From: Tetramitus jugosus
Taxonomy: Eukaryota; Protista; Heterolobosea
DNA: 64,000 nucleotides
Direction of reading: 5' to 3'
Assembly (NCBI GenBank): GCA_937625935.1
Contig: OW569360.1
Span: 186,001-250,000 of the forward strand
How positions within the stretch are numbered: position 1 is the stretch's first letter; each line of letters opens with the position of its first letter. The notes beneath the pieces were generated by a model. That model was not told the origin of the DNA. It did not search any database and was given only the letters and a program-made list of their open reading frames with translations. A program made the translations under genes and the position numbers. This document shows positions 1-64,000 of the stretch, in pieces.

Positions 1-124
1 TTGTTGTGGTTGTGGTTCTGTCTGTTGTTGTTGTTGGTCCAATGTGAGCTGTGAAAATGGATGAGGAGAAATGCAGTTCAACAAATTGATTGAATATTCA
101 AATCGGTGAATTCCATTTCGTTTA

Positions 125-844
125 TTACTTGACTTTGACGGTTCTGCTCTCAAGGGAGAAAATGTTGACTGCTTGATCATTGTCAGCATCGTAATCGGAC
201 CATTCGCCCTCAGAGAAGTCAACCTCCATCTCTTCTTCGCTGTCCACTGGAGTTGCAACAATGCCTGTTTGATCATGATTCATTGGATCCCACGATTCCA
301 CATCTACTCCTCTGCAATCGAATTGAACCATGGTGACAAATCCATCGTCGCTTGATTTCTTCTCTGCTTCTTCCAATGTCCAAGGATGGAATGTTTCAAT
401 CAAGATGTCCACTTGACCCTTTCTCTCACAATTCTTGCACTTGTAATTCAAGTGTGTAGTTCCACGACCAGTGAGTTGTTCGACTTGATCATTGGCACAG
501 ATCTTTCGTTTCAGTTGTTACGAACGTAGCAAACAAACAGGACGAATGTGAGATAGAGAAAAAGCTCAAATTTGCTCGCAAAGAAAGAAATGAAAAAACT
601 GTGAAACAACAATTGATCATCATCATCATCGACATACAAATACATGCTTGTCAGAAATGGATTGACAGTGGGAACATTGAACTTTTAATCTCCAAGAGAA
701 AGATGAAGGATCACTCAATGAGATCTTGCTAATGTTTTCGGCTTCGAATTTGACTTGAAGAGCTAATTTCTATTGAAGAACAAGAGTGAGTTCACACCAA
801 TCACATCATTGACTGAAAAAGTTGAATTGAATACGTACTGGCAT
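125..844 (-). CDS. CZIB: CXXC-motif zinc-binding protein (DUF866/C1orf123 family), 3 exons: 844-839, 769-638, 502-125
   Basis: Spliced product MPKLALQVKFEAENI...KVQCSHC...GRGTTHLNYKCKNCERKG...FDCRG...GEWSDYD has both CxxC motifs. Introns 838-770 (GTACGT..TAG) and 637-503 (GTATGT..AAG) keep frame. Confidence 0.85.
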
Positions 845-984
845 CTTTTTTTTTCTTGTCTTTTGTTCAGGTCCTGATCTGTTGGTGAAAGCGGCATCCA
901 ATTTCTCCAAAAATAAGAAGGCTCTCGGTAAATTTATGGTTCGGATTTCTGATGTTTTTTGAAGGGAGAACAAAAACACCACAC

Positions 985-2802
985 ATGTCATTCAAACAGA
1001 CTCCTCCTGATCTTAATGGAAAGAATCAATACCTTGGTGATGCCACACTCCGTAGCATCATTCAATATTATTTTTTTGAAAAGTGTCCACCCAACAATGC
1101 CTGCGGCAGTAGTCAACCAAACAATCGGTGCATAAATGAGATTCATGACCAATTGATTCAATTCGGCTCCAGTGTTGTCTCCAAGACGATGCTCGACAAT
1201 CGATTCGCTGCAGAAAACGTCAACAACCATCCAAGGTTGCGCACGTTTGACGCTTGGCAGAACAGGATTGACCAATTGGAGATTCATGAGTCATGGAGGT
1301 ACTTTCAGTCCATTGCGGCAAAGGATGGGCTCGTAGCTACTGGATATGGCCCATTCAGAGAAAAATATGGTCCAATGGCACGTGTCCTTCAATTTGCAAA
1401 GCTGTATCTCTTTGATGCGAGCAGTGCAGTGTACACTTGTCCATTGGCAATGACAGATGGTGCCGCCAGGTTGTTAGAACTGCAATTGTCATCTCTGTCA
1501 AAGGCAACTGGTTCTCCTCAGTCGAATCATGCTCAAATTAGTGACCACAAGAAACAATTGTATTCTGGAGTGTTTAACCATTTGACCACCACTGATACAA
1601 ACCAGTTCTGGACCTCTGGGCAGTGGATGACGGAAAAAACTGGTGGTAGTGATGTCAGAGGCACACAAACCATTGCTACTCCTGTTCGTGGCACTGACTT
1701 GAAACATACAATTGGTTGCTATTATCACTTGAATGGATTCAAGTGGTTCACAAGTGCAACCGACTCACAGATTACACTGGCATTGGCCAAGATTGAAGGA
1801 TCAGATGATTTGTCACTGTTCTTGGTGCGTATTCGAGATGAGAAAACAGGAAAGTTGAATGGCATCAAGATTCACAAGTTGAAGGACAAGTTGGGAACCA
1901 AGGCTTTGCCAACAGCTGAACTTGCTCTAAAGAACACGGAAGCATTGCTTGTGAGCGAGCCTGGAAAGGGAGTACAAACCATTTCATGCATGTTGAACAT
2001 TACTCGTCTCTACAATTCCATTTGTGCCTGTTCTGCGATGAGAAGGATGATTGTAATCATCCAGGATTACAGCAACAAGAGAAAAACATTTGGAAAACTA
2101 TTGAAAGATCATGAGTTGTACACTCATTGGTTGGCCAAGATGGTCGCAGAGCAGATTGGATGCTTGCATCTAGTCATGAATGTCGTTCATATGCTGGGAA
2201 AGACAGAATGTGGTACGGCCAGCAAGTCTGATGAAGAGTTGCTTCGTTTATTGACTCCTGTCACAAAGTTATATACCGGCAAGCGTTGTGTCCAGTTGTT
2301 GTCTGAAGGAGTTGAGATGATGGGCGGTCAAGGATACATCGAGGATACTGGTATTCCAGCTCTTTTGAGGAATGGACAGGTGCTGCCAATTTGGGAAGGA
2401 ACAACCATCGTACTTTCATTAGATGTTCTCCGTGTATTGGTCAGAAATAGAGGGGCTATCGCTGTATGGGAGCAACGAATATTGCACACATTGGATGCCG
2501 CTTGTCAGAAGGAATCACAATTGGGTGCTGTATGTGAGAAGATTCGTGAAGCAGTCGCTCAGGTGATTCATTACTTGAAATCTTCATCGAAATCAGAGCT
2601 GAGACTACAACTGTATGCCAGAGAGCTCTCATTCTCTATTGCTCAAACATATATTGCTTCATTGCTCGTGCAACATGCAAACCACAATGTTGTTGAGCAG
2701 TTCTTACTTGATCATGAACCTCTAGCTCCAGTTAGAGATGTCCCAAACGAGGATCAAGACAAATCTATCGTGAATAGGGAGCAATTTGTTTCAAAATTGT
2801 AG
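985..2802 (+). CDS. AidB-like acyl-CoA dehydrogenase, probably peroxisomal
   Basis: CPLAMTDGA, GQWMTEKTGGSDV, LNGFKWFTSA, KDKLGTKALPTAE and IWEGT motifs; C-terminal SKL (PTS1). First ATG at 985. Confidence 0.88.
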   Translation: MSFKQTPPDLNGKNQYLGDATLRSIIQYYFFEKCPPNNACGSSQPNNRCINEIHDQLIQFGSSVVSKTMLDNRFAAENVNNHPRLRTFDAWQNRIDQLEIHESWRYFQSIAAKDGLVATGYGPFREKYGPMARVLQFAKLYLFDASSAVYTCPLAMTDGAARLLELQLSSLSKATGSPQSNHAQISDHKKQLYSGVFNHLTTTDTNQFWTSGQWMTEKTGGSDVRGTQTIATPVRGTDLKHTIGCYYHLNGFKWFTSATDSQITLALAKIEGSDDLSLFLVRIRDEKTGKLNGIKIHKLKDKLGTKALPTAELALKNTEALLVSEPGKGVQTISCMLNITRLYNSICACSAMRRMIVIIQDYSNKRKTFGKLLKDHELYTHWLAKMVAEQIGCLHLVMNVVHMLGKTECGTASKSDEELLRLLTPVTKLYTGKRCVQLLSEGVEMMGGQGYIEDTGIPALLRNGQVLPIWEGTTIVLSLDVLRVLVRNRGAIAVWEQRILHTLDAACQKESQLGAVCEKIREAVAQVIHYLKSSSKSELRLQLYARELSFSIAQTYIASLLVQHANHNVVEQFLLDHEPLAPVRDVPNEDQDKSIVNREQFVSKL

Positions 2803-2861
2803 TTGTTCTACGAGTCTTGAAACAGGTGCTTGGTTCCAATTCCTTGGATTCGGACAAAAAT

Positions 2862-3620
2862 ATGGACCGAAATATAATAACGAGCTCTGGAGCGGCTCAT
2901 GTAGATGCTTATCTCGAATATCGAATGTAAATTACTTTACCAATTAATGTTTATGTTCATCATTTCTGTTCATTAATACGTGTTATCATCATTGATTGAT
3001 TTTGATCATAATTCAGGATTGTAGGAAACAGAGATGGTGGTCATCTCTTGCCTGAACACGAGTATGAAAAGTTGAGGAAAGAGTTCTATGAGAACAGAGA
3101 GAAGAACAACTTCCATTCTGTGGATTATTCTTGGCTAGAAGGAGCACCCAGACCTCGACCTCGTTCAGAAAAGAACAAGCAGTTGAAGAATCAAAGCTCT
3201 ATGAGATTGTACTGTACAGATATTACTCCATTGGGTCTCTTAAACAAGTATGTACGACTATTCATGTGATTGCATCATCAACAACAAATCTTTGACAACA
3301 ACTGCAGAGAACCGTTCTCATCTCTCCCCGAGCCAACTCTGACAGCGAAGAGAGGAACCAGTAGAATGTTGTCAACCCCATCTACATCAAATAGGAACCA
3401 GAATACCACGAGTAATCGTCCAAGCAGAACTGCTGAACATTGTCCACAACCATTGTCCAGAACACAGACAACACCAGACCTGTCTGAAGTGGAGAAACTC
3501 ACTCAAATGCTTAGTGATACCTCTCTGAGTGCAGCTAAAAAGTATGGCATCAAGAAGGAGCTTCAAATGATCAAAGCCAGAGAAATACAACAAAAGAGAA
3601 GGCTCTTGTCGTCCGAATAA
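2862..3620 (+). CDS. FAM221-like N-terminal domain protein, 3 exons: 2862-2926, 3017-3247, 3308-3620
   Basis: Spliced N-terminus GAAHVDAYLEYRMIVGNRDGGHLLPEHEYEKLR resembles the FAM221A N-terminus as recalled. Introns 2927-3016 and 3248-3307 (GT..CAG) join the ORF-track fragments in frame. Confidence 0.65.
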
Positions 3621-3682
3621 AAAAAACTTCAAGCGTTTTGCTGAACAATTCTCGTTTCCAAGAAAAAAAAACGCGAGAGAAC

Positions 3683-5650
3683 ATGAGCAGCAGCGATCAC
3701 ATGAAGAAACAACAACAATCATCGTCCAATGTTCACATACTGACCGACACATCCTCTCTCAACAAGAGTGATGATGAAAAGTCAAAACAACATCAATCGA
3801 TTCGTATGGACGAACATGGTAATCTCATTGATCAAGATGGAAATGTGATTCATGTGACTGCAAAGTACACACCCACTCTATCAGTCAACAAGAAGCAACA
3901 ACAGCAACAACAGCAGCAGCATCGACGTACAACTACTGCCTCTTCATCCAATATTGCAAAAACAACATCAACAACAACAGCAGCAGCAGCACAACAAAAG
4001 AAGAGAACACTCATGGATTTTTATGATGAAGCAATGCAGGAAGAGTCCAGAAAACGATCCAAACAATTTCACAATCATCAAAAACATGGACAACATGGAC
4101 AACAACAACAACAGGAAGAAATCAACAACATCATGGGTACTAGAAAACGAAGACCACTTATGCTCCAGTTTCATGAACCAGGTGAGTTTGAACAGTTGGA
4201 ACAGAGAATCGAACAACAGAGAGAACAACAGTTGGAGCAAGAGAGACAACAGAAGCAGTTTGAACTTGATTTGGAGGTGAGAAGACAGTACATGAACGAA
4301 CAGAACAAGAAGTGGATTCAGTATCAGAACGATCAGATGAATCAAATGAAGAGTACGGTGCATTTGTACATGGGGATGAAGCCAGTGGTTCTCAGTGTGG
4401 ATGAATACTTGAATGCTTCTCTTCATTCGAAACAACAACAACAACAAGGAGAAGAAAACAAGTTGAAGAAGAATAGTACAAGTGGTGATGATCATAGCAA
4501 TGGAAGTGGTAGTGGTACTGATGGTGGTGGTGGTGGTGGTAGTGGTGGTGACAGTGATGATGTAGAGCTAAAAAGAATGCTTCAATCATCTCTGATTGTG
4601 CCTCATTCAGTGATTGAACAATCAAAGCCACCTGGTATTGAATGGTGGGATCAATTGGTTCTCCCTGTGAAACAATTCGAAGAGAGCAAGGAGTTGGATC
4701 AGTTGACCTATGATGATTTTGTTGTTGCGAATGAACAACAGCAGAATGAACCACCATTGTTTCAATTGCACGAGAAGAGAGTCACTCGAAATCTCATTGA
4801 ACACGATGTTCCACTTAGCAATGAATCATTGGATCAACACTTGAATCAGACGATTATTATGCCCCTGATGATGACTGCACGCGAGCGAAAGAGACTCAAA
4901 ACACAACAGAGACTAGAACGTGAAAGAGAGAAGCAACTCAAGATTCGACAGGGTCTGATACCAGCTCCTGCACCCAAGGCCAATCTCAAGAACTTTATGA
5001 AAGTCTACATGAATGATGGTACGCAGGATCCAACAAAGCTTGAGAAGAAGATTATTCAAGAGATCGAACAGCGTAAGAAGAACCACGATATGAGAAATGA
5101 GGAAAAGAAACTCACATGGGAGCAGAAGAAGGCCAAAAGAGAAGAAAAGTTGGGTGCGGATGAGTCGAATGAACTGGTCTGTGTAATATATCGGATACCT
5201 GACAATGGAGCTGCACTGTCTCACCCTCAGAATCGATTCAAGCTTAACACCAATGCAAAACAGTTTAAAATATCAGGTACTATCATTCTATTCAACGGTG
5301 CCAGTGAAGGCACAAACGGACTGTTGATTGCAGAAGGTGGAGCAAAGGCAGTGAAAAAGTTTTGTCATGTCATTGAGAATCGAATCGGATGGAACTTGAG
5401 ATTCAACAAGGGCAAGGAAAATGCAACAGACAATCATGATGGGAATATGGAGACGAATGACGATGAAAATGATGACGATGAAGATGACGACCAAGAGAAG
5501 AGCGGCAAATGTCAATTCATGTGGAAGGGAACCATTGAAAACCGAAGTTTCAAATTCTTCAAGTCACAACAACTGTTTAGTGATGAGAACACAGCCCGAA
5601 ATTATCTCAATAGCTTTGGTATTGCCCATTACATGGATCATTTGAGCTAA
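3683..5650 (+). CDS. PRPF3: U4/U6 snRNP protein Prp3
   Basis: PGIEWWD, MTARERKRL...EKQLKIRQGLIPAPAPKANLKNFM, DPTKLE and C-terminal DUF1115-like (RFKLNTNAKQ, EGGAKAVKKF, CQFMWKG) motifs. Confidence 0.92.
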   Translation: MSSSDHMKKQQQSSSNVHILTDTSSLNKSDDEKSKQHQSIRMDEHGNLIDQDGNVIHVTAKYTPTLSVNKKQQQQQQQQHRRTTTASSSNIAKTTSTTTAAAAQQKKRTLMDFYDEAMQEESRKRSKQFHNHQKHGQHGQQQQQEEINNIMGTRKRRPLMLQFHEPGEFEQLEQRIEQQREQQLEQERQQKQFELDLEVRRQYMNEQNKKWIQYQNDQMNQMKSTVHLYMGMKPVVLSVDEYLNASLHSKQQQQQGEENKLKKNSTSGDDHSNGSGSGTDGGGGGGSGGDSDDVELKRMLQSSLIVPHSVIEQSKPPGIEWWDQLVLPVKQFEESKELDQLTYDDFVVANEQQQNEPPLFQLHEKRVTRNLIEHDVPLSNESLDQHLNQTIIMPLMMTARERKRLKTQQRLEREREKQLKIRQGLIPAPAPKANLKNFMKVYMNDGTQDPTKLEKKIIQEIEQRKKNHDMRNEEKKLTWEQKKAKREEKLGADESNELVCVIYRIPDNGAALSHPQNRFKLNTNAKQFKISGTIILFNGASEGTNGLLIAEGGAKAVKKFCHVIENRIGWNLRFNKGKENATDNHDGNMETNDDENDDDEDDDQEKSGKCQFMWKGTIENRSFKFFKSQQLFSDENTARNYLNSFGIAHYMDHLS

Positions 5651-5740
5651 ACACTGCCGCATTTGATCAACCAAATGCATACCAAAAATAAACATTTCAT
5701 GCGCACTCCTCCAGCAAACAAACAACAAACCAACAAAAAA

Positions 5741-6211
5741 ATGTTCAAATCAACCCATAGAGTGTCATCATCGATTGCACGCCATTTACTCTCTGCATCA
5801 CCAAGAACAGCAGCAACAACTACAAGATTCTTCCATTCATCTGCTTGTCTCTCATCATCCTCACGTGTCATCTACATCAAGGATGCCACTCAATTCGATG
5901 AAAAGATCAAGAGTGCAACAGTTCCAGTTCTCGTTGATGTCTATGCTGACTGGTGTGGACCATGCAAGACCTTGGCACCAATTTTGGACAAGATCTCTCA
6001 AGAGTACGAAGGAAAGATTGAGATTGTGAAAATCAATGCAGATGAATGCTCCGATGTTGTCGAAGACTTGGAAGTTCAAGCTCTGCCAACCATGATTGGA
6101 TTCGTGAATGGAAAGCAAGTCGAGAAGAAGCTCGTGGGTCTTCAACCAAGAACCTATCTGTTGGAATACATGAGAGAACATTTGAACATTGAGCTTAACA
6201 AGGAACACTAA
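5741..6211 (+). CDS. Mitochondrial-type thioredoxin
   Basis: WCGPC active site; Arg/Ser-rich, acid-free N-terminal presequence. Start could be an upstream ATG. Confidence 0.9.
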   Translation: MFKSTHRVSSSIARHLLSASPRTAATTTRFFHSSACLSSSSRVIYIKDATQFDEKIKSATVPVLVDVYADWCGPCKTLAPILDKISQEYEGKIEIVKINADECSDVVEDLEVQALPTMIGFVNGKQVEKKLVGLQPRTYLLEYMREHLNIELNKEH

Positions 6212-6281
6212 ATAAATTGATTTGTCAATTGAGTGAGATCAAAAGAGTGAGCGTCCGTCCAATAATTGATTTATTTTTGAC

Positions 6282-9200
6282 TTATCTTCTATTGAACTGA
6301 TTACTTTGCTTGTTCGAATAGGCCTTCGTTCTCGTTCGAGACTTTTGAACATGACCCAAGAAGGGTTGCTTGATCACGAGCTGTGGCATGACTTCAATGA
6401 TTTCACTCTCTTCTTCTTCATCTTGCATGTGTTCATTCTCGCCCAACCAGCCAATCTTCTTCATAAAGTCAACAGGTTTCGTATCTGAAACACCACCTTG
6501 TTCATCTGAAGCGGCAGTATCAGCATTGCTGTCGAATGAACTACTTCTAGAATTGCCGTTGCTTCTTGAGGAAGATGACTCGTCCTCTTCTTCATCTGAA
6601 TCCTGCTTGAGCTTCTTCTTTTGCTTGTTTCTCTTTCTGTTCTTGTGAGATAGCTTGTAAATCTCATTGAGTGAGGAGGGCACTCGTTCATCAGGTGGTG
6701 TCAGCGAGTGATCATTGTTGACTGGTTCAGACCTCTTGGGCTGGGCTGGTGTGACAGTTTGTGTGGCTAGAGTCGTATCGATTGGTGGCATATGAACACC
6801 TTTGACAGGAGAGGTCAATTGAGCCAAGCTGAAGCTATTACGAATTTCAGCCATCTTGGTGTAGTGTCCCTCGTCATCATCTTCAGCGACAACAGATTGA
6901 TTGACTCCCATGGCAACATCTGTATCCTCTTCATCAGCACCTCCATTGAAGAAGAGTGACGAAGTCGATGATTGTCTAATGGTGACTGACCGATTTTGTT
7001 GTTGCTTCTTGGTTAATGGAGTTGCTAGAGCAATATCATTGTCTTCTGTTGTTTCCTTCTCATCACCTGACTCATCCTCGCAATCAGAAAAGTCTAACCG
7101 AGAAATGGTTGAATCTGGCTTCTCAATCCATCCTGCGACTTGATACAGTTGATCAGTGCTCAGAACTGGTGATTCCAACTTGATCAAATGCCTCGATGTT
7201 ACCTCTGGTGTTTTGATCACAGCATTGGATAGGGAGGCAGATGCCCTGAGAAGGGAGGATGCATGTTTGCTTGGAGCAGAGTTCTTTGCCATTGGAGTGG
7301 ATAGTTTTTCAGCTTGTTTGGATGATGTGTTATTCACACTGGAGCTACCACTGGTTGCTATTGTTGATGGCAATGGTTGAATCAATCGATCATCTGCTCT
7401 TCCGAGCTTGACAGCTTGTTGAATCAATTCAACCAACAGAGCAGCATCTCTTCTGACCAACTTTGGTACGGGTGTGCAAATTTGCATCAACTTTTGAATG
7501 TCTGTTGGTTTTTGTTCTGCAATCGTAATCATCATGTGATCGGGGAGAACAAATCGAATGGATTCATCTTCCTTACGTGCCACAGTATCTCTCCACTTGT
7601 ACAATATACGAACAATTTCCTCTTGTTGACTCTTGAGTGAACTAGAGTCACTCACAGTGTTGAAATTGGTCATCATTGCCAAGTGATTGTTACGTCTGTT
7701 CCAGTGTCTATTCACCACTTGAAGATAGGACGTCTCAGTGAACAATTCCTTCTCGTACCTTCTCAGACAAATGTCTCTGCTCATCTTGAGCACATCATCC
7801 AAATACTCTGCTCCATTGGAAGGTGATTTATCAAACAAATCACGTCTCAACCGATCATAAATGTACAACAGGTAATGTGTGTCCTGTCTCGCATACTTGA
7901 CCATCTCACTTGGCAATGGACGAATTCTCCAATCAGACAATTGATACTTTTTGTCTGCAATGACACCACAATAGTGCTTCAACAGATAGGCATAGGAGAG
8001 ACCAGGCAGACCAAGTGCTTGAGCTGCTCTTCCCGTGTCAAACAAATTGACCACGTACAGTCCAAAGTCACGCTGCAGCCACAAAATGTCACAATCTGAT
8101 CCGTGCATCACCTTTACAATTTTTGGATTGGTGAAACTAGAGTTCAACACGTGCAAGTGATCTCTCAACTCCAACGTATCAATCAAATAGTCTTGTTCTC
8201 GAGTACTAATCTGCATCAGACAGACAAAGCCTTGGAATGTTCTGTACGAGTGCTGCTCCAAATCAATTGCAAAATCCACTTGTCCATCCAACAGGGCAGA
8301 CAATTGATAGAGGTCCTTTGTGGTGTGAACCCATGTGCAAGAATTGTTGTTAAATCCCTTGTACATTTGAATGCCATTGCTATGATTGGTGGTAGCAGTA
8401 GTAGCATTAGTGGTAGGTGTCTTGGATGGATCATTGATTTGCCAATCCATAAACTCGAGAGACAACAATTCTGCTTCATAGGGATGATAGTTGGATTGGC
8501 GTGTCGGTGGTCCACCCACACCCATTCCAATTCCCATTTGAAATGGAAAAGAGGCATCCAACATGGAAGATTCTTGATGATCACCATCATTCTCATCATC
8601 GTCCATGGATCCATTATTGTGATTCTTCCTCCGTAGACTCTGTTCGAGTGAAGCAACAGATGCATTGGGTTTCTCATTTAATTTGGGTACGAATGGAGTG
8701 TTGCTATTGTCAATCTTCCATTTCAATTGTGGTCGAACAATGCTTGTTGTTGTTGTTGCTGTTGCAGCAGCAGAAGCAGTGTTGTTGTTAGTATTATTAT
8801 TCATAGTATTATTGTTGTTGTTGTCATTCAATAACTTTCCAGTGTTATAAATATGATTCAACTCATCCAATGCAACATCTACATTCTCATAGTATTGATC
8901 AAGAACGTCAACAGTGGTCTCAAACATGTGACCCATGTCATCAGTGTCATTTGGTTCCAACTCATCAAATCCACACTTGCTAATCAATGTGGATAATGAA
9001 CTATTATATGAAGGAATCATGTGTGTGTGAGTAAGTGATTCAAGTGATGGATTCATTGATCAATTTTTAGTTGTTGATGATGATAATAATGTGAAAGGTA
9101 CATACTTTTGAATTTGATGAGCATGCTTCTCCATCAAGTCATAAAATGGTTGACTTGTTGCTCGATAGAATGAATAAGAGTCTGATTTTGGCAGACCATG

Positions 9201-9509
9201 AGATGCTCGAATTCCCTTGTGCAATTCACCAAACAAGTCTTGAATAAACTTGTTGATTGGCACATCATTCATTGTCACATTGGATTCAGCAGTTGCCTTT
9301 TTTAATAATTCAATTCTTTCATTAATGTTCTCAATCGTAGTACTATTACTATTACTATTAGTAGCAGTAGCAATAGTAGTCGTCGCAGAAGGAGTGGTTG
9401 TTGTCGTAGTACTCGTGGTAGTCGAGTGATTGGTATTGTTGTTGTTGTGATTCGACTTGTGTTGCTTTTTGGCAACGTATTGCTTCTTATTTTGTGAATG
9501 TTTCTTCAT
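6282..9509 (-). CDS. RRP6: Nuclear exosome 3'-5' exonuclease Rrp6, 2 exons (intron 9105-9001)
   Basis: PMC2NT-like N-exon; FAIDLEQHSYRTFQGFVCLMQIST, HGSDCDILWLQRDFG and YARQDTHYLL exonuclease motifs; HRDC (WRDTVARKEDES). GTATGT..TAG intron restores frame. Confidence 0.93.
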
Positions 9510-9926
9510 GATTCGATTCTTGGGGGTATTTCTTCTCCAAAATTTGGTGATGATGATTGATGTATGGTGAGATTTTAAACAAATTGATGCAATCTCTCCA
9601 GTGACTAGTGTCGAATATTGTTCGATTCGAGTTTGTTTGTTTGTTGTTGTTGGTTGTGTTGTGTTTTTGAACCCAATGAGAATTGCACGCGCAAAATCAA
9701 TCTTTTCCGTTGTGTTTTTTGTGTTTCTTGATTGTGCCTCTTTCACGTGTGTGAATTAACCGTTTTGTCCTCAAATTCGTTGAATATCAATTCGTTTCAT
9801 CAATCGGTGTATTAGACAATATTTCCCCTACATGATCAATGGAGAAATACAAAAAAGCCAATCGACAACAAAAGGAAGCACAAAAACACCGAAATCATCA
9901 TCATCATCATCATTATCCATGATACC

Positions 9927-12788
9927 ATGACAGAGAATCACTCTTCATCTTCCCTGTTTACCCTCTGGTTACCAACCTCTCAACACTCCAAATACACCTT
10001 TCCCATCTCCAGTTTCATGGAAAAGGAATTTGATGCCACTGCTTTTGTGACCAAATATAGAACACAGGTCGATTCATGGCAGACACTACAGATTGAATGC
10101 ACAGAACTATTGGCATTCCTACATGAACAAACCATATCACTCATTCATCAGGACTATCAATCCTTTATTGAATTCTCTGCTCATCTCAATCAAATGAGTC
10201 ATCAAGTGGACAATGTTCACATTCCATTGAACTCGATTCAACAACCATTGCATGTGTTTCATAGCTCTGTAGAACGTGTGTTGCACTCGATTCGAAACAA
10301 GTGTCATGTCATATCACGTGCACAACTCAAGAAGCACATTGCAAGTACACTGTTGCACTGTCATCACGTACTGCAACAAGTCATTGACTGTTTCAATCAT
10401 GATTTGAATAAGAGCAACAACAATAATACTGATCCATACCATGTAGTAGTGAATCATAATCGTAATAATAAGAATAATAGTGAACAAGAAGAAGAAGAAG
10501 AAGAACAACAACAACAGTGTATCAGAGTAGCGACACAGTTGCAATACTTGGATCAATTGTTGAATAATCATGTCAATCAATGCATGCAATCACTATTCAC
10601 ATCATCAACAAGTACAACCACTACACCATCAGACAATACCACGAATAATAATACTAATAATAATAATAACAACATGAATCAACAACAACAACAACAACAA
10701 CAAGATGAAAAGAATCATCATTTAAATGTTTTGAAATCCATGCATGAACAGTGTCTCACTCTCTTTCAATCCATTGATGATCAATTCATGAATTTTTTAG
10801 CATCCAAATTCGAATCCATGACTCAACAATACACAACTACTCCTACTACTACTATCACTACTACTACTAGTAACAACACGAGTAAGATCAATAAGACTAC
10901 TAGTTCGTCATCATCATCACTCATCCAGTTCATGAACTGTATTATATCATGTTATCATATCATGAATCGATATCATTCTCACTTGATTCAACACATTGAA
11001 CAATATTGGCTGAATGCACTGTGTGATAGTCTCTTTTCATCCTATAAATCATCATCATCATCAACAGCTAGTTCATCATCATCATCATCACTATTGTATG
11101 ATCGAATGCTATTGTTGTTGACTGATCGTAGCAAATGGTACATGATTATTGTAGAGTGTGGACAGTATGAACACATTTTGTTTTCTCTGTTGTTGCCCCG
11201 ATTGGTTCGTGAACTGAGTGCACTCAAGCACTTGTACGAATGCAGAGATCGTATCAAATTCCATGAACAGTATCACGAACAGACCATGTTTTTTCAGAAA
11301 TGGAAACAAGCCTATTCTACTACAGCTAGTAGCAGTGATGGCGATAATAATAACAATAATAATAACAATAATAATAACAATAACAATAATCATAATAGTA
11401 GCGGTACTAACAACAGTGAGTGGTCATACGAGTCAAAGTTTGATCAAATGATACAACCATTGAATCAAAAGTGGAATTTTCAAGTGTATTTTAAACTGTT
11501 GAAGCAGCACTTGTGTCGATTGTTTGTTCAGCAATTTATCATGGATTGGTCATCCTTGTCCTCATCTAATCAACAACAACAACAACAATTGAAGCAATCC
11601 TTTGTGTCCCATACAGTGTCAAACAAGACCAATCATGACGATGAATCAGAGGAGGAGGAGGATGACGATGAGTTTGTCGATGCAAATGAAAATCACAACA
11701 TGGCCACTCGTAGCAGCAACAGCAACAATACTGTGAAGCATTCGATAACCTATCGTTTCAAGTACACAATCTTTCATCAGTTCAATCAATTCATTATGAA
11801 CCAATTGTTTCATAAACAAGTGTTTATTGATCAATTGATGAGTTCATTCATGGAGTTGTTCATTGTCTTGTTGAATCAATTCAATCAACATATTCAATCT
11901 CAATTGTCTGTGATTGTACCATTGTCGGCATCCTCATCATCCGCTTCCATGGATATGAATATTCACTTGTGTCACACCTTCTGTGATATTCAATTGCTGT
12001 ACTTTAAACTGAAGCACTATTTACCAATCCGGATCAATGATGAACTCTTGTCGACTTATCACAAGAAGAATGATTCCCTCAAACAATTAGTGAGTCAATT
12101 GTTGGAAAATTTGTTGAATGACCGGTTGATTGGAAGCGGCAGTGTATCAGCACTACTAGCGCCAACAACATCTCCAACAACAACACCATTATCGATTCAA
12201 CACATTGTCCAGCGACATTTGATACAGAGTGTAAGTCAACAGTGCATTGAAGGATTGAAAAATTTAGGTAGTATCACAACTGCAATGAGAAGCAACAATA
12301 ACGCCGCACCGAGTAACTATGTGCCAGTGTTATTGAAACAATTGATTACATTTGTGAGAAAAACTCAGAACGAAGTACAGGCAACACGCCGAGTGCGACA
12401 CATTATCGATTTCAATGATACTCATAAGGACACGATTACCTTGCTTCCATGGAGCGTGGTTTCTAGTTGGATTAGAGAAATTTTAAATCAATTGTGTGAG
12501 GCATATTGGCTCAAGGCGTTGGATCATTTGAGAACAATGCAAAAGACTCAAGCGACAATGTTGAGACTTAAGTTGAAGAATTCATCAGTAACAACAGATT
12601 CTGTTGACAAAGAGTTGAACGAAATGATTGACCGGATGATTGATCAAATTCATGTTGATGTCCGTGAGCTGAATAACATTGTTGCTTCCTCATTCCTTGC
12701 CCCTGATGAATCGCAAACAATATGTCAATACCTTCAGAACTGCTCATCCTTCCAGAGACTGTTAAACTTTACGCGTTTGGATCTGTAA
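9927..12788 (+). CDS. COG2: Conserved oligomeric Golgi complex subunit 2
   Basis: N-terminal FDATAFV...LIHQDYQSFIEFS and internal KWNFQVYFKL and PSNYV motifs, interrupted by poly-N/Q/S/T tracts. Confidence 0.72.
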   Translation: MTENHSSSSLFTLWLPTSQHSKYTFPISSFMEKEFDATAFVTKYRTQVDSWQTLQIECTELLAFLHEQTISLIHQDYQSFIEFSAHLNQMSHQVDNVHIPLNSIQQPLHVFHSSVERVLHSIRNKCHVISRAQLKKHIASTLLHCHHVLQQVIDCFNHDLNKSNNNNTDPYHVVVNHNRNNKNNSEQEEEEEEQQQQCIRVATQLQYLDQLLNNHVNQCMQSLFTSSTSTTTTPSDNTTNNNTNNNNNNMNQQQQQQQQDEKNHHLNVLKSMHEQCLTLFQSIDDQFMNFLASKFESMTQQYTTTPTTTITTTTSNNTSKINKTTSSSSSSLIQFMNCIISCYHIMNRYHSHLIQHIEQYWLNALCDSLFSSYKSSSSSTASSSSSSSLLYDRMLLLLTDRSKWYMIIVECGQYEHILFSLLLPRLVRELSALKHLYECRDRIKFHEQYHEQTMFFQKWKQAYSTTASSSDGDNNNNNNNNNNNNNNNHNSSGTNNSEWSYESKFDQMIQPLNQKWNFQVYFKLLKQHLCRLFVQQFIMDWSSLSSSNQQQQQQLKQSFVSHTVSNKTNHDDESEEEEDDDEFVDANENHNMATRSSNSNNTVKHSITYRFKYTIFHQFNQFIMNQLFHKQVFIDQLMSSFMELFIVLLNQFNQHIQSQLSVIVPLSASSSSASMDMNIHLCHTFCDIQLLYFKLKHYLPIRINDELLSTYHKKNDSLKQLVSQLLENLLNDRLIGSGSVSALLAPTTSPTTTPLSIQHIVQRHLIQSVSQQCIEGLKNLGSITTAMRSNNNAAPSNYVPVLLKQLITFVRKTQNEVQATRRVRHIIDFNDTHKDTITLLPWSVVSSWIREILNQLCEAYWLKALDHLRTMQKTQATMLRLKLKNSSVTTDSVDKELNEMIDRMIDQIHVDVRELNNIVASSFLAPDESQTICQYLQNCSSFQRLLNFTRLDL

Positions 12789-12982
12789 TAATATTCTCAT
12801 TCGGTCTGTTCGTGCTTGAGCGAAAATCACCCAGGGAAGACAATTGCTACTATCTGCCTGAAGGGAATGGAATAAAAGTGTGATATGGCTTGTTAATGGT
12901 CGTTGAGATAGAACACAAAAATTTATTGAAGAGATTGGTTGACAAAAACTTTTAGTCCTAGAAAAACAGACCAATCGTCGTC

Positions 12983-13819
12983 ATGAGCACAGCAGTAGCT
13001 CGAGATGTTTCCCTCTCAATGCTTATGAATGTGAAGCAATCAATCCAGAAAAACTCCCAAAAAATAGTCAAGGTCCAGCACCACTTCAATATTGTAGACA
13101 ATCTGGATTATTCTAAATTGATGCGAGGTCATTCAATTACGGTACAAGATTACGAAGAGACATTTTATGACACGAAAAAGAACGATCTTATGAAACGGAG
13201 CATATGGTGCAAAAAAGTTCTTGCAGGCAAGAAAACATGGTACATTATCAAGTTTAGTGTGAAAAAAGAAGGGCCTCTATGCTACATCGAAGTGAGAGTT
13301 GAAACAATGTCTGAAATGAAGGAGGTTGTTCTGACAATTGTTGATATGATTGACAAGAGCACATCTCATGATATGGCAACGAGGCTTGGAGATTCACTTC
13401 AGGAGTATTATTTCCCTGTGGTTCGATACACTCTTATCCCAAAGGCAACAGATTCCGAATACAAAATCACCATTGATAATATGATGTGTAAGGATACTTT
13501 TTACACGGTCTGTGCTGTTCAGACACAATGCACAATGGAACAAGTTGATGAATTCTCCAATCAAGTGAACACACAGCTACAATCCAAAATCAAGACTACT
13601 GGGCTCCCTGCTCTGAGCAAAATTGGCTTTTATTTACGTGAATTGCATCCATGTCTGTTTGGAGAACTCAAGCTCATATTTGGCACACATCCTTTTAACA
13701 CAGATGTTGTTTTTTTCGATATGGACGATGTGTATTCACTTGATAGAGCCAAAGCGAACCCAAAGTACAATGTCGAGGAGGCTATTCGAGGATCTCACTC
13801 ACGCCATTGCGAAGAATAA
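12983..13819 (+). CDS. Divergent CYTH / thiamine-triphosphatase-like protein
   Basis: ETFYDT..DLMKRSIW, WYIIK, YKITID and SKIGFYLRELHP occur in THTPA-like order; catalytic ExExK is absent. Confidence 0.5.
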   Translation: MSTAVARDVSLSMLMNVKQSIQKNSQKIVKVQHHFNIVDNLDYSKLMRGHSITVQDYEETFYDTKKNDLMKRSIWCKKVLAGKKTWYIIKFSVKKEGPLCYIEVRVETMSEMKEVVLTIVDMIDKSTSHDMATRLGDSLQEYYFPVVRYTLIPKATDSEYKITIDNMMCKDTFYTVCAVQTQCTMEQVDEFSNQVNTQLQSKIKTTGLPALSKIGFYLRELHPCLFGELKLIFGTHPFNTDVVFFDMDDVYSLDRAKANPKYNVEEAIRGSHSRHCEE

Positions 13820-14307
13820 ACCCTATTTCAATCACAATTTTCAGTGATGCTCCAACGGAATCGGGTCGCTATTCAACTTTAAAGAAGTAAATTTTTCTGT
13901 GCTCTCAGATACTACGAATTTGATATTCTTTCGATAACAATCTTTATTCAGCAGTTGAGTCTTCTTTTCTTAGTTCTAAGTGCCACGAGAGTGGCTTTCC
14001 AAAAAGTGGGAAAAACCACAGCCATTAGTCGCAACTGAAAGTGTTCCAGATAGTAAAAGGCGATCAGGAAATTACTGTTTTCAGAGACGCACGCTGTGTT
14101 GATGTTTGGTGCAATGTAGCAGCAACAAACCTGGTCGCTTTATGCGATTCTTCAATTGCTTTTTTTCTTTTTTCAATATGGGAGAAAAAGAGATGAAATG
14201 TAGCGTTGGTTCCAGTGTGTCATTGCGCCTTCACTGAATGGGTGGACAAACAAGCAATCCAACAGCTTTTGGATCCTATATTTCATTTATTGAGAGGAAT
14301 TCGACTG

Positions 14308-16885
14308 TTATGATCGGTGGCTGGGTGGCGTTCTTGATCCCTCGCGACGACTGTCTGCATATCGATCATACGGATGCTGTCTGTAGGGTGGTTGTTGATC
14401 ATATCTTCTTCTACCGCCGCCGTAGCTACGGTTATACGATGGTGGAGGTACACCTTGATAACGCCCATAGTTTGGTTCTGGTTGTAGTGGTTGATCTCTT
14501 CTGGAGTCAGGGTACGAAGGGTGATGAGGAGGTGCACCTCCACTATAGTAGGGTTCAGCTCTTCTACCATATCGATCACCACCGCCATGTTGTTCTTCAT
14601 TGTAATACTCTGGCTGACCGCCACTACCATAAGGAGGATAAGGTGCATTGGAACCGTAGTGTGAATCACGTGGTGGATACTGTGGTGGATTGTAATCTCC
14701 ATATCTGCCGCCTCCCTCATCTCTTCTTGCTCTCTTGTGTGGTCTATAGTACTCTCCATCATCTGCTGGATAGGATTGAGGTGGTTCATATGCACCACCG
14801 TGACCATATCGATGTGGCTCATCTGACTCGTATCGAGGTCGAGTATGTGGTGGATGCTGCTGCTGCTGCTGTTGTTGTGAATCCAGGTGCGGTTGCTGGT
14901 AGGGCTTCTTTGGTACAATACGATCCTCATCTCTCAACCGCTTCACTTCAAACTTCTTGAGGAACATGGCCGTGTTGATGTCTCTCACTTGAATCACCCG
15001 AGCTCTTTCCTCTCGACTCATATTGTCGAACAATGAAAGCTTTTGTTCAATGCTTTCCTTTTGCTGATCTGCAAAATACTTGGCTTGCTGTTCCACTTGT
15101 TCCATAAAGTCATCAGGCATGTCAGACAGTGCAATGAATGGAACTTTGGTGGAGAAGAGTGGACCGACATGTTGAAGCATCTTTGTGAGATAGGATTGAT
15201 CAATGCCTCGGAATCCAACACACACGGCATAGACTTCTGAACTGCTGCTCTTTGTGGTGACTGGTTTCGTAATGGTCACACTCTCAAACACACAATTCAA
15301 CAAGTACAGCATGGAGATGCTAATAGGTTCCAACAGTGTAAGGAATTTGATGATAAATGAACCACCAGTGCCCAGTATGCCCAGAGCTGCTGTAATCTCT
15401 GCAAATTTGAGAGAGGCAAGAATGTTTTCTTGATCGTAGGGATCATCAGACACTTTGACACCACCGTCTGCTGTTACAATCATTACTGGATGATTCTTAT
15501 CCAACTTGCTTTGATCACTTGTTGTCTTGCTAGTAGTAGCACACTTTTCAACAATCGTGTTCCACATGTGTTCAATATTTGTGCTGTTGGTAATGTCTCC
15601 AGTCTTGTCCACTCCGTACAACCAATGACTCTCCGTCTCTCGTACCATTCTCATATCATACAATGAATTTTCATCAGAGACGGACAATGAATTGGCAAAC
15701 CATTGCCAATCAATACTAGTACCATCACTCTTCTTACCATCACTACTACCATTACTACTACTACTACCACTACTGCTGCTGCTATTATACTCTGTCTTGA
15801 GAAAATGATTGAGAGCACAAATGAAACCACCTGGTGCTTCACACAAGTGCAATGAATTCAATTGTATTTTTTGTTGTTGCTGTGGTTCAGTTGTAGTAGT
15901 AGTAGTAGTAGCAGCAGCAGCATTATTGTTGTTGATGTGTGATGAATTTTGAAGAATGTGAGTCATCATGTGTGGAGTCGTCTTCAAGAATTCAAACATT
16001 TTGATCCATCCTCTCGTACACATCTCTGCATTGCACGCAATCTTCAATTCTTTGGGCACAGAGGCCACAGGATTCATCATGAACGCATGTCGATTCCACG
16101 CATCAAAATTCACTCCTTCGAATCGTGCCTTACTCTGATTCAAATCATTTCTAATTCTCAATAATTTCTCCTTGATCAACTCATCTCTCTTATTCACAAC
16201 AGTAGTAGTAGCAGTAGTAGCAGTAGCAGTACTATTATCGACATTGTTTGTTTCATCATCAATCTCATTACTTGTAGTAGTAGTAGCAGTAGTAGTAGCA
16301 GAAGTAGCAGAAGTAGTAGCAGGTGGTGAAGAAGCAAAGAATCGATCCAATGATGGCAGAGAGTATTCATTGTTGTTGTGAAAAGTGAATTTACATTTCA
16401 AGAGTTGCTCAGAGGAAGAAGCATCCTCTTCTGTCCATATGGGCTCTACATTGAAATTGGATCGAATACCTGATGCTGATGATGATGATGATGGATGATC
16501 ACGTGATGATTGATATTGTCTGGATTGACCAAGTGTAAGCCATTGAGCAGACAATGTAGTGGATTGAATGTGTGTATTGTTGACAAAGTGAAAGCATTGT
16601 TGTGCGTCCTTTTGTGTCATGAATCTGTTGTCAATAGCAACAACCTGTTGTGTGAGATCACCAGATCAACGCTAAACAAAAACATAAAAATTCGAACAGA
16701 ACTGTGACATGTACATACTCTACAACACATGAAGTATAGTTACTGTTGACAGTTGGTGCGGAACTGTCCATGAAAATTCGATGAATGATACCACATGATG
16801 ACACCAGTTCATACACTTGGCTCTCTGTTGTATTCTTTTGAAGATTAGAGATCTTGACTAGATGTCTACCCTTGTCTCTGCTCAT
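14308..16885 (-). CDS. CMTR2: Cap2-type FtsJ-fold 2'-O-ribose methyltransferase with N-terminal RRM, 2 exons (intron 16718-16625)
   Basis: AEMCTRGWIKMFE, LHLCEAPGGFICALNHFL, TADGG, FIIKF and SSEVY give the K-D-K-E tetrad. Upstream exon encodes an RRM-like region (VKISNL...CVVEF) joined by a GTATGT..CAG intron. P/Y/G/R-rich tail. Confidence 0.85.
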
Positions 16886-16969
16886 TGATGAACTCTTGTG
16901 AATGTTGATCAATCGTCACGCACTTGATAATTGTATCGATCAACAATTGTGTGTGTTTTTTTTTTCAGT

Positions 16970-16985
16970 GAGGTCGTTTTTTTTG
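16970..16985 (+). repeat. Left terminal inverted repeat GAGGTCGTTTTTTTTG
   Basis: Exact reverse complement of 20755-20770. Confidence 0.93.
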
Positions 16986-17117
16986 TCACCACAACACATC
17001 ACAAAAAAAAGAAAAATTTGTTCTCACACATCCACCCACCAAAATATTTGAGACAAAATTGCTTCTACCACAAAGGTTGTTTCATTTTGCACAAATAAAA
17101 AAAAAATATACTTTATT

Positions 17118-18239
17118 TCAATTGTACAGTTTTTCACAGTCAATAACAGTGAATTCTGTTATAACATTGAAATCCTTGCTCCTCTCAACACATATCTCAT
17201 GCTCTCCTTCAACGTAGGACAATTTTACATCACCATCAACTATATCCTTTGCTTCAACCACGAGTTCATCAAATGAACTACACACAACTTTCCACTTTTT
17301 CTCATCATATCTTAGAAACAGACATTTCTTTTCCATTTCATTATCCACCTCACCGCAATCTCTCTTGATCAACTTTGTACAAAGTCCAATTAACGCTGCA
17401 TATTCCTTTGTGACATTCATCATTTCTCTTTGATTGCTGGCATAATTGATGTATGATTTGGCCTGTTCCGATGCAATATAGTTGTTTCTAACGATCGATT
17501 CTTCATATCTTTTGTTTCTATTCAATGACTGACTTGAGTCTATAATGTCGTCTGACAATTGTGATGCATCAGTGGCCATAGTCGTTGTACTATAACACAA
17601 CACATTTTCATCTTCGAGCAACATTACAAAGGCTTCGTCCAGCGAAGATTCTAATTCACAGTGCGCTCTCCATTGATCATGTGACCATGGTATGATCTCA
17701 CCCTCACCTTCCACTCCCAATGCATCCTTCAGGGTGTTTAACTCTTTGACTGGCTTTGGTAATTTCGTTGTTTCCTTACCACGTCCAAATATAGACTTCA
17801 ACCAAACAGAGTCAATTTCAGGCGGGAACAGAATATCCTGGATTTTGTTCTCTTTCGTCTTTGTACCTCTCCAGTTCAGAGTAGCGAGTGCAACGGCTTT
17901 GTTGTTGATCATCAATACAATTTCATCCCCAACATCAACATCATCTGTTTCATTGTTGATCGTCTTTCTCCATGAAGAAAAGGCAGATGATATCTTTTTC
18001 TTGTAATCACTGGCGTCTCTCTCAGGATATCCTTTTTTTATCATCTCTTCGCCAATTCGAAACGTATGATCCTTCACAACGGCTCTAATAGCGGCTTCAA
18101 CTTCCGAGTTGGTGTAATTGGGTCCTCTTTTTCTTTTTTCTTCTTGTGGAGACTGGATCGTTGATTGTCTTTTCGAAGAACTCTTAGATGGTGTGTTGTT
18201 CTTCTCCTTCGCTTTCTCCTTGGTCTTCCCTTTGGTCAT
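17118..18239 (-). CDS. Transposon ORF2: Myb/SANT-like DNA-binding protein with possible C-terminal PB1-like domain
   Basis: Basic NLS then KRKRGPNYTNSEVEAAIRAV, typical of Harbinger Myb-like partners; lies within the TIRs and overlaps the transposase 3' end by 56 nt. Confidence 0.65.
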   Translation of the reverse strand: MTKGKTKEKAKEKNNTPSKSSSKRQSTIQSPQEEKRKRGPNYTNSEVEAAIRAVVKDHTFRIGEEMIKKGYPERDASDYKKKISSAFSSWRKTINNETDDVDVGDEIVLMINNKAVALATLNWRGTKTKENKIQDILFPPEIDSVWLKSIFGRGKETTKLPKPVKELNTLKDALGVEGEGEIIPWSHDQWRAHCELESSLDEAFVMLLEDENVLCYSTTTMATDASQLSDDIIDSSQSLNRNKRYEESIVRNNYIASEQAKSYINYASNQREMMNVTKEYAALIGLCTKLIKRDCGEVDNEMEKKCLFLRYDEKKWKVVCSSFDELVVEAKDIVDGDVKLSYVEGEHEICVERSKDFNVITEFTVIDCEKLYN

Positions 18240-19563
18240 CTGTTGTTGTTATAGTTGTTAGAAGAGGTGTTGTTGTTGTTTGATTTTCACAAACTCGGGA
18301 GAACTTTTGTCGGAGGTGCTCATCAAAATTCGAAACAGATTCGGGGGTCCGAATCGGATGTTGTTGTAAAAATCGATTCGTCAGACAGGCACAAACCATT
18401 GCTACAACTGGTAATAGTGCGATATTATAGCGGAACCGGGATGCTAAAATCTCATATCGCTTGATAAATCCGATTGTGCACTCGACAATGACGCGTTCAA
18501 CTTTTTGGAAATGTTGAAGGGCATCGTCCTCCTTCAAATCATCAGGTGTCACCAATGACAACCCAAGATTCTTTGAGCGAAATCCTCCATCAGCACAAAG
18601 TTTTTTTCCTTCTGGCAACAGAGATATAACGTTGGATAATGAAAAGATTAGTTGATCATTGGATGCGCCACGATAACCAACAGACATGTGAATAATATTA
18701 CCACATCGGTCAACAGTGATTTGACCAATGATGGCATGACCCTTATCTTTCCGATAATACCGACTTTGGTCATACCTTGTTCGACCAATCTTGAAATGTG
18801 AGTGATCCACAGATCCCACTGTGTCAAGAAGGGGATGCGGACTGTTCCAACTCTGTGGAATTGTAATGTTGTCCTTTTCAGTAACAAAAATAGCCATGAG
18901 TACATGACGGAAATCGTTACTTATAGCTGCTTTGGAGTAACCAAAGTTAACTTCAATGACTGAAAGTTTACAAGATTGCCTAAGGATCATTAGGCAAGCT
19001 AGTAGTCGATTGGCAGGTGATAGTCTGTTAGTATATGGTTTCTTTCTCTTGGATTGAATGGACTGTGATAAAAAATGAGCATTTTTTGGTGCCATTATTT
19101 TCTCTCTTGTTCGAGTCAGAAGGTCCAAGAAGTCCTGGTGAGACATGCCAGTGTATGGAACAAATTGCTCTGGTGTTTTGCTCAAAATGGCATAGAAGTC
19201 ATTTCGATTGATTGATTTCTTTCTTTTTCTTAAGAAGGAATTACCTTTACCGATTCCTGGTAATGTTGCCTTTTGAAATAACTTCTTTACTTTATTGTTT
19301 GGATGCGGTAGTTGAATTAGAAGCGGTGGGGGTGATCTTGATAGAATGTTAAGAATGTAATTGGTATTTTTTGGTAGTGTTTGTTTGTGTTGTTGTAGTT
19401 GTTGAAGTATCTGTCGTAGATGTTTCATATCTTGTGATAATAAGTGAAGTTGTGATGATATAATTGTGTCAATATGAATGGGTTCGATGAATAAACAGTT
19501 TGATGTGAGTGGTGGTGGTGGTATGTGTATGAGTATCTTCTCCCATGTTGTTATGCTCTTCAT
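18184..19563 (-). CDS. PIF/Harbinger-type DDE transposase (HTH + DDE_Tnp_4)
   Basis: FVPYTGMSHQDF, HTH (LSPANRLLACLMILRQ..FGYSKAAIS), GSVDHSH (D), GASNDQ, CADGGF (D), RVIVECTIGFIKR (E); no stops. Confidence 0.92.
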   Translation of the reverse strand: MKSITTWEKILIHIPPPPLTSNCLFIEPIHIDTIISSQLHLLSQDMKHLRQILQQLQQHKQTLPKNTNYILNILSRSPPPLLIQLPHPNNKVKKLFQKATLPGIGKGNSFLRKRKKSINRNDFYAILSKTPEQFVPYTGMSHQDFLDLLTRTREKIMAPKNAHFLSQSIQSKRKKPYTNRLSPANRLLACLMILRQSCKLSVIEVNFGYSKAAISNDFRHVLMAIFVTEKDNITIPQSWNSPHPLLDTVGSVDHSHFKIGRTRYDQSRYYRKDKGHAIIGQITVDRCGNIIHMSVGYRGASNDQLIFSLSNVISLLPEGKKLCADGGFRSKNLGLSLVTPDDLKEDDALQHFQKVERVIVECTIGFIKRYEILASRFRYNIALLPVVAMVCACLTNRFLQQHPIRTPESVSNFDEHLRQKFSRVCENQTTTTPLLTTITTTDDQREDQGESEGEEQHTI

Positions 19564-19636
19564 TTTTTGATGGTCTTAATTTTTAGATTCTCCGTTGGAC
19601 GATCCAATTTCTCCGATTTCCGAGCAAAATCACAAA

Positions 19637-20281
19637 ATGTCTGCACCTGCAGTGCCACAACCTGTTCATAACAACAATGGTGAGAACAGAGAAAGATCAG
19701 ATGAGGAGATCAACATGATCAACCTCATCTGCGAACAGTTTATTACAAACATGCAGAGGTATTGTAATATAGGTGTTGGTATTACTCTGTATTCAGAGTC
19801 TCCAGCATTTTATAATGTTAGCTGGTCAACGGCAGGTCAGAACCGTCAACACAAATACCCACTTCTTAAGTTGCGTGATATTGCCCCACTTGATTATGAC
19901 GAAGATACCAACATCATCGTTTCGGTGGAAAGCGCAAAAAAATTTTTGACCAGCGCACTGAGTGATGGGGCCTCATCCAGCCGCGACTTGAGAATTTTTA
20001 TGGCGGTTAAATTTTTGGAAAACAACGGTTACGAACCATCGAACTTTATCGATTTGAATCGATATTGGGCACTGTGTCAATATCATTCGTTTTGTTCTCA
20101 TATCAATCAGTTGATCCTTGGTTGTTCGATTGGTAATCCAGGTACGTTTTTTTTTACTAAAGTGTCAGCATCTGTTTATGTCAAGTATTATCGAGAAAGG
20201 GTCGTTGGTGATGATGGTTCCTTCGTTGACCCTGTGATAAGAGAGATTGTGTTGATGATCAAGAATCATAATAATATATAA
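19637..20281 (+). CDS. Transposon-borne orphan ORF3 (about 214 aa), unknown function
   Basis: Open, complex-composition ORF inside the TIRs, divergent from the transposase; stop overlaps AATAAA. Confidence 0.7.
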   Translation: MSAPAVPQPVHNNNGENRERSDEEINMINLICEQFITNMQRYCNIGVGITLYSESPAFYNVSWSTAGQNRQHKYPLLKLRDIAPLDYDEDTNIIVSVESAKKFLTSALSDGASSSRDLRIFMAVKFLENNGYEPSNFIDLNRYWALCQYHSFCSHINQLILGCSIGNPGTFFFTKVSASVYVKYYRERVVGDDGSFVDPVIREIVLMIKNHNNI

Positions 20282-20754
20282 TAAAGTTTCTGTTTATTGT
20301 TTAAAAATTTTGGTAGTCCAACAATGTTCATGATGGAGGAACGAATGCCTCGCTTGTTGTCGATGATATCTTTGTTTCAACAATGACACCCGTGATTTCT
20401 TCTCCAATTGATTGACTAATTCTTTTCTTGAAGAGATTTTGGTGTTGATGTTGATGATTCTTGTTGTTGTTGACAATAATCACCAATTTCAAAAACCGTT
20501 TTGGAGGAAATGGTTGGTGTTGTATGGAATGATGATGGTGATGATGAAAAGCAATCATGGTCATAGTTGCTTTTTTTGGATCATGTTGTTGGAGGCTGAA
20601 CGATGAGGATTTTCATATTGTGAATCATGATATGTAATATGTGATGATTGTGTGCTGTTTGTTTGTGTTTGGTTGTGTTTGGGTTGGTGAAAATGAAACG
20701 GTGTTTGGGTGTGACTCAAATGCCACACAAATTTTTAATTTTGTGTTGCCACAT

Positions 20755-20770
20755 CAAAAAAAACGACCTC
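20755..20770 (-). repeat. Right terminal inverted repeat CAAAAAAAACGACCTC
   Basis: Exact reverse complement of 16970-16985. Confidence 0.93.
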
Positions 20771-20883
20771 AGTGCGATGATTCAATCGAAAGAAGAATTG
20801 GGGGAGATTCTGCGCTCCGCTTCTCTTCTTTGTGCACAACTGCACAACACAAACAACAACAACCATCACCAAGCATCACAAGC

Positions 20884-22431
20884 ATGTCTCTACTATCAGA
20901 TGAGAAGCTGTGTACAAAGTTTGATCAAACATTTGACTTTTATACAGCCAATGAACACGATCACAAAAAATTGTTCAACTTTTTGTATTACTTGCACAAG
21001 AGATTAAACTTGTGCCATCCATCTCGTTCCTCTATTGAATCTCATGTTCATCAATGCATGGATCTCATATCACAAAAGAAGAGTGACTATGTGATATACA
21101 AGTACTTGAGAGATAAGCAGAAGCAGCACAGGAAGGGTGATGTGAGTGATGCGAGTCTCAGACAATTTGAAAACACGTCCTACCAGAGAACCATTACTCA
21201 AAAAGTGGATGAACTACAGAATGCAATCAACATGTTTCAACTCTTTCAACAACCGGCACAACAATCAGATGATGATACAACTACTACTACTACTACTACT
21301 AGTAATAATGATAATGATAATAACGATAATAATAATGATAACAATACTATGATGATCAACAACAACAACAACAAGTACACCATTCCATCAACACTTGACA
21401 TTGGAACAGAGAGATTAGAATTCCTGGATGCTCTCAAGGAGAGATTCTCTGTACAAACAGTCCGTGGTATCAACATTGACGTTGGTTTTTGTCATTATGA
21501 TGAGCGATTTGTAGAGAATGTAAAGGATGAACGATTCCAATTGTACGATGGTAAGACTATACCATTCAGTGATGATTCATTTGATTTGATTACACTCTTC
21601 TCAGTGATTCATCACATTCCATCAGATGAATTCAAACTGGTGTGTCAAGAGATTGCTCGAGTGTGCAGAGGATACCTGTACCTGAAGGATGTAGACTTGG
21701 TGGATCAAGTAGCAGAGATCATGTTCCGTATTCAACACTACGTATTCGAAGGAGTGTTCCTCCCAGGTGATTGTTCCTACATGAACTGTGAAGTGACAAA
21801 GGAGGCAACACTGGAGGCACTAAAGGACGCTGGATTCAAAGTGGTTCACGTCAAGAATTCTTCCAACTTTAACAATACGTATTTTGCACTGTTGCAATCC
21901 CCAACAAATCATGATGTGTTGCCTGCTGCTCCTGTTGCTATTGTTTCCAGCAGCAGCAGTCATGTGAGACCTTCTCATCGCGGTGGCAGAGGCAAGTTCC
22001 ACTATAGCAATAACAGATACAATAACGATAATAGGGACGACAATAGATATGACAATAGGTGGAATGATGATGGTGGTGGTGGTGATGATGATACGCGTCA
22101 CTTCCATGTTGTGGTCAACAAAAAGAGCAGAGGATACAACTCTCGATACAACTCTTCTTATTCTCATCATCATCAGAGAGATGATCGTGATAGGAACTAT
22201 GATGGTCCCAGGAGACATGACAGTGGAAGATATCGCTCCAGTGGTGATCATCAAGATAGAGACAACAGAAGACGAAGAAGAAGAAGTCAGAGCCCACCAT
22301 CATCATCATCATCTCACAGATCACAACCTTCACAACAACCTGTTGATGAGGAAGAGATGGCCAAGAGAGCAAGAAGAGCTGAACGATTTGGTGCCCCAAC
22401 TACACCACAAACAAGCAACAACAACAATTAA
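20884..22431 (+). CDS. Class I SAM-dependent methyltransferase with R/D-rich tail and Tho1/MOS11-like C-terminal motif
   Basis: LDIGTE and YDGKTIPFSDDSFDLITLFSVIHHI motifs; C-terminal KRARRAERFG. First ATG outside the transposon is at 20884. Confidence 0.75.
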   Translation: MSLLSDEKLCTKFDQTFDFYTANEHDHKKLFNFLYYLHKRLNLCHPSRSSIESHVHQCMDLISQKKSDYVIYKYLRDKQKQHRKGDVSDASLRQFENTSYQRTITQKVDELQNAINMFQLFQQPAQQSDDDTTTTTTTTSNNDNDNNDNNNDNNTMMINNNNNKYTIPSTLDIGTERLEFLDALKERFSVQTVRGINIDVGFCHYDERFVENVKDERFQLYDGKTIPFSDDSFDLITLFSVIHHIPSDEFKLVCQEIARVCRGYLYLKDVDLVDQVAEIMFRIQHYVFEGVFLPGDCSYMNCEVTKEATLEALKDAGFKVVHVKNSSNFNNTYFALLQSPTNHDVLPAAPVAIVSSSSSHVRPSHRGGRGKFHYSNNRYNNDNRDDNRYDNRWNDDGGGGDDDTRHFHVVVNKKSRGYNSRYNSSYSHHHQRDDRDRNYDGPRRHDSGRYRSSGDHQDRDNRRRRRRSQSPPSSSSSHRSQPSQQPVDEEEMAKRARRAERFGAPTTPQTSNNNN

Positions 22432-22511
22432 TACACAATACTTATTTCAAATACTTGCATGTTCGAACAACAATTTTTGTGCCGCACGAAAAACAAACAA
22501 TACAAAGAACC

Positions 22512-23417
22512 ATGTCGAATGAACAACAACAATCACAACAATCAACAACAACAACAACAACAACAACAACGACAATACGAAAACAACGCATCATATTCTT
22601 CGACTTGGATGACACACTGTATTCAAAGGAATGTGCACCTGATATCTATGCACGGATCAATCAATACATGAGTGATGAGTTGAACATGGAGGGAGACGTA
22701 GACGCAAAGGGCTATGAACTCTACATGCAATTCGGTAGTACACTGCGTGGATTGATTCATGAGGGATACAATGTTGATCCACACGAGTTTTATCAGTACA
22801 TTCACATGGCACTGCACAACAGAGTACAGCGCAATGATGATCGTTTGATTCACTTGCTCTCTCGCATCAAATCACTACCCATATCATCATCATCATCATC
22901 ATCGTCATCATTAGAACGCTTATCAACAACAACCACAACAAATACAATAGAATCGAATCATCATCACAATCATCAAGTGTCACTCTATGTGTTTACCAAT
23001 GGTGAGAGAGCACATGCAGAAGGAGTGTTGCACCATTTGGGAATTAGTCACTTGTTTGATGGAATTGTGTCGATTGATGAGACGGGAGATACGCACAAGC
23101 CACATCCACACAGTTTTCGAATTGCAATGAAGATGGCTGGTCTCGTTGTTGATGAAAATGAACATGCAACAAATGAGAATAACAATAATAACAATAGCAA
23201 CAATAATCATAGTAGTCGTACGGAAATATATTTTGTGGATGACAATCGAGAGAATATTCGAGCAGCGATACAAATGGGATGGAAGGGCATCTGGATCAAT
23301 GAACATGCACAACAGACACATTCGCATGAGCATGAACAACAACAACAACTGATATCGTGTGCGAGTGTTCATGACTTGATTCACACGTGTCCAGAATTGT
23401 TTCATGATCATCAATGA
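22512..23417 (+). CDS. HAD-family pyrimidine 5'-nucleotidase (SDT1/PHM8-like)
   Basis: FFDLDDTLY (motif I), FTN (II), KPHP (III), FVDD..NI (IV). Confidence 0.88.
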   Translation: MSNEQQQSQQSTTTTTTTTTTIRKQRIIFFDLDDTLYSKECAPDIYARINQYMSDELNMEGDVDAKGYELYMQFGSTLRGLIHEGYNVDPHEFYQYIHMALHNRVQRNDDRLIHLLSRIKSLPISSSSSSSSSLERLSTTTTTNTIESNHHHNHQVSLYVFTNGERAHAEGVLHHLGISHLFDGIVSIDETGDTHKPHPHSFRIAMKMAGLVVDENEHATNENNNNNNSNNNHSSRTEIYFVDDNRENIRAAIQMGWKGIWINEHAQQTHSHEHEQQQQLISCASVHDLIHTCPELFHDHQ

Positions 23418-23528
23418 ATTGCATCAGATGATGATGATACTACCACCATGAGAGAGTGAAAGTTTTCTCTGAAGAAAAGCAGGTGTGGCTATATATATTC
23501 GAGTAATTACTCATGAGGTGCGTGTTTA

Positions 23529-24956
23529 TTACTCTTGAGAGACAAATGGTGTTTGCTTGGTAATAAACTTGGTCACCATGTCCAGAGTGTTCTCTGGTTG
23601 ATCCATGGGTGACAAATGACCAGCCTTGTTCACAACAACCTGTGTCAATGGACCACTGGTTCTCGTGTAACCAACAACATCACCATGTGCATTCTTCCAA
23701 ATGTTTCTCTTTGCACTCTGGTACTTTGCTTGACCGTCCCATGGCATATCATAGATCCATCTCTCAGCTGCAGGAGTGTTGATAATCATGTCGAATTGAC
23801 CATTGTACAACATCATTGGGAAACCATTGTTCAACAAGTCAATGACATATTGACGAACAGATTGAGGCATATCGTTTTGCAACTTTGCATACGTCTCACT
23901 GTCACAGTCATGATAATCACGCTTGCCATTGGTGTGCATCTGCACTCTGACATCAGGCTGCATCACATATTCACTCATGTAGTCCATATCGTACTCACCA
24001 TAGTCTCTAATGTCATACACATTGATACCTCCTGATTCAGTGACAAAAGAGTTGAGAATCTGGTTGCAGTGATTCATGGCTTGAGACCACTTTTGTTGTT
24101 CAATCAAAGTCCTGGCCACATTCTGCACAGACACCATATCACGGTACTGCTTTTGATCCAATAGACCAGTGTTGAATCCAAATTCAGCATAATCAGTGAA
24201 TTGTTGAATCGGGTGAGTGAGACCATCACCAATACCAACACCCTTAATGTTCACCTTGATGACATCGGATGGCTGAGCAAAGAACAATCGATGAGCAATG
24301 CTGGGAATGTACTTGCCGGCATAACTCTCACCAAAAATGTAAAACTCATTCTGTGACTGCTCTGGGTGCACTTGCTTGAAGAAGTGAGTCAAAAAGAGTT
24401 GCATATAGTTTGCGACTTGCAACTCATTGGTCACATAACCGTCTTGTCTCTCCACATAACTGAAACCAGAACCGACAGGATTGTCCACATACAGCATACT
24501 GTACTCCTTGTTCCATGTGAAATGATTGTCCACGAGTCTCAGAGTGCTCGGATCAATGTGATATGGTCCATTCTCAATAAACAGTCCAGTCATGCTGGAG
24601 CAGCCAGGTCCACCTTGCAACCACATGATGATTGGTGCATTCTTGTTGTTGTTTTGAGCTGGGAAGAACACATAGTACATGTTGGCACCGACTGTTTCAT
24701 TGACATTGATGTAACCAGAGTATTCGAATGGATTTTGATCACCACGGACGAATTGAGGTGCACGCTTCTGTGGTAGACGAGCCAAGAATTCTCTGTCGTG
24801 GCCTTGTTTGCTATTGACTAGTCTTCTGCCCTGGAGGAACATGGGTGCTGTTTGTTGTTGTTCCTGTGTGGCATGTATCATCATCATCAGTGCAGATGAT
24901 ACCAACACGAGTACCAACAACAAGATGGTAGTGGTAGTCTTGATGAATGAAGACAT
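23529..24956 (-). CDS. Serine carboxypeptidase S10 (CPVL-like), secreted or lysosomal
   Basis: Signal peptide; WLQGGPGCSS, DNPVGSGFSY, GESYAG, NGQFDMII and AGHLSPMDQP. Confidence 0.95.
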   Translation of the reverse strand: MSSFIKTTTTILLLVLVLVSSALMMMIHATQEQQQTAPMFLQGRRLVNSKQGHDREFLARLPQKRAPQFVRGDQNPFEYSGYINVNETVGANMYYVFFPAQNNNKNAPIIMWLQGGPGCSSMTGLFIENGPYHIDPSTLRLVDNHFTWNKEYSMLYVDNPVGSGFSYVERQDGYVTNELQVANYMQLFLTHFFKQVHPEQSQNEFYIFGESYAGKYIPSIAHRLFFAQPSDVIKVNIKGVGIGDGLTHPIQQFTDYAEFGFNTGLLDQKQYRDMVSVQNVARTLIEQQKWSQAMNHCNQILNSFVTESGGINVYDIRDYGEYDMDYMSEYVMQPDVRVQMHTNGKRDYHDCDSETYAKLQNDMPQSVRQYVIDLLNNGFPMMLYNGQFDMIINTPAAERWIYDMPWDGQAKYQSAKRNIWKNAHGDVVGYTRTSGPLTQVVVNKAGHLSPMDQPENTLDMVTKFITKQTPFVSQE

Positions 24957-25220
24957 TTTGAACGTTTCAATTGTGTTGTTTTCTTGTTGTGAGTGTGTTG
25001 TTGTTGTTTTGTTGTTTGTGTCTGGGTTACAATTCGCAGCACAATGTCATCCGACTGGGTGAGGGGTGTGGGAAATGGCGGAGTTTGAAACTCCGTAGAA
25101 AAATAACTGCGCTTATGGGAATTTCAATGTCGATAGCTTGGTGGGAATACAACACAACACACAGGAGATTTTGAAGATTGATATTTATTGTACACACTTC
25201 TTCCTCCATTGGTTGCCTGT

Positions 25221-25871
25221 TTACAGCAGTAGGAAAAGAGTCAAACACATACCAACAATGGCCAGGGCACCACATTTAACCATGGTCATCCTCACCCAAG
25301 AAGAAGCTGCTGCGATTTGTGCTGCTTCATTGTTCTCAATGAAACCAAAGAACAAGTTTGAACTTGTGGTAAAGTCTGAATTGTTCACTTTGGCAGAAGG
25401 ATTCACCTTGTCCAAGGAGTAGGGAGGAGTAGAGAGATGACCTCTCCTGTTCCAAGTGTTCGTCACTGGATCATAAATGATTGCACTGACAGAGTTGGCA
25501 CTGTTGACCAATTGAGTTGGTTGATACCTCATTGAAACGGTACCCTTGAATGGATTAGTGGGAACACCGATCAACACTTCGAACTGGAATAGCCCCAGAA
25601 CTTGATCGTTTAATGGCAGAGAGGCAGTGGGGAATGGATTCTCGGGTAATTGTCTGAGTGTGAAAGTGAATCTGTTATGGTTTCTACCCGGTTTCTGAGT
25701 AATTTGGAATTGAACAAACGAATTCGGAGCAGTGTAAGTTCGAAACACCTTTGCTCCATTGTTGGGATTGAAGGGAACAAGCTGATTGAAGGAGATCGTT
25801 TGGCAATGGGAACCAACAACCACAGCCAGGGAGAGCGCCAAAAAGAGGAATACTTTAAACTTGGAATTCAT
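25221..25871 (-). CDS. Secreted or GPI/C-terminally anchored surface protein of unknown function
   Basis: N-terminal signal peptide (FLFLALSLAVVVG), beta-rich core, small-residue linker and hydrophobic C-terminus. Confidence 0.65.
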   Translation of the reverse strand: MNSKFKVFLFLALSLAVVVGSHCQTISFNQLVPFNPNNGAKVFRTYTAPNSFVQFQITQKPGRNHNRFTFTLRQLPENPFPTASLPLNDQVLGLFQFEVLIGVPTNPFKGTVSMRYQPTQLVNSANSVSAIIYDPVTNTWNRRGHLSTPPYSLDKVNPSAKVNNSDFTTSSNLFFGFIENNEAAQIAAASSWVRMTMVKCGALAIVGMCLTLFLLL

Positions 25872-26138
25872 GTGTTGAATGAATGGAGGATTACTTGTTT
25901 TATGAAGTTCGATGTTGTGGGATTTTCTGCTGCAGAAAACACTCGCTAAATCGAGCAAAATTGAGAACAGATCTCGAAAACCAAATACAACAGAATTGAT
26001 CGATTCCAGGGTATAAGAAATCCCTCTGAGAGCACATCAAGCGGACATGTCAAAAATGAATCCCTCAGGGAGTGCTCGTAGCTGGACTAATGACCGAGAA
26101 GATGAATTTCCGCTAAGCCTTATTTGACTCTTCAGCGT

Positions 26139-26440
26139 TCATTCTCTTCTCGCCCAAAGTACCATGAGTACATCCAGTGCCGCATAGAATAGTACTTCAT
26201 AATTGACACTCAGTAATATAAACGGACATGCGAAGGCCATAATCACACTTTGCATCCCCATTTTGAAAAAGTTAGGACTGAAGAGTGGTGCAAATAATGA
26301 AATGACACACGAGCACAGATTGATAACTTGAGGTTGGAACCGATCATTCATCATCATCATCACCATCTAACAAGGCAGTGTCAATGACATGGGTTCAGGG
26401 CAGATAGAGATTGCTCGGTGTCATATACAATAGAGATTGC
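26139..26440 (-). pseudogene. Decayed PIGN/MCD4-like fragment
   Basis: AFACPFILLSVNYEVLFYAAL..LMVLW...E resembles the PIG-N membrane domain; flanked by stops, no full gene. Confidence 0.4.
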
Positions 26441-27013
26441 TTGAAAAACAATAAACTGGAGGGCAATTTTGCAGAGTGACTTCAATGGTTTCCTGCAAAA
26501 AAAATTGTAATTAAATACTGGAGGCGCACTAGCGACACTTCTGGTTCGTTCACTAACTAACGTTAACCAGGAAAAGGTGTTATTTTTGATTAACTGTGTA
26601 ACGTAGGCGTATTTATTGTAGATTTAATGTAAACAGAACTAATTTAAATGATCGAATGAAATATCAAATTAACAACTTTATATATATAATTTGTTGATTT
26701 AAATGTGTTGTAAAACTATATTGTAGCAACGGTGTTATTTAAAAAATAGATAAAAGATAGGGTCAGATAGAGTTGGCAGTCAAGAGGAATGGTTAGAATT
26801 TCGAGACGCTTGGCTCAGTCAGTTTCGTGGAAAATTGTTGTTTGGCATTGTTGTTGACAAGGAGACCTGTTGATTAGCAACACAGACTCTGATATGGAAT
26901 GGTATTCTTTCAACGTTGCGAGCACTTTTCGTGTCGGTACATGTCAATGTCATTCCAACACACGGAACATCCTCACAAAAACAAACAAAACTGTGTCAAT
27001 CATCGCCGTCATC

Positions 27014-30000
27014 ATGTCATCATCATCATCTTCGTCTGGATTCAATGAGGACAACAACGACAAGAAGAAGAAGAGCAGTCACATGAGTTATGGCAGCAAC
27101 ACCCTCAAGAGAAATCAGGCTCATTTGGAACGGATGATGATTCTGCAAGAGATTGTGTCCACAGAGGAGACCTATGTGGCCAATCTGTTTACGTGCAAGG
27201 AAATTTATGAGGACGCACTCGAGAGACGAACATTTGAATCGTTTGAACAATTGGAAGCACAACAACAACTAGCACACGAACAATCCAACAGCTCTCTGTC
27301 CCCTCCGGATTCAAACACGGAAAAAAAACACTCCAAGAAGAAAAATAGTAGTAGTAGCAACAAGAATACAACAACAAAAAACAACAGCAATGATCACCAT
27401 CACACGACAGCTACAACAACAACAACAGCAACAACAGGACACTTTTTTGAATGTGAGTCACAGTACAGTCAACGAGTGTACCTTTCCAAATTCTATGCCC
27501 CCATGCTGCACAAGAGACAACACATTAAGATTTTTAATGACTTGCGTGCCATTCGTGCACTCAACAATCAACTCAAGATTGAACTGGTGAATCATTTGGA
27601 TCAAGTGTTGACCACTGGTAAGAAGATTGATGTGAACATTGGTGACATTTTCATCAAATTTGTCCCCTGGTTCAAAATCTACACGTCCTATGCCTCACAG
27701 TTCAACATGGTGGCAGACTTGTTGAGAGAGTTGCGTCGCACCAACACCCTGTTTGACAAATTCTTGAACAATATCAAGAATAAGCACCCGAGTGCCAATG
27801 GTCTCTCACTGGAGAGTTATTTGATACAACCGATACAGCGCATACCCAGATACACTCTACTGTTGAATCAATTGTTGAAGAATACACCACTGTTGCACAG
27901 AGATTACCAGTCATTGAATGAAGCATTGAACAAGATGATCTCTGTGGCAGAGTACGTCAACGCAAAGGTCAAGGAGTTTGAACACGTCATCAAAATGAAC
28001 GAAATTGACAACATGATCCAACACACACTGCAATCCTTGGATGATCAGTATGACTACTATCGTGAGAAGAATCATCATCATCATACATACAATGGTGGTG
28101 GTGGTAGTGCTGATGGTAGTGGTGGTGGTGACAATCATAGCATTAATCATCATAGTGAAGGCACAGATGTACACCAGAATACTAGCAATACGAATAATAA
28201 TAATTATAATAGAAAGAGTCGCAACAACAGCACGAGTATGCATTTGATACAACCATTGATGAGACCAGGTAGAACATTGAATGCACAAGTAGAGAACCTA
28301 TCATTGAAATTGAATGGAAAGGTGGTGGAGCCATCTCCCATCCTGATGCAACTCGAGAAGGAAAAGAAGCGAAAAAAGAAGATTTTATCGACCAAGCACG
28401 TCAAGAATCTCATCAACGTACCTCTCTCTCTATTTAATAACAACAACAGTAGCAACAATGGTGATTTGGACAATGTAGTGGTGCAGAATGAGGATGGTAC
28501 GAGCACGAGTACGAGTACAATGACAAACATGGATCAACAACTGTCTCATACTCTCTACATTTTCAATGACATTATCCTCTATTTCTCTGTCATTACCACT
28601 ACTACAACGACAACGACGACTGCAACAACGACAACGACAATATCAACGAGTACGACGTCTACCACAACACCTAGTACAAGTACGACGACGGCATCAACTA
28701 CCAATAACAACAACAGTGATACTGTATCTGCTGATGTCAATAACAATAACAATCATAACAAGAATAACAACAACAACAAGAATAATAATAATAATAATAA
28801 TAACAATAGTACAAGGACAAATCAAGTGATTCAAACATCAAAGAAATACTATTATAATGGCTGTATTCATCTAGAAGCTGATTTAATACCATGGTGCTAC
28901 ATGAGTATTGTGGACGATGAATCAGAGAGATGCGAATTTAAGCTCGTAACTCACAAGAAACTCTTCTCCATTCAATTCCCCAATGAGAAACAAATGGGAG
29001 AAACATGTAAATTACTCGTGGATCAACTGGAAGAGATTTGCAAGGAGAGAAAGAGAACTCTGTACACTCAAATGTATAATCTCAATGAAGATCCATCCAC
29101 GAGTGCAAGCAACAACACTCATTCATCAATCATGATGAATCCGACTGTTGTGATCAACAATGAACAAACTCATTGTTCGAATCTCAACAATATTAGTAAC
29201 AGTGCAAATAATAGTAATGGTAGTAGTAGTAGCAGTAGCAGTAATCATTTGACGAGTGGAAATGCTGTGAGCAGAAGAGTGACCATGTCCTCATACAATA
29301 CACTGATTGAACTCAAGAGGCCCAATGTTCGTTATGTGAGACCACTGATTATTGATCCTCTCACATTTATCAACAATCAAGCATTCAATCGATTGCAATT
29401 GCTCATCAATAACAACATGATTGTGAACACGAGTGGTACGAGTAGCACAGTGTACAACCAGTACAACAATACGAGTAACTCTGCTTCTTTGTCACCAGCA
29501 TCATTGCCATCCTCGCCCACCTCCTCTCCCGGTTCTCAAAAGCAAAGAAGAAGAAAGTCTCTGTCCAATCTCTTCTCTTCATCGCACAACAAGCTCAGCA
29601 CTGACCTATTCCATAACAATCATAGCAATTCTTTGCTCACAATGAACATGACAGGTGATTCAGTGCCTGAGCCCTCATCACCTCGAGAATCATCATCGAC
29701 AAGCAGTCACAAGAGATTTACACTGTTGCTCAAGAAGAAATCTCCACGACGTCGCAGTGTCAGTGTTTCCTCTCCCTTGTCACCATGCAGCTCAACTGTC
29801 AACACGAGTGAAACTGTATCACCGACCAATGAATCATCTGTTGACGACACACATTCTTCATTAGTGGATATCAATCATCATCAGCATCTAGACACAAGCA
29901 CTGTCTATGCAAACATTATGTTGAATAATATGGGTGGTAGTAATCGTGTTAGTAGCAGCAGCAGCAGTGGTAGTAGTAACAGGATGCATGATGACTTGGA

Positions 30001-31432
30001 TCTGATTGATTTCACATCGACTCATGGAGCAAATGGTGCACCACCATCAACAGCTAATGTAGCGTATCATGATACGAATCGTGACTCAATTGCCTCCAAT
30101 GCCAGTGATCTCAGTAGCAGTACGAGCAATCGTAGCAGTCATAGACACAGTGGTAAGCGTGGATTCTTCAGTGCATTTCGAAGTTCATCATCCAAAACTC
30201 ATCAAAGTAACTTGTCGTTTACGAGTACACATGCATCGCTCACTCATCTCAGTCTCACTCTAGATGAGATGAGTGTGTTGAAAATGAAGCAGAATGGGGA
30301 TGCTGTGTCCGTGTGTGTCGCCACTCGTAACATGAAGAAGAAGAGAGGAAGGATGATGATGATGATGAACATGAGTCAGGAATCGCACCGGCTATTGGGA
30401 GAGAATCAAGATGATAGTGATGACGAGAGTGATGAGGACGATGATGATGTTGGTGATGATGAGAGTTCCAATAACATTCGATCATCGACTCAAATACCAC
30501 CAAACGAAGGAGGAGAGATTGGTTTTAGACGTGGTGACATCTTCTTGGTTTTTGAACGTTTGAATGATCCAGTTGGTACTTCATGGTTCAAAGTCAGAAA
30601 AGTAGGACTGAATTGTGACCCTCTGTGCAAGTACATCTTGGCTCATGAGCGCCGATACAGAGACTATACGAGATTGTGCAAGGAAATGAAGAATCAAAAA
30701 TCAAGAAAAAAGATTGATGTGAGCAAGGAGAAGCCACATGACAAGTTCCTTCGTCGATTGGCATGCAATAGTTTTGTTGTGATTGATGAACGATTATGGG
30801 CAGAGGATCTCACAGAAGAGAAAGTGCTGTCACAAGTCGTGAATCTTTCGAGTCTCTTCTCTTCTGATGGTGACCAAGTCACAACAAGCTCGAACACTGC
30901 AGAACCAGACTTTTTGGATGCAGATGGTGATCAACAATCAAAAGAATCTGGAGATTTGAAACTTTCAAGTTCATCATCCAATACGAGTAATGATGATGCA
31001 CAGCTGAACAGCGGTGGTGGAGATAATGCGAAGACCAACACGAAAACACCCAGAAACAAGTTCTTGGCCAAAATCTTTGCTCGATCAGCAAAGAAGAAGA
31101 ATAAGCGGTCACCCAACAAGGACAGCGACATGGCATCTACAGATGCTGCAACGAGTAGTGATAGTAGCAGTGAACCACCAAAGATGAGTCCCGCTCAAGC
31201 AAAAGCCCTTATCGATCGCATTGTCAATATAAAGTCAGAGGATGGTCAAGTAGGACTCGTGCCAGTCAATCTGATGAAGGAGTTCGATTCGGATATGCGG
31301 CGCAAGATTCTTGAACTGGTGGAGATTAGAGACACCGAAGAGGAAAAGAAGGTGAGGAACTTTACGATACGGAGAGTCACTAGTCATAGTCGATTAGGTT
31401 CCATGAGTGGAAAGACCCGACTCATCTATTAA
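27014..31432 (+). CDS. Dbl-family RhoGEF (DH-PH) with split C-terminal SH3-like domain
   Basis: ILQEIVSTEETYV and SLESYLIQPIQRIPRYTLLL..LLKNTP; PH remnant LYIFNDIIL; SH3 fragments GEIGFRRGDIF, SWFK and GLVPVN. Confidence 0.88.
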   Translation: MSSSSSSSGFNEDNNDKKKKSSHMSYGSNTLKRNQAHLERMMILQEIVSTEETYVANLFTCKEIYEDALERRTFESFEQLEAQQQLAHEQSNSSLSPPDSNTEKKHSKKKNSSSSNKNTTTKNNSNDHHHTTATTTTTATTGHFFECESQYSQRVYLSKFYAPMLHKRQHIKIFNDLRAIRALNNQLKIELVNHLDQVLTTGKKIDVNIGDIFIKFVPWFKIYTSYASQFNMVADLLRELRRTNTLFDKFLNNIKNKHPSANGLSLESYLIQPIQRIPRYTLLLNQLLKNTPLLHRDYQSLNEALNKMISVAEYVNAKVKEFEHVIKMNEIDNMIQHTLQSLDDQYDYYREKNHHHHTYNGGGGSADGSGGGDNHSINHHSEGTDVHQNTSNTNNNNYNRKSRNNSTSMHLIQPLMRPGRTLNAQVENLSLKLNGKVVEPSPILMQLEKEKKRKKKILSTKHVKNLINVPLSLFNNNNSSNNGDLDNVVVQNEDGTSTSTSTMTNMDQQLSHTLYIFNDIILYFSVITTTTTTTTTATTTTTISTSTTSTTTPSTSTTTASTTNNNNSDTVSADVNNNNNHNKNNNNNKNNNNNNNNNSTRTNQVIQTSKKYYYNGCIHLEADLIPWCYMSIVDDESERCEFKLVTHKKLFSIQFPNEKQMGETCKLLVDQLEEICKERKRTLYTQMYNLNEDPSTSASNNTHSSIMMNPTVVINNEQTHCSNLNNISNSANNSNGSSSSSSSNHLTSGNAVSRRVTMSSYNTLIELKRPNVRYVRPLIIDPLTFINNQAFNRLQLLINNNMIVNTSGTSSTVYNQYNNTSNSASLSPASLPSSPTSSPGSQKQRRRKSLSNLFSSSHNKLSTDLFHNNHSNSLLTMNMTGDSVPEPSSPRESSSTSSHKRFTLLLKKKSPRRRSVSVSSPLSPCSSTVNTSETVSPTNESSVDDTHSSLVDINHHQHLDTSTVYANIMLNNMGGSNRVSSSSSSGSSNRMHDDLDLIDFTSTHGANGAPPSTANVAYHDTNRDSIASNASDLSSSTSNRSSHRHSGKRGFFSAFRSSSSKTHQSNLSFTSTHASLTHLSLTLDEMSVLKMKQNGDAVSVCVATRNMKKKRGRMMMMMNMSQESHRLLGENQDDSDDESDEDDDDVGDDESSNNIRSSTQIPPNEGGEIGFRRGDIFLVFERLNDPVGTSWFKVRKVGLNCDPLCKYILAHERRYRDYTRLCKEMKNQKSRKKIDVSKEKPHDKFLRRLACNSFVVIDERLWAEDLTEEKVLSQVVNLSSLFSSDGDQVTTSSNTAEPDFLDADGDQQSKESGDLKLSSSSSNTSNDDAQLNSGGGDNAKTNTKTPRNKFLAKIFARSAKKKNKRSPNKDSDMASTDAATSSDSSSEPPKMSPAQAKALIDRIVNIKSEDGQVGLVPVNLMKEFDSDMRRKILELVEIRDTEEEKKVRNFTIRRVTSHSRLGSMSGKTRLIY

Positions 31433-31559
31433 CTATAGCACCTGTACGGTATGGTATCGTGAACATACATATGGAAATTAAATGCAACATTGTACATACA
31501 ACTAATTGAACCAATGAACCAATTGAAAACAATAAACACTGCACTTGTGACAAAGATAT

Positions 31560-32657
31560 TTATTCTTGGCGGTTCAAGAATTGTTCGACAGTCTTCTTGA
31601 AGAGTGCAGGATTCTCCGTGTGCACCCAATGACCACAATTCTCAAATACAGTGTGCTGTGCCTGTGGGAAGAAGGATTGAACAGTGGATTGAACCTCTGG
31701 TGACTTCATCTCTAGTAGGCGACTCTTTTCACCAATGATAAACATGGTTGGCTTCTCAAACGGTGCATATGAATTGCTAGTGTCATGTGTTGTGGTATTC
31801 GTAGTAGTACTAGTAGTCGTAGTCGTTTTATAGGGAAAATCAGCAATATCATTCAAACCATTCAACAATCCTCTCAAGTTGAATTTCCAATAAAAGTTGG
31901 ATGATGATGACTGTTGTTGTTGATAATCCAAATTACTCAATAGAAAACTGCGAACGGCACTACTATCGACACCTTGTCTCTTCAACACCTCATCTGCATC
32001 ACTCCTCTTCTGAATGTGTGGCAATTGATCATTGAGTGCCTGGAGTGCATTCATAACACTAGGAATGTCCCACTGCCCCTCTCTGTATGCCACAGGTGCA
32101 ATATCACCAACAATCAATCGAGAGACACGATTGCGAACAGAGAGATGTGGGTTGAGACATGCGGCCATACTGACCTTTCCACCCAATGAAAAACCCAACA
32201 AGTCACACTCATCAATCTGCTGTTCATTCAAGAATTGTTCCAAATCATGTGCCATGGACGTAATGGACATGTCATAGTCATCATGACCACTCGATCCATG
32301 ATTTCTCAAATCAATCAAATAACAATCTCTGTTCCACTCTCTCGACTGTTGTCTACTAAATGTATAAAAGTTCATACTGCTGCCAAACAGTCCATGAATA
32401 ATGACGAGTGGTGGTGGTAGAGTAGTAGTAGTAGTAGGTGATGATGATGATGATGATTCATTTGATTCTGGTGATGATATCTTTCTAAAGTGTAAATCAA
32501 CAGTAGTCGTATTCACATGATGATGATGGTAGTGTCTGTTATGTTGCAAGTGATGAATGCATGATATTGGTGGTGGTGATGAAATGCTTCTCAATAGCAA
32601 TGACTTTTGTGATGGCAAGTGTTTTGTGAGTGCACGTGTGATCCGTGTTCGGTGCAT
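31560..32657 (-). CDS. ABHD11: Mitochondrial alpha/beta hydrolase (ABHD11/YbfF-like)
   Basis: IHGLFGS, DLRNHGSS, GFSLGGK, DIAP and CGHWVH motifs; presequence. Confidence 0.85.
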   Translation of the reverse strand: MHRTRITRALTKHLPSQKSLLLRSISSPPPISCIHHLQHNRHYHHHHVNTTTVDLHFRKISSPESNESSSSSSPTTTTTLPPPLVIIHGLFGSSMNFYTFSRQQSREWNRDCYLIDLRNHGSSGHDDYDMSITSMAHDLEQFLNEQQIDECDLLGFSLGGKVSMAACLNPHLSVRNRVSRLIVGDIAPVAYREGQWDIPSVMNALQALNDQLPHIQKRSDADEVLKRQGVDSSAVRSFLLSNLDYQQQQSSSSNFYWKFNLRGLLNGLNDIADFPYKTTTTTSTTTNTTTHDTSNSYAPFEKPTMFIIGEKSRLLEMKSPEVQSTVQSFFPQAQHTVFENCGHWVHTENPALFKKTVEQFLNRQE

Positions 32658-32887
32658 TGTTGTTTGGTGTTGTTTGGTTTTTTGAATTGTGGTGGTGTGA
32701 ATTTGCCCGAAAACAACGGACAAATCATGACTCACCAGATTCGAGTGACACTCTCCCATAGACTCTTTCTGAAGGCGACCGACTCGGTCTGACATTTCCT
32801 TGACTGCTGCTATATTCATATTCTCTTTTCATTCACATGTGAGTTCTTTCTTCTTTTGAATGACAACAGTCAGCCAAACCAAACAAC

Positions 32888-34006
32888 GAGGGTCAACCCC
32901 CCGAAATAAACTTGACCAAACCATGTCCCCGATTTAACCCCGAATTTTTTCACTGCCTGAACCACTTTTTGTATTGCTTCAAACTTGGTTTTACAAACAA
33001 TACCACCACCATAAGCAAAACCAATAATACAATGACCCTGTCATATCGTGACATTCGTGAAGCCGTCGAGCAAAAAGTTCGCAAAGCAACGGTTGATATT
33101 TTGGTCAGCTACCTCCTTCGCCATTCGGTTCATCTCGGGGGTCATGAGCAACCGAAACACTTTCTTCGGCGTACAGTGTATCTACAACTATACAAGGATG
33201 CGTACCATATTGGTTTCTCCGAGTTATCGAAGGCAACAAAAGGTTGGTACAAGGTCAACCATAAAACTCTTGACAGAAACATCAAAAAGGTAAGAAAAGG
33301 ACTGAACACCTGGGGTAGGAGTCAAGTCACTCCTGGGACTATTTCTGACTGGGAAAAGGCAACAAAGAAAGTCAAAATTCCGAGAGCGGTCGGAGGGACC
33401 ACTCTTTGGATCGATTCGACAGATTGTCAAATTGAGAGAAGAGGAGAGGCACTCAAGAGGCATCCCTTGTATAGTGGTAAACTAAAGAAGGTAGCTCTGC
33501 GAAGAATGGTCATCACTGATGGCAGACGGAGAATTAGATTCTTCTCGGATGGATACACACCAAAGCTGTATGATTCACACTGGGCGAAGGTAAACAAGAG
33601 AATTCTTGATGAAAACTTCAGTGGTGGTGTGTTTATTGGTGACACACACTTCCAGAGGTTCGAACATGAGACTGGATTGAAGTGCTACACACCAATCACG
33701 ATTCCTGTTGGTCGCACTAAGAAGGACAATCCCCTCAGTCAAGGTCAAGAAGAATATAATGCCAAACAGAGAAGTGTGAGAGCCATTTGTGAAGCCACCT
33801 TCGGGGAAATTAAAACAAAGTTCAAGAGTCTCACCACAGCATGGGCTGAAAGTGAACACCAACAAGATTACCTGTTTTCCATTGCTTGTGGAATACACAA
33901 CGTTGAGCTCTAACGGGAAGCTCAGTTGTTGTTGTTGTATGAAAAGAATTGAAAAGATGTTTTGTGTAGGTGGTTTTCCCGCTTTTTTTTTAGGGGGCTG
34001 ACCCTC
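32888..34006 (+). mobile_element. Compact single-ORF IS5/Harbinger-like insertion element, 1,119 bp
   Basis: Imperfect TIRs GAGGGTCAaCCCCC and GAGGGTCAgCCCCC (13/14); AAC on both flanks (32885-32887 and 34007-34009); internal transposase. Confidence 0.85.
33032..33913 (+). CDS. IS5/DDE_Tnp_4-type transposase (about 293 aa)
   Basis: WIDSTD (D), YSGKLK, LYDSH, IGDTHF (D), YNAKQRSVRAICEATFGEIK (E) and ACGIHN. Confidence 0.85.
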   Translation: MTLSYRDIREAVEQKVRKATVDILVSYLLRHSVHLGGHEQPKHFLRRTVYLQLYKDAYHIGFSELSKATKGWYKVNHKTLDRNIKKVRKGLNTWGRSQVTPGTISDWEKATKKVKIPRAVGGTTLWIDSTDCQIERRGEALKRHPLYSGKLKKVALRRMVITDGRRRIRFFSDGYTPKLYDSHWAKVNKRILDENFSGGVFIGDTHFQRFEHETGLKCYTPITIPVGRTKKDNPLSQGQEEYNAKQRSVRAICEATFGEIKTKFKSLTTAWAESEHQQDYLFSIACGIHNVEL

Positions 34007-34164
34007 AACCACCGCAGAGAGGAACAACAAATTTGATTTTTTTGGAACTCTTGTTTTCTTTCGAAAAAGAACAAACGAAAACAAAAACACACAGGTGAGA
34101 GCACAACAACAACCAGAAATCATTTTTGGATTCCACAAACACAGTCAATTAATTATTATTTATC

Positions 34165-35490
34165 ATGAGTCAATCATCAGCATCAAATGACACCAACAGC
34201 GACGATTGGGACAATTACAATTCCATTGAACAATCACCATCACCATCATCATCATCATCATCATTGAATGACAATAACAACAGCAATAGTAGTATTAGCA
34301 CTGCTGATCAATCATCATGGTCCACTCTCTATGTCATGCAGAGCATTACAGAGTGTGTCTCTCTGTTCAGCAACGAATACATTACTAGCACACATGGTGG
34401 CAGCAGTCACATTCTATTCTGTACACTGTCTGGCAACGTGTATGCCTACGGCAGTAATCAACAGGGGCAGTGTGGACTAGGTGATCGAGTGGATCTCACC
34501 AATGGAAGAGTCATGCACATTGCATCACTACCACCATGCAAACAAGTGGCATGTGGATACGAGTACAGCATGTTCTTGACACGTCAAGGTGAAGTGTATG
34601 CCACTGGTCAAGGACAGTATGGTCAATTGGGACTATCGAGCAAGATTTCTGTCGTGTACGCACCTCAGAAAGTGCCCTATTTTGAGGGACATGGACTCGT
34701 TGTGGAACAAATTGCATGTGGCTACTATCATTCACTGTTCTTGACCACTGGTGGTCAATTGTACACGTGTGGTCATGCACACAATGGTCAATGTGGTGTT
34801 GCTAGGACAGACGGTGGAGAGATTGTGACACCGACATTGGTGGACTCACTGGTGGATCATCGAATTGTTCAAGTGGCACCCGGTGGTTATCACACCATGG
34901 TACTCACAGAGGCCAATCGTTTGTTTGTGTTTGGTCAGAACGGATCAGGTCAACTGGGTCTCTCTCACTTCCAAGGTCAATCAATGCCTGCAGAGGTCAT
35001 TTTTGATCACGGCAGTATCCCCAGAAAGATTCTGTGCGGTGGTGAATTTAGCAGTGTGTTGACCATGGATGGCGTCGTGTTCTCCACAGGGTCCAACTCT
35101 GAAGGTCAACTCGGCTTAGCAAGCACGGATAAGCAAGCAACGTTCACGAGGCTTGATATTCCAGGCACAGTCGAAGACGTTTGTCATGGCAAGTATCAGA
35201 ACACTGCTCTGACGACAGATGGTTCCCTGTATGTGACAGGTTTCACTGGCAAAGACGGAAAGCTCAGACAATTCAAGAATATTGAAAACATTGGTCTGTC
35301 ATCTGCACATCTCAGTAAGATTCGTCAAATCGTAGACAACAGATCTCCATCCAATCAAGTCAAGCTCTACGCAGCGTACCGGGACGTCCTGTTTACAGTC
35401 GCGCAGGGCAATCCGAATTTGAAAATGTTTTTTGACAGGTTGAGACACACAAAGGGGTTCAGAGATGTAGACATTGTAACCCTCCATTGA
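34165..35490 (+). CDS. RCC1-repeat beta-propeller protein
   Basis: Repeated ACGxxHS/T..LT..G.VY..G.N..GQLG units. Confidence 0.92.
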   Translation: MSQSSASNDTNSDDWDNYNSIEQSPSPSSSSSSLNDNNNSNSSISTADQSSWSTLYVMQSITECVSLFSNEYITSTHGGSSHILFCTLSGNVYAYGSNQQGQCGLGDRVDLTNGRVMHIASLPPCKQVACGYEYSMFLTRQGEVYATGQGQYGQLGLSSKISVVYAPQKVPYFEGHGLVVEQIACGYYHSLFLTTGGQLYTCGHAHNGQCGVARTDGGEIVTPTLVDSLVDHRIVQVAPGGYHTMVLTEANRLFVFGQNGSGQLGLSHFQGQSMPAEVIFDHGSIPRKILCGGEFSSVLTMDGVVFSTGSNSEGQLGLASTDKQATFTRLDIPGTVEDVCHGKYQNTALTTDGSLYVTGFTGKDGKLRQFKNIENIGLSSAHLSKIRQIVDNRSPSNQVKLYAAYRDVLFTVAQGNPNLKMFFDRLRHTKGFRDVDIVTLH

Positions 35491-35756
35491 AGATCACATA
35501 ATCTATTTTTGTTTGTTTGGATCCTGGTCGGAGCCCATATCAGTTTTTTTTAGGACTGAAAAAGCAGCTGCACAGGTCCCCTCTCCATTGCCTATAAAAA
35601 CCAAAAATAAACCAAGCTGAGTTTGCTTCATCCACCAAACAGAAAAGAGTAACATCACCTGGTAACCCTAACCCAACAAGAACAACCACCAAACTAACGA
35701 ACATCCATATCCAAACAACAACCTTCAAAACTTAGAGAGATACATACCATAGAACC

Positions 35757-36170
35757 ATGTCCTCCACAAAGCAATTGAGAAATATCTGGGCCAGAGTCAT
35801 GATGGCCAACAACAGTACCATTCCCCATCAACATGCTCACAGAAGAGCCATGACTGTCCATGCCCGCATCCTCAACAACAACAACAATACTCATCCGGGT
35901 ATGTTGATGAACAACAACAGCAAGAGAACAGTGAGTCATGAGGATGATGCACTGCTCAATGACTGGGTAGACTCTTGTCAGAGAATCAATGACGAACACT
36001 GGGACAGCGTAGACAAGGAAATGAATGAATCTGTTAGGAGTCCATCATCTTCTCCCATTGGACCATCCACCTCTCACAACAACAACAACAAGTCTAGAGT
36101 GCCTTCACAACAACCAAGCAGTAGTACTGCTTCTGCACACAATGAATCATCACCATTTGATTTCATATGA
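35757..36170 (+). CDS. Small protein with mitochondrial-presequence-like N-terminus, unknown function
   Basis: ATG-initiated 137-aa ORF; basic N-terminus with an acidic core LLNDWVDSCQRINDEHW; TATAAAA about 165 nt upstream. Confidence 0.55.
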   Translation: MSSTKQLRNIWARVMMANNSTIPHQHAHRRAMTVHARILNNNNNTHPGMLMNNNSKRTVSHEDDALLNDWVDSCQRINDEHWDSVDKEMNESVRSPSSSPIGPSTSHNNNNKSRVPSQQPSSSTASAHNESSPFDFI

Positions 36171-36518
36171 TGATATCCCTCCATGATTGATGAAACGGAT
36201 GACTCATTGTTGACAGGTATACCATGATGAGAATGTAGTTCTTGTCTTGGCAAGAACAATGAGTCAATTTGATATGGAGAGATGTCGTTCGCAATGAGTG
36301 AGGTACTCTATTGCTTCACCGATCTCTCTCTCTCTATGAACTGTGTGTCATGAAGTGACACTCAATGTACTACTATTATTGCTATTGTATTTTATTATCA
36401 ATTGTACATAAAATGTAACAAATTTTTGTAAAGAATATTGTGCTGTGTTTGTGTCCTCGTGATTGAGCCCAAACCCCAACAACTCATCACACTCTTCATT
36501 CTCGTCCACAATGGTGGC

Positions 36519-37826
36519 TCAAGAAACACCAGTTCGGGCCTTCTTCTTCTCAACAGTCAGGATGGAAGTTTGTGGATCGTAGTGGGTCTCAAACTCTGCA
36601 AAATAGAACCACGAAAAAGAAGCATTCATAAACTGAGGACACCATCCCATCTCATCTGATGCCCAACAGCAACGGTTTCGCTCGGCTACGATCGGTCTCA
36701 TGTAGTTGTAGTAGACAAAAGGAACAAATCCATCTTCGATGTTGGGTGAGATGGCAATTTCATTGTCGAGCTTATCCCTGCAAAAGAGGCCAATAATTTC
36801 ATCTTGGTCCAGATCTCTCATACTTTGGTTGTTGGTTGTCAGGTCAGATGGAGAAATATCCCCATTGTCATCTCCCTGGTAGACTTCACCTTCCCGACCT
36901 GTGAGAACAGCATAACAGAATTGAGACAATGGTATCAATATGTGATCTGCTTGTCGTCCAATCTTGACCATTTCAAGCAGAATAGAAGGGACATAGCCAT
37001 TTGCATTTAGGAGACTGAGTATGAGTGCTAACTTGTGAACTTGGGTCGATCCTTTGAAGGACACCAACTTATACTCGCTGATCTCCTGGAGTCTCATTTC
37101 AATAGAATAATTGATTGAATTCAAGCGTTGTTGACCTTGGCGCTTGAGTGGCTTAGCTAGCACTGGTATCATACCATACAATGACATGTATGTTATCTTA
37201 CTGACTGAAGATGAGAATGCAACATTCTGATTTGATGGGATGGTGTCCGATTCATCAATGGCTTTTCTCTCTTTGTGCTCCAGACATTCTCCTTTGTTCA
37301 TTTGGTTCTTTTCATGCTCTAAAATCTTTCTTTTGCCTAATGAACCGAAGAAATCTCTCTCCAAGAATTGATCCCAGAGATAGTTCGAAGACATAATCGT
37401 TCGATCCCAGTTCTTATTCACCAGTCGAAGTTGAAGTGTCTTGGGACATGAAATATAACCCATGATTGTTGCCAATGAATCATCATTCAACTCTCCAAGG
37501 TGGTTCATAAATGGTGGACGTGTCATTCTCTGTCGTCTCGTGTCTGGCTTTCGGCTGTCGGACTCATCATTCGTACCAAAACTATCCTTGTTGGCCATGA
37601 GATAAAGATACTCTTGGAATTGGTCATTGTAAGTCTGTTCCTCTGCTGGTGATATCTCAGACCAGTAGCGATACCTCGTTCCTTTGTTTTCTTTGAGTCG
37701 GATCTCCTCCTGCTGTCTAAAGTACTCTTGAACGTTTCTTGGCTGCTCTTGAAAGTGGATCTTGAGGAGTCGGGCACCTCGTCGTCTCTGTTCCACCGTT
37801 TCAAAATGTGTTGTGCTGTCTTCCAT
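36519..37826 (-). CDS. F-box protein
   Basis: LGELNDDSLATIMGYI...LRLVNKNW...LW F-box pattern. Confidence 0.7.
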   Translation of the reverse strand: MEDSTTHFETVEQRRRGARLLKIHFQEQPRNVQEYFRQQEEIRLKENKGTRYRYWSEISPAEEQTYNDQFQEYLYLMANKDSFGTNDESDSRKPDTRRQRMTRPPFMNHLGELNDDSLATIMGYISCPKTLQLRLVNKNWDRTIMSSNYLWDQFLERDFFGSLGKRKILEHEKNQMNKGECLEHKERKAIDESDTIPSNQNVAFSSSVSKITYMSLYGMIPVLAKPLKRQGQQRLNSINYSIEMRLQEISEYKLVSFKGSTQVHKLALILSLLNANGYVPSILLEMVKIGRQADHILIPLSQFCYAVLTGREGEVYQGDDNGDISPSDLTTNNQSMRDLDQDEIIGLFCRDKLDNEIAISPNIEDGFVPFVYYNYMRPIVAERNRCCWASDEMGWCPQFMNASFSWFYFAEFETHYDPQTSILTVEKKKARTGVS

Positions 37827-37966
37827 GTTCCTTGTCTGTGTTGTTGGACTCCAATCGGTCAGGAACACTTCTTGCAGTTCACAGAACTGGATAATTTCTG
37901 CTTAAAATTCCCCGGTAGGAAGAAAAAAAGAAAACGAGAGCGACAAAACAAGAACACACATGACAG

Positions 37967-39703
37967 ATGATCCACAACAACAACAACAATTACACAGTAT
38001 CGACAACAACATTATCACCAACAACCACCACCTCTGATCATGCTGTGGTTGTGATCAGAAATGTGTTTTGGATTGGTGGCATCTCCATTTATGGTGCATT
38101 TGTGTTGTTGCTGTTTCTCTATTTAATTTATTGGTGGTGGAGAAATGTTCTCTTGTCGACCAATCACCACCACCCAAAACCAAATCTTCGTACCACTAGT
38201 AGTAGTAGTACTAGTAGTAGCAAGAACCAAAAACAACAGAGTGATGACAACAGCGCAACCATACAACAACAACAACAACAACAACCACATCACTTGGCAA
38301 CACCAACAATAACAACAACATGGAGCAGTAGTGACATTGTTGGATCACCCACGAGAAGAACAAGAAGAACATTGACTACGACAACAATGAGTCGTACTGT
38401 TACTTTATTCATTGCTGCCATTTGTTTTTGTATGATTCTGCGCCTCACTTTTTTCATTGTTGGATACATTATCAACAACAACAACAACAGCAAATACAAC
38501 AATCATAACAACAATCGTAATACCAACAACAACAACAACAACAACAACAATGCATCATCATTATCAATGATTCAACAAAAATCATCATCATCACTACCAT
38601 CATCATACTTCTTCATCTCTTCATTGTACTATCCCAGTAGTCATGACAATGATACGACATATGAGTGGTTCGAGAGGGCTGTTCCTGATTTTACATCACT
38701 TGCCATTCTCTTCTCCTACTTTGTCCTCTGGGTGCACTATTTGATGATTTATTACAAGATGAGAAGGCGGCATTTTGAGTCCAATCTCAACCACACTACG
38801 TCCCACCATGGTAGTGGTAGTGGTGGTGGTGCTGCTGCTTATTTTGGTTGTTGTTGTGGCAGTAATTGTTGCGGCTTCCATGGTTCCATCTACATGGTGT
38901 TCCTCACGACTGCCACACTGAGTGCACTCGTGTTGTTCACATGTCACTTTTTATTCCACTATTATCGCAATGTGTTGAAAGATTGTCAATTGTATCAATG
39001 GGTTGTCACCTGCTTTTATTTTCCATTGTTGAATCTCATGGTTGCTCTCTCATTCTCTCTCACCAGTATGAAACTGAACAAGGACATTGATTTGTTGATG
39101 TGCATGAGACGAAAGCAACAACAGGACACTGCCAGGCAATTGAAACGAGTAGGACAGTTGGTCACTCTGTGCTTTACATGGTTGTTCTTGTCCAGTGTTG
39201 TCAAAGTGTGGATCACTGTGCCTCTCGTACGACACTTTTTCAACGATTATGTACCCATTGTTGAACTCGTGTATTGTGTGTTGATGGATGTGGCGCTCCA
39301 CTGCATGTCCATCTCTTGTTTACTCTTGTTCAAGAAACCACTCGGTGTCTATCACAATCACTATCATCACTATTACACTAAGAATATCAGTCATCATGGT
39401 GGTGACACGGACAGCAAGCATGAATATTACAGTGATCACAGTGGGTTATCACCTCGTGCAAACACAAGTGCAACCATGCCTCTCTTGCTGGGATCACCAC
39501 TGCTCTCTGATTATCCACTGGATTCGAACAACAACAACAATAACAGTGAATTGTTGGTGAGTCCTCAACTGCAACGACCAATGGCTGCAGAGGAAGAAGA
39601 ATCAGGGTCTGAATATGACTCTGATATGGATACAATGGATGGAGTAGATTTTGATTATGGCAGCTTGAAGCATCAAGTTAGATTATACACTGATGTCCTC
39701 TAA
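37967..39703 (+). CDS. Seven-transmembrane protein (TOM1/GPR137-like or GPCR-like)
   Basis: Seven hydrophobic segments counted by eye; low-complexity loops; acidic cytosolic tail. Confidence 0.6.
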   Translation: MIHNNNNNYTVSTTTLSPTTTTSDHAVVVIRNVFWIGGISIYGAFVLLLFLYLIYWWWRNVLLSTNHHHPKPNLRTTSSSSTSSSKNQKQQSDDNSATIQQQQQQQPHHLATPTITTTWSSSDIVGSPTRRTRRTLTTTTMSRTVTLFIAAICFCMILRLTFFIVGYIINNNNNSKYNNHNNNRNTNNNNNNNNNASSLSMIQQKSSSSLPSSYFFISSLYYPSSHDNDTTYEWFERAVPDFTSLAILFSYFVLWVHYLMIYYKMRRRHFESNLNHTTSHHGSGSGGGAAAYFGCCCGSNCCGFHGSIYMVFLTTATLSALVLFTCHFLFHYYRNVLKDCQLYQWVVTCFYFPLLNLMVALSFSLTSMKLNKDIDLLMCMRRKQQQDTARQLKRVGQLVTLCFTWLFLSSVVKVWITVPLVRHFFNDYVPIVELVYCVLMDVALHCMSISCLLLFKKPLGVYHNHYHHYYTKNISHHGGDTDSKHEYYSDHSGLSPRANTSATMPLLLGSPLLSDYPLDSNNNNNNSELLVSPQLQRPMAAEEEESGSEYDSDMDTMDGVDFDYGSLKHQVRLYTDVL

Positions 39704-40171
39704 AACATGATTAAAAAATATTTTTCCACTCCTTTATTGTAGTGGAGCGTTTATTGATTGAGTTCTTTTGTTGTAGAACATGACGCAAGGAACTTGATAA
39801 ATGAACTTCATGACGAACAATCGCCAATTCTCCCCTGCAAGGTTTCCAAGCGCAACACAAAAAATCAACCAAAGCACATCATCACTTTCATCTGGTGGTC
39901 ATTTCATTGTGTTTTCCTAGCTAAAAATAAACGGCAGATTCCACGAAAAAATTCAAGGCATCGACCCACAAAGCAAAAAAAAACAAATCACACCACAGCG
40001 ACAAGCAGTACAATCAAAACAGGAACAAGAACAACCAATAGAGTTCCCACTTTTTTTTTCTCTTTGCGCCCAACAACAGAAACACCAACCTACCAAAAAC
40101 AACACAATCATCACTCCTCCAAATATCTTTATTCATCCATTCTTAATTGAAAACCAATCGTATCTGAAAAA

Positions 40172-43052
40172 ATGAAGATGAAAATTCCAAACTTTGTCAA
40201 GAAACAACTTGACGGTATCGGTGATGAAGAAGTGCAAAAAAATATCAAGACCATTGAAGGTGTAATTGATGACATTTATAATGAAAAGGCCAGTGTGTAC
40301 AATTACAAAAATTTGTATGAGTATGTATCAAACACAACAAGACACATGAACAATCGCACATAAATCATGTGAAACACGAATACATTGATTCTACATTGAA
40401 CTGTGGATCACTGACACACACATTCTATTTTTTTTAATACACTCATCATACTCATAAATAGTGTGGCATACAAGTTGGTCACGAATCAAAAGGGAGAACT
40501 ATTGTACAATCATGTGAAAACAACGATTGAGAGTCACACAAAGGGTATCTCAATGAAGATTAATGAATCCACAGATGAAGCTTTTCTTCCAAGGTTGTTG
40601 GCCGTGTGGGAAAAGTATAGAAAATCAGCCACAATGATTCGAGATATTCTCTTGTTTTTGGTATGTGATACGTGATATGTGATGTGTGATCACACAGCAA
40701 CAAATTGTTGCTTTTTTTTTACTATTCACACAAGTGTGTTTGAGTGCATTCATTGTGAACTAATAGCCCCATTTCTCTCCTATCAAACAAAATACAATGG
40801 ATCAATCATGTATATATATATATGTATATTGGATGATATCATACACACGATCAAACATACAACAACGGACTACTACTACTATCTAAATATTATCCATCAT
40901 GATCATCTACCAACATCTCTATCCCGACATCCCTATCTACCAACATCTATTCTCTTTATCTCTCTAAAAACACAAAAAAAAACAGGATGAACAATTTGTA
41001 GAAAAGAATCAAGCAAGTCATCCACAGTACAATGTGCATCACACCAATGCCACTCACCACAATCCACACTTTCACTCGAGTCAACAGGACAAGAGACTGA
41101 TTGGCGTGTTCGAACAAGGCATATTCATCTTCAAGAATGAAGTGCTCATCAAACTGACTGAACGAGTCCAGAGACTCATGCTCGATATTATAAAGCGTGA
41201 GAGAGATGGCACAGAAATGTCAGACAAGTTCCTCTTGCGTAATTTGACACAAATGATGGTTGAGATTGACAAGGAGGAAGTCTATGTCAAGGTGTTTGAG
41301 AAAAAGTATTTGGAGGAGAGTCACGCGTACTATGCAAAGGAATCGTTGGAGATTTTTGAGTCAAACACTGCTGTTCTCTATTTGCAAAAGGTGCAGCACA
41401 GACTGAGAGAGGAAGTCGAGAGAGCAGAGAGGTGTCTCGATCCGGATACACGAGTCAAAATTGAACAGGTCATCAAGGATGAGATGATTGACAAGTACAA
41501 GGAGTTGGTTGTGAAAAAGGAAGGTTCCGGTGTGCTCGTCATGCTCGAAAACAAATCAGAGACTCAGTTGAGACTCGTGTACGATGTGTTGTCTCTGGTC
41601 GATAAGGCATTGCAGCCAACGATTGACATTCTCAGAGAGTATGTCACAAGACAGGGATTGACCATTGTGAGTGTTCAGGATGAAGGTTCTGCTGCCACTA
41701 CCACTGCTGCTGCCGCCGCTTCCTCTTCTGCTGCTGCCAATACCTCTGAAAAGGATTATATGGGCATGGTGAATGGAGTGATTGAATTGAGAGTGTTCTA
41801 TGATCGATTGTTGCTCACCAGTTTCTCCAAGGTTACTCGAGACAATCGTATGAGAGATATTGAGTTCTCCAAGGCAATCAAGGACGCATTCGATCGCATT
41901 GTCAACGAGAACAATCGATTCCCAGAATACCTATCATTGTTGTTGGACAAGAAGCTAAAGAAGGGTAAGAAACAGGTGGAGGATGATCAATTGGACACAT
42001 TCTTTGACAATGTCATCATGGTGTTCAGACACGTCAAGGAGAAGGATCTGTTTGAAAAGTATTACAAGGAACACTTGTCTCAACGTTTGTTGGAAGAGAG
42101 ATCAGCGTCCGATGATGCCGAAAAGCTCTTCTTGACCAAGTTGAAGGCAGAATTCGGTTATCAGTTCACATCCAAACTCGAAGGTATGTTCAAGGACATG
42201 AAAATCTCAAAGGAGTTGATGAGTGAGTGGAAACAGCACAGAGAAGGATTGACTGGCAATGAGAGAGCACCTATCGATCTCAGTGTTCAAGTATTGACTC
42301 ATGGTTATTGGCCAGTGACCAGTACGGCAAGGTGTGAACTCCCAGAGAAGGATCTGATCAAGTCAGCTGACGTGTTCACCAAGTTTTATCTTGGAAAACA
42401 CAATGGAAGAAAACTCACATGGCAATACAATATGGGTACTGCTGATATTGTGGCCAATGGTTATGCACAATCGTACACATTCACCGTGTCCACCTATCAG
42501 ATGGCCATATTGCTCTTGTTCAACGAGAATGAGAACTTGTCGCTCAATGTTGTCCACGAGTACACAAAGATTCCAATCTATGATCTGAAGAAGCACATTG
42601 TCCAAATGTGTAAGGCAGCTGATGAAGACTCCAAGAAGTCATCCAAGTTGCTCCTACCAAAGTCAGACGATTCAGGAGCTGATGGAGATGACAAGAAGAA
42701 GGCTGTTGTCACCAACACTACCATTTTCATTCCAAACACTGCTTTCAAGAGCAAGAAGATGAAGATGAACTTGAACCCTCCTGTTGGTGTTGAAGATGCT
42801 GCCAAGAAGAAGAGCACTGAAACTCAGATCGAAGAAGAGAGAAAGTGGGTTGTTGATGCTGTTATCGTCCGTATCATGAAGACGAGAAAGACTCTTATCC
42901 ATAGTGAACTGATATTGGAGGTCACGAAACAGTTGCAAAATCGTTTTATGCCTTCTCCAAATCTAGTGAAGAAGAGAATTGAAAATTTGATTGAGAGAGA
43001 ATATCTAGAAAGATCAGACGAAAATCGCAGCTTGTATAGATACTTGGCATAA
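40172..43052 (+). CDS. CUL3: Cullin-3-like scaffold, 3 exons: 40172-40320, 40462-40660, 40986-43052
   Basis: AYKLV..KGELLY, MIRDIL, KDLFEKYYKEHLSQRLL, FTSKLEGMFKD and the neddylation site VRIMKTRK; two GTATGT introns keep frame. Confidence 0.88.
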
Positions 43053-43159
43053 GCGCGATACACTATTCGGTCGAACTGCAACAGACCATCCACTCAAATT
43101 TTTGTAACATCCTGTAATACATCTAATAAATTTATTGTAAAACAAGCTTGTGTTCATGT

Positions 43160-44512
43160 TTATTGGGTCGAAAACTGAGTTGGTCTCTTCGGTACTTGGG
43201 TCTGAGATCTCTGCTTCTGTTCTGCAGCTGCCGCAAGCTTCCTTTGTCTCTCTTGTTCCATCATCCTTCGATAATTTGCAAGTTCTTCATCCTTTTGGGT
43301 TCGAATTGAATCAATCCCTGGCTCTCTGTACTCTGCTGATATCAAATCAAGAAGGTTACACTCTTTTTCTGTTGATCCTTCATAGCCAAATTGTTCCACG
43401 AAGAGAGAGTACCAACTTTCGATCATTGCTGCCTCGTTAAATGAAGTTAAGTTGGGTTCTATCAACTTTTTATAGTTTTCTTTCAAGTTGTTATCCATCG
43501 ATTTTGAACTCACGGTTGGCTTGCCAATTTCTGGAAAGCTGTCCTTCCCTGCCAATACTCTGATTGGCTTGAGTTTCTCTATACATTTCATTTGTTTCTC
43601 AGAACTTCCAAAGATGTATGCATTCATTAAGCTTCTAAAACTCCTGTCGAAAGTGTCGTTCGTTTTAAAACTTTCGATCGTATCACTGCTTGCGTCATTG
43701 GATATGTTGCCCATATAAATGAGTGAACTAGCAGTTTTGTGAGCGATGTATCTCAACCACTGATTCATCACAGCTAGTTGAGGAGGAGTTTTCATCTTAA
43801 ACATATCGTAGTGGGTAGCCACGATCACCATTTGGATACCACTTAATTCAATTTGCTTTAAATCTGGGTGTTTCTCACCAATTCTTTTTTGTTGCCGTGA
43901 CATCATCTTGTCTGGGAAGTCAGAACCTCTCTGCTTCAAAACTTTACAGCATGAATTTGCAAGTGAATTGATTTTGTTGATATAGAAGAGTGAATCAGAG
44001 AAACATTGTTGAGGATTGGATAGATCAACCACTACGACAACAACAAAGGAGTGGACGTTGTCCGGTGTTATCAAATCGTCCAACAAGTTCGTCAGAGTTC
44101 TTCCTCCAGCTAACTCCCAAAAGTTAGCAACAAAACTTCTGAAATTGTCTTCCTTCTTTCTAAATCGATACTCTAACCCGACAGTGGGCTCTGGTTCTTC
44201 TTTCCTGAAATCCTTTTGAATGATTCGATATATCAAAGAAGTCTTTCCTGATGCCTCAGGCCCAATTACGAGTACATTGGTTTCTGAGGGCTCTTTTGGA
44301 GCGACAGATAAAGTTCCATTAGTCTTCTTTTGATTTTCTTTGATGGAATCCCATATGGTAACAACTGATTGTTTGACAGTTGGAGGTTGTTGGGTAGGAT
44401 TCCTTGCCTGAACTGATGGATTACTCACATTCGAAGTGACCACACGGCGGGCAGCTGATCCAGGTCTTTTGATGACAGAAGCAGGAGGATTTTTCGAGTC
44501 TTGTTGTTCCAT
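43160..44512 (-). CDS. DYNC2LI1: Cytoplasmic dynein-2 (IFT dynein) light intermediate chain
   Basis: GPEASGKTSLI, EPTVGLEYRF, ANFWELAGG and VVDLSNP. Confidence 0.8.
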   Translation of the reverse strand: MEQQDSKNPPASVIKRPGSAARRVVTSNVSNPSVQARNPTQQPPTVKQSVVTIWDSIKENQKKTNGTLSVAPKEPSETNVLVIGPEASGKTSLIYRIIQKDFRKEEPEPTVGLEYRFRKKEDNFRSFVANFWELAGGRTLTNLLDDLITPDNVHSFVVVVVVDLSNPQQCFSDSLFYINKINSLANSCCKVLKQRGSDFPDKMMSRQQKRIGEKHPDLKQIELSGIQMVIVATHYDMFKMKTPPQLAVMNQWLRYIAHKTASSLIYMGNISNDASSDTIESFKTNDTFDRSFRSLMNAYIFGSSEKQMKCIEKLKPIRVLAGKDSFPEIGKPTVSSKSMDNNLKENYKKLIEPNLTSFNEAAMIESWYSLFVEQFGYEGSTEKECNLLDLISAEYREPGIDSIRTQKDEELANYRRMMEQERQRKLAAAAEQKQRSQTQVPKRPTQFSTQ

Positions 44513-44665
44513 GATATCTCTTGTTCTGTTCAAAGAGAAATGTTTTGTGGTCGCCGTAAATGGCAGATGGTCATTTTCTCCGAGACGTTCAAGAGAATAT
44601 TTGTGAAATTTATTGCGATTGTTGTAGTTGTTGGATCTGATATTTGCTCATACATATGTATTTGA

Positions 44666-45741
44666 TTATTGAACAGGGCAGTTGCTTGGATCCATGTTGC
44701 CCAAATCTGGCATACCAGGTATGTTTGGAAGTCCGCCTCCAACACCATTTGGATCCGCATTGGACAATGAGCTTACAATCTCCTCTGGTGGTTGACCATA
44801 GGACTGCATACCCTTCATGAGATCAATCAACTCTGATAGACACTCTGGGAATTTCTTGTGTTCATACAGAGCACAAATCTTTTTCGAGTATTCATACTGA
44901 TTCTGAATTCGTTCATACTCACTCTGTTCAATCTTGTCTCTGTTGGCTTCTAACCACTCTGGATACTTTTGTCTCAATTCTTCCATTGGTTTCTGCAGTA
45001 TATCAGGTGACATGAGCGTCTCCATAATCTTCTCCAAGAATCCCACCATCTTCTCCTCATCCTGCTCTTCGTTATTCTCCGATTGTCCGTCGTTGCCTCC
45101 CTTTTGGAACAAGTTTTGCATCAATTCCTCAAATGACTCATCGTTGAACATGTCTGGTAGACCATTGGCTTGTTGTTGTTGTTGTGAAGCATCACCCAAA
45201 TTCTCCATGTCTCTTGTGTTTTGTTTCAAATTTTGCATGGTTCGGCGCATGGTATCCTGGAAGGAAGATGGTGCACTACTGTTGCTGCTACTACTACTCT
45301 CTTGTGCATTCTGATTTGTTTCCAACTTTTTTAAAAAAACGCCCATCTCCTGTGCCAACTTTTCAATCGAGTTTGTCTCATCCAGGGACAACTTGTCAAA
45401 TATTTGATCAAAGTCGTCGAATGAATTGGGATCCATGGCTGCTGCTGTTGATGGTGATGATTCACTCGTATGGTGGTGATGTTGTTGATGTTGTTGTTGT
45501 TGTCTGTTCACATTGATCGTTGATGATGAATTGGTTTCATGCAACAATTGTTGTTGCAACTGTTGTCGGTGTCGTTGTTGTTGTTCCTCTTCTTCTTCTT
45601 CTTCTTCATCAAACTCATTCAATGCATCTTGAATTCAAAATGTGTCAGTTTAAATGATCTCACGAATCAGATTGATTGATTGAATGAATAAATGAAAACA
45701 CACATACTCTCTAAAATATCATCCAGTTCAAAATCGTCCAT
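44666..45741 (-). CDS. PEX19: Peroxin 19, 2 exons (intron 45707-45628)
   Basis: N-terminal ELDDILENALNEF; LMSPDILQKPMEEL..KYPEWL, MQSYGQPPEEI; CaaX box CPVQ. Confidence 0.92.
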
Positions 45742-45843
45742 TGTTCAATGAAGTTGTTCTTGTTGTTTGATTTTCTGATTTCTTTGGTTGTTGGAACAGA
45801 AAAAAAGGAGAATTGCTCACTTCCAAATTTCCGAGTTTTTTAT

Positions 45844-48800
45844 TTACAGATTGCTGTCCTGCAACTTCTGGAGCAGTGGTTCAACTGTGGTCAGTGTGAC
45901 CAAGGTTTCATAAGGGATGGAAGTATCTAAAGACAATATCTCTGCAGGGAGCACCTTGATTGACTGATTAATGGGTCTCACTCCATTGCTAGTCTTTCCT
46001 GGCAATGGGACTCCTTGAGCCCTGCGGCATCCCAGTACTTGAGCTTCGATCTGGTGACACAATTCGGTCGGTATTTGAAGTTGATTCAAAGAAACAACCA
46101 ATGAGTATGCAGAGATGTCAGATGACGAACTGAAACGAAGCACAACTTCTGTGTAAGTGCTCATCGTGATCACAGCCATCTTCTGTAAAAACTTTATGAC
46201 TGCACTGTTCTCATCCAATTCTTCCATCAAAATCTCAGTCATAACTACATGATCAAACGGTTGATACATATCTTGAGCAGAAAATATAGCACCAATAATC
46301 TCAGTAATGCTGGCAGATGAAAGACCCACGCTTGCAATTTGTTCCACTCTTCCTAAGAAGTGATCAGAAGTGAAGAATTGAAGAATAAAAACGACCACTG
46401 CAAGCCAATAAGGGATGTCCTTGTCATCAGCACAACCAATCACAGCAAGAAAAGATTTTTCAACCATGTGAAGTACCTTCTTCAATTGAAGTCCACGATC
46501 GATAGAGTCTTGCACCAAGTATAACATGATTTGAGCTACCGAAGTAGCATGAAGCTTCTTTCTGTCCACTTCGAACAATAGGAATACGATAAATCTCTCT
46601 ATTTGTGTTTGACGATCTCCATTAGATAATTGAGTAATAACTTCTTCCAATTGTTTCCATGTTGATGGTTGTTCACTCGATATGGTTTCATTTGAGAAGG
46701 AATCAACATCGCTGTTTCCAGAATCACAACTGTTTGAGGAAGAACTCTCCTCATCACTGCGACTCGTCTCTTGCTCCTTAGTATCTGTAGATTCGATGTT
46801 CATTGTTTGTTGTAGTCGTCTCAACTTTCTACACTTTCGTAAGTATCTGCTCTTCCATAGTGAGTCTGAAAAAGTTTGGCACTTTAACTGATTGCTGACA
46901 ACAGAGTATTCATGTTCTAACTCTTCCATTCTTGTCTGATAGTTCCTTAGTTCGGTCATTTGTACTGATTCCAAATCTCGAATCTTCTTCTCATGAGCAG
47001 ACGACATCTGGTCCCTCAGCTTTGATTCCGTAGCCATGGTGCGAGAATTCCAATGTTCGATATCCAGTTTTAAATTACAGTTATCTTCTTCCAGCTGGGA
47101 AATCAGTTTTTCCTTCTCATCGATAATGCTTTTATACGTTCGTTGCATCACGGAGAGTTCTTCAGATATCCGCTCAACTTTTTCATCCTCTGATTTTATA
47201 TCTTGTTGTTTTTGAGAGGATTGGACAAAAGGTTCCTTCCTTTCAGACTGAATGAGAGTAAGTTTTTCTCGATAGTTGATCAATTCTTTCTTCTTGTCTT
47301 CTAATTCATTCTTAATCTCTTCTTGGTCCTGTTTGGTGTGTTGAAGTTCTTTTTTCAAACTGTTATTCAAAATCTTGAGTGAACTCATCTCTGAAATAAG
47401 TTGATCTAGATTGATTTCCAATTGCTTCATATCTCCACTGTTTGTCTCCATATTTGTTTTGTACTCTCCTAATTGAAGTCTCAAAGATATTATTTGTTGC
47501 TCTTTTTCTTCAAGTGTGGATTGAAGTCCAGCTATCTCGTAATTCTTTTGTAAAATTAAGTCGTTGGTCGTGTCCCTCTCACCTCTCAAAGAGCTATTGT
47601 CTTGTTCCAAGGCTTGGATTCTTTCACTGAGACTCTTCACTTCATTTTTCGATTGTTCATAATTTGACTGAATCAGAGTGCACATGTCTTTCAGTTGGAG
47701 AACTTCAAGGCGAGTCTCTCCATATTGCCCCTCTAGCTCGCATAATTGATTATTAAGCAATTCCTCATAGAGATATCTGTTCAATCTGGATTCATATCCT
47801 GTTTGAGAGTATCGCTTTCTAGTCAACGCTTGGAGAATGAGAATAGGTTGATGAGAAAATGATTGAACTGTCGTCATTTGAAATGTTGATTGGACTATTG
47901 CTACTGTTTGGTGCATGTTCAAGTACTCTTTTCGAGAAACTTCGCATCTCAGTAGAGAGGAGAGTCGGACAGTATCATTCATCTCAATACCTCGCTTCAA
48001 GCAAAGAATAGAAGTACAGGAAGTTGCTATCATCTTATGAACCTCCATTGTCCTAATTTTGAATTTGTCAGATTCTGGAAGTTGAATTGTCTGACTTTGA
48101 ATCTGAATGACAGAAGCTGTGATCACATCTCTCCTACACTGCTCAAGTTGTTCAATTTGTCCTGATCTGAGAAATACTTTGCTGTTACCGACTTTGTATT
48201 GATGTGGCTCAATTGCCTTCTGTAGAATTAAGGAGCATGATTGCTTCTCCTCTCTATTTCTACACTCGACATCAACCAGCCAATACCGATCAAGGAAGTT
48301 ATTGAAAAGCAAGCGAGAAGGGTAACCTTCTACATAAATTCGAATGGCTTCCATGACGCCAGAGTACTTCAGTTGTTTCAGGATATAGTCAGTAGCGATA
48401 GATGAGGCTTTCTTTTGTTCGTTGGGCTTAACGCATCTAATATAATGTGGATCTGTCGCACTAATGTGATTCATCAAGTTGTTTAACGATATTTTGAACT
48501 GAGAAGACACACTATTGAACTTGAATGACTTCTTATTCTCTATATCACCACCTCGGGCAAATATTGCACTTACGAAAGAGAATTTAGACTTGCTAAGGAT
48601 GTCTACTTGATCTGTTACCAAGAAATCCTTATTCTTCTGAATGAATTTTGCAACTTGATATCTAACGGAATGAACATAATGATCAACTTCGAAAACTGTG
48701 TCATTGCCTTTTGGTTTCTTGAATTTTCTGTGGGAAGAGTGATGTTTTTCGAGCTTGGTTATCAATGAATTGGAATCAGCTTTTGCCAGGCTACTTTCTT

Positions 48801-50310
48801 CGTCTAATATCTTGACAATGCACAGAGGAAGTTGTTCAATGAGATCTAAGCAATCTTGGTTGTCATTGAATTGAATATCGGACCAATCGACACCTTCTCT
48901 CTGATATTCTTCCTTGGCCAGTTTGAAGAGGAAATGATAAAACTGTTGTTGAAGCTTTTCATTGGCCCAATTGATGCAGAATTGCTCAAAATCATTCGTA
49001 GTAAAATCCTCAAATCCATAGATATCCAAAACAGAGATCGAGAGAGAAGTGGTCGCTGCATCAGCTAAGTTTTCATTAATTCTGTTGACAGTCCATTCGA
49101 AAAGCCGGCCATACAGCATCATTGCAAGGGAGTCCCGACAACCCTCAGCCTGATCCGCTCTGAGTGGAACCGAAATTTTTTCGTTCCCTGTAGTAATGTT
49201 TCTACTTGTTAATGTTTTCTTCAGTTCTTCTTCTTCTATTCCCAATAGTTCACATACAATTGTCAGTGATTTGGTATCTACAATCTTACAATGATCATCG
49301 TCAATCTTCTGGAACATAATATTGCCCAAAAACAAAATAGCAAACAAGTACTTGAACATTGTATCCTGTTCATCTGAATCAATACCCATCGAAATCAGAG
49401 CCTTGCTTGTTTCGTTGAAATTTTTGGTATCCAGTTGAGAAACTTCTCCCTCCAAGTAGTTAAATGTACCCAGTTGCTGACCATTCAACAACTGTTGTTT
49501 CTTGTTCGATGACAGTCCTCCCATTAACTGATAGAAGATGTGAAAATTTCTCTCTCCCTTTGGTTGCTTAATGATGCGAGACTTCTCAAGTAGATAGGTA
49601 CTTATCTCACCTCCTTGTATGTTCAACTTGTCATCGAACTTGACTCGAATAAACTTTCCAAACCTAGAAGAATTGTCGTTACGCAATGTCCTCGCATTTC
49701 CAAATGCCTCAAGAATAGGAGTAGATTGAATAATTTTGTTTCGGATCGAGTTGGAGTTGGAGTCATTATTGTCATTCAAATGCTGAGAAACTTCAGCTAG
49801 ATATTGTAGAATGTACTTGGTCGTCTCAGTTTTGCCTGAACCACTTTCACCTGATACAAGTATTGATTGGCTTCGACGATCTCGTTTCAGAGAACGATAT
49901 GCTTGCTCAGCAATGGAAAACACATGAGGTGGAATATCACCCAGCTCTTCTTGCAAATGATACTGTTGGACACATTTATCGTTATAGAAATGATCAGGTA
50001 GAGTTTTGTAAGGGTTAATGGCGATCAGAACCGAGCCAGATAGAGTGTAGATGAAATCTTTTTGATATCTCTGGATAATAGTACAGAGCACTGCTGGTTC
50101 GTGAATATGAGGCAAGTGAGTGACATTGTAGGTCATGAGCAACTTGTCTGGATTCCTCAATTTCACTTCATTGCTCTTCACTTTCTTTACCGTCTTGTCA
50201 TCGAGGCACACCTCTATCGTATTCTCTCCCAGCATTTGAACCACGGTGGCATCGATCCACGATGTATTGCTATCTTGAACATGTACTAGAGCACCTACTT
50301 CAATCATCAT
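45844..50310 (-). CDS. Myosin heavy chain, class V/XI-like architecture
   Basis: GESGSGKTE, EAFGNARTLRNDNSSRFGK, DIYGFE and PHYIRCVKPN; degenerate IQs, coiled coil and globular tail. Confidence 0.9.
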   Translation of the reverse strand: MMIEVGALVHVQDSNTSWIDATVVQMLGENTIEVCLDDKTVKKVKSNEVKLRNPDKLLMTYNVTHLPHIHEPAVLCTIIQRYQKDFIYTLSGSVLIAINPYKTLPDHFYNDKCVQQYHLQEELGDIPPHVFSIAEQAYRSLKRDRRSQSILVSGESGSGKTETTKYILQYLAEVSQHLNDNNDSNSNSIRNKIIQSTPILEAFGNARTLRNDNSSRFGKFIRVKFDDKLNIQGGEISTYLLEKSRIIKQPKGERNFHIFYQLMGGLSSNKKQQLLNGQQLGTFNYLEGEVSQLDTKNFNETSKALISMGIDSDEQDTMFKYLFAILFLGNIMFQKIDDDHCKIVDTKSLTIVCELLGIEEEELKKTLTSRNITTGNEKISVPLRADQAEGCRDSLAMMLYGRLFEWTVNRINENLADAATTSLSISVLDIYGFEDFTTNDFEQFCINWANEKLQQQFYHFLFKLAKEEYQREGVDWSDIQFNDNQDCLDLIEQLPLCIVKILDEESSLAKADSNSLITKLEKHHSSHRKFKKPKGNDTVFEVDHYVHSVRYQVAKFIQKNKDFLVTDQVDILSKSKFSFVSAIFARGGDIENKKSFKFNSVSSQFKISLNNLMNHISATDPHYIRCVKPNEQKKASSIATDYILKQLKYSGVMEAIRIYVEGYPSRLLFNNFLDRYWLVDVECRNREEKQSCSLILQKAIEPHQYKVGNSKVFLRSGQIEQLEQCRRDVITASVIQIQSQTIQLPESDKFKIRTMEVHKMIATSCTSILCLKRGIEMNDTVRLSSLLRCEVSRKEYLNMHQTVAIVQSTFQMTTVQSFSHQPILILQALTRKRYSQTGYESRLNRYLYEELLNNQLCELEGQYGETRLEVLQLKDMCTLIQSNYEQSKNEVKSLSERIQALEQDNSSLRGERDTTNDLILQKNYEIAGLQSTLEEKEQQIISLRLQLGEYKTNMETNSGDMKQLEINLDQLISEMSSLKILNNSLKKELQHTKQDQEEIKNELEDKKKELINYREKLTLIQSERKEPFVQSSQKQQDIKSEDEKVERISEELSVMQRTYKSIIDEKEKLISQLEEDNCNLKLDIEHWNSRTMATESKLRDQMSSAHEKKIRDLESVQMTELRNYQTRMEELEHEYSVVSNQLKCQTFSDSLWKSRYLRKCRKLRRLQQTMNIESTDTKEQETSRSDEESSSSNSCDSGNSDVDSFSNETISSEQPSTWKQLEEVITQLSNGDRQTQIERFIVFLLFEVDRKKLHATSVAQIMLYLVQDSIDRGLQLKKVLHMVEKSFLAVIGCADDKDIPYWLAVVVFILQFFTSDHFLGRVEQIASVGLSSASITEIIGAIFSAQDMYQPFDHVVMTEILMEELDENSAVIKFLQKMAVITMSTYTEVVLRFSSSSDISAYSLVVSLNQLQIPTELCHQIEAQVLGCRRAQGVPLPGKTSNGVRPINQSIKVLPAEILSLDTSIPYETLVTLTTVEPLLQKLQDSNL

Positions 50311-50472
50311 TGTGTGTTTGTTGGGTTGCTGAAGCTTCTTGATGGACCGTCATTTTCTGTTGTGAAAATACAATAAAAATAGCAGGAAAGTCCTCACCAG
50401 AAAGTCCTTGCAATCTATTTTGCACGTTGTGTCCGTTGTATTAGAGATTTATACAAGGAGATTCGTTTATAT

Positions 50473-52670
50473 TTACAGTTTTCTCACAACGCATCGTGTG
50501 CCAAGGTGAGCGAGACACTCCAAGACCTCAAAGTTCACCTTTCCATAATGAAGCCACTGATGGTAGCCATCATGCTCACATTGATCACTCTCTCCATCTA
50601 TCAAATCATAAATAGATCCTGTCAGTAAAGACTCTCTGTTTCCTTCCGCTGCAATTTCAGTTGATGACATGATGAAATGTTTGTTCTTTGATCGTCTCTT
50701 TGATACTCCTTTCAGTTTTTCTTGCTGCAAAACTTGCTGTCTAGAATAGCCATTCATGTACACTTCGATTGAGTAAGCCACATCTTCATTACTTGCAAGA
50801 TCTAACTCATTCAACCTTCGTAAATGTATTAGAGAACTAACGTCAAATATCTTGTTATGGCACAGGCTCAACTCGTTCAGGAATTGAAATTTGAGACCGA
50901 TAGGTCGAATGGACTTGATCTGATTAAAGGACAATCTCAAACTGGACAAGCTGTTTGAACAAGAAAATAAATCAAATTGAGAAACACTCGCACAATCTAA
51001 TGCATTTCCGGAGAGGTCCAATTCCACAAGTTTGGAACAGCCAGAGAGAGGTTGTATGTTCGATATGTATCGATTGAAACTTAAATTGACATACTCTAAA
51101 CTATCACACTCACTTAAACCAGATATATCGTGTATATGATTGAAACTTAAGCTGATGGCACTGAGTTGCTTCAAATTTTTCAGAGAGGGAATAACTGTAA
51201 TAAAGTTACGACTAAGAAAGATCTCCTCTAGATTGACGCATGAACCCAGTGGAGAAAGGTCAGTGATTCGATGCCCGACGCACACCAGTCGTTTAAGTTG
51301 TTTAAACACTTCAACTCCAGCCAAAGAGTGCAACAAATTGAATTGTTTTCTTCCTACATGAATGGCAGTGAGACACTCTGATGAATCAGAGATCTTTGTT
51401 ACCAACTGATTACTCTCGATAATATCGTCACTATTGTTGTACTGATTCAACATTGAGAGAGTTGCTTCACTTAAAGTTGGCAGTATATCCAACACTTCTT
51501 CATCAATCAAATTAGACGACTGAGTTACAAATTGATCATTGACAAGGAACACTGATTCCTCATACTCACTAATATCTTGCTCCATTTGACGAATCTGAGC
51601 TTGAGACAGTTCTTGTTTGACTCTTCTTCTCTTCTGTTGTGCTGCTCTATTGTTTTCAGTCGTTTCATCCCGGTAACGCTTCTGTGATCGTCCTTTTCGT
51701 TCATCGGCTTCATCATCATCAATGAACACGAGGACTTCAGGTTCTTTGGCAGTTTTGGATTGAACGAGAGAATGGTCTTGTTGCTGTCTCAGTTTTTTGA
51801 TGTGCAACATGACGGAGCGATATCTTTTCAGCAAAGTGCTTCGCTTACCTATGGTAGAGTAACCCATGTTCCGTAGTGCTTGCTTAATCTGATCATTGGA
51901 CCACAAAGAAACATTCTCATCCACGAGTTCCCTTTCTTCTTCATCTTTCTCCATGGCAGCAACAGTGGATATAGCTTGTGAATTGGAATGATGATTGACA
52001 ACCATTTGGGTTTCTCCTCCAGCTGGTGATGTCACATCTTCTTCACTTTCATCCTGTGACTCTTCTTCTTGTGCTTGTAGCTGTTGCTGCTCGTGGCGTA
52101 GCAATCTATCAATCAGGACGCGTCTTTGACCCACCACAGAAACAGAAAATGTTAACTCCAATAAAAATAACAATTCATGAATTGACAAACTCGTGATCAC
52201 ACATACCTTGATCCAGTGAATGGTTGATTTCTTCTTTTCAACTCCCTCCTAATCTTCTCCACAGTCAATGTATTCAACACATGCTCATCCGACCAATCAA
52301 TGTGCTCCGCTGATCGCAGCTCATATTTTTTTGGTTCATCCTCTGAGGAAGCTGGCGGATCACTGTTTGGTTCTCCGACCGGTTCGGAGATTACTTGTGG
52401 AATTTTTGTGTTTGCTGTGGAAACTGAGCTCAGGATTTTCGTCGACGCGTCAGAATCATCAGCTATGTTGCTGTGTACAACGGCTTCCATCGTATCTGGT
52501 TCAATCTTTCTGATGCTTGCATGATGTAGTAATTCCCTGTGTCTCACGCGACGTCTTCGGTGAGGGGTTGTTGTATCATCCTTCCCTTGATGTTCATCAT
52601 CCATCATGAGGCCCTTCTCTTCAATTGCCTCAAAACGCGAAGAGCGTCTTGGTCTAACTTTTTCAGTCAT
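50473..52670 (-). CDS. SAP-domain plus SDS22-like LRR protein, 2 exons (intron 52206-52124)
   Basis: Splicing completes SAP1 (LTVEKIRRELKRRNQPFTGSRRVLIDRL); SAP2 (QIKQALRNMGYSTIGKRSTLLKR); LxxLxLxxN repeats. Confidence 0.78.
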
Positions 52671-52915
52671 TGTTGATAATGTTCGGTTGGTTCGTGCGCT
52701 TCAACTAATAAGCTTGTCAGAAAATACAAAGTCCGATGTCTCTGTCAAACCGTTTTTGTTTCCACAAATGTCGAGATCTTTTTTACCGGTAAACTTTGTT
52801 CGCAACGGAGTTTGCCGAGCTAAATTTTGCCCCTAATCTCCGATCCGAAGCGAGATCTCTTCAGACAAAAAAGACAAAACAACAAAACAACACCATACCA
52901 GAAGGAGCCACTAAC

Positions 52916-53546
52916 ATGAAATCATCTACAGCAAAAGCATTTCAATGGGTTGCATTAGCTATCCATTCCATTGCGTTCGTTGGTCTATTGTCTCTTCAGG
53001 ACTTTCCTGCCATGACTCAAGGATATGCTCGTCACTGGAAATTCTTCACTGTTTGGACTCATACGCTGAACCTTTTGTTTTACATTATCAGTGTGGTTAA
53101 CGTTTTACCCCATAATCTTACTTCGTGGCTCTTCAAGTTGAGTTTTACGTGCTCCATCTGTGTGAGCAGCATGTTCTGGGGTATTGTGTTCGTGGGAGGT
53201 GATGATGCGTTTAAATTGGACCCTAAGATTTATCCAAATTGGTTGAACCATGCACAACATACATTGCCATGTATCATTGCTACCCTTGAGCTCATTCTAG
53301 TTGAATATGCCTATCATTCACTCAAGTTGGAGTTGTTGGTCATCTTGGCTTTTGCGTCTTCCTACTTGGGATTTTCATTCTACCTCAAGAGTTCGAACGG
53401 GTGGTATCCATATCCGTTCATGGAACAGTTTGAGCCAACACATTGGGTTGTGTTTTGCCTTCTTGCTGCATCAGCTGCAGCCTTTATCCACACTTGTGGA
53501 ATTGCTCTCAAGATCCATTCATACCCAGAAGGCAAAGAAACAATAA
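52916..53546 (+). CDS. FAR-17a/AIG1/ADTRP-family membrane lipid hydrolase (3' end frame-disrupted or fused)
   Basis: WKFFTVWT (catalytic Thr region), WLNHAQHTLP (His) and WYPYPF; multiple TMs. End coordinate is inferred from a +1-frame stop. Confidence 0.75.
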
Positions 53547-53626
53547 AGGGCATCCGATTTTTTTGTAACCAAAATTGTTTCGAAGGAAGGACGCAACAAA
53601 AAAACAAAACCACAAAAAAGCTGAAG

Positions 53627-55630
53627 ATGACCAGGAGTAAAGCACCGAAGAAAATCACCTTTTCACCGAAGCGGTCAATGAAATCCTTCTTGGTTACCAA
53701 TGACTACCATGATGAAGAGTTGAGTCCTGTTCCTCTTCTTCGGGTCTCTCCTCAAAAAACCAGTTCGAGTGATTTCTCGAACTTGACAAACAGCTTCCAT
53801 GACGAAGAAGTAGAATGGGATTTGATGAATTTTGAGTTTGAGAGAGAGGAAGAAGTGGAAGAAGAGGAAGAACTCGTGGAATTATATGTTGAGATCACGG
53901 ATGACGATGAGGATGAGCTCCAGGATGACAAGCCATCAGAACACGGAGAAGTAGCGAGTGTTGCAGTTCGAATAGAGACTCATAAGATTATGAAAGAAAA
54001 AATTTCAGACTGGTCCCTGGATCCCAAAGAGCCAAAAGCAGCACTTGGTATGTTTCCCATTGGTGGACAGAGCCATCATTTGCCTCCTCAACAATATGAA
54101 AGTGAGCAAGAGGAGGACGATGATAGAGATGGAGACTATTCAGATAATGAACAAGAAGAAGAAGAAACGGAATTGAATGCAATGGATCTCCGCGAGTTCA
54201 AAAAATCAAAGAGAACGAAACGATATGCACGTCATAGAGAGGAAGACTTGGAAGAGAGACACGCTAAACGTATCAAAGAAAGTTCACAAAATGTTGTAGA
54301 AAGAATCAGAATACGAGACTATGTTCATAAATTTCCAGTGGAGACAAATGATGGATTTCACAAAACAACAAGCGAAAAAACTTGGAAGAAGTACTCGGAT
54401 GGATACATGTTTTCTTTAGGTGGAGCTGTAATTGAGCCGTCGATTATGGACAGTGCCTTTGACAATTTTATTAATTCCGCAATTGCTAGTACTCCGAAGG
54501 AAAATGAACAGTTTGGGCTGTACAGCATTTACATGTATACTAAAATGATTCGAGCAAGGATGGGCGAAGACGCCATTGTCTCTTCGTATGTTATGTCTCA
54601 GTTCGAAAGGTTCTTACTGGATTACCGCAGTAAGATATTGAATTCATCTGATAGATCATTTTTGGAGTACGTGAAGAAGGAAACAAAAGGGTTACGCTCA
54701 AACAGTTCGATACTACCTTACTTGTCCAAAAATTGCTTCAAATTGGAAACTATTGTGCGATACTTTACATTAATACTAAATAGCTGCTATCTGAGGAGTA
54801 ATTATTATGTTGATGTACGTCATATGTGGTACCCCAAATTTTATGACTTTTTGTATTCGCTTAGTCGCTTTTTCGAGGATGCAGCCTCTGCAGAACACTT
54901 CCTATTATGTTCCAAGCTATTTATTTTCGATACAAAACAAAAATTGGAAACTCTTGCTGTCAAGAAGACACACTCCACAAACTCTAACTTTGAGATCTTG
55001 TGGAGAGTGTACCAAACGGCATTGGCGCGAATGTTTGAGAGTTCCAAAGAGATCCAGTACGTTGAGACATGTGTCGAGATGATCGTAGATCTGATGGCAG
55101 ATATATGGACTCAATTGCCATTGGACGCAACAAGGTTCGCAGGAACCATTGGTGGATTGTTTGATGCTATCATGGGTGTTATAAGTGTTACCCGAGAAAG
55201 CTATTATTTACATCTTCAGCGACACATAGCAGTCAGGACTACAAATCAGGCATACCCCCGTGTTGGTGTGTTAGTTTGGATCAATTACTCAAAGTACTTC
55301 CTAGAAATCATCAGGGAATACACTCCGTACTTTATTAATGGATTAGATCGTCCACCACAGCGAAATAATCAACTATCTCTTGAATCATTCGTGGGATTCT
55401 ATAGCACATTGCACAAACAATGTGACACTCGTGAGAAGAAGGAGCAATTTCTAAGCTGTGTAATGGGCTTTATCGAGGGAGTGATAGTGGAAAATGGATA
55501 TGATACTGTTGTGAAAGATTCTGAATTTGAAGCTGCTTGTAAAGAAATTGTGGAGGTGGCTCGTACTTGGAGCGAAGTGCAAGTGATCGCTGACACCATA
55601 TGTCCAATGGTCCTATCATTATTTTCTTAG
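53627..55630 (+). CDS. Unknown protein with acidic N-terminal half and helical C-terminal half
   Basis: ATG follows an A/C-rich leader typical of genes here; long open frame; no family recognised. Confidence 0.6.
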   Translation: MTRSKAPKKITFSPKRSMKSFLVTNDYHDEELSPVPLLRVSPQKTSSSDFSNLTNSFHDEEVEWDLMNFEFEREEEVEEEEELVELYVEITDDDEDELQDDKPSEHGEVASVAVRIETHKIMKEKISDWSLDPKEPKAALGMFPIGGQSHHLPPQQYESEQEEDDDRDGDYSDNEQEEEETELNAMDLREFKKSKRTKRYARHREEDLEERHAKRIKESSQNVVERIRIRDYVHKFPVETNDGFHKTTSEKTWKKYSDGYMFSLGGAVIEPSIMDSAFDNFINSAIASTPKENEQFGLYSIYMYTKMIRARMGEDAIVSSYVMSQFERFLLDYRSKILNSSDRSFLEYVKKETKGLRSNSSILPYLSKNCFKLETIVRYFTLILNSCYLRSNYYVDVRHMWYPKFYDFLYSLSRFFEDAASAEHFLLCSKLFIFDTKQKLETLAVKKTHSTNSNFEILWRVYQTALARMFESSKEIQYVETCVEMIVDLMADIWTQLPLDATRFAGTIGGLFDAIMGVISVTRESYYLHLQRHIAVRTTNQAYPRVGVLVWINYSKYFLEIIREYTPYFINGLDRPPQRNNQLSLESFVGFYSTLHKQCDTREKKEQFLSCVMGFIEGVIVENGYDTVVKDSEFEAACKEIVEVARTWSEVQVIADTICPMVLSLFS

Positions 55631-57516
55631 CTGCTATGTTTCTGTTCAAAGTCCTTCATAAATTTGATTAACTTATCTACTGTGTTGACTGAAGTTGCAT
55701 TGTAGATTGAAGCTCGAATGCCTCCTACTGATCGATGACCTGCAAGACCGACGAGTCCAAGGGATGCTGCTTCATCGACAAACTGTTTCTCTAGGTCTTT
55801 ATCAGCTTTAACTCTGAACACAACATTGATACGTGATCTGCAATGTGGCATGACAGGACATGTGTAAATACTAGACTTCTCAATTACGTCATAAAGCTTC
55901 TGCGAGCGGTCAATGCATCGTCTATTCATTTCTTCTACTCCGCCATTCTCTTTGATCCACTTGAGGACGAGCTGAGTGGCATAGATTGCGAATGTAGGTG
56001 GTGTGTTCGTCATTGAACCACCATCTTTCAGATATTTGTAATCCAAATAAGAAGGAATTGCGTGAGAAGCCTTACCGAGTAAGTCCCCACGAACGATAAC
56101 AATGGTCAAACCAGCAATACCAAAGTTCTTCTGAGCACAACTATAGATCAATCCATATTTCTTCACATCAACACTTCTCGTGAACAAATTAGAGCTCATA
56201 TCGCAAACCAAGTTTCCACACTCTGAGACATTCACAATCTCAGGGATACCAGGAAACTCGACGCCATGAACAGTTTCATTATCGCAATAGTAGGTATAGT
56301 CACTCACTTGATTGAATGAAAATTGTTCGGGAATAGTGGTGAACTGAGTGGATGAGCAGTCGGCAGCACTATGGATAATACTGCGATGAATGGAGGATAG
56401 TTTCTTTGCTTCTGCAATGGCTTTCTTTGACCACTCACCAGTGACAATATAACTGGCATTGGAGTGCGCCAAGTTCATTGGAATGGATGAAAATTGCATT
56501 GTGGCACCACCTTGCACAAACAAAACTTCATAATCTGAAGGAACATTGAGCAATTCTCTCACAAGTTGTTCCGTATTGTTCAAAATGTCTTCGAATTCTC
56601 TTGTTCGATGACTAAACTCCATGACTGAGATACCCGATTGTCCATAGCTCAACAAATCTTGATTCATTTTATGTACGACTTCAGTAGGCAGTACAGCTGG
56701 TCCAGCAAACAAATTGTTCGTTTTGCTTCGTTCCTTGAGTCCAAAGTGAACCTCTGAAAGCAACTTTAGCAGTACCAATTCCAACTCGTGCGTATTCATG
56801 ACATAGTAATCTGCCAATTGTTTTGTTTGTTCAAACTGGAGCCACTCACCATAACCAATGGCATAATGTGCTACTCCTTCCAATTTGACTTTCATGTCAG
56901 ACACACCATCTCCGACCATGATCACAGGGAATGGCGATTCTGCTGTTGCGAGTGATCGTTGCACCATCTTGGACTTTCCGTGAATCAACATTTCATCACT
57001 CTCGGACACTTGCATGCGCTCCGTGTCCAATTCGACACAATGGACATGATGACCTGGAATTTGGAACAATTGTTGCACAATGGGCTCCACAATGCATCGA
57101 GGTCCTTGACTCACAACTCGAATAGGCACCTGAGGGAACAATCTTCGAATCTGATTGATCAAATTCTTCATGCCAGGTGTAGCAATCTCCTCACATCTCT
57201 GTACATAGTCTCTCATGTTTTGAATCGTTGGCTTGGCAATCGCAAGTCTTCGATTGTACGATTCGAGCATGGATATTTGATTGGTGATGCCCAGATTGGT
57301 AATTTGTTCAATCTCACGCACCAGGTGGTTTTGATCAGAGGTTTCAGAGTCATTATTTACAAGAGACGACAATGATGATGATCCATCATCAGTTGTGGTG
57401 GCATGGGTGTTCAACAATTGTTGCTGTTGTTGTTGTGCAGTCAAACTGTCTTTCAACAGTTGAACCAATGATTCATCACGAATCAGTGTACTATCGAAAT
57501 CGAAAACAAGTGCCAT
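55627..57516 (-). CDS. Fused phosphoserine phosphatase (SerB-like HAD) and phosphoserine aminotransferase (SerC)
   Basis: N-terminal FDFDSTL, VSQG, K and GDGVSD; C-terminal FAGPAVLP, QGGATMQF, NETVHGVEF, DMSS, AQKNFG (PLP Lys) and GHRSVGGIRASIYN. Confidence 0.9.
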   Translation of the reverse strand: MALVFDFDSTLIRDESLVQLLKDSLTAQQQQQQLLNTHATTTDDGSSSLSSLVNNDSETSDQNHLVREIEQITNLGITNQISMLESYNRRLAIAKPTIQNMRDYVQRCEEIATPGMKNLINQIRRLFPQVPIRVVSQGPRCIVEPIVQQLFQIPGHHVHCVELDTERMQVSESDEMLIHGKSKMVQRSLATAESPFPVIMVGDGVSDMKVKLEGVAHYAIGYGEWLQFEQTKQLADYYVMNTHELELVLLKLLSEVHFGLKERSKTNNLFAGPAVLPTEVVHKMNQDLLSYGQSGISVMEFSHRTREFEDILNNTEQLVRELLNVPSDYEVLFVQGGATMQFSSIPMNLAHSNASYIVTGEWSKKAIAEAKKLSSIHRSIIHSAADCSSTQFTTIPEQFSFNQVSDYTYYCDNETVHGVEFPGIPEIVNVSECGNLVCDMSSNLFTRSVDVKKYGLIYSCAQKNFGIAGLTIVIVRGDLLGKASHAIPSYLDYKYLKDGGSMTNTPPTFAIYATQLVLKWIKENGGVEEMNRRCIDRSQKLYDVIEKSSIYTCPVMPHCRSRINVVFRVKADKDLEKQFVDEAASLGLVGLAGHRSVGGIRASIYNATSVNTVDKLIKFMKDFEQKHSS

Positions 57517-57915
57517 GTTTGTATTATATTATATTATTATATTGTTGTGGTTGTTGATATGTTTGTGGTTGTGTGGTGATATGGCTTTGTTTTTGGATGT
57601 GTGTGTGGCACAAAGTTTGGTGGTGATGATGTGTCCTTTCGGTTCCAGCACAAGATTCCATCCAGAGCTCACCATGGAGAATTTTTGTTGTGGTGATGGA
57701 TTTGCGGGTTGATGCAATCTTTTGGGAAATCTTTTGCGGTTCCTGTGAATTTTCTTGATGATTTGTCATATCTCTTTATCAACCACATAGAACAGAAAAG
57801 CATGTCAAGGGATGTTTTGACGGACATAAGATAGATCTAAGGACGCACAGAAAACGACCCACAAATTTCCCCGAAAATTTCGAGTGGTGAAAAAAGTCGG
57901 GATAATTGACATGGA

Positions 57916-57988
57916 GCCGAAATAGCTCAGTTGGGAGAGCGTGAGACTGAAGATCTTAAGGTCGCGTGTTCGATCCACGCTTTCGGCA
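57916..57988 (+). tRNA. tRNA-Phe (GAA)
   Basis: GCCGAAA/TTTCGGC acceptor stem, D arm, anticodon loop CTGAAGA, TTCGATC T-loop; T-run terminator just downstream. Confidence 0.97.
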
Positions 57989-58012
57989 CACTTTTTAGCA
58001 ACCAAACTGAAA

Positions 58013-59281
58013 ATGAGAAACCTGATTCGATATCCAGCAGTGATCGCTAGCGGTGGTGTGCGAACAGGCCAACTATCGCCTGTAGGTTCAGCCTTTCGAT
58101 CATTTTCTGCCCTATCCGTGAGCATGGATCGATCATCACCACCGGTTGTGAGTCATGATGACCGAGATGATGATGTTGGAGATGCAGCTCCTTCTTCTTC
58201 GAGTCAGACGGCACAGAAGCGACAAACCGTTTTCATTAAGCCTGTCAATGTACAATACAAGAGTGCAGCGTTCAATGATCTGTGCTACAGTTGGAAGAGA
58301 CGCTACTTTACAACGTTCAACACAAAGTATCCAGGTATTTTGAATGATGGACTGAGGCACAACATTGGCAGCACCATGTACTTTATCGATGCTCACATTC
58401 AGGCAAACAGAGAACAAATGGAAGATTTGACACAGTTTGACTTGGATATCTTGCAGGTGGGAAAGGACTTCCAACAGGAGAATCTGCATCAATCACTATT
58501 GAAGGATCCATCGAAGCGAAAGCCTCGTCTGCCAACAACTGCAGTGTTTTCTGTTTATGATGGACATGTTGGATTTGAGTCTTGCTTGTTCCTGAAACGA
58601 AATCTGCTCCGGAATTTGTTGTTGGAAGAGGGTGGTGCCATCACGGATCATGCCCAGTTTCTGTCATCCGACGAGAGAATTGCTACTGCCTTCTTGAAAA
58701 CAGACTGGAGTATGCATCCAGTTCGTTATAAAAAGGGTGGTTCAACAGCCTTGGTTGTTATGATCAAAGAGAGCATCGATGGAGAGAGTTACGAAATTAT
58801 TTGTGCCAATGTTGGTGATTGCAAAGCCGTGTTGTTCGATGGAGAGAAGATTGTTCCATTGAGCCATGAGCATAAACCAAACATTCCCCAGGAGAAACAA
58901 AGGATAGAGCAAGCGGGTTATAAAGTGTCTGTGACAGGTCGCGTCAATGGACTGAATATATCGAGAGTGTTTGGCGATATGAACTGGAAAGAAGAGAGAA
59001 CAGACGAGAGCCAAGAACCAAGGAAACGTGCCATCACAGCAGAACCAGAAATCATAAGGTACACCCTACACTTGAACCACAGCAATGAATTAAGACACAA
59101 ACAGTTTATTGTCATGGGATCAGACGGGATGTGGTCAGAGAATACAGAAGAAGGAGCTGTAGATGTTGTTCGTTTGAATGGTGTGAGATCCAAGTCAGCA
59201 ATCTCTCTGCTAGACAATCAACATGACGACAATGCTTCGGTCATACTAATCGATTTCAATTTTGATCCTGCAGGTGGATGA
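58013..59281 (+). CDS. PP2C/PPM-family protein phosphatase, probably mitochondrial
   Basis: REQMED, VYDGHVG, GSTA, ANVGDC, SRVFGD, GSDGMW and DDNAS; presequence-like N-terminus. Confidence 0.92.
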   Translation: MRNLIRYPAVIASGGVRTGQLSPVGSAFRSFSALSVSMDRSSPPVVSHDDRDDDVGDAAPSSSSQTAQKRQTVFIKPVNVQYKSAAFNDLCYSWKRRYFTTFNTKYPGILNDGLRHNIGSTMYFIDAHIQANREQMEDLTQFDLDILQVGKDFQQENLHQSLLKDPSKRKPRLPTTAVFSVYDGHVGFESCLFLKRNLLRNLLLEEGGAITDHAQFLSSDERIATAFLKTDWSMHPVRYKKGGSTALVVMIKESIDGESYEIICANVGDCKAVLFDGEKIVPLSHEHKPNIPQEKQRIEQAGYKVSVTGRVNGLNISRVFGDMNWKEERTDESQEPRKRAITAEPEIIRYTLHLNHSNELRHKQFIVMGSDGMWSENTEEGAVDVVRLNGVRSKSAISLLDNQHDDNASVILIDFNFDPAGG

Positions 59282-59307
59282 AAATAAATGTACAAAATTG
59301 TTTCACT

Positions 59308-60888
59308 TTACTTTTCTTTGCTCTTATCCTTGATCAAGCTCATTGCCAGCACTTGCCAGATGATGATCACCACAAAGAATAGAACAATTGTCAATGGATT
59401 ATTCATAATAGCTCGCACTCTCTCCCCTGTTCCAATTCTCTCTTCCATAATCTTCTTGAAAGAATCAGTCTTTGGTGTAATGTCAATCGCAAAAATCTTA
59501 TCGTTCGCTGTAAAGTAACCAGTGACCATAATTCTATCACCTTTGACCAAGGATGCAATTGCCTTGCGTTTCCTGCGATTCAAGGTATAGTTTGCATCCT
59601 GACTACTCAAGAGAAACTTTGGTACTCTTCTCTTGTATTCAATAAAGGATAGTTTGGTGAACATGGACTTGTCAATTCTCAACTTCAAGTTACCAATCCT
59701 CAAATAGAGACCAAATTCTGCATTCTTTGTGACAGTACCCTCCAATCGCACCAACTTATCACTCAAATCCTCGCTATTGAACAAGTACTGGCGTTTCCAA
59801 TCAGTGATAAGCATTCCCAAGCGTTCATGAACCGATTTGCCGCTCGTCTTTTCATTGCTGCTCGTTGTCAAGTCACATGCAATGGAGCGAGGTGCTTCAA
59901 TCTCAGTGACGGCATGAGTCACTTGAACCACAAACTGAGCATCAGAAAAAGCTGCCAACTCATCAGCAAACGGCAAAATTCTCAAAAAGTAGGCAAAACC
60001 ACGAATGCGATACACAACGTTCAATGATTGCCAATCTCTCATGAATTCACTCTCCTGGAACAAGCAGATGAACTTGAATTGATTGCTTCTCTTGAATTGA
60101 ACAGCAACAAAATTAGGATGATACCATTCCAACAATTCACAATCAAAACTCATTCTCCAATCCACCTTCCAATACCTCATTCTCTCAAATTCATCCAAAC
60201 TCTGCAATCTAGTGTTCAACAAGTGATGGCGCTTGTTGTCATTTTTTACTTGATTGACCAGGAAATGAAAACGAGGAACAATGACCTTTGGTTGTTTCTT
60301 GTTGGTGTGATTCGTAGTAGTCGTAGTAGTACTAGTCGTATTCTTCTTCTTCTTCTTGGTGGTGGTAGTGGTGGCAGCAGTAGTAGTAGTAGTAGCAGGA
60401 GTAGCAGTGGTTGTTGTAGCTGCTGTTGGTGCAGTCTTTTTAGAACAAGCTTGTTTATTGTTGGATTTGTTGTTCTTGTTGTCATCTGCATCACCTTGGG
60501 ACAATAGAATTTTGGTGTCATTGACTGCTCGGATCAAGTCATGAATCGAATGCTGTCTCACCCAACGACTATAAACATAAAATGTATACAATGATGATGA
60601 TGGTGGTGGTGATGATGTGACAGCAGCAGCAGCAGTAGTAGTAGTAGTCGTATTGATGTTGTTATTTTTAGTGCGCAAATGACGATATCGATTATGATAC
60701 ATGGGTATGAGTGATTGAGGCATGAGACGAGACAGTGGACACAAATCAATGGCTTCTCTCTCAATCAATGTGGACCAATGTGAGTGAACGAGACGACAGG
60801 GGAGAATGTCATCGATTGGATCACAGAATTGAAGAATTTTTTTGAGTAGGAGATGACTGTCCTTGTTTGTTGGGGAAAATAAAGTCAT
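59308..60888 (-). CDS. F-box protein with possible OB-like region and C-terminal transmembrane anchor
   Basis: LLKKILQFC...CRLVHSHW F-box; LVKGDRIMVTG; hydrophobic C-terminal helix followed by a basic tail. Confidence 0.55.
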   Translation of the reverse strand: MTLFSPTNKDSHLLLKKILQFCDPIDDILPCRLVHSHWSTLIEREAIDLCPLSRLMPQSLIPMYHNRYRHLRTKNNNINTTTTTTAAAAVTSSPPPSSSLYTFYVYSRWVRQHSIHDLIRAVNDTKILLSQGDADDNKNNKSNNKQACSKKTAPTAATTTTATPATTTTTAATTTTTKKKKKNTTSTTTTTTNHTNKKQPKVIVPRFHFLVNQVKNDNKRHHLLNTRLQSLDEFERMRYWKVDWRMSFDCELLEWYHPNFVAVQFKRSNQFKFICLFQESEFMRDWQSLNVVYRIRGFAYFLRILPFADELAAFSDAQFVVQVTHAVTEIEAPRSIACDLTTSSNEKTSGKSVHERLGMLITDWKRQYLFNSEDLSDKLVRLEGTVTKNAEFGLYLRIGNLKLRIDKSMFTKLSFIEYKRRVPKFLLSSQDANYTLNRRKRKAIASLVKGDRIMVTGYFTANDKIFAIDITPKTDSFKKIMEERIGTGERVRAIMNNPLTIVLFFVVIIIWQVLAMSLIKDKSKEK

Positions 60889-61040
60889 GCTGGCTGATAT
60901 ATATGGTGTGAATGATGAGAATAATACGTTGTTTGTGTTTTTTGTGTTTTTTTTTGATGACGATCGTCATTTTTCTCCGGTTCTATTCTGACGACAGCCA
61001 TTCGAATTGAGCGAGGAAGCAACGAATACAACATGACTTT

Positions 61041-64000
61041 TTATTTTTCTTGACGAGTTGAAAACTGTTGTTTTGATTGTTGTGAGTTGTCTCGAGGAGA
61101 AGGAGGCTTGTTTTTAGTGACTGGTTGTTGTTTTTGATTGTTCATTGTCTTTGGGGGAGTTGTGAGTGGTGTTTTCACTTGAGGAGGTGTCGGAGAGGGT
61201 CTTTTGGGCGTGTGGATCGATGGATTGGGAGGTAGATCTATCATTTTGATCTCTCGTTTCGGTGTTTCGATTGGAAGTAGCTTTGGAGTTCGAGCTGGTG
61301 GTTCGCTTGGTTTGGTTTGTGGTCTTCGAGGGCTGACATCTCGACGTTGAGTGACTCTGCTGGACCCCTTATTAACATTACTACCACTCGCTCTTTTGCT
61401 GGGCTCCTCGTTCCGCACATTGTCTCTGCGATTATCTCGTTGATCTAACTTCTCGTGATCTCTTGGATGTCTCGAGTTTTTTGTGTCTCTCAGATCTCGT
61501 TGACACCTTTGAGCTCCCTTTTGATCTCGCTGTTCATTTCTATTGAGTAGTGAATCTGTTGGTGGCGTGCTTATATGGTGGTAACATTTGTCACTCTTTG
61601 CCGACTCGATTAGATCTTTCCAAATTTCGTTTTTCGATAAATACTGAGAGTTGCAAACAATATACATTGCATACTTTGCTCTTGTAATACCAACATTCAT
61701 TCGTCTAACATCATTCAGGAATCCAATTGTGTTCGACTCACCTCCTGCAGACCTTACACAAGAAAATATTACAATGTCTTTCTCTTTACCCTGGAAAGCA
61801 TCCACTGTTGCAATTTGCACATTTCGTAACGCATTGGGTCCACATAGTTTACTAATCCAATACTTGATCTCCTGTATCTGTTCTTTGTACGGACTGATGA
61901 TACCTACAGCTCCACTCAAGTGGCTAGGGTCCTTCACTGTATTAAGTATAGACTCATACAGAAAGGCCACATACTTGGCCTCCTCCACATTACGCAAGGA
62001 TTTTAATTTACCCCGCGACTCTCTGCTATAACTAACATCGTGCACCGAATAGGGAGTAATTTTGAATGATGTTCTGTTGCTTTCATATAACCACTTGCCT
62101 TCGGTTTCACAGTTAGGTCCATTAAGCAGCTTGTTTTCATAAAACTCCTTGGAAGGAAAGCGTGATATGGACGGATGCATTCTGTACTGTGTATCCAACA
62201 AAATTTTCTCTGCTCCAGCTTTTAACAGCCTCTCCATCAAGGATTGTGTGTAATTATTATTCGATGACAATTTGGATAAAACGGTAGGTGGAAGCTGCTG
62301 AGGATCTCCCACTAACGTTATCGACTTGCAATGTTTGTTAATCACAATCGGGGCAATACACTCCGGCTCAACACACTGGCACGATTCGTCAATGATAATA
62401 TTGGAGATTGATGGTAAAGTGTGATGAGTAACACTGCCGAGTGTTGTACAAAACACATCAGTATTTGAGAGAATTTTTTGTCGAATGAACTTTTGTTGCG
62501 AGAAGACATTGGCCATCTCCTTTTTCTTCGCTTGTTCATTTGATATCATTTGGTCGATAAAAGTCTGTTCCCGACGCTTCGCTAGCTCATACCGACCTTT
62601 TGTCTCCAGCAGCTTCGTAGAACTTGAATCTTTTCCAATCATCTCATCGATCGTAGATCTAAACAAGTCTATATTCTTTCGCACCAGATCGAGCTCTGAT
62701 TGTATTTGTTGTCTTTGTTTGTCATACTTCTCAACACAAGCTCGTTTCTTGGCATCAAACTCTTTCTGAACCAAGTTATCAATATAGAGGTGTACCACAT
62801 CATAGTGAACTTTACTTTTCACACCTAGTCGAACGACATTTGGACGGTATACCTCTCCATTTTTATCAACGAGACCTTTTCTGTTTATCCTGGCAATTAA
62901 CTCATCAACTGCAGCGTTACTCGGAGCACAAACCAAAATTCGTTTCTTAATTTGGTCTGTGGCCCTATCCTTCAATAAGGCAGCGATCGTTCCAGCTATG
63001 GTCGCCGTCTTTTGTATTATAGATGCGCGATGTGTGTAAAATGAGAGTCAGTACATGTATGCGGATGGGACAAATACAAAAAAATTATTATTCATACAAA
63101 CCTTCCCCGATCCCGGAGGACCTTGGATGAGAGTGAAGCCCTCTCTCTTTGAATAGACACAAAGAATGGCGCATATCTGAGAGGGATTGAAATTGTCGAC
63201 CAAGTATTGTTTAAATGCACTATTCAGACCAACACGATCGAGATTCAGGCTTTGGGGTTCATAAATATTAGAAATTGGTACTCGATCTGGTGCTAATACC
63301 GTACTAGCGATCGTAGGACTCAGTTGATCAAGTGAAAATATGGAGAAGAAGGCTCGAACAGTTGGAGCGAGAGGACACAACTTTTGTAATCGAATCTTTT
63401 TGTTCTGTGCTAACATCAAGCCTGTAGGTAGTTTGTGCTGCCAAAAACGCACTGTCAAAAGAGATCTCTTATCTTTACGTAACATGTTGACGTGCTCAAT
63501 CTTATTTTGAACGAGATGTCCAAACACTTTGGAGTTGTCGTCAAGAATAATCATAACATAATCATATTCATTGTACCACATTCTTTCCTTTGTTCTAGTT
63601 TCAGTTTCGCGATTAACCACATGTACCAAAATCTGCAAGTAGTCTCTCTCAATCCAAGGATCAGTACAAATGATGACTTCCTCACCTGGAAATTCTTCTT
63701 CCTCATATGCTCGTTGAATCTGTGCGAATGTTTCGGCGTACATGTGTGGTTCATAAACGGATGCGTACTGATCAACATTCGAAAAACATAAAGGAATGCG
63801 CGGTGGTTCTTTCTTCAACAGTTCAATCTTCTTTGCGTCATCGGTTGGACTCACTGATGCAATAAATCTTACAATTCTGTTCTTCCTCCGCTCAATATCG
63901 CCCCTTCTTCGATTTTCTAGTTCTTGCGCTCGTAATTCTTCATTTCTAGCATTCTTTTCAAATGATTGGGACAAGATCAATACTTTGCGTTCGTTCGTGT
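61041..64000 (-). CDS. SEN1/senataxin-like SF1 helicase, 5' end outside window (intron 63101-63009)
   Basis: IQGPPGSGK|T Walker A split by a GTTTGT..AAG intron; CAPSNAAVDE, IIDES, VGDPQQLPPT, QYRMHP, TVDAFQG and RRMNVGITRAK. Confidence 0.9.

Follow-up and report, generated by a model that had tools for sequence, protein, structure and literature searches.

Canonical PIF/Harbinger transposons duplicate TWA (TAA or TTA) upon insertion. For PIF a preference for extended palindromic targets is known, and the Myb-like partner protein of Harbinger reportedly binds subterminal sites and recruits the transposase. We know of no Pangu element that was tested biochemically and of no characterisation of the second Pangu protein. 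The Pangu group is defined by 5'-ANT-3' target site duplications (TSDs), terminal inverted repeats (TIRs) of 11-40 bp that usually start with AG or GG, an average size of ~3.5 kb and two ORFs, of which the second lacks known motifs (Han et al. 2015, PMC4482050); it corresponds to Harbinger2 in Repbase (Kojima 2025, PMC12730594). Intact-looking elements of the Pangu type are few. Two families are considered potentially active, and the hosts named for the group exclude the kind of protist studied here (Han et al. 2015, PMC4482050). Three-gene PHIS elements exist as well, namely PHISTA, a TET/JBP-carrying Harbinger-like element of rust fungi (Kojima 2025, PMC12730594).

In the window (the whole stretch of 64,000 nucleotides that was analysed), we found a complete, structurally intact and apparently self-sufficient cut-and-paste DNA transposon of the PIF/Harbinger superfamily, 3.8 kb in size (3,807 nt for 16967-20773, TSDs included). 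It is probably best explained as a Pangu-like PHIS element that carries a DDE_Tnp_4 transposase, a separate partner protein (ORF1) and an accessory gene (ORF3). A preliminary description had reported perfect TIRs flanked by AGT, three long uninterrupted ORFs between them and an intact element overall, all of which was confirmed (Table 1; the third frame is open on the plus strand from 19595 or 19637). A 5.8-kb stretch such as this one would contain ~0.007 perfect 16-nt inverted pairs by chance. Paralogous copies at other places in the genome end in these termini as well, so the element boundaries are real. Pairing of the termini continues imperfectly to ~50 nt, and two subterminal boxes, CAACACA (16992-16998) and AAATTTGT (17014-17021), are mirrored at equal distance from the other end; from their arrangement, they are candidate protein-binding sites. 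The insertion is located in the 5' spacer that separates two divergent host genes. When adenosylhomocysteinase was compared with PDB chains as a check on the host lineage, the two best, a Naegleria and an Acanthamoeba enzyme, were nearly tied. In the right non-coding region, query positions 3334-3673 (window ~20300-20639) could not be aligned to the paralogous copy on contig C39, and its small ORFs are therefore not conserved; a fourth small ORF (20328-20564) was rejected as it falls in this stretch.

Table 1. Features of the element, with positions in the window.
Feature	Position	Strand	Remarks
Left TSD, AGT	16967-16969		C precedes at 16966; same trinucleotide at 20771-20773
Left TIR, GAGGTCGTTTTTTTTG	16970-16985	+	Perfect 16 nt; imperfect pairing on to ~17008-17021; exact copies only at paralogue ends
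Left subterminal boxes, CAACACA and AAATTTGT (candidate protein-binding sites)	16992-17021	+	Mirrored at right end; conserved in C39 copy
ORF1, 373 aa, partner protein	17118-18239	-	Homologues adjoin DDE_Tnp_4 genes; dN/dS 0.066 vs C39 copy
Transposase, 459 aa, DDE_Tnp_4	18184-19563	-	PF13359 at 7.1e-17; triad invariant in 8 relatives; dN/dS 0.115 vs C39 copy
Candidate 55-nt GT..AG intron (transposase-ORF1 fusion)	18240-18294	-	Frame arithmetic; not conserved in relatives
Divergent spacer, 73 bp, transposase ATG to ORF3 ATG (presumed shared promoter)	19564-19636		Same head-to-head layout in L066
ORF3, 214 aa from first ATG	19637-20281	+	69% aa identity with L066/P0005, same position
Right non-coding region with mirrored boxes ACAAATTT (20727-20734) and TGTGTTG (20742-20748)	20282-20754		
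Right TIR	20755-20770	-	Exact reverse complement of 16970-16985
Right TSD, AGT	20771-20773		G follows at 20774

The transposase aligned to the DDE_Tnp_4 profile over its entire length (positions 1-158 of 158) and gave an additional weak match to HTH_Tnp_4. Its catalytic triad is intact, with D253 at 18805-18807, D325 at 18589-18591 and E361 at 18481-18483. Together with this triad, the DDE_Tnp_4 match bears out the earlier assignment to PHIS, and so do TIRs accompanied by a short TSD (within the 0-3 bp of PHIS, with a 5-bp parse possible). Searching PDB sequences with the transposase returned no match. A weak DDE_Tnp_1 match points to a fold related to that of bacterial IS5 transposases, and IS5 shares the ANT target (Han et al., PMC4482050); in contrast to IS5, this is a eukaryotic multi-gene element, and none of the IS5-family models of NCBIfam matched at E<=1.

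We then tabulated the trinucleotides that flank copies of the termini. These were AGT in the window, ATT in the stack on C39, AAT in both C40 and C11, ATT in C41, ACT at C39:85752 and ATT in L067, a locus from outside this genome; AGG in C35 was the one exception. ANT accordingly lies beside the terminus in 7 of the 8 independent insertion sites of the element group (P ~3e-7), usually within C-ANT-G (hyphens mark junctions), and C occupies position -4 at 6 of 8 termini. Matching flanks were found in three complete elements, that is, the window copy (AGT/AGT) and the C39 copy and its neighbour element B (each ATT/ATT, one ATT being common to both). On C39, three elements are joined via shared ATT triplets, indicating target re-use. 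Two further outside loci, L072 and L073, offered no clean readable duplication. None of the duplications seen (AGT, ATT, AAT, ACT) is a TWA, which sets the element apart from canonical PIF/Harbinger. The non-TWA, Pangu-like duplication proposed in the preliminary description is thus supported and follows the rule of Han et al. 2015. In NuwaII, too, a palindromic C...G frame encloses the 3-bp duplication, but its target is C-TNA-G, whereas the core here is ANT.

The element shares with Pangu the DDE_Tnp_4-type transposase, the ANT duplication, a TIR length (16 nt) within the 11-40 range, a size of 3.8 kb versus ~3.5 kb and a second ORF without motifs. It differs in the C...G context added to the target, in the tandem arrangement of transposase and ORF1 with overlapping ends, and in ORF3, a third conserved gene. 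Its TIR starts with GA if the duplication is 3 bp and with AG if it is 5 bp, versus the usual AG or GG of Pangu. Our placement in the Pangu group (Harbinger2 in Repbase) is by TSD, not by transposase tree.

The length of the duplication bears on this placement. The flanks read C-AGT-G, which can also be parsed as a 15-nt TIR (AGGTCG...) within a 5-bp duplication CAGTG; both parses predict the identical empty site TTTTTTCAGTGCGATG. If the true TSD were CANTG and the termini AGGTCG...CGACCT, the element would represent a new PHIS target-site type and not a Pangu-like one, which we consider unlikely. Both complete insertions do read as 5-bp duplications (CAGTG/CAGTG in the window, CATTG/CATTG on C39), the AG-initial TIR would fit the usual Pangu start, and the C11 terminus (caatA-AGGTCG) looks as though the base beside AGG came from the target; the same ambiguity was met for NuwaII (Han et al. 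2015, PMC4482050). However, G stands beside AGG at 7 of 8 termini in the genome and at both L067 ends, while the outer C is found at only 6 of 8, and the G is kept in C41 (a-ATT-G) and C35 (t-AGG-G) despite an outer base other than C. In addition, PHIS duplications generally measure 0-3 bp (PMC4482050, PMC12730594). A sister element at 32888-34006 of the window is flanked as cAAC-G...C-AACc; here the 5-bp parse fails and G...C is part of the repeat, a pattern that favours a duplication of 3 bp.

ORF1 belongs to a rare family, with 26 proteins matched by its profile among 1.84e9 representatives. Six places were examined outside the genome (L066, L067, L068/L069, L072, L073 and L074), and in each of them its homologues adjoin DDE_Tnp_4 genes. 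Three of the places (L067, L072, L073) have the homologue on the opposite strand; the two genes of L073 are enclosed by perfect 80-nt inverted repeats. Because of this adjacency in every outside place examined, three times on the opposite strand, we take ORF1 to be the partner protein of the element. A DDE transposase with a separate partner is also the layout of canonical PIF/Harbinger, which differs in lacking both a partner from this PB1/CIDE-N-ended family and the third gene. ORF1 yielded no match in Pfam, NCBIfam or the word index, its profile none among PDB sequences, and neither ORF1 nor ORF3 a usable match in the language-model atlas. As in Pangu, the second ORF hence carries no known motif, and the third ORF comes in addition. 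No Myb/SANT profile matched any of 29 sequences of the ORF1 family, unlike the second ORF of NuwaII, which has Myb/SANT.

In an AF2 model of ORF1 (pLDDT 78), residues 44-99 form a three-helix domain, 106-192 a beta domain and 225-294 a long helix, followed by a PB1/CIDE-N-like beta-grasp (300-373). Aligned with VIA-align, the latter gave Z scores of 10.4 (7v6e, DREP3), 10.1 (5xpb) and 9.7 (2g4s, the NBR1 PB1, and 2o2v) at rmsd ~2 A over 68-72 residues; this range of 9.7-10.4 is slightly above the Z ~8 of generic ubiquitin-like folds. Foldseek likewise matched it to PB1/CIDE-N (E 3.6e-3), in agreement with this fold. The N-terminal part matched the fold of Sap1 at a Z of 8.9, which does not rise above the noise of helical models; read by eye, the sequence pattern of the three-helix domain resembles trihelix/Myb-like domains. 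ORF1 may bind DNA and oligomerise, and it may be required for transposition.

Transposase and ORF1 might instead form one gene. Removal of the candidate intron would yield a 796-aa protein whose C-terminal extension would be DNA-binding and PB1-like: the exon ends on a codon boundary at 18295, the ATG at 18239 follows in frame, the host gene next to the element also requires a short intron (~70 nt, with AACAG at its end), and a 56-nt ORF overlap is awkward for separate eukaryotic genes. We nevertheless regard such a fusion as quite improbable. L066 lacks the splice donor GT, in L068/L069 the stop codon of the transposase and the ATG of ORF1 overlap (TAATG), the equivalent stretch of the C39 copy has only 28 nt, and the initiator Met of ORF1 is kept in all relatives; on these alignments the proposed intron is not conserved. 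In L067, L072 and L073 the ORF1 homologue is encoded separately, on the opposite strand. The exons of transposase and ORF1 were searched one by one.

With ORF1 as a separate protein, the preferred Pangu-like reading suggests the following course. The transposase (D253/D325/E361) would cut at the GAGGTCG...CGACCTC termini, and integration would proceed via a 3-bp staggered cut at ANT, preferably in C-ANT-G, so that each insertion would rebuild this site at both junctions. ORF1 would act as functional counterpart of the Myb-like second Harbinger protein: its three-helix N-terminus might bind the subterminal boxes, and the long helix and PB1/CIDE-N-like end might mediate self-association that gathers both ends and the transposase. 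As the third gene, ORF3 would be accessory, lineage-specific and maintained by selection. A stronger version, which we put forward only tentatively and regard as rather doubtful, is a three-component system made of the DDE transposase, a polymerising DNA-binding ORF1 partner of an undescribed family (three-helix, beta, coiled coil, PB1/CIDE-N-like) and an essential ORF3; as part of it, the C-ANT-G target that each insertion restores for itself at both junctions would make the element prone to head-to-tail stacking, as on C39.

The genome holds a single intact copy. Its nearest paralogue shares 81% identity but has a broken ORF1 and ORF3, and all others are fragments, which does not support the earlier suggestion of a young, possibly active family. 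We detected neither a near-identical second copy nor a MITE family with these termini in the genome. Searching the terminus pattern with <=2 mismatches returned 75 matches versus 95 for a reversed control; since the former does not exceed the latter, there was no amplification beyond the known copies. A transposition event is thus not documented by an empty site, a near-identical copy or a MITE derivative. The element may still be mobile at present, but shows no sign of recent spread. All three ORFs are under purifying selection, with dN/dS values of 0.07-0.13 against the C39 copy and a pN of 0.16-0.24 with pS saturated against L066/L068. The extra gene content beyond the transposase, as claimed before, is therefore real and under constraint. 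Another reading, in which the copy is no longer a living transposon but an immobile or domesticated locus whose three genes serve the host, is very improbable: it would fit a sole intact copy amid decayed ones, the strength of purifying selection on each ORF and a position in the 5' spacer of divergent host genes, but domesticated Harbinger-derived genes do not need perfect 16-nt termini with a duplication, low dN/dS is expected in the transposon-lineage comparisons from which it comes, and homologous repeat-bounded units occur in other assemblies, with the L067 contig ending exactly at the termini.

The element represents a known kind of mobile element, and we found no evidence that it is currently active. 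It brings together all the parts needed to study how PHIS transposases pick ANT over TWA, namely perfect ends with mirrored boxes, an intact transposase, a well-modelled partner and a third conserved gene, and it could reveal the role of a non-Myb partner. Furthermore, it records the Pangu-type group in a protist lineage for which hardly any transposon families have been curated, and it defines two rare, previously undescribed transposon-linked protein families (ORF1 and ORF3).

Multi-gene content as such is not unprecedented, with two ORFs described for Pangu and three genes for PHISTA. The latter is likewise a three-gene PHIS element with one non-Myb third protein, but it has TA duplications and a TET/JBP dioxygenase, whereas no enzyme domain was detectable in ORF3. 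ORF3 gave no match in Pfam, NCBIfam or the atlas, had no relatives in the metagenome scan and no relation to ORF1 in a comparison with the ORF1-family profile; its AF2 model, built on a 3-sequence alignment, was unusable (pLDDT 34). With a dN/dS of 0.13 against the C39 copy and a pN of 0.17 (pS saturated) against L066, ORF3 is a conserved third gene that experiences the same purifying selection as is seen for the transposase and persists in diverged subfamilies. It may be needed for transposition. Within the genome, homologues were found in element B of C39 (44% identity) and, full-length at 25% identity, at C1:6120-6875. This distant relative adjoins an unrelated single-copy gene of 777 aa.

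The element at 16967-20773 of the window reads as a well-preserved and apparently autonomous member of the PIF/Harbinger-ISL2EU-Spy (PHIS) superfamily, showing the ANT duplication of the Pangu type. It does not constitute a new class of element; its new content is an undescribed partner protein (ORF1) and a third conserved gene (ORF3), and with all its parts in place it lends itself to experiments on target choice in PHIS elements. Re-reading the sequence showed perfect terminal inverted repeats with AGT on both sides, exactly as claimed in the preliminary description. By chance, about 0.007 perfect 16-nt inverted pairs are expected per stretch of the size of the element region, and in the 26.35-Mb genome exact copies of the terminus were confined to the ends of paralogous copies. 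The inverted pairing runs on imperfectly (43 nt at 74%), and the boxes CAACACA and AAATTTGT, equidistant from the two ends, are retained in the nearest paralogue on contig C39.

Features of the element, its modelled partner protein and its surroundings (window positions unless residues are stated)
Feature	Position	Strand	Remarks
Left terminal inverted repeat, GAGGTCGTTTTTTTTG	16970-16985		Exact reverse complement of 20755-20770
AGT duplication			Immediately outer to both repeats
ORF1	17118-18239	-	373 aa
ORF1, modelled helices	residues 44-57, 63-68, 76-99		AF2
ORF1, modelled beta domain	residues 106-192		AF2
ORF1, modelled helix of ~70 residues	residues 225-294		AF2
ORF1, modelled beta-grasp	residues 300-373		AF2
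Transposase ORF	18184-19563	-	DDE_Tnp_4 at 7e-17; HTH_Tnp_4 weakly
ORF3	19637-20281	+	214 aa from first ATG
FtsJ-type methyltransferase gene	ATG 16885	-	Left neighbour; 84 bp native upstream sequence kept
Class-I methyltransferase gene	ATG 20884		Right neighbour; 113 bp native upstream sequence kept
Second PHIS element	32888-34006		Compact, 1,119 bp; 3-bp duplication AAC

Flanking triplets were read into the terminus at eight independent sites, seven in this genome and one in L067, a foreign contig with a related element. They were AGT/ACT at the two ends of the window copy (a reverse-complement pair), ATT/AAT at those of the C39 copy, AAT on C40 and C11, ATT on C41, ACT at a further terminus (C39:85752) and ATT in L067, with AGG on C35 as the exception. 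That is, tabulation over copies gave A-N-T at seven of the eight sites versus 8.8% expected (P ~3e-7), and a C stood four bases out in 6/8 termini. This ANT rule is common to the element's sites and the Pangu group, which is defined by a 5'-ANT-3' duplication (Han et al. 2015, PMC4482050) and equals Repbase Harbinger2 (Kojima 2025, PMC12730594).

On the window copy, where the flanks read C-AGT-G, a 15-nt repeat with the 5-bp duplication CAGTG fits as well as AGT with a 16-nt repeat, and the predicted empty site TTTTTTCAGTGCGATG is identical under both readings. The C...G frame resembles that of NuwaII (C-TNA-G), whose duplication is likewise undecided between 3 and 5 bp (Han et al. 2015, PMC4482050). 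We nevertheless favour the 3-bp duplication, given that the G beside AGG varies less than the outer C and that a 5-bp duplication is impossible at the second PHIS element, whose flanks, cAAC-G...C-AACc, place G...C within that element's repeat. This second element starts with GAGGGTCAACC, has termini GAGGGTCAACCCCCC... and ...GGGGGCTGACCCTC (36 nt at 72%) and carries a single 333-aa DDE_Tnp_4 ORF (32912-33913, 2e-15) without a partner gene. The three-gene element is inserted in the 5' spacer that separates two divergently oriented host genes; the compact one lies in a like spacer, with divergent alpha/beta hydrolase and RCC1-repeat genes on either side.

Aligned with seven relatives, the transposase shows no variation at D253, D325 and E361. 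Extra gene content beyond the transposase had been proposed, and dN/dS against the C39 paralogue bears this out (ORF1 0.066, ORF3 0.133, transposase 0.115); compared with homologous elements from two Logan read-assemblies, pN was 0.16-0.24 with synonymous sites saturated. By these measures, all three ORFs are real genes.

ORF1 had no match in Pfam, NCBIfam or a word-index protein search, and a profile built from it and a 31%-identical homologue matched just 26 proteins among 1.84 billion representatives. A DDE_Tnp_4 gene adjoins every homologue with readable context, either in tandem as in the window element (L066, L068/L069 and L074, all contigs from outside this genome) or divergently on the opposite strand (L067, L072, L073). 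In L073, perfect 80-nt inverted repeats enclose both genes. The 3,640-bp L067 contig starts with ATT followed by GAGGTTTTTTTATTT and ends with AAATAAAAAAACCTC followed by A; since it begins and ends at a related terminus, this contig is the element itself. ORF1 is thus the partner protein of the element, and probably not a fused transposase domain. An in-frame fusion through a 55-nt GT..AG intron (18240-18294) seems unlikely: the frame arithmetic is correct, and short introns are in use in this genome, because the FtsJ-type gene requires one (GTACAT...AACAG, ~70 nt; 16621-16715, minus strand) to connect its RRM-like first exon to the main ORF, but the splice donor is missing in L066, the stop codon of the transposase and the ORF1 start overlap in L068/L069 (TAATG), the equivalent stretch in the C39 copy is just 28 nt, and the ORF1 initiator Met is retained throughout the relatives.

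The AF2 model of the partner protein (29-sequence alignment, mean pLDDT 78) has four well-defined parts. Residues 300-373 resemble CIDE-N/PB1 domains (Z 9.7-10.4, rmsd ~2 A over 68-72 residues; Foldseek E ~4e-3), with generic ubiquitin-like folds scoring little lower (Z ~8). PB1 and CIDE-N domains are homotypic association modules, so self-association of ORF1 is a reasonable inference. The N-terminal domain recalls a three-helix unit of the Myb/trihelix kind; no Pfam model matches it in any family member, and its sole fold match, the Sap1 DNA-binding domain (Z 8.9), lies within helical-model noise. Elsewhere in the genome, C28:471174-471863 holds an unbroken 302-aa frame with 29-34% identity to ORF1, possibly a further subfamily or a domesticated copy. 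A related element in a JGI metagenome (3300038658; L072:302-2302) pairs an ORF1-family protein divergently with a transposase of 666 aa; in front of its DDE_Tnp_4 domain, the first 250 residues give a faint Peptidase_C48 (Ulp1-like) signal.

ORF3 matched nothing in Pfam/NCBIfam or in atlas and metagenome searches; the word-index search returned two proteins, P0005 and P0006, both in related elements. ORF3 and the transposase gene are arranged head to head across a 73-bp gap in the window and C39 copies and likewise in L066, whose ORF3 is 69% identical to that of the window copy. Because it is kept with the transposase in these relatives and absent from the distant two-gene ones (L067, L072, L073), ORF3 is a long-standing part of one sub-lineage rather than a host gene captured recently. 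A full-length homologue (C1:6120-6875, 252 aa, 25% identity, pairwise E 4e-20) lies near a contig end, head to head with an intact 777-aa ORF 63 bp away and adjoined by an ORF1 fragment; the two together span C1:6120-9269 (L076:2618-5773). The 777-aa ORF has no Pfam match and no paralogue in the genome, where it is single-copy; the two genes may make up a further mobile element or may have been domesticated together.

The right-hand junction of the C39 copy reads CGACCTC-ATT-GAGGGTTTTTCTTTTT. At GAGGGTTTTTCTTTTT starts a 1,533-bp element (C39:83558-85090) with its own perfect 16-nt termini, a fragment resembling ORF1 (40%) and a gene resembling ORF3 (44%), without a transposase. It ends ...AAAAACCCTC-ATT-GAGGTTGTTTGATTTT, GAGGTTGTTTGATTTT being the left end, now decayed, of a third element, so that ATT triplets are common to three successive elements. 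The head-to-tail stack spans C39:83555-85770 (L075:156-2370), its final further terminus reading a-ACT-GAGGTTTTCG. Insertion into C-ANT-G would yield C-ANT-[G...C]-ANT-G and rebuild the preferred site at both junctions; repeated use of such sites would explain the stack, an inference from one locus.

The preliminary description had also suggested a young, possibly active family, which the copies do not support. Only the window element is intact; the C39 copy (C39:79801-83554) is 81% identical and broken, with a 12-residue transposase deletion, a split ORF1 and a frameshifted ORF3, and there is no sign of recent movement. Fragments with deletions and stops lie on C40, C4, C11, C35, C41, C23, C26, C16, C1 and C37. 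Searching the genome with the termini, as had been proposed for counting copies, returned only known paralogous copies, as did 141-nt and 151-nt end queries. Terminus matches with <=2 mismatches were no commoner than in a reversed control, so there is no MITE family. With one intact copy, decayed relatives and no MITEs, the family is old and low-copy; the window copy itself could be autonomous. Several decayed fragments are located no more than a few kb from contig ends (C11:4.6-6.3 kb, C40:4.2-4.8 kb, C35:6.2-6.6 kb, C1:5.6-6.9 kb, and C4:683-685 kb of 687 kb), a clustering that suggests accumulation in subtelomeres. A different DDE_Tnp_4 protein, 27% identical to the window transposase, occurs at C7:562473-563123, C30:433096-433746 and C35:308410-309060, where the scores are nearly the same and the open frames 365 aa long, and at C16:400574-401215 with a slightly weaker score and a 319-aa frame; these four loci probably represent a younger PHIS family in this genome.

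Follow-up and report, generated by a model that had tools for sequence, protein, structure and literature searches.

Whether a transposase and the gene directly downstream of it are translated as two proteins or joined by splicing into one is the question raised by a transposon within a 64,000-nt stretch of the Tetramitus jugosus genome (contig OW569360.1; the whole stretch is referred to as the window). An earlier note, made from the sequence of the window, had predicted that a 55-nt intron on the minus strand fuses a Harbinger transposase in frame to a Myb-like partner, and had suggested a single-chain transposase or a splicing switch controlling transposition. The locus was therefore compared with related elements and with splice, start and polyadenylation signals of the host. 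Coordinates of all features are compiled in Table 1.

Table 1. Features of the transposon and its gene junction (positions within the window).
Feature	Position	Strand	Basis or remark
PHIS-superfamily (Pangu-like) DNA transposon, complete, 3,801 bp	16970..20770	.	TIRs and AGT duplication
Left target-site duplication, AGT	16967..16969	+	
Right target-site duplication, AGT	20771..20773	+	ATT/ATT in copy C39, ATT in relative L053
Left TIR, 16 bp, perfect, GAGG at start	16970..16985	+	
Right TIR	20755..20770	-	
ORF1, 459-aa DDE transposase	18184..19563	-	PF13359, E=7e-17
Internal AATAAA in transposase ORF (Asn-Lys codons)	19291..19296	-	Common to window, C39, C40 and L050
55-nt candidate intron; read as transposase codons 424-441 and A/C-rich ORF2 leader	18240..18294	-	
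CTAAC branch-like motif, in 27-nt segment missing from C39	18257..18261	-	
56-nt overlap coding in two frames: frame 0 for the transposase tail, +1 for ORF2 codons 1-19	18184..18239	-	
ORF2, 373-aa partner, own ATG	17118..18239	-	+1 frame relative to ORF1
ORF2 three-helix Myb/SANT/trihelix-like domain, aa 42-99	17943..18116	-	AlphaFold pLDDT 83
ORF2 beta-strand-rich middle domain, aa ~106-192	17664..17924	-	Model; DUF8039 match in two relatives
ORF2 70-residue helix, probable coiled coil, aa 225-294	17358..17567	-	Model
ORF2 C-terminal PB1/CIDE-N-like beta-grasp domain, aa 300-373	17121..17342	-	Model
AATAAA directly after ORF2 stop; sole one downstream of transposase stop	17112..17117	-	
ORF3, 214-aa orphan	19637..20281	+	Divergent from transposase; present in tandem subfamily

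The Element Is an Intact Pangu-Like Transposon

The two genes reside in an intact element that spans approximately 3.8 kb, contains three ORFs and is flanked by a CMTR2-like gene on one side and a methyltransferase gene on the other. The surrounding contig has the appearance of a gene-dense protist chromosome rather than of human DNA. Placement of the element in the PHIS superfamily is based on an IS5/Harbinger-type DDE transposase (PF13359) whose triad is intact, accompanied by TIRs and a short duplication. The duplication follows the pattern ANT, namely AGT/AGT in the window, ATT/ATT in copy C39, ATT in L053, C41 and C35, and AAT in C40; two damaged element ends deviate from it. The TWA duplication, hallmark of PIF/Harbinger sensu stricto, was absent, AGT being found here and ATT or AAT at other ends. 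An ANT duplication defines the Pangu group, whereas TWA is made by PIF/Harbinger proper (Han et al. 2015, PMC4482050); Pangu corresponds to Repbase Harbinger2 according to PMC12730594. The element is therefore classed as Pangu-like PHIS, assigned by its ANT duplication rather than by a tree, and not as a TWA-type Harbinger. Under the 3-bp duplication the TIR starts with GAGG, and the complete relative L053 likewise starts ATT-GAGG; a 5-bp CANTG reading, under which the TIR would start with AGG, fits some ends only. No empty insertion site was seen among the copies compared.

Shared with Pangu elements (PMC4482050) are the ANT duplication, a 16-bp TIR within the 11-40 bp of the group, a size of about 3.5-3.8 kb, and a DDE transposase accompanied by a second ORF without sequence-detectable motif. 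In contrast to them, the TIR begins with GA (Pangu TIRs usually with AG or GG), three ORFs occupy 3.8 kb (Pangu: two ORFs, ~3.5 kb, a layout approached by the two-ORF, 3.64-kb relative L053), the host is a protist outside the species listed in PMC4482050, the partner carries a PB1/CIDE-N-like C-terminal fold, and ORF1 and ORF2 share a dual-coding overlap. With Ping/Pong and Harbinger3_DR (PMC2836001) the element has in common a PF13359 DDE transposase with HTH region, the two-protein composition and a separate partner with a Myb-like helix bundle, the latter predicted here by a structural model. It differs from PIF/Harbinger sensu stricto in its ANT instead of TWA duplication, in additional partner domains and in a partner lacking a Pfam-detectable Myb/SANT/MADF domain.

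At least 10 contigs carry related copies. In the genome, which comprises 26.35 Mb on 56 contigs, no near-identical copy exists, the nearest being C39 at 81%, and a metagenome scan using the transposase alignment gave no match. A second PF13359 transposase ORF, belonging to a different family, lies at 32864-33913 (+) of the window, with no adjoining partner ORF identified. Moreover, a younger 2.6-kb PHIS family is represented in this genome by three copies of 98-99.8% identity (L040:3522-6131, also L041 and L042), in which a transposase and a 333-aa partner are arranged head-to-head with few bases between them. At L066:302-2302 (-), in a host of 23% GC, a related transposase with an N-terminal Ulp1/C48 peptidase domain (PF02902, E=1e-5) represents a natural protease-transposase fusion. 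A lone divergent ORF2-like gene with no nearby transposase match (L036:2636-3295 (-), on C28) is a candidate domesticated or relic copy. Furthermore, an identical short foreign sequence adjoins two degenerate copies (L069:130-160 and the right end of L051) and probably stems from a further mobile element that entered each of them.

Proteins Encoded by the Element

The catalytic triad of ORF1, D253/D325/E361, is intact and invariant across the transposase alignment; the protein furthermore carries an HTH_Tnp_4-like region and a C-terminal tail that is Thr-rich and then acidic. ORF3 is conserved in copies and in L050, showed no Pfam family and no Atlas match, and has two homologues among the sequences searched; a homologue of 25-28% identity (G000:C1:6123-6734) lies beside a 746-aa ORF.

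The N-terminus of ORF2 is basic and probably disordered. Its ATG is retained in every intact copy and has C at position -3, a weak start context in this host. Pfam and PDB sequence searches with ORF2 gave no significant result; modelling and fold comparison were performed on aa 42-373 (mean pLDDT 79). The three-helix model yielded weak fold matches at Z 5.6-6.3, namely GT-1 (6.3), the Cdc5 Myb domain (6.0) and the DMAP1 SANT domain (5.8), and other HTH proteins match it equally well. Hence the 'Myb-like' label of the earlier note is backed by these weak fold matches, no Pfam Myb match having been obtained, and is kept here as a tentative, purely structural designation. For the predicted C-terminal domain, Foldseek returned the NBR1 PB1 domain (E=8.6e-4), and structural comparison using VIA gave Z 9-10.7 at an rmsd of about 2. 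This PB1/CIDE-N-like domain is also conserved in the partners of head-to-head relatives. No literature report of a PHIS partner ending in such a domain was found.

The 55-nt Stretch Carries Host-Compatible Splice Signals

The individual signals described in the earlier note were all located on the minus strand as predicted. The donor GTTTGT starts at 18294, directly after transposase codon 423 (QKFSR); the branch A of CTAAC is 18 nt from the 3' end of the 55-nt stretch; and the acceptor CAG, within ACAG, has its last base at 18240, immediately ahead of the ORF2 ATG. Between the donor and this AG at +55 no other AG occurs. Likewise, ORF arithmetic verified that removal of the 55 nt joins the reading frames (423 + 373 = 796 aa) and that the unspliced transposase has 459 aa. 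The donor hexamer also represents the codon pair GTT-TGT (Val-Cys), of which a second, in-phase occurrence is found at 18396.

Host splice signals were compiled from the window together with some 200 kb of loci. That GTTTGT truly serves as a donor in this host is shown by the SEN1-like gene, whose Pfam AAA_11 domain splits at profile positions 30/31 across a 93-nt intron (63101-63009) beginning with this hexamer, as the earlier note had stated. Its further statement that host introns can be as short as 60 nt corresponds to one tentative candidate (3248-3307), similarly A/C-rich and AG-free. The 24 homology-bracketed host introns, deduced from split Ras and UBC matches, are ~77-361 nt long (median 178), although bracketing could miss very short in-frame introns; the 55-nt stretch is shorter than all 24. 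Unfiltered joining of ORFs was discarded as a way of finding host introns owing to excessive noise.

The combination of donor, AG-free run and AG near the ATG occurred at none of 57 host gene starts, with a donor-like hexamer 40-130 nt upstream of the ATG at 7 of the 57. An AG-poor, A/C-rich leader is also common to relatives lacking the donor. By rough estimate, the signal set would arise by chance with a frequency of a few per cent per junction, corresponding to 15-20% over four or five tandem lineages. Since the signals are real, host-compatible and in frame, splicing could take place in the window copy. Among the five sequencing runs listed as containing the stretch, none is recorded as RNA.

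The Junction Differs between Relatives

Conservation of donor, branch motif and acceptor across copies, on which the earlier note had made its proposal depend, was not observed among the 13 related junctions or layouts compared. The donor is present only in the window copy and in C39. Copy C39 retained GTTTGT and YAG|ATG, with a gap of 28 nt and no CTAAC; the 27 nt missing from it lie between two AACAAC repeats. As C39 carries frameshifts, the 27-nt loss may post-date its decay. All six tandem relatives C40, C11, L050, L051, C37 and L065 are devoid of the donor. The closest donor-less subfamily (C40, C11 and L050; 83-85% identical in the catalytic core) kept a similar overlap, 29-32 nt long in C11 and L050, and shows neither a GT at the donor site nor any host-type donor with an in-frame first AG. 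L051 features a TAATG stop-start; in C37 and L065 the transposase stops 10 and 15 nt before the ORF2 ATG, with neither donor nor acceptor; and L069 shares the Thr-rich tail and has no AG ahead of the ATG. In L053, L066, L067 and L070 the same two proteins are encoded head-to-head, which makes a fusion impossible there. An in-frame join of ORF1 and ORF2 in C4 was rejected as evidence for fusion, since it results from a deletion in this decayed copy and carries a stop where the two ORFs meet.

Accordingly, the two genes are head-to-head, tandem or overlapping depending on the lineage and, judged from these sequences, fusion is not a family trait. None of the matches was a homologue of fused length: the 21 ORF2 homologues do not exceed 459 aa, a comparison in which unspliced gene calls could not show a fused product. 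Spacer lengths of 55, 28, 31 and 25 nt all preserve the transposase frame, and 3n changes are expected anyway from (ACA)n slippage. As the tree does not resolve the window/C39 fork, no succession of events is proposed.

Substitutions Follow the Unspliced Transposase Frame

The window copy and C39 diverged under purifying selection, with third-position changes of 27% in ORF1 and 37% in ORF2. Within the overlap, all 17 ORF2 third positions are unchanged, against a rate of 37% for the ORF2 body (binomial P=4e-4; Fisher P=0.014); of the four differences, three occur at third positions of transposase codons. The test covers this one pair and its four differences, compared on either side of places 18119-18156. 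Sorted by position in the transposase codon, the alignable nucleotides of the 55-nt stretch had changed at 0/10, 1/9 and 2/9 sites. The transposase tail that splicing would discard thus appears, on small numbers, to behave as coding sequence. As the overlap evolves in the unspliced transposase frame, the 459-aa protein is deduced to be under selection. The 27 nt next to the overlap are conserved as well (2/27 changed), and regulatory constraint could therefore contribute to the conservation of the overlap.

Polyadenylation Signals and Transcript Ends

AATAAA was recognised as the host poly(A) signal, occurring at 22 of 64 ORF ends (-5 to +25) versus 0 of 64 in every one of four coding windows; roughly one host ORF end in two has no AATAAA nearby. 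Host stop codons are often embedded in the signal (9 of 64 ORF ends at offset -2; window and loci). In each of the six tandem relatives without the donor, AATAAA occurs between -2 and +11 of the transposase stop. In contrast, the donor-bearing window copy and C39 have none at this stop and none until the ORF2 stop. In the absence of AATAAA before 17117, the transposase transcript may run through ORF2, and the splice would then be physically possible. The AATAAA inside the transposase ORF is a possible premature poly(A) site, which could shorten transcripts and damp transposase expression.

Separate Proteins or a Spliced Fusion

Because the relatives are unfused and in view of the mutation pattern, transposase and partner are most probably made as separate proteins from overlapping genes of a two-component cut-and-paste transposon (probability roughly 0.65), leaving the window/C39 sub-lineage as the only place where a fusion may occur. 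According to this reading, the 55 nt would be transposase coding sequence doubling as the A/C-rich 5' leader of the ORF2 mRNA, and the donor would be a by-product of the Val-Cys codon pair. The ORF2 mRNA would start inside the 3' end of the transposase gene at a putative internal promoter; for the GAAAAY promoter motif, which was looked for upstream of ORF2, host leaders showed 8 versus 4 expected. The transposase mRNA of the window copy would end at a non-canonical signal or continue to the shared AATAAA at 17117. ORF2 would enter the nucleus via its basic N-terminus, bind the element ends with its Myb-like helices, oligomerise through the coiled coil and the PB1/CIDE-N domain, as its fold suggests, and recruit the 459-aa DDE transposase, which would cut and insert at ANT. 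In Ping/Pong and Harbinger3_DR, the element ends are bound by a Myb-type protein, distinct from the transposase, that brings the transposase into position (PMC2836001); internal promoter, DNA binding and recruitment are proposed here by analogy with these systems.

A functional splice fusion or switch specific to the sub-lineage appears unlikely. It assumes that a donor arose in the window/C39 sub-lineage, where the transposase tail also became an intron and the poly(A) signal of the transposase disappeared. Some of the read-through transcript would then be spliced to encode a 796-aa transposase-Myb-PB1 chain, with the unspliced form providing the 459-aa enzyme, and a single-chain protein would exist beside two separate ones. 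Such a scenario would account for the host-validated donor, the branch-like motif and the first-AG acceptor in the correct frame, a set which matches host introns well and is mimicked at none of the 57 host gene starts, as well as for GTTTGT and YAG|ATG being kept in C39; moreover, the weak start context of ORF2 (C at -3) counts against separate proteins. Presence of the donor also coincides fully with absence of AATAAA (2/2 versus 0/6 copies), but this correlation reflects a single evolutionary event and, with about half of host ORF ends devoid of AATAAA, adds only modestly to the odds of fusion. The retention of GT and AG by a single 81% copy does not reach significance, the C39 gap measures 28 nt and contains no CTAAC, L069 lacks an AG ahead of the ATG, the unspliced frame is under selection, and elsewhere the family works unfused. 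What stands of the proposed single-chain transposase or switch is hence the host-compatibility of its signals and the missing AATAAA, opposed by unfused relatives and the apparent selection on the unspliced tail. The nearest precedent found is Anopheles APLG1-APM1 (PMC9710019), where a PIF transposase and a MADF gene are annotated as one transcript; that is a domesticated gene pair, whereas the splice signals here are unconserved and known from sequence alone. CACTA/En-Spm elements (PMC2836001) provide a precedent for alternative splicing of transposon proteins in a different superfamily. No description of a spliced single-chain PHIS transposase was found in a limited literature search.

Doubtful, too, is leaky, non-adaptive splicing, by which the stretch would occasionally be removed just because it happens to fit host rules, any fusion being noise. 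Signals of host type on a transcript that necessarily runs across the site, and their lack of conservation, would be compatible with it, but the stretch is as short as the shortest host introns or shorter. Translational coupling on a bicistronic mRNA, in which re-initiation or a +1 frameshift would yield ORF2 or a fusion without splicing, is regarded as highly improbable. In its favour, stop and start codons lie close together in every tandem relative (TAATG in L051, gaps of 10 and 15 nt, overlaps of 29-56 nt), and the window copy has a single downstream AATAAA; however, the offset between the two frames is not constant (0, +1, +2), relatives without the donor possess an AATAAA of their own, folding predicted no stable RNA structure at the ORF1/ORF2 junction (z = +0.67), and head-to-head relatives need no coupling.

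Implications for the PHIS Superfamily

The fusion claim is currently disfavoured. If true, it would represent, to judge from a limited literature search, the first single-chain PHIS transposase known from nature and a two-component transposon caught becoming one-component; it would allow testing why two proteins are required in the PHIS superfamily, and a compact transposon tool consisting of one gene would become available. The likelier reading, separate proteins from overlapping genes, is of smaller value: it adds an intact Pangu-like family in a protist, with a partner predicted to carry an unexpected PB1/CIDE-N-like domain, a two-gene layout that varies between lineages and an orphan third gene.
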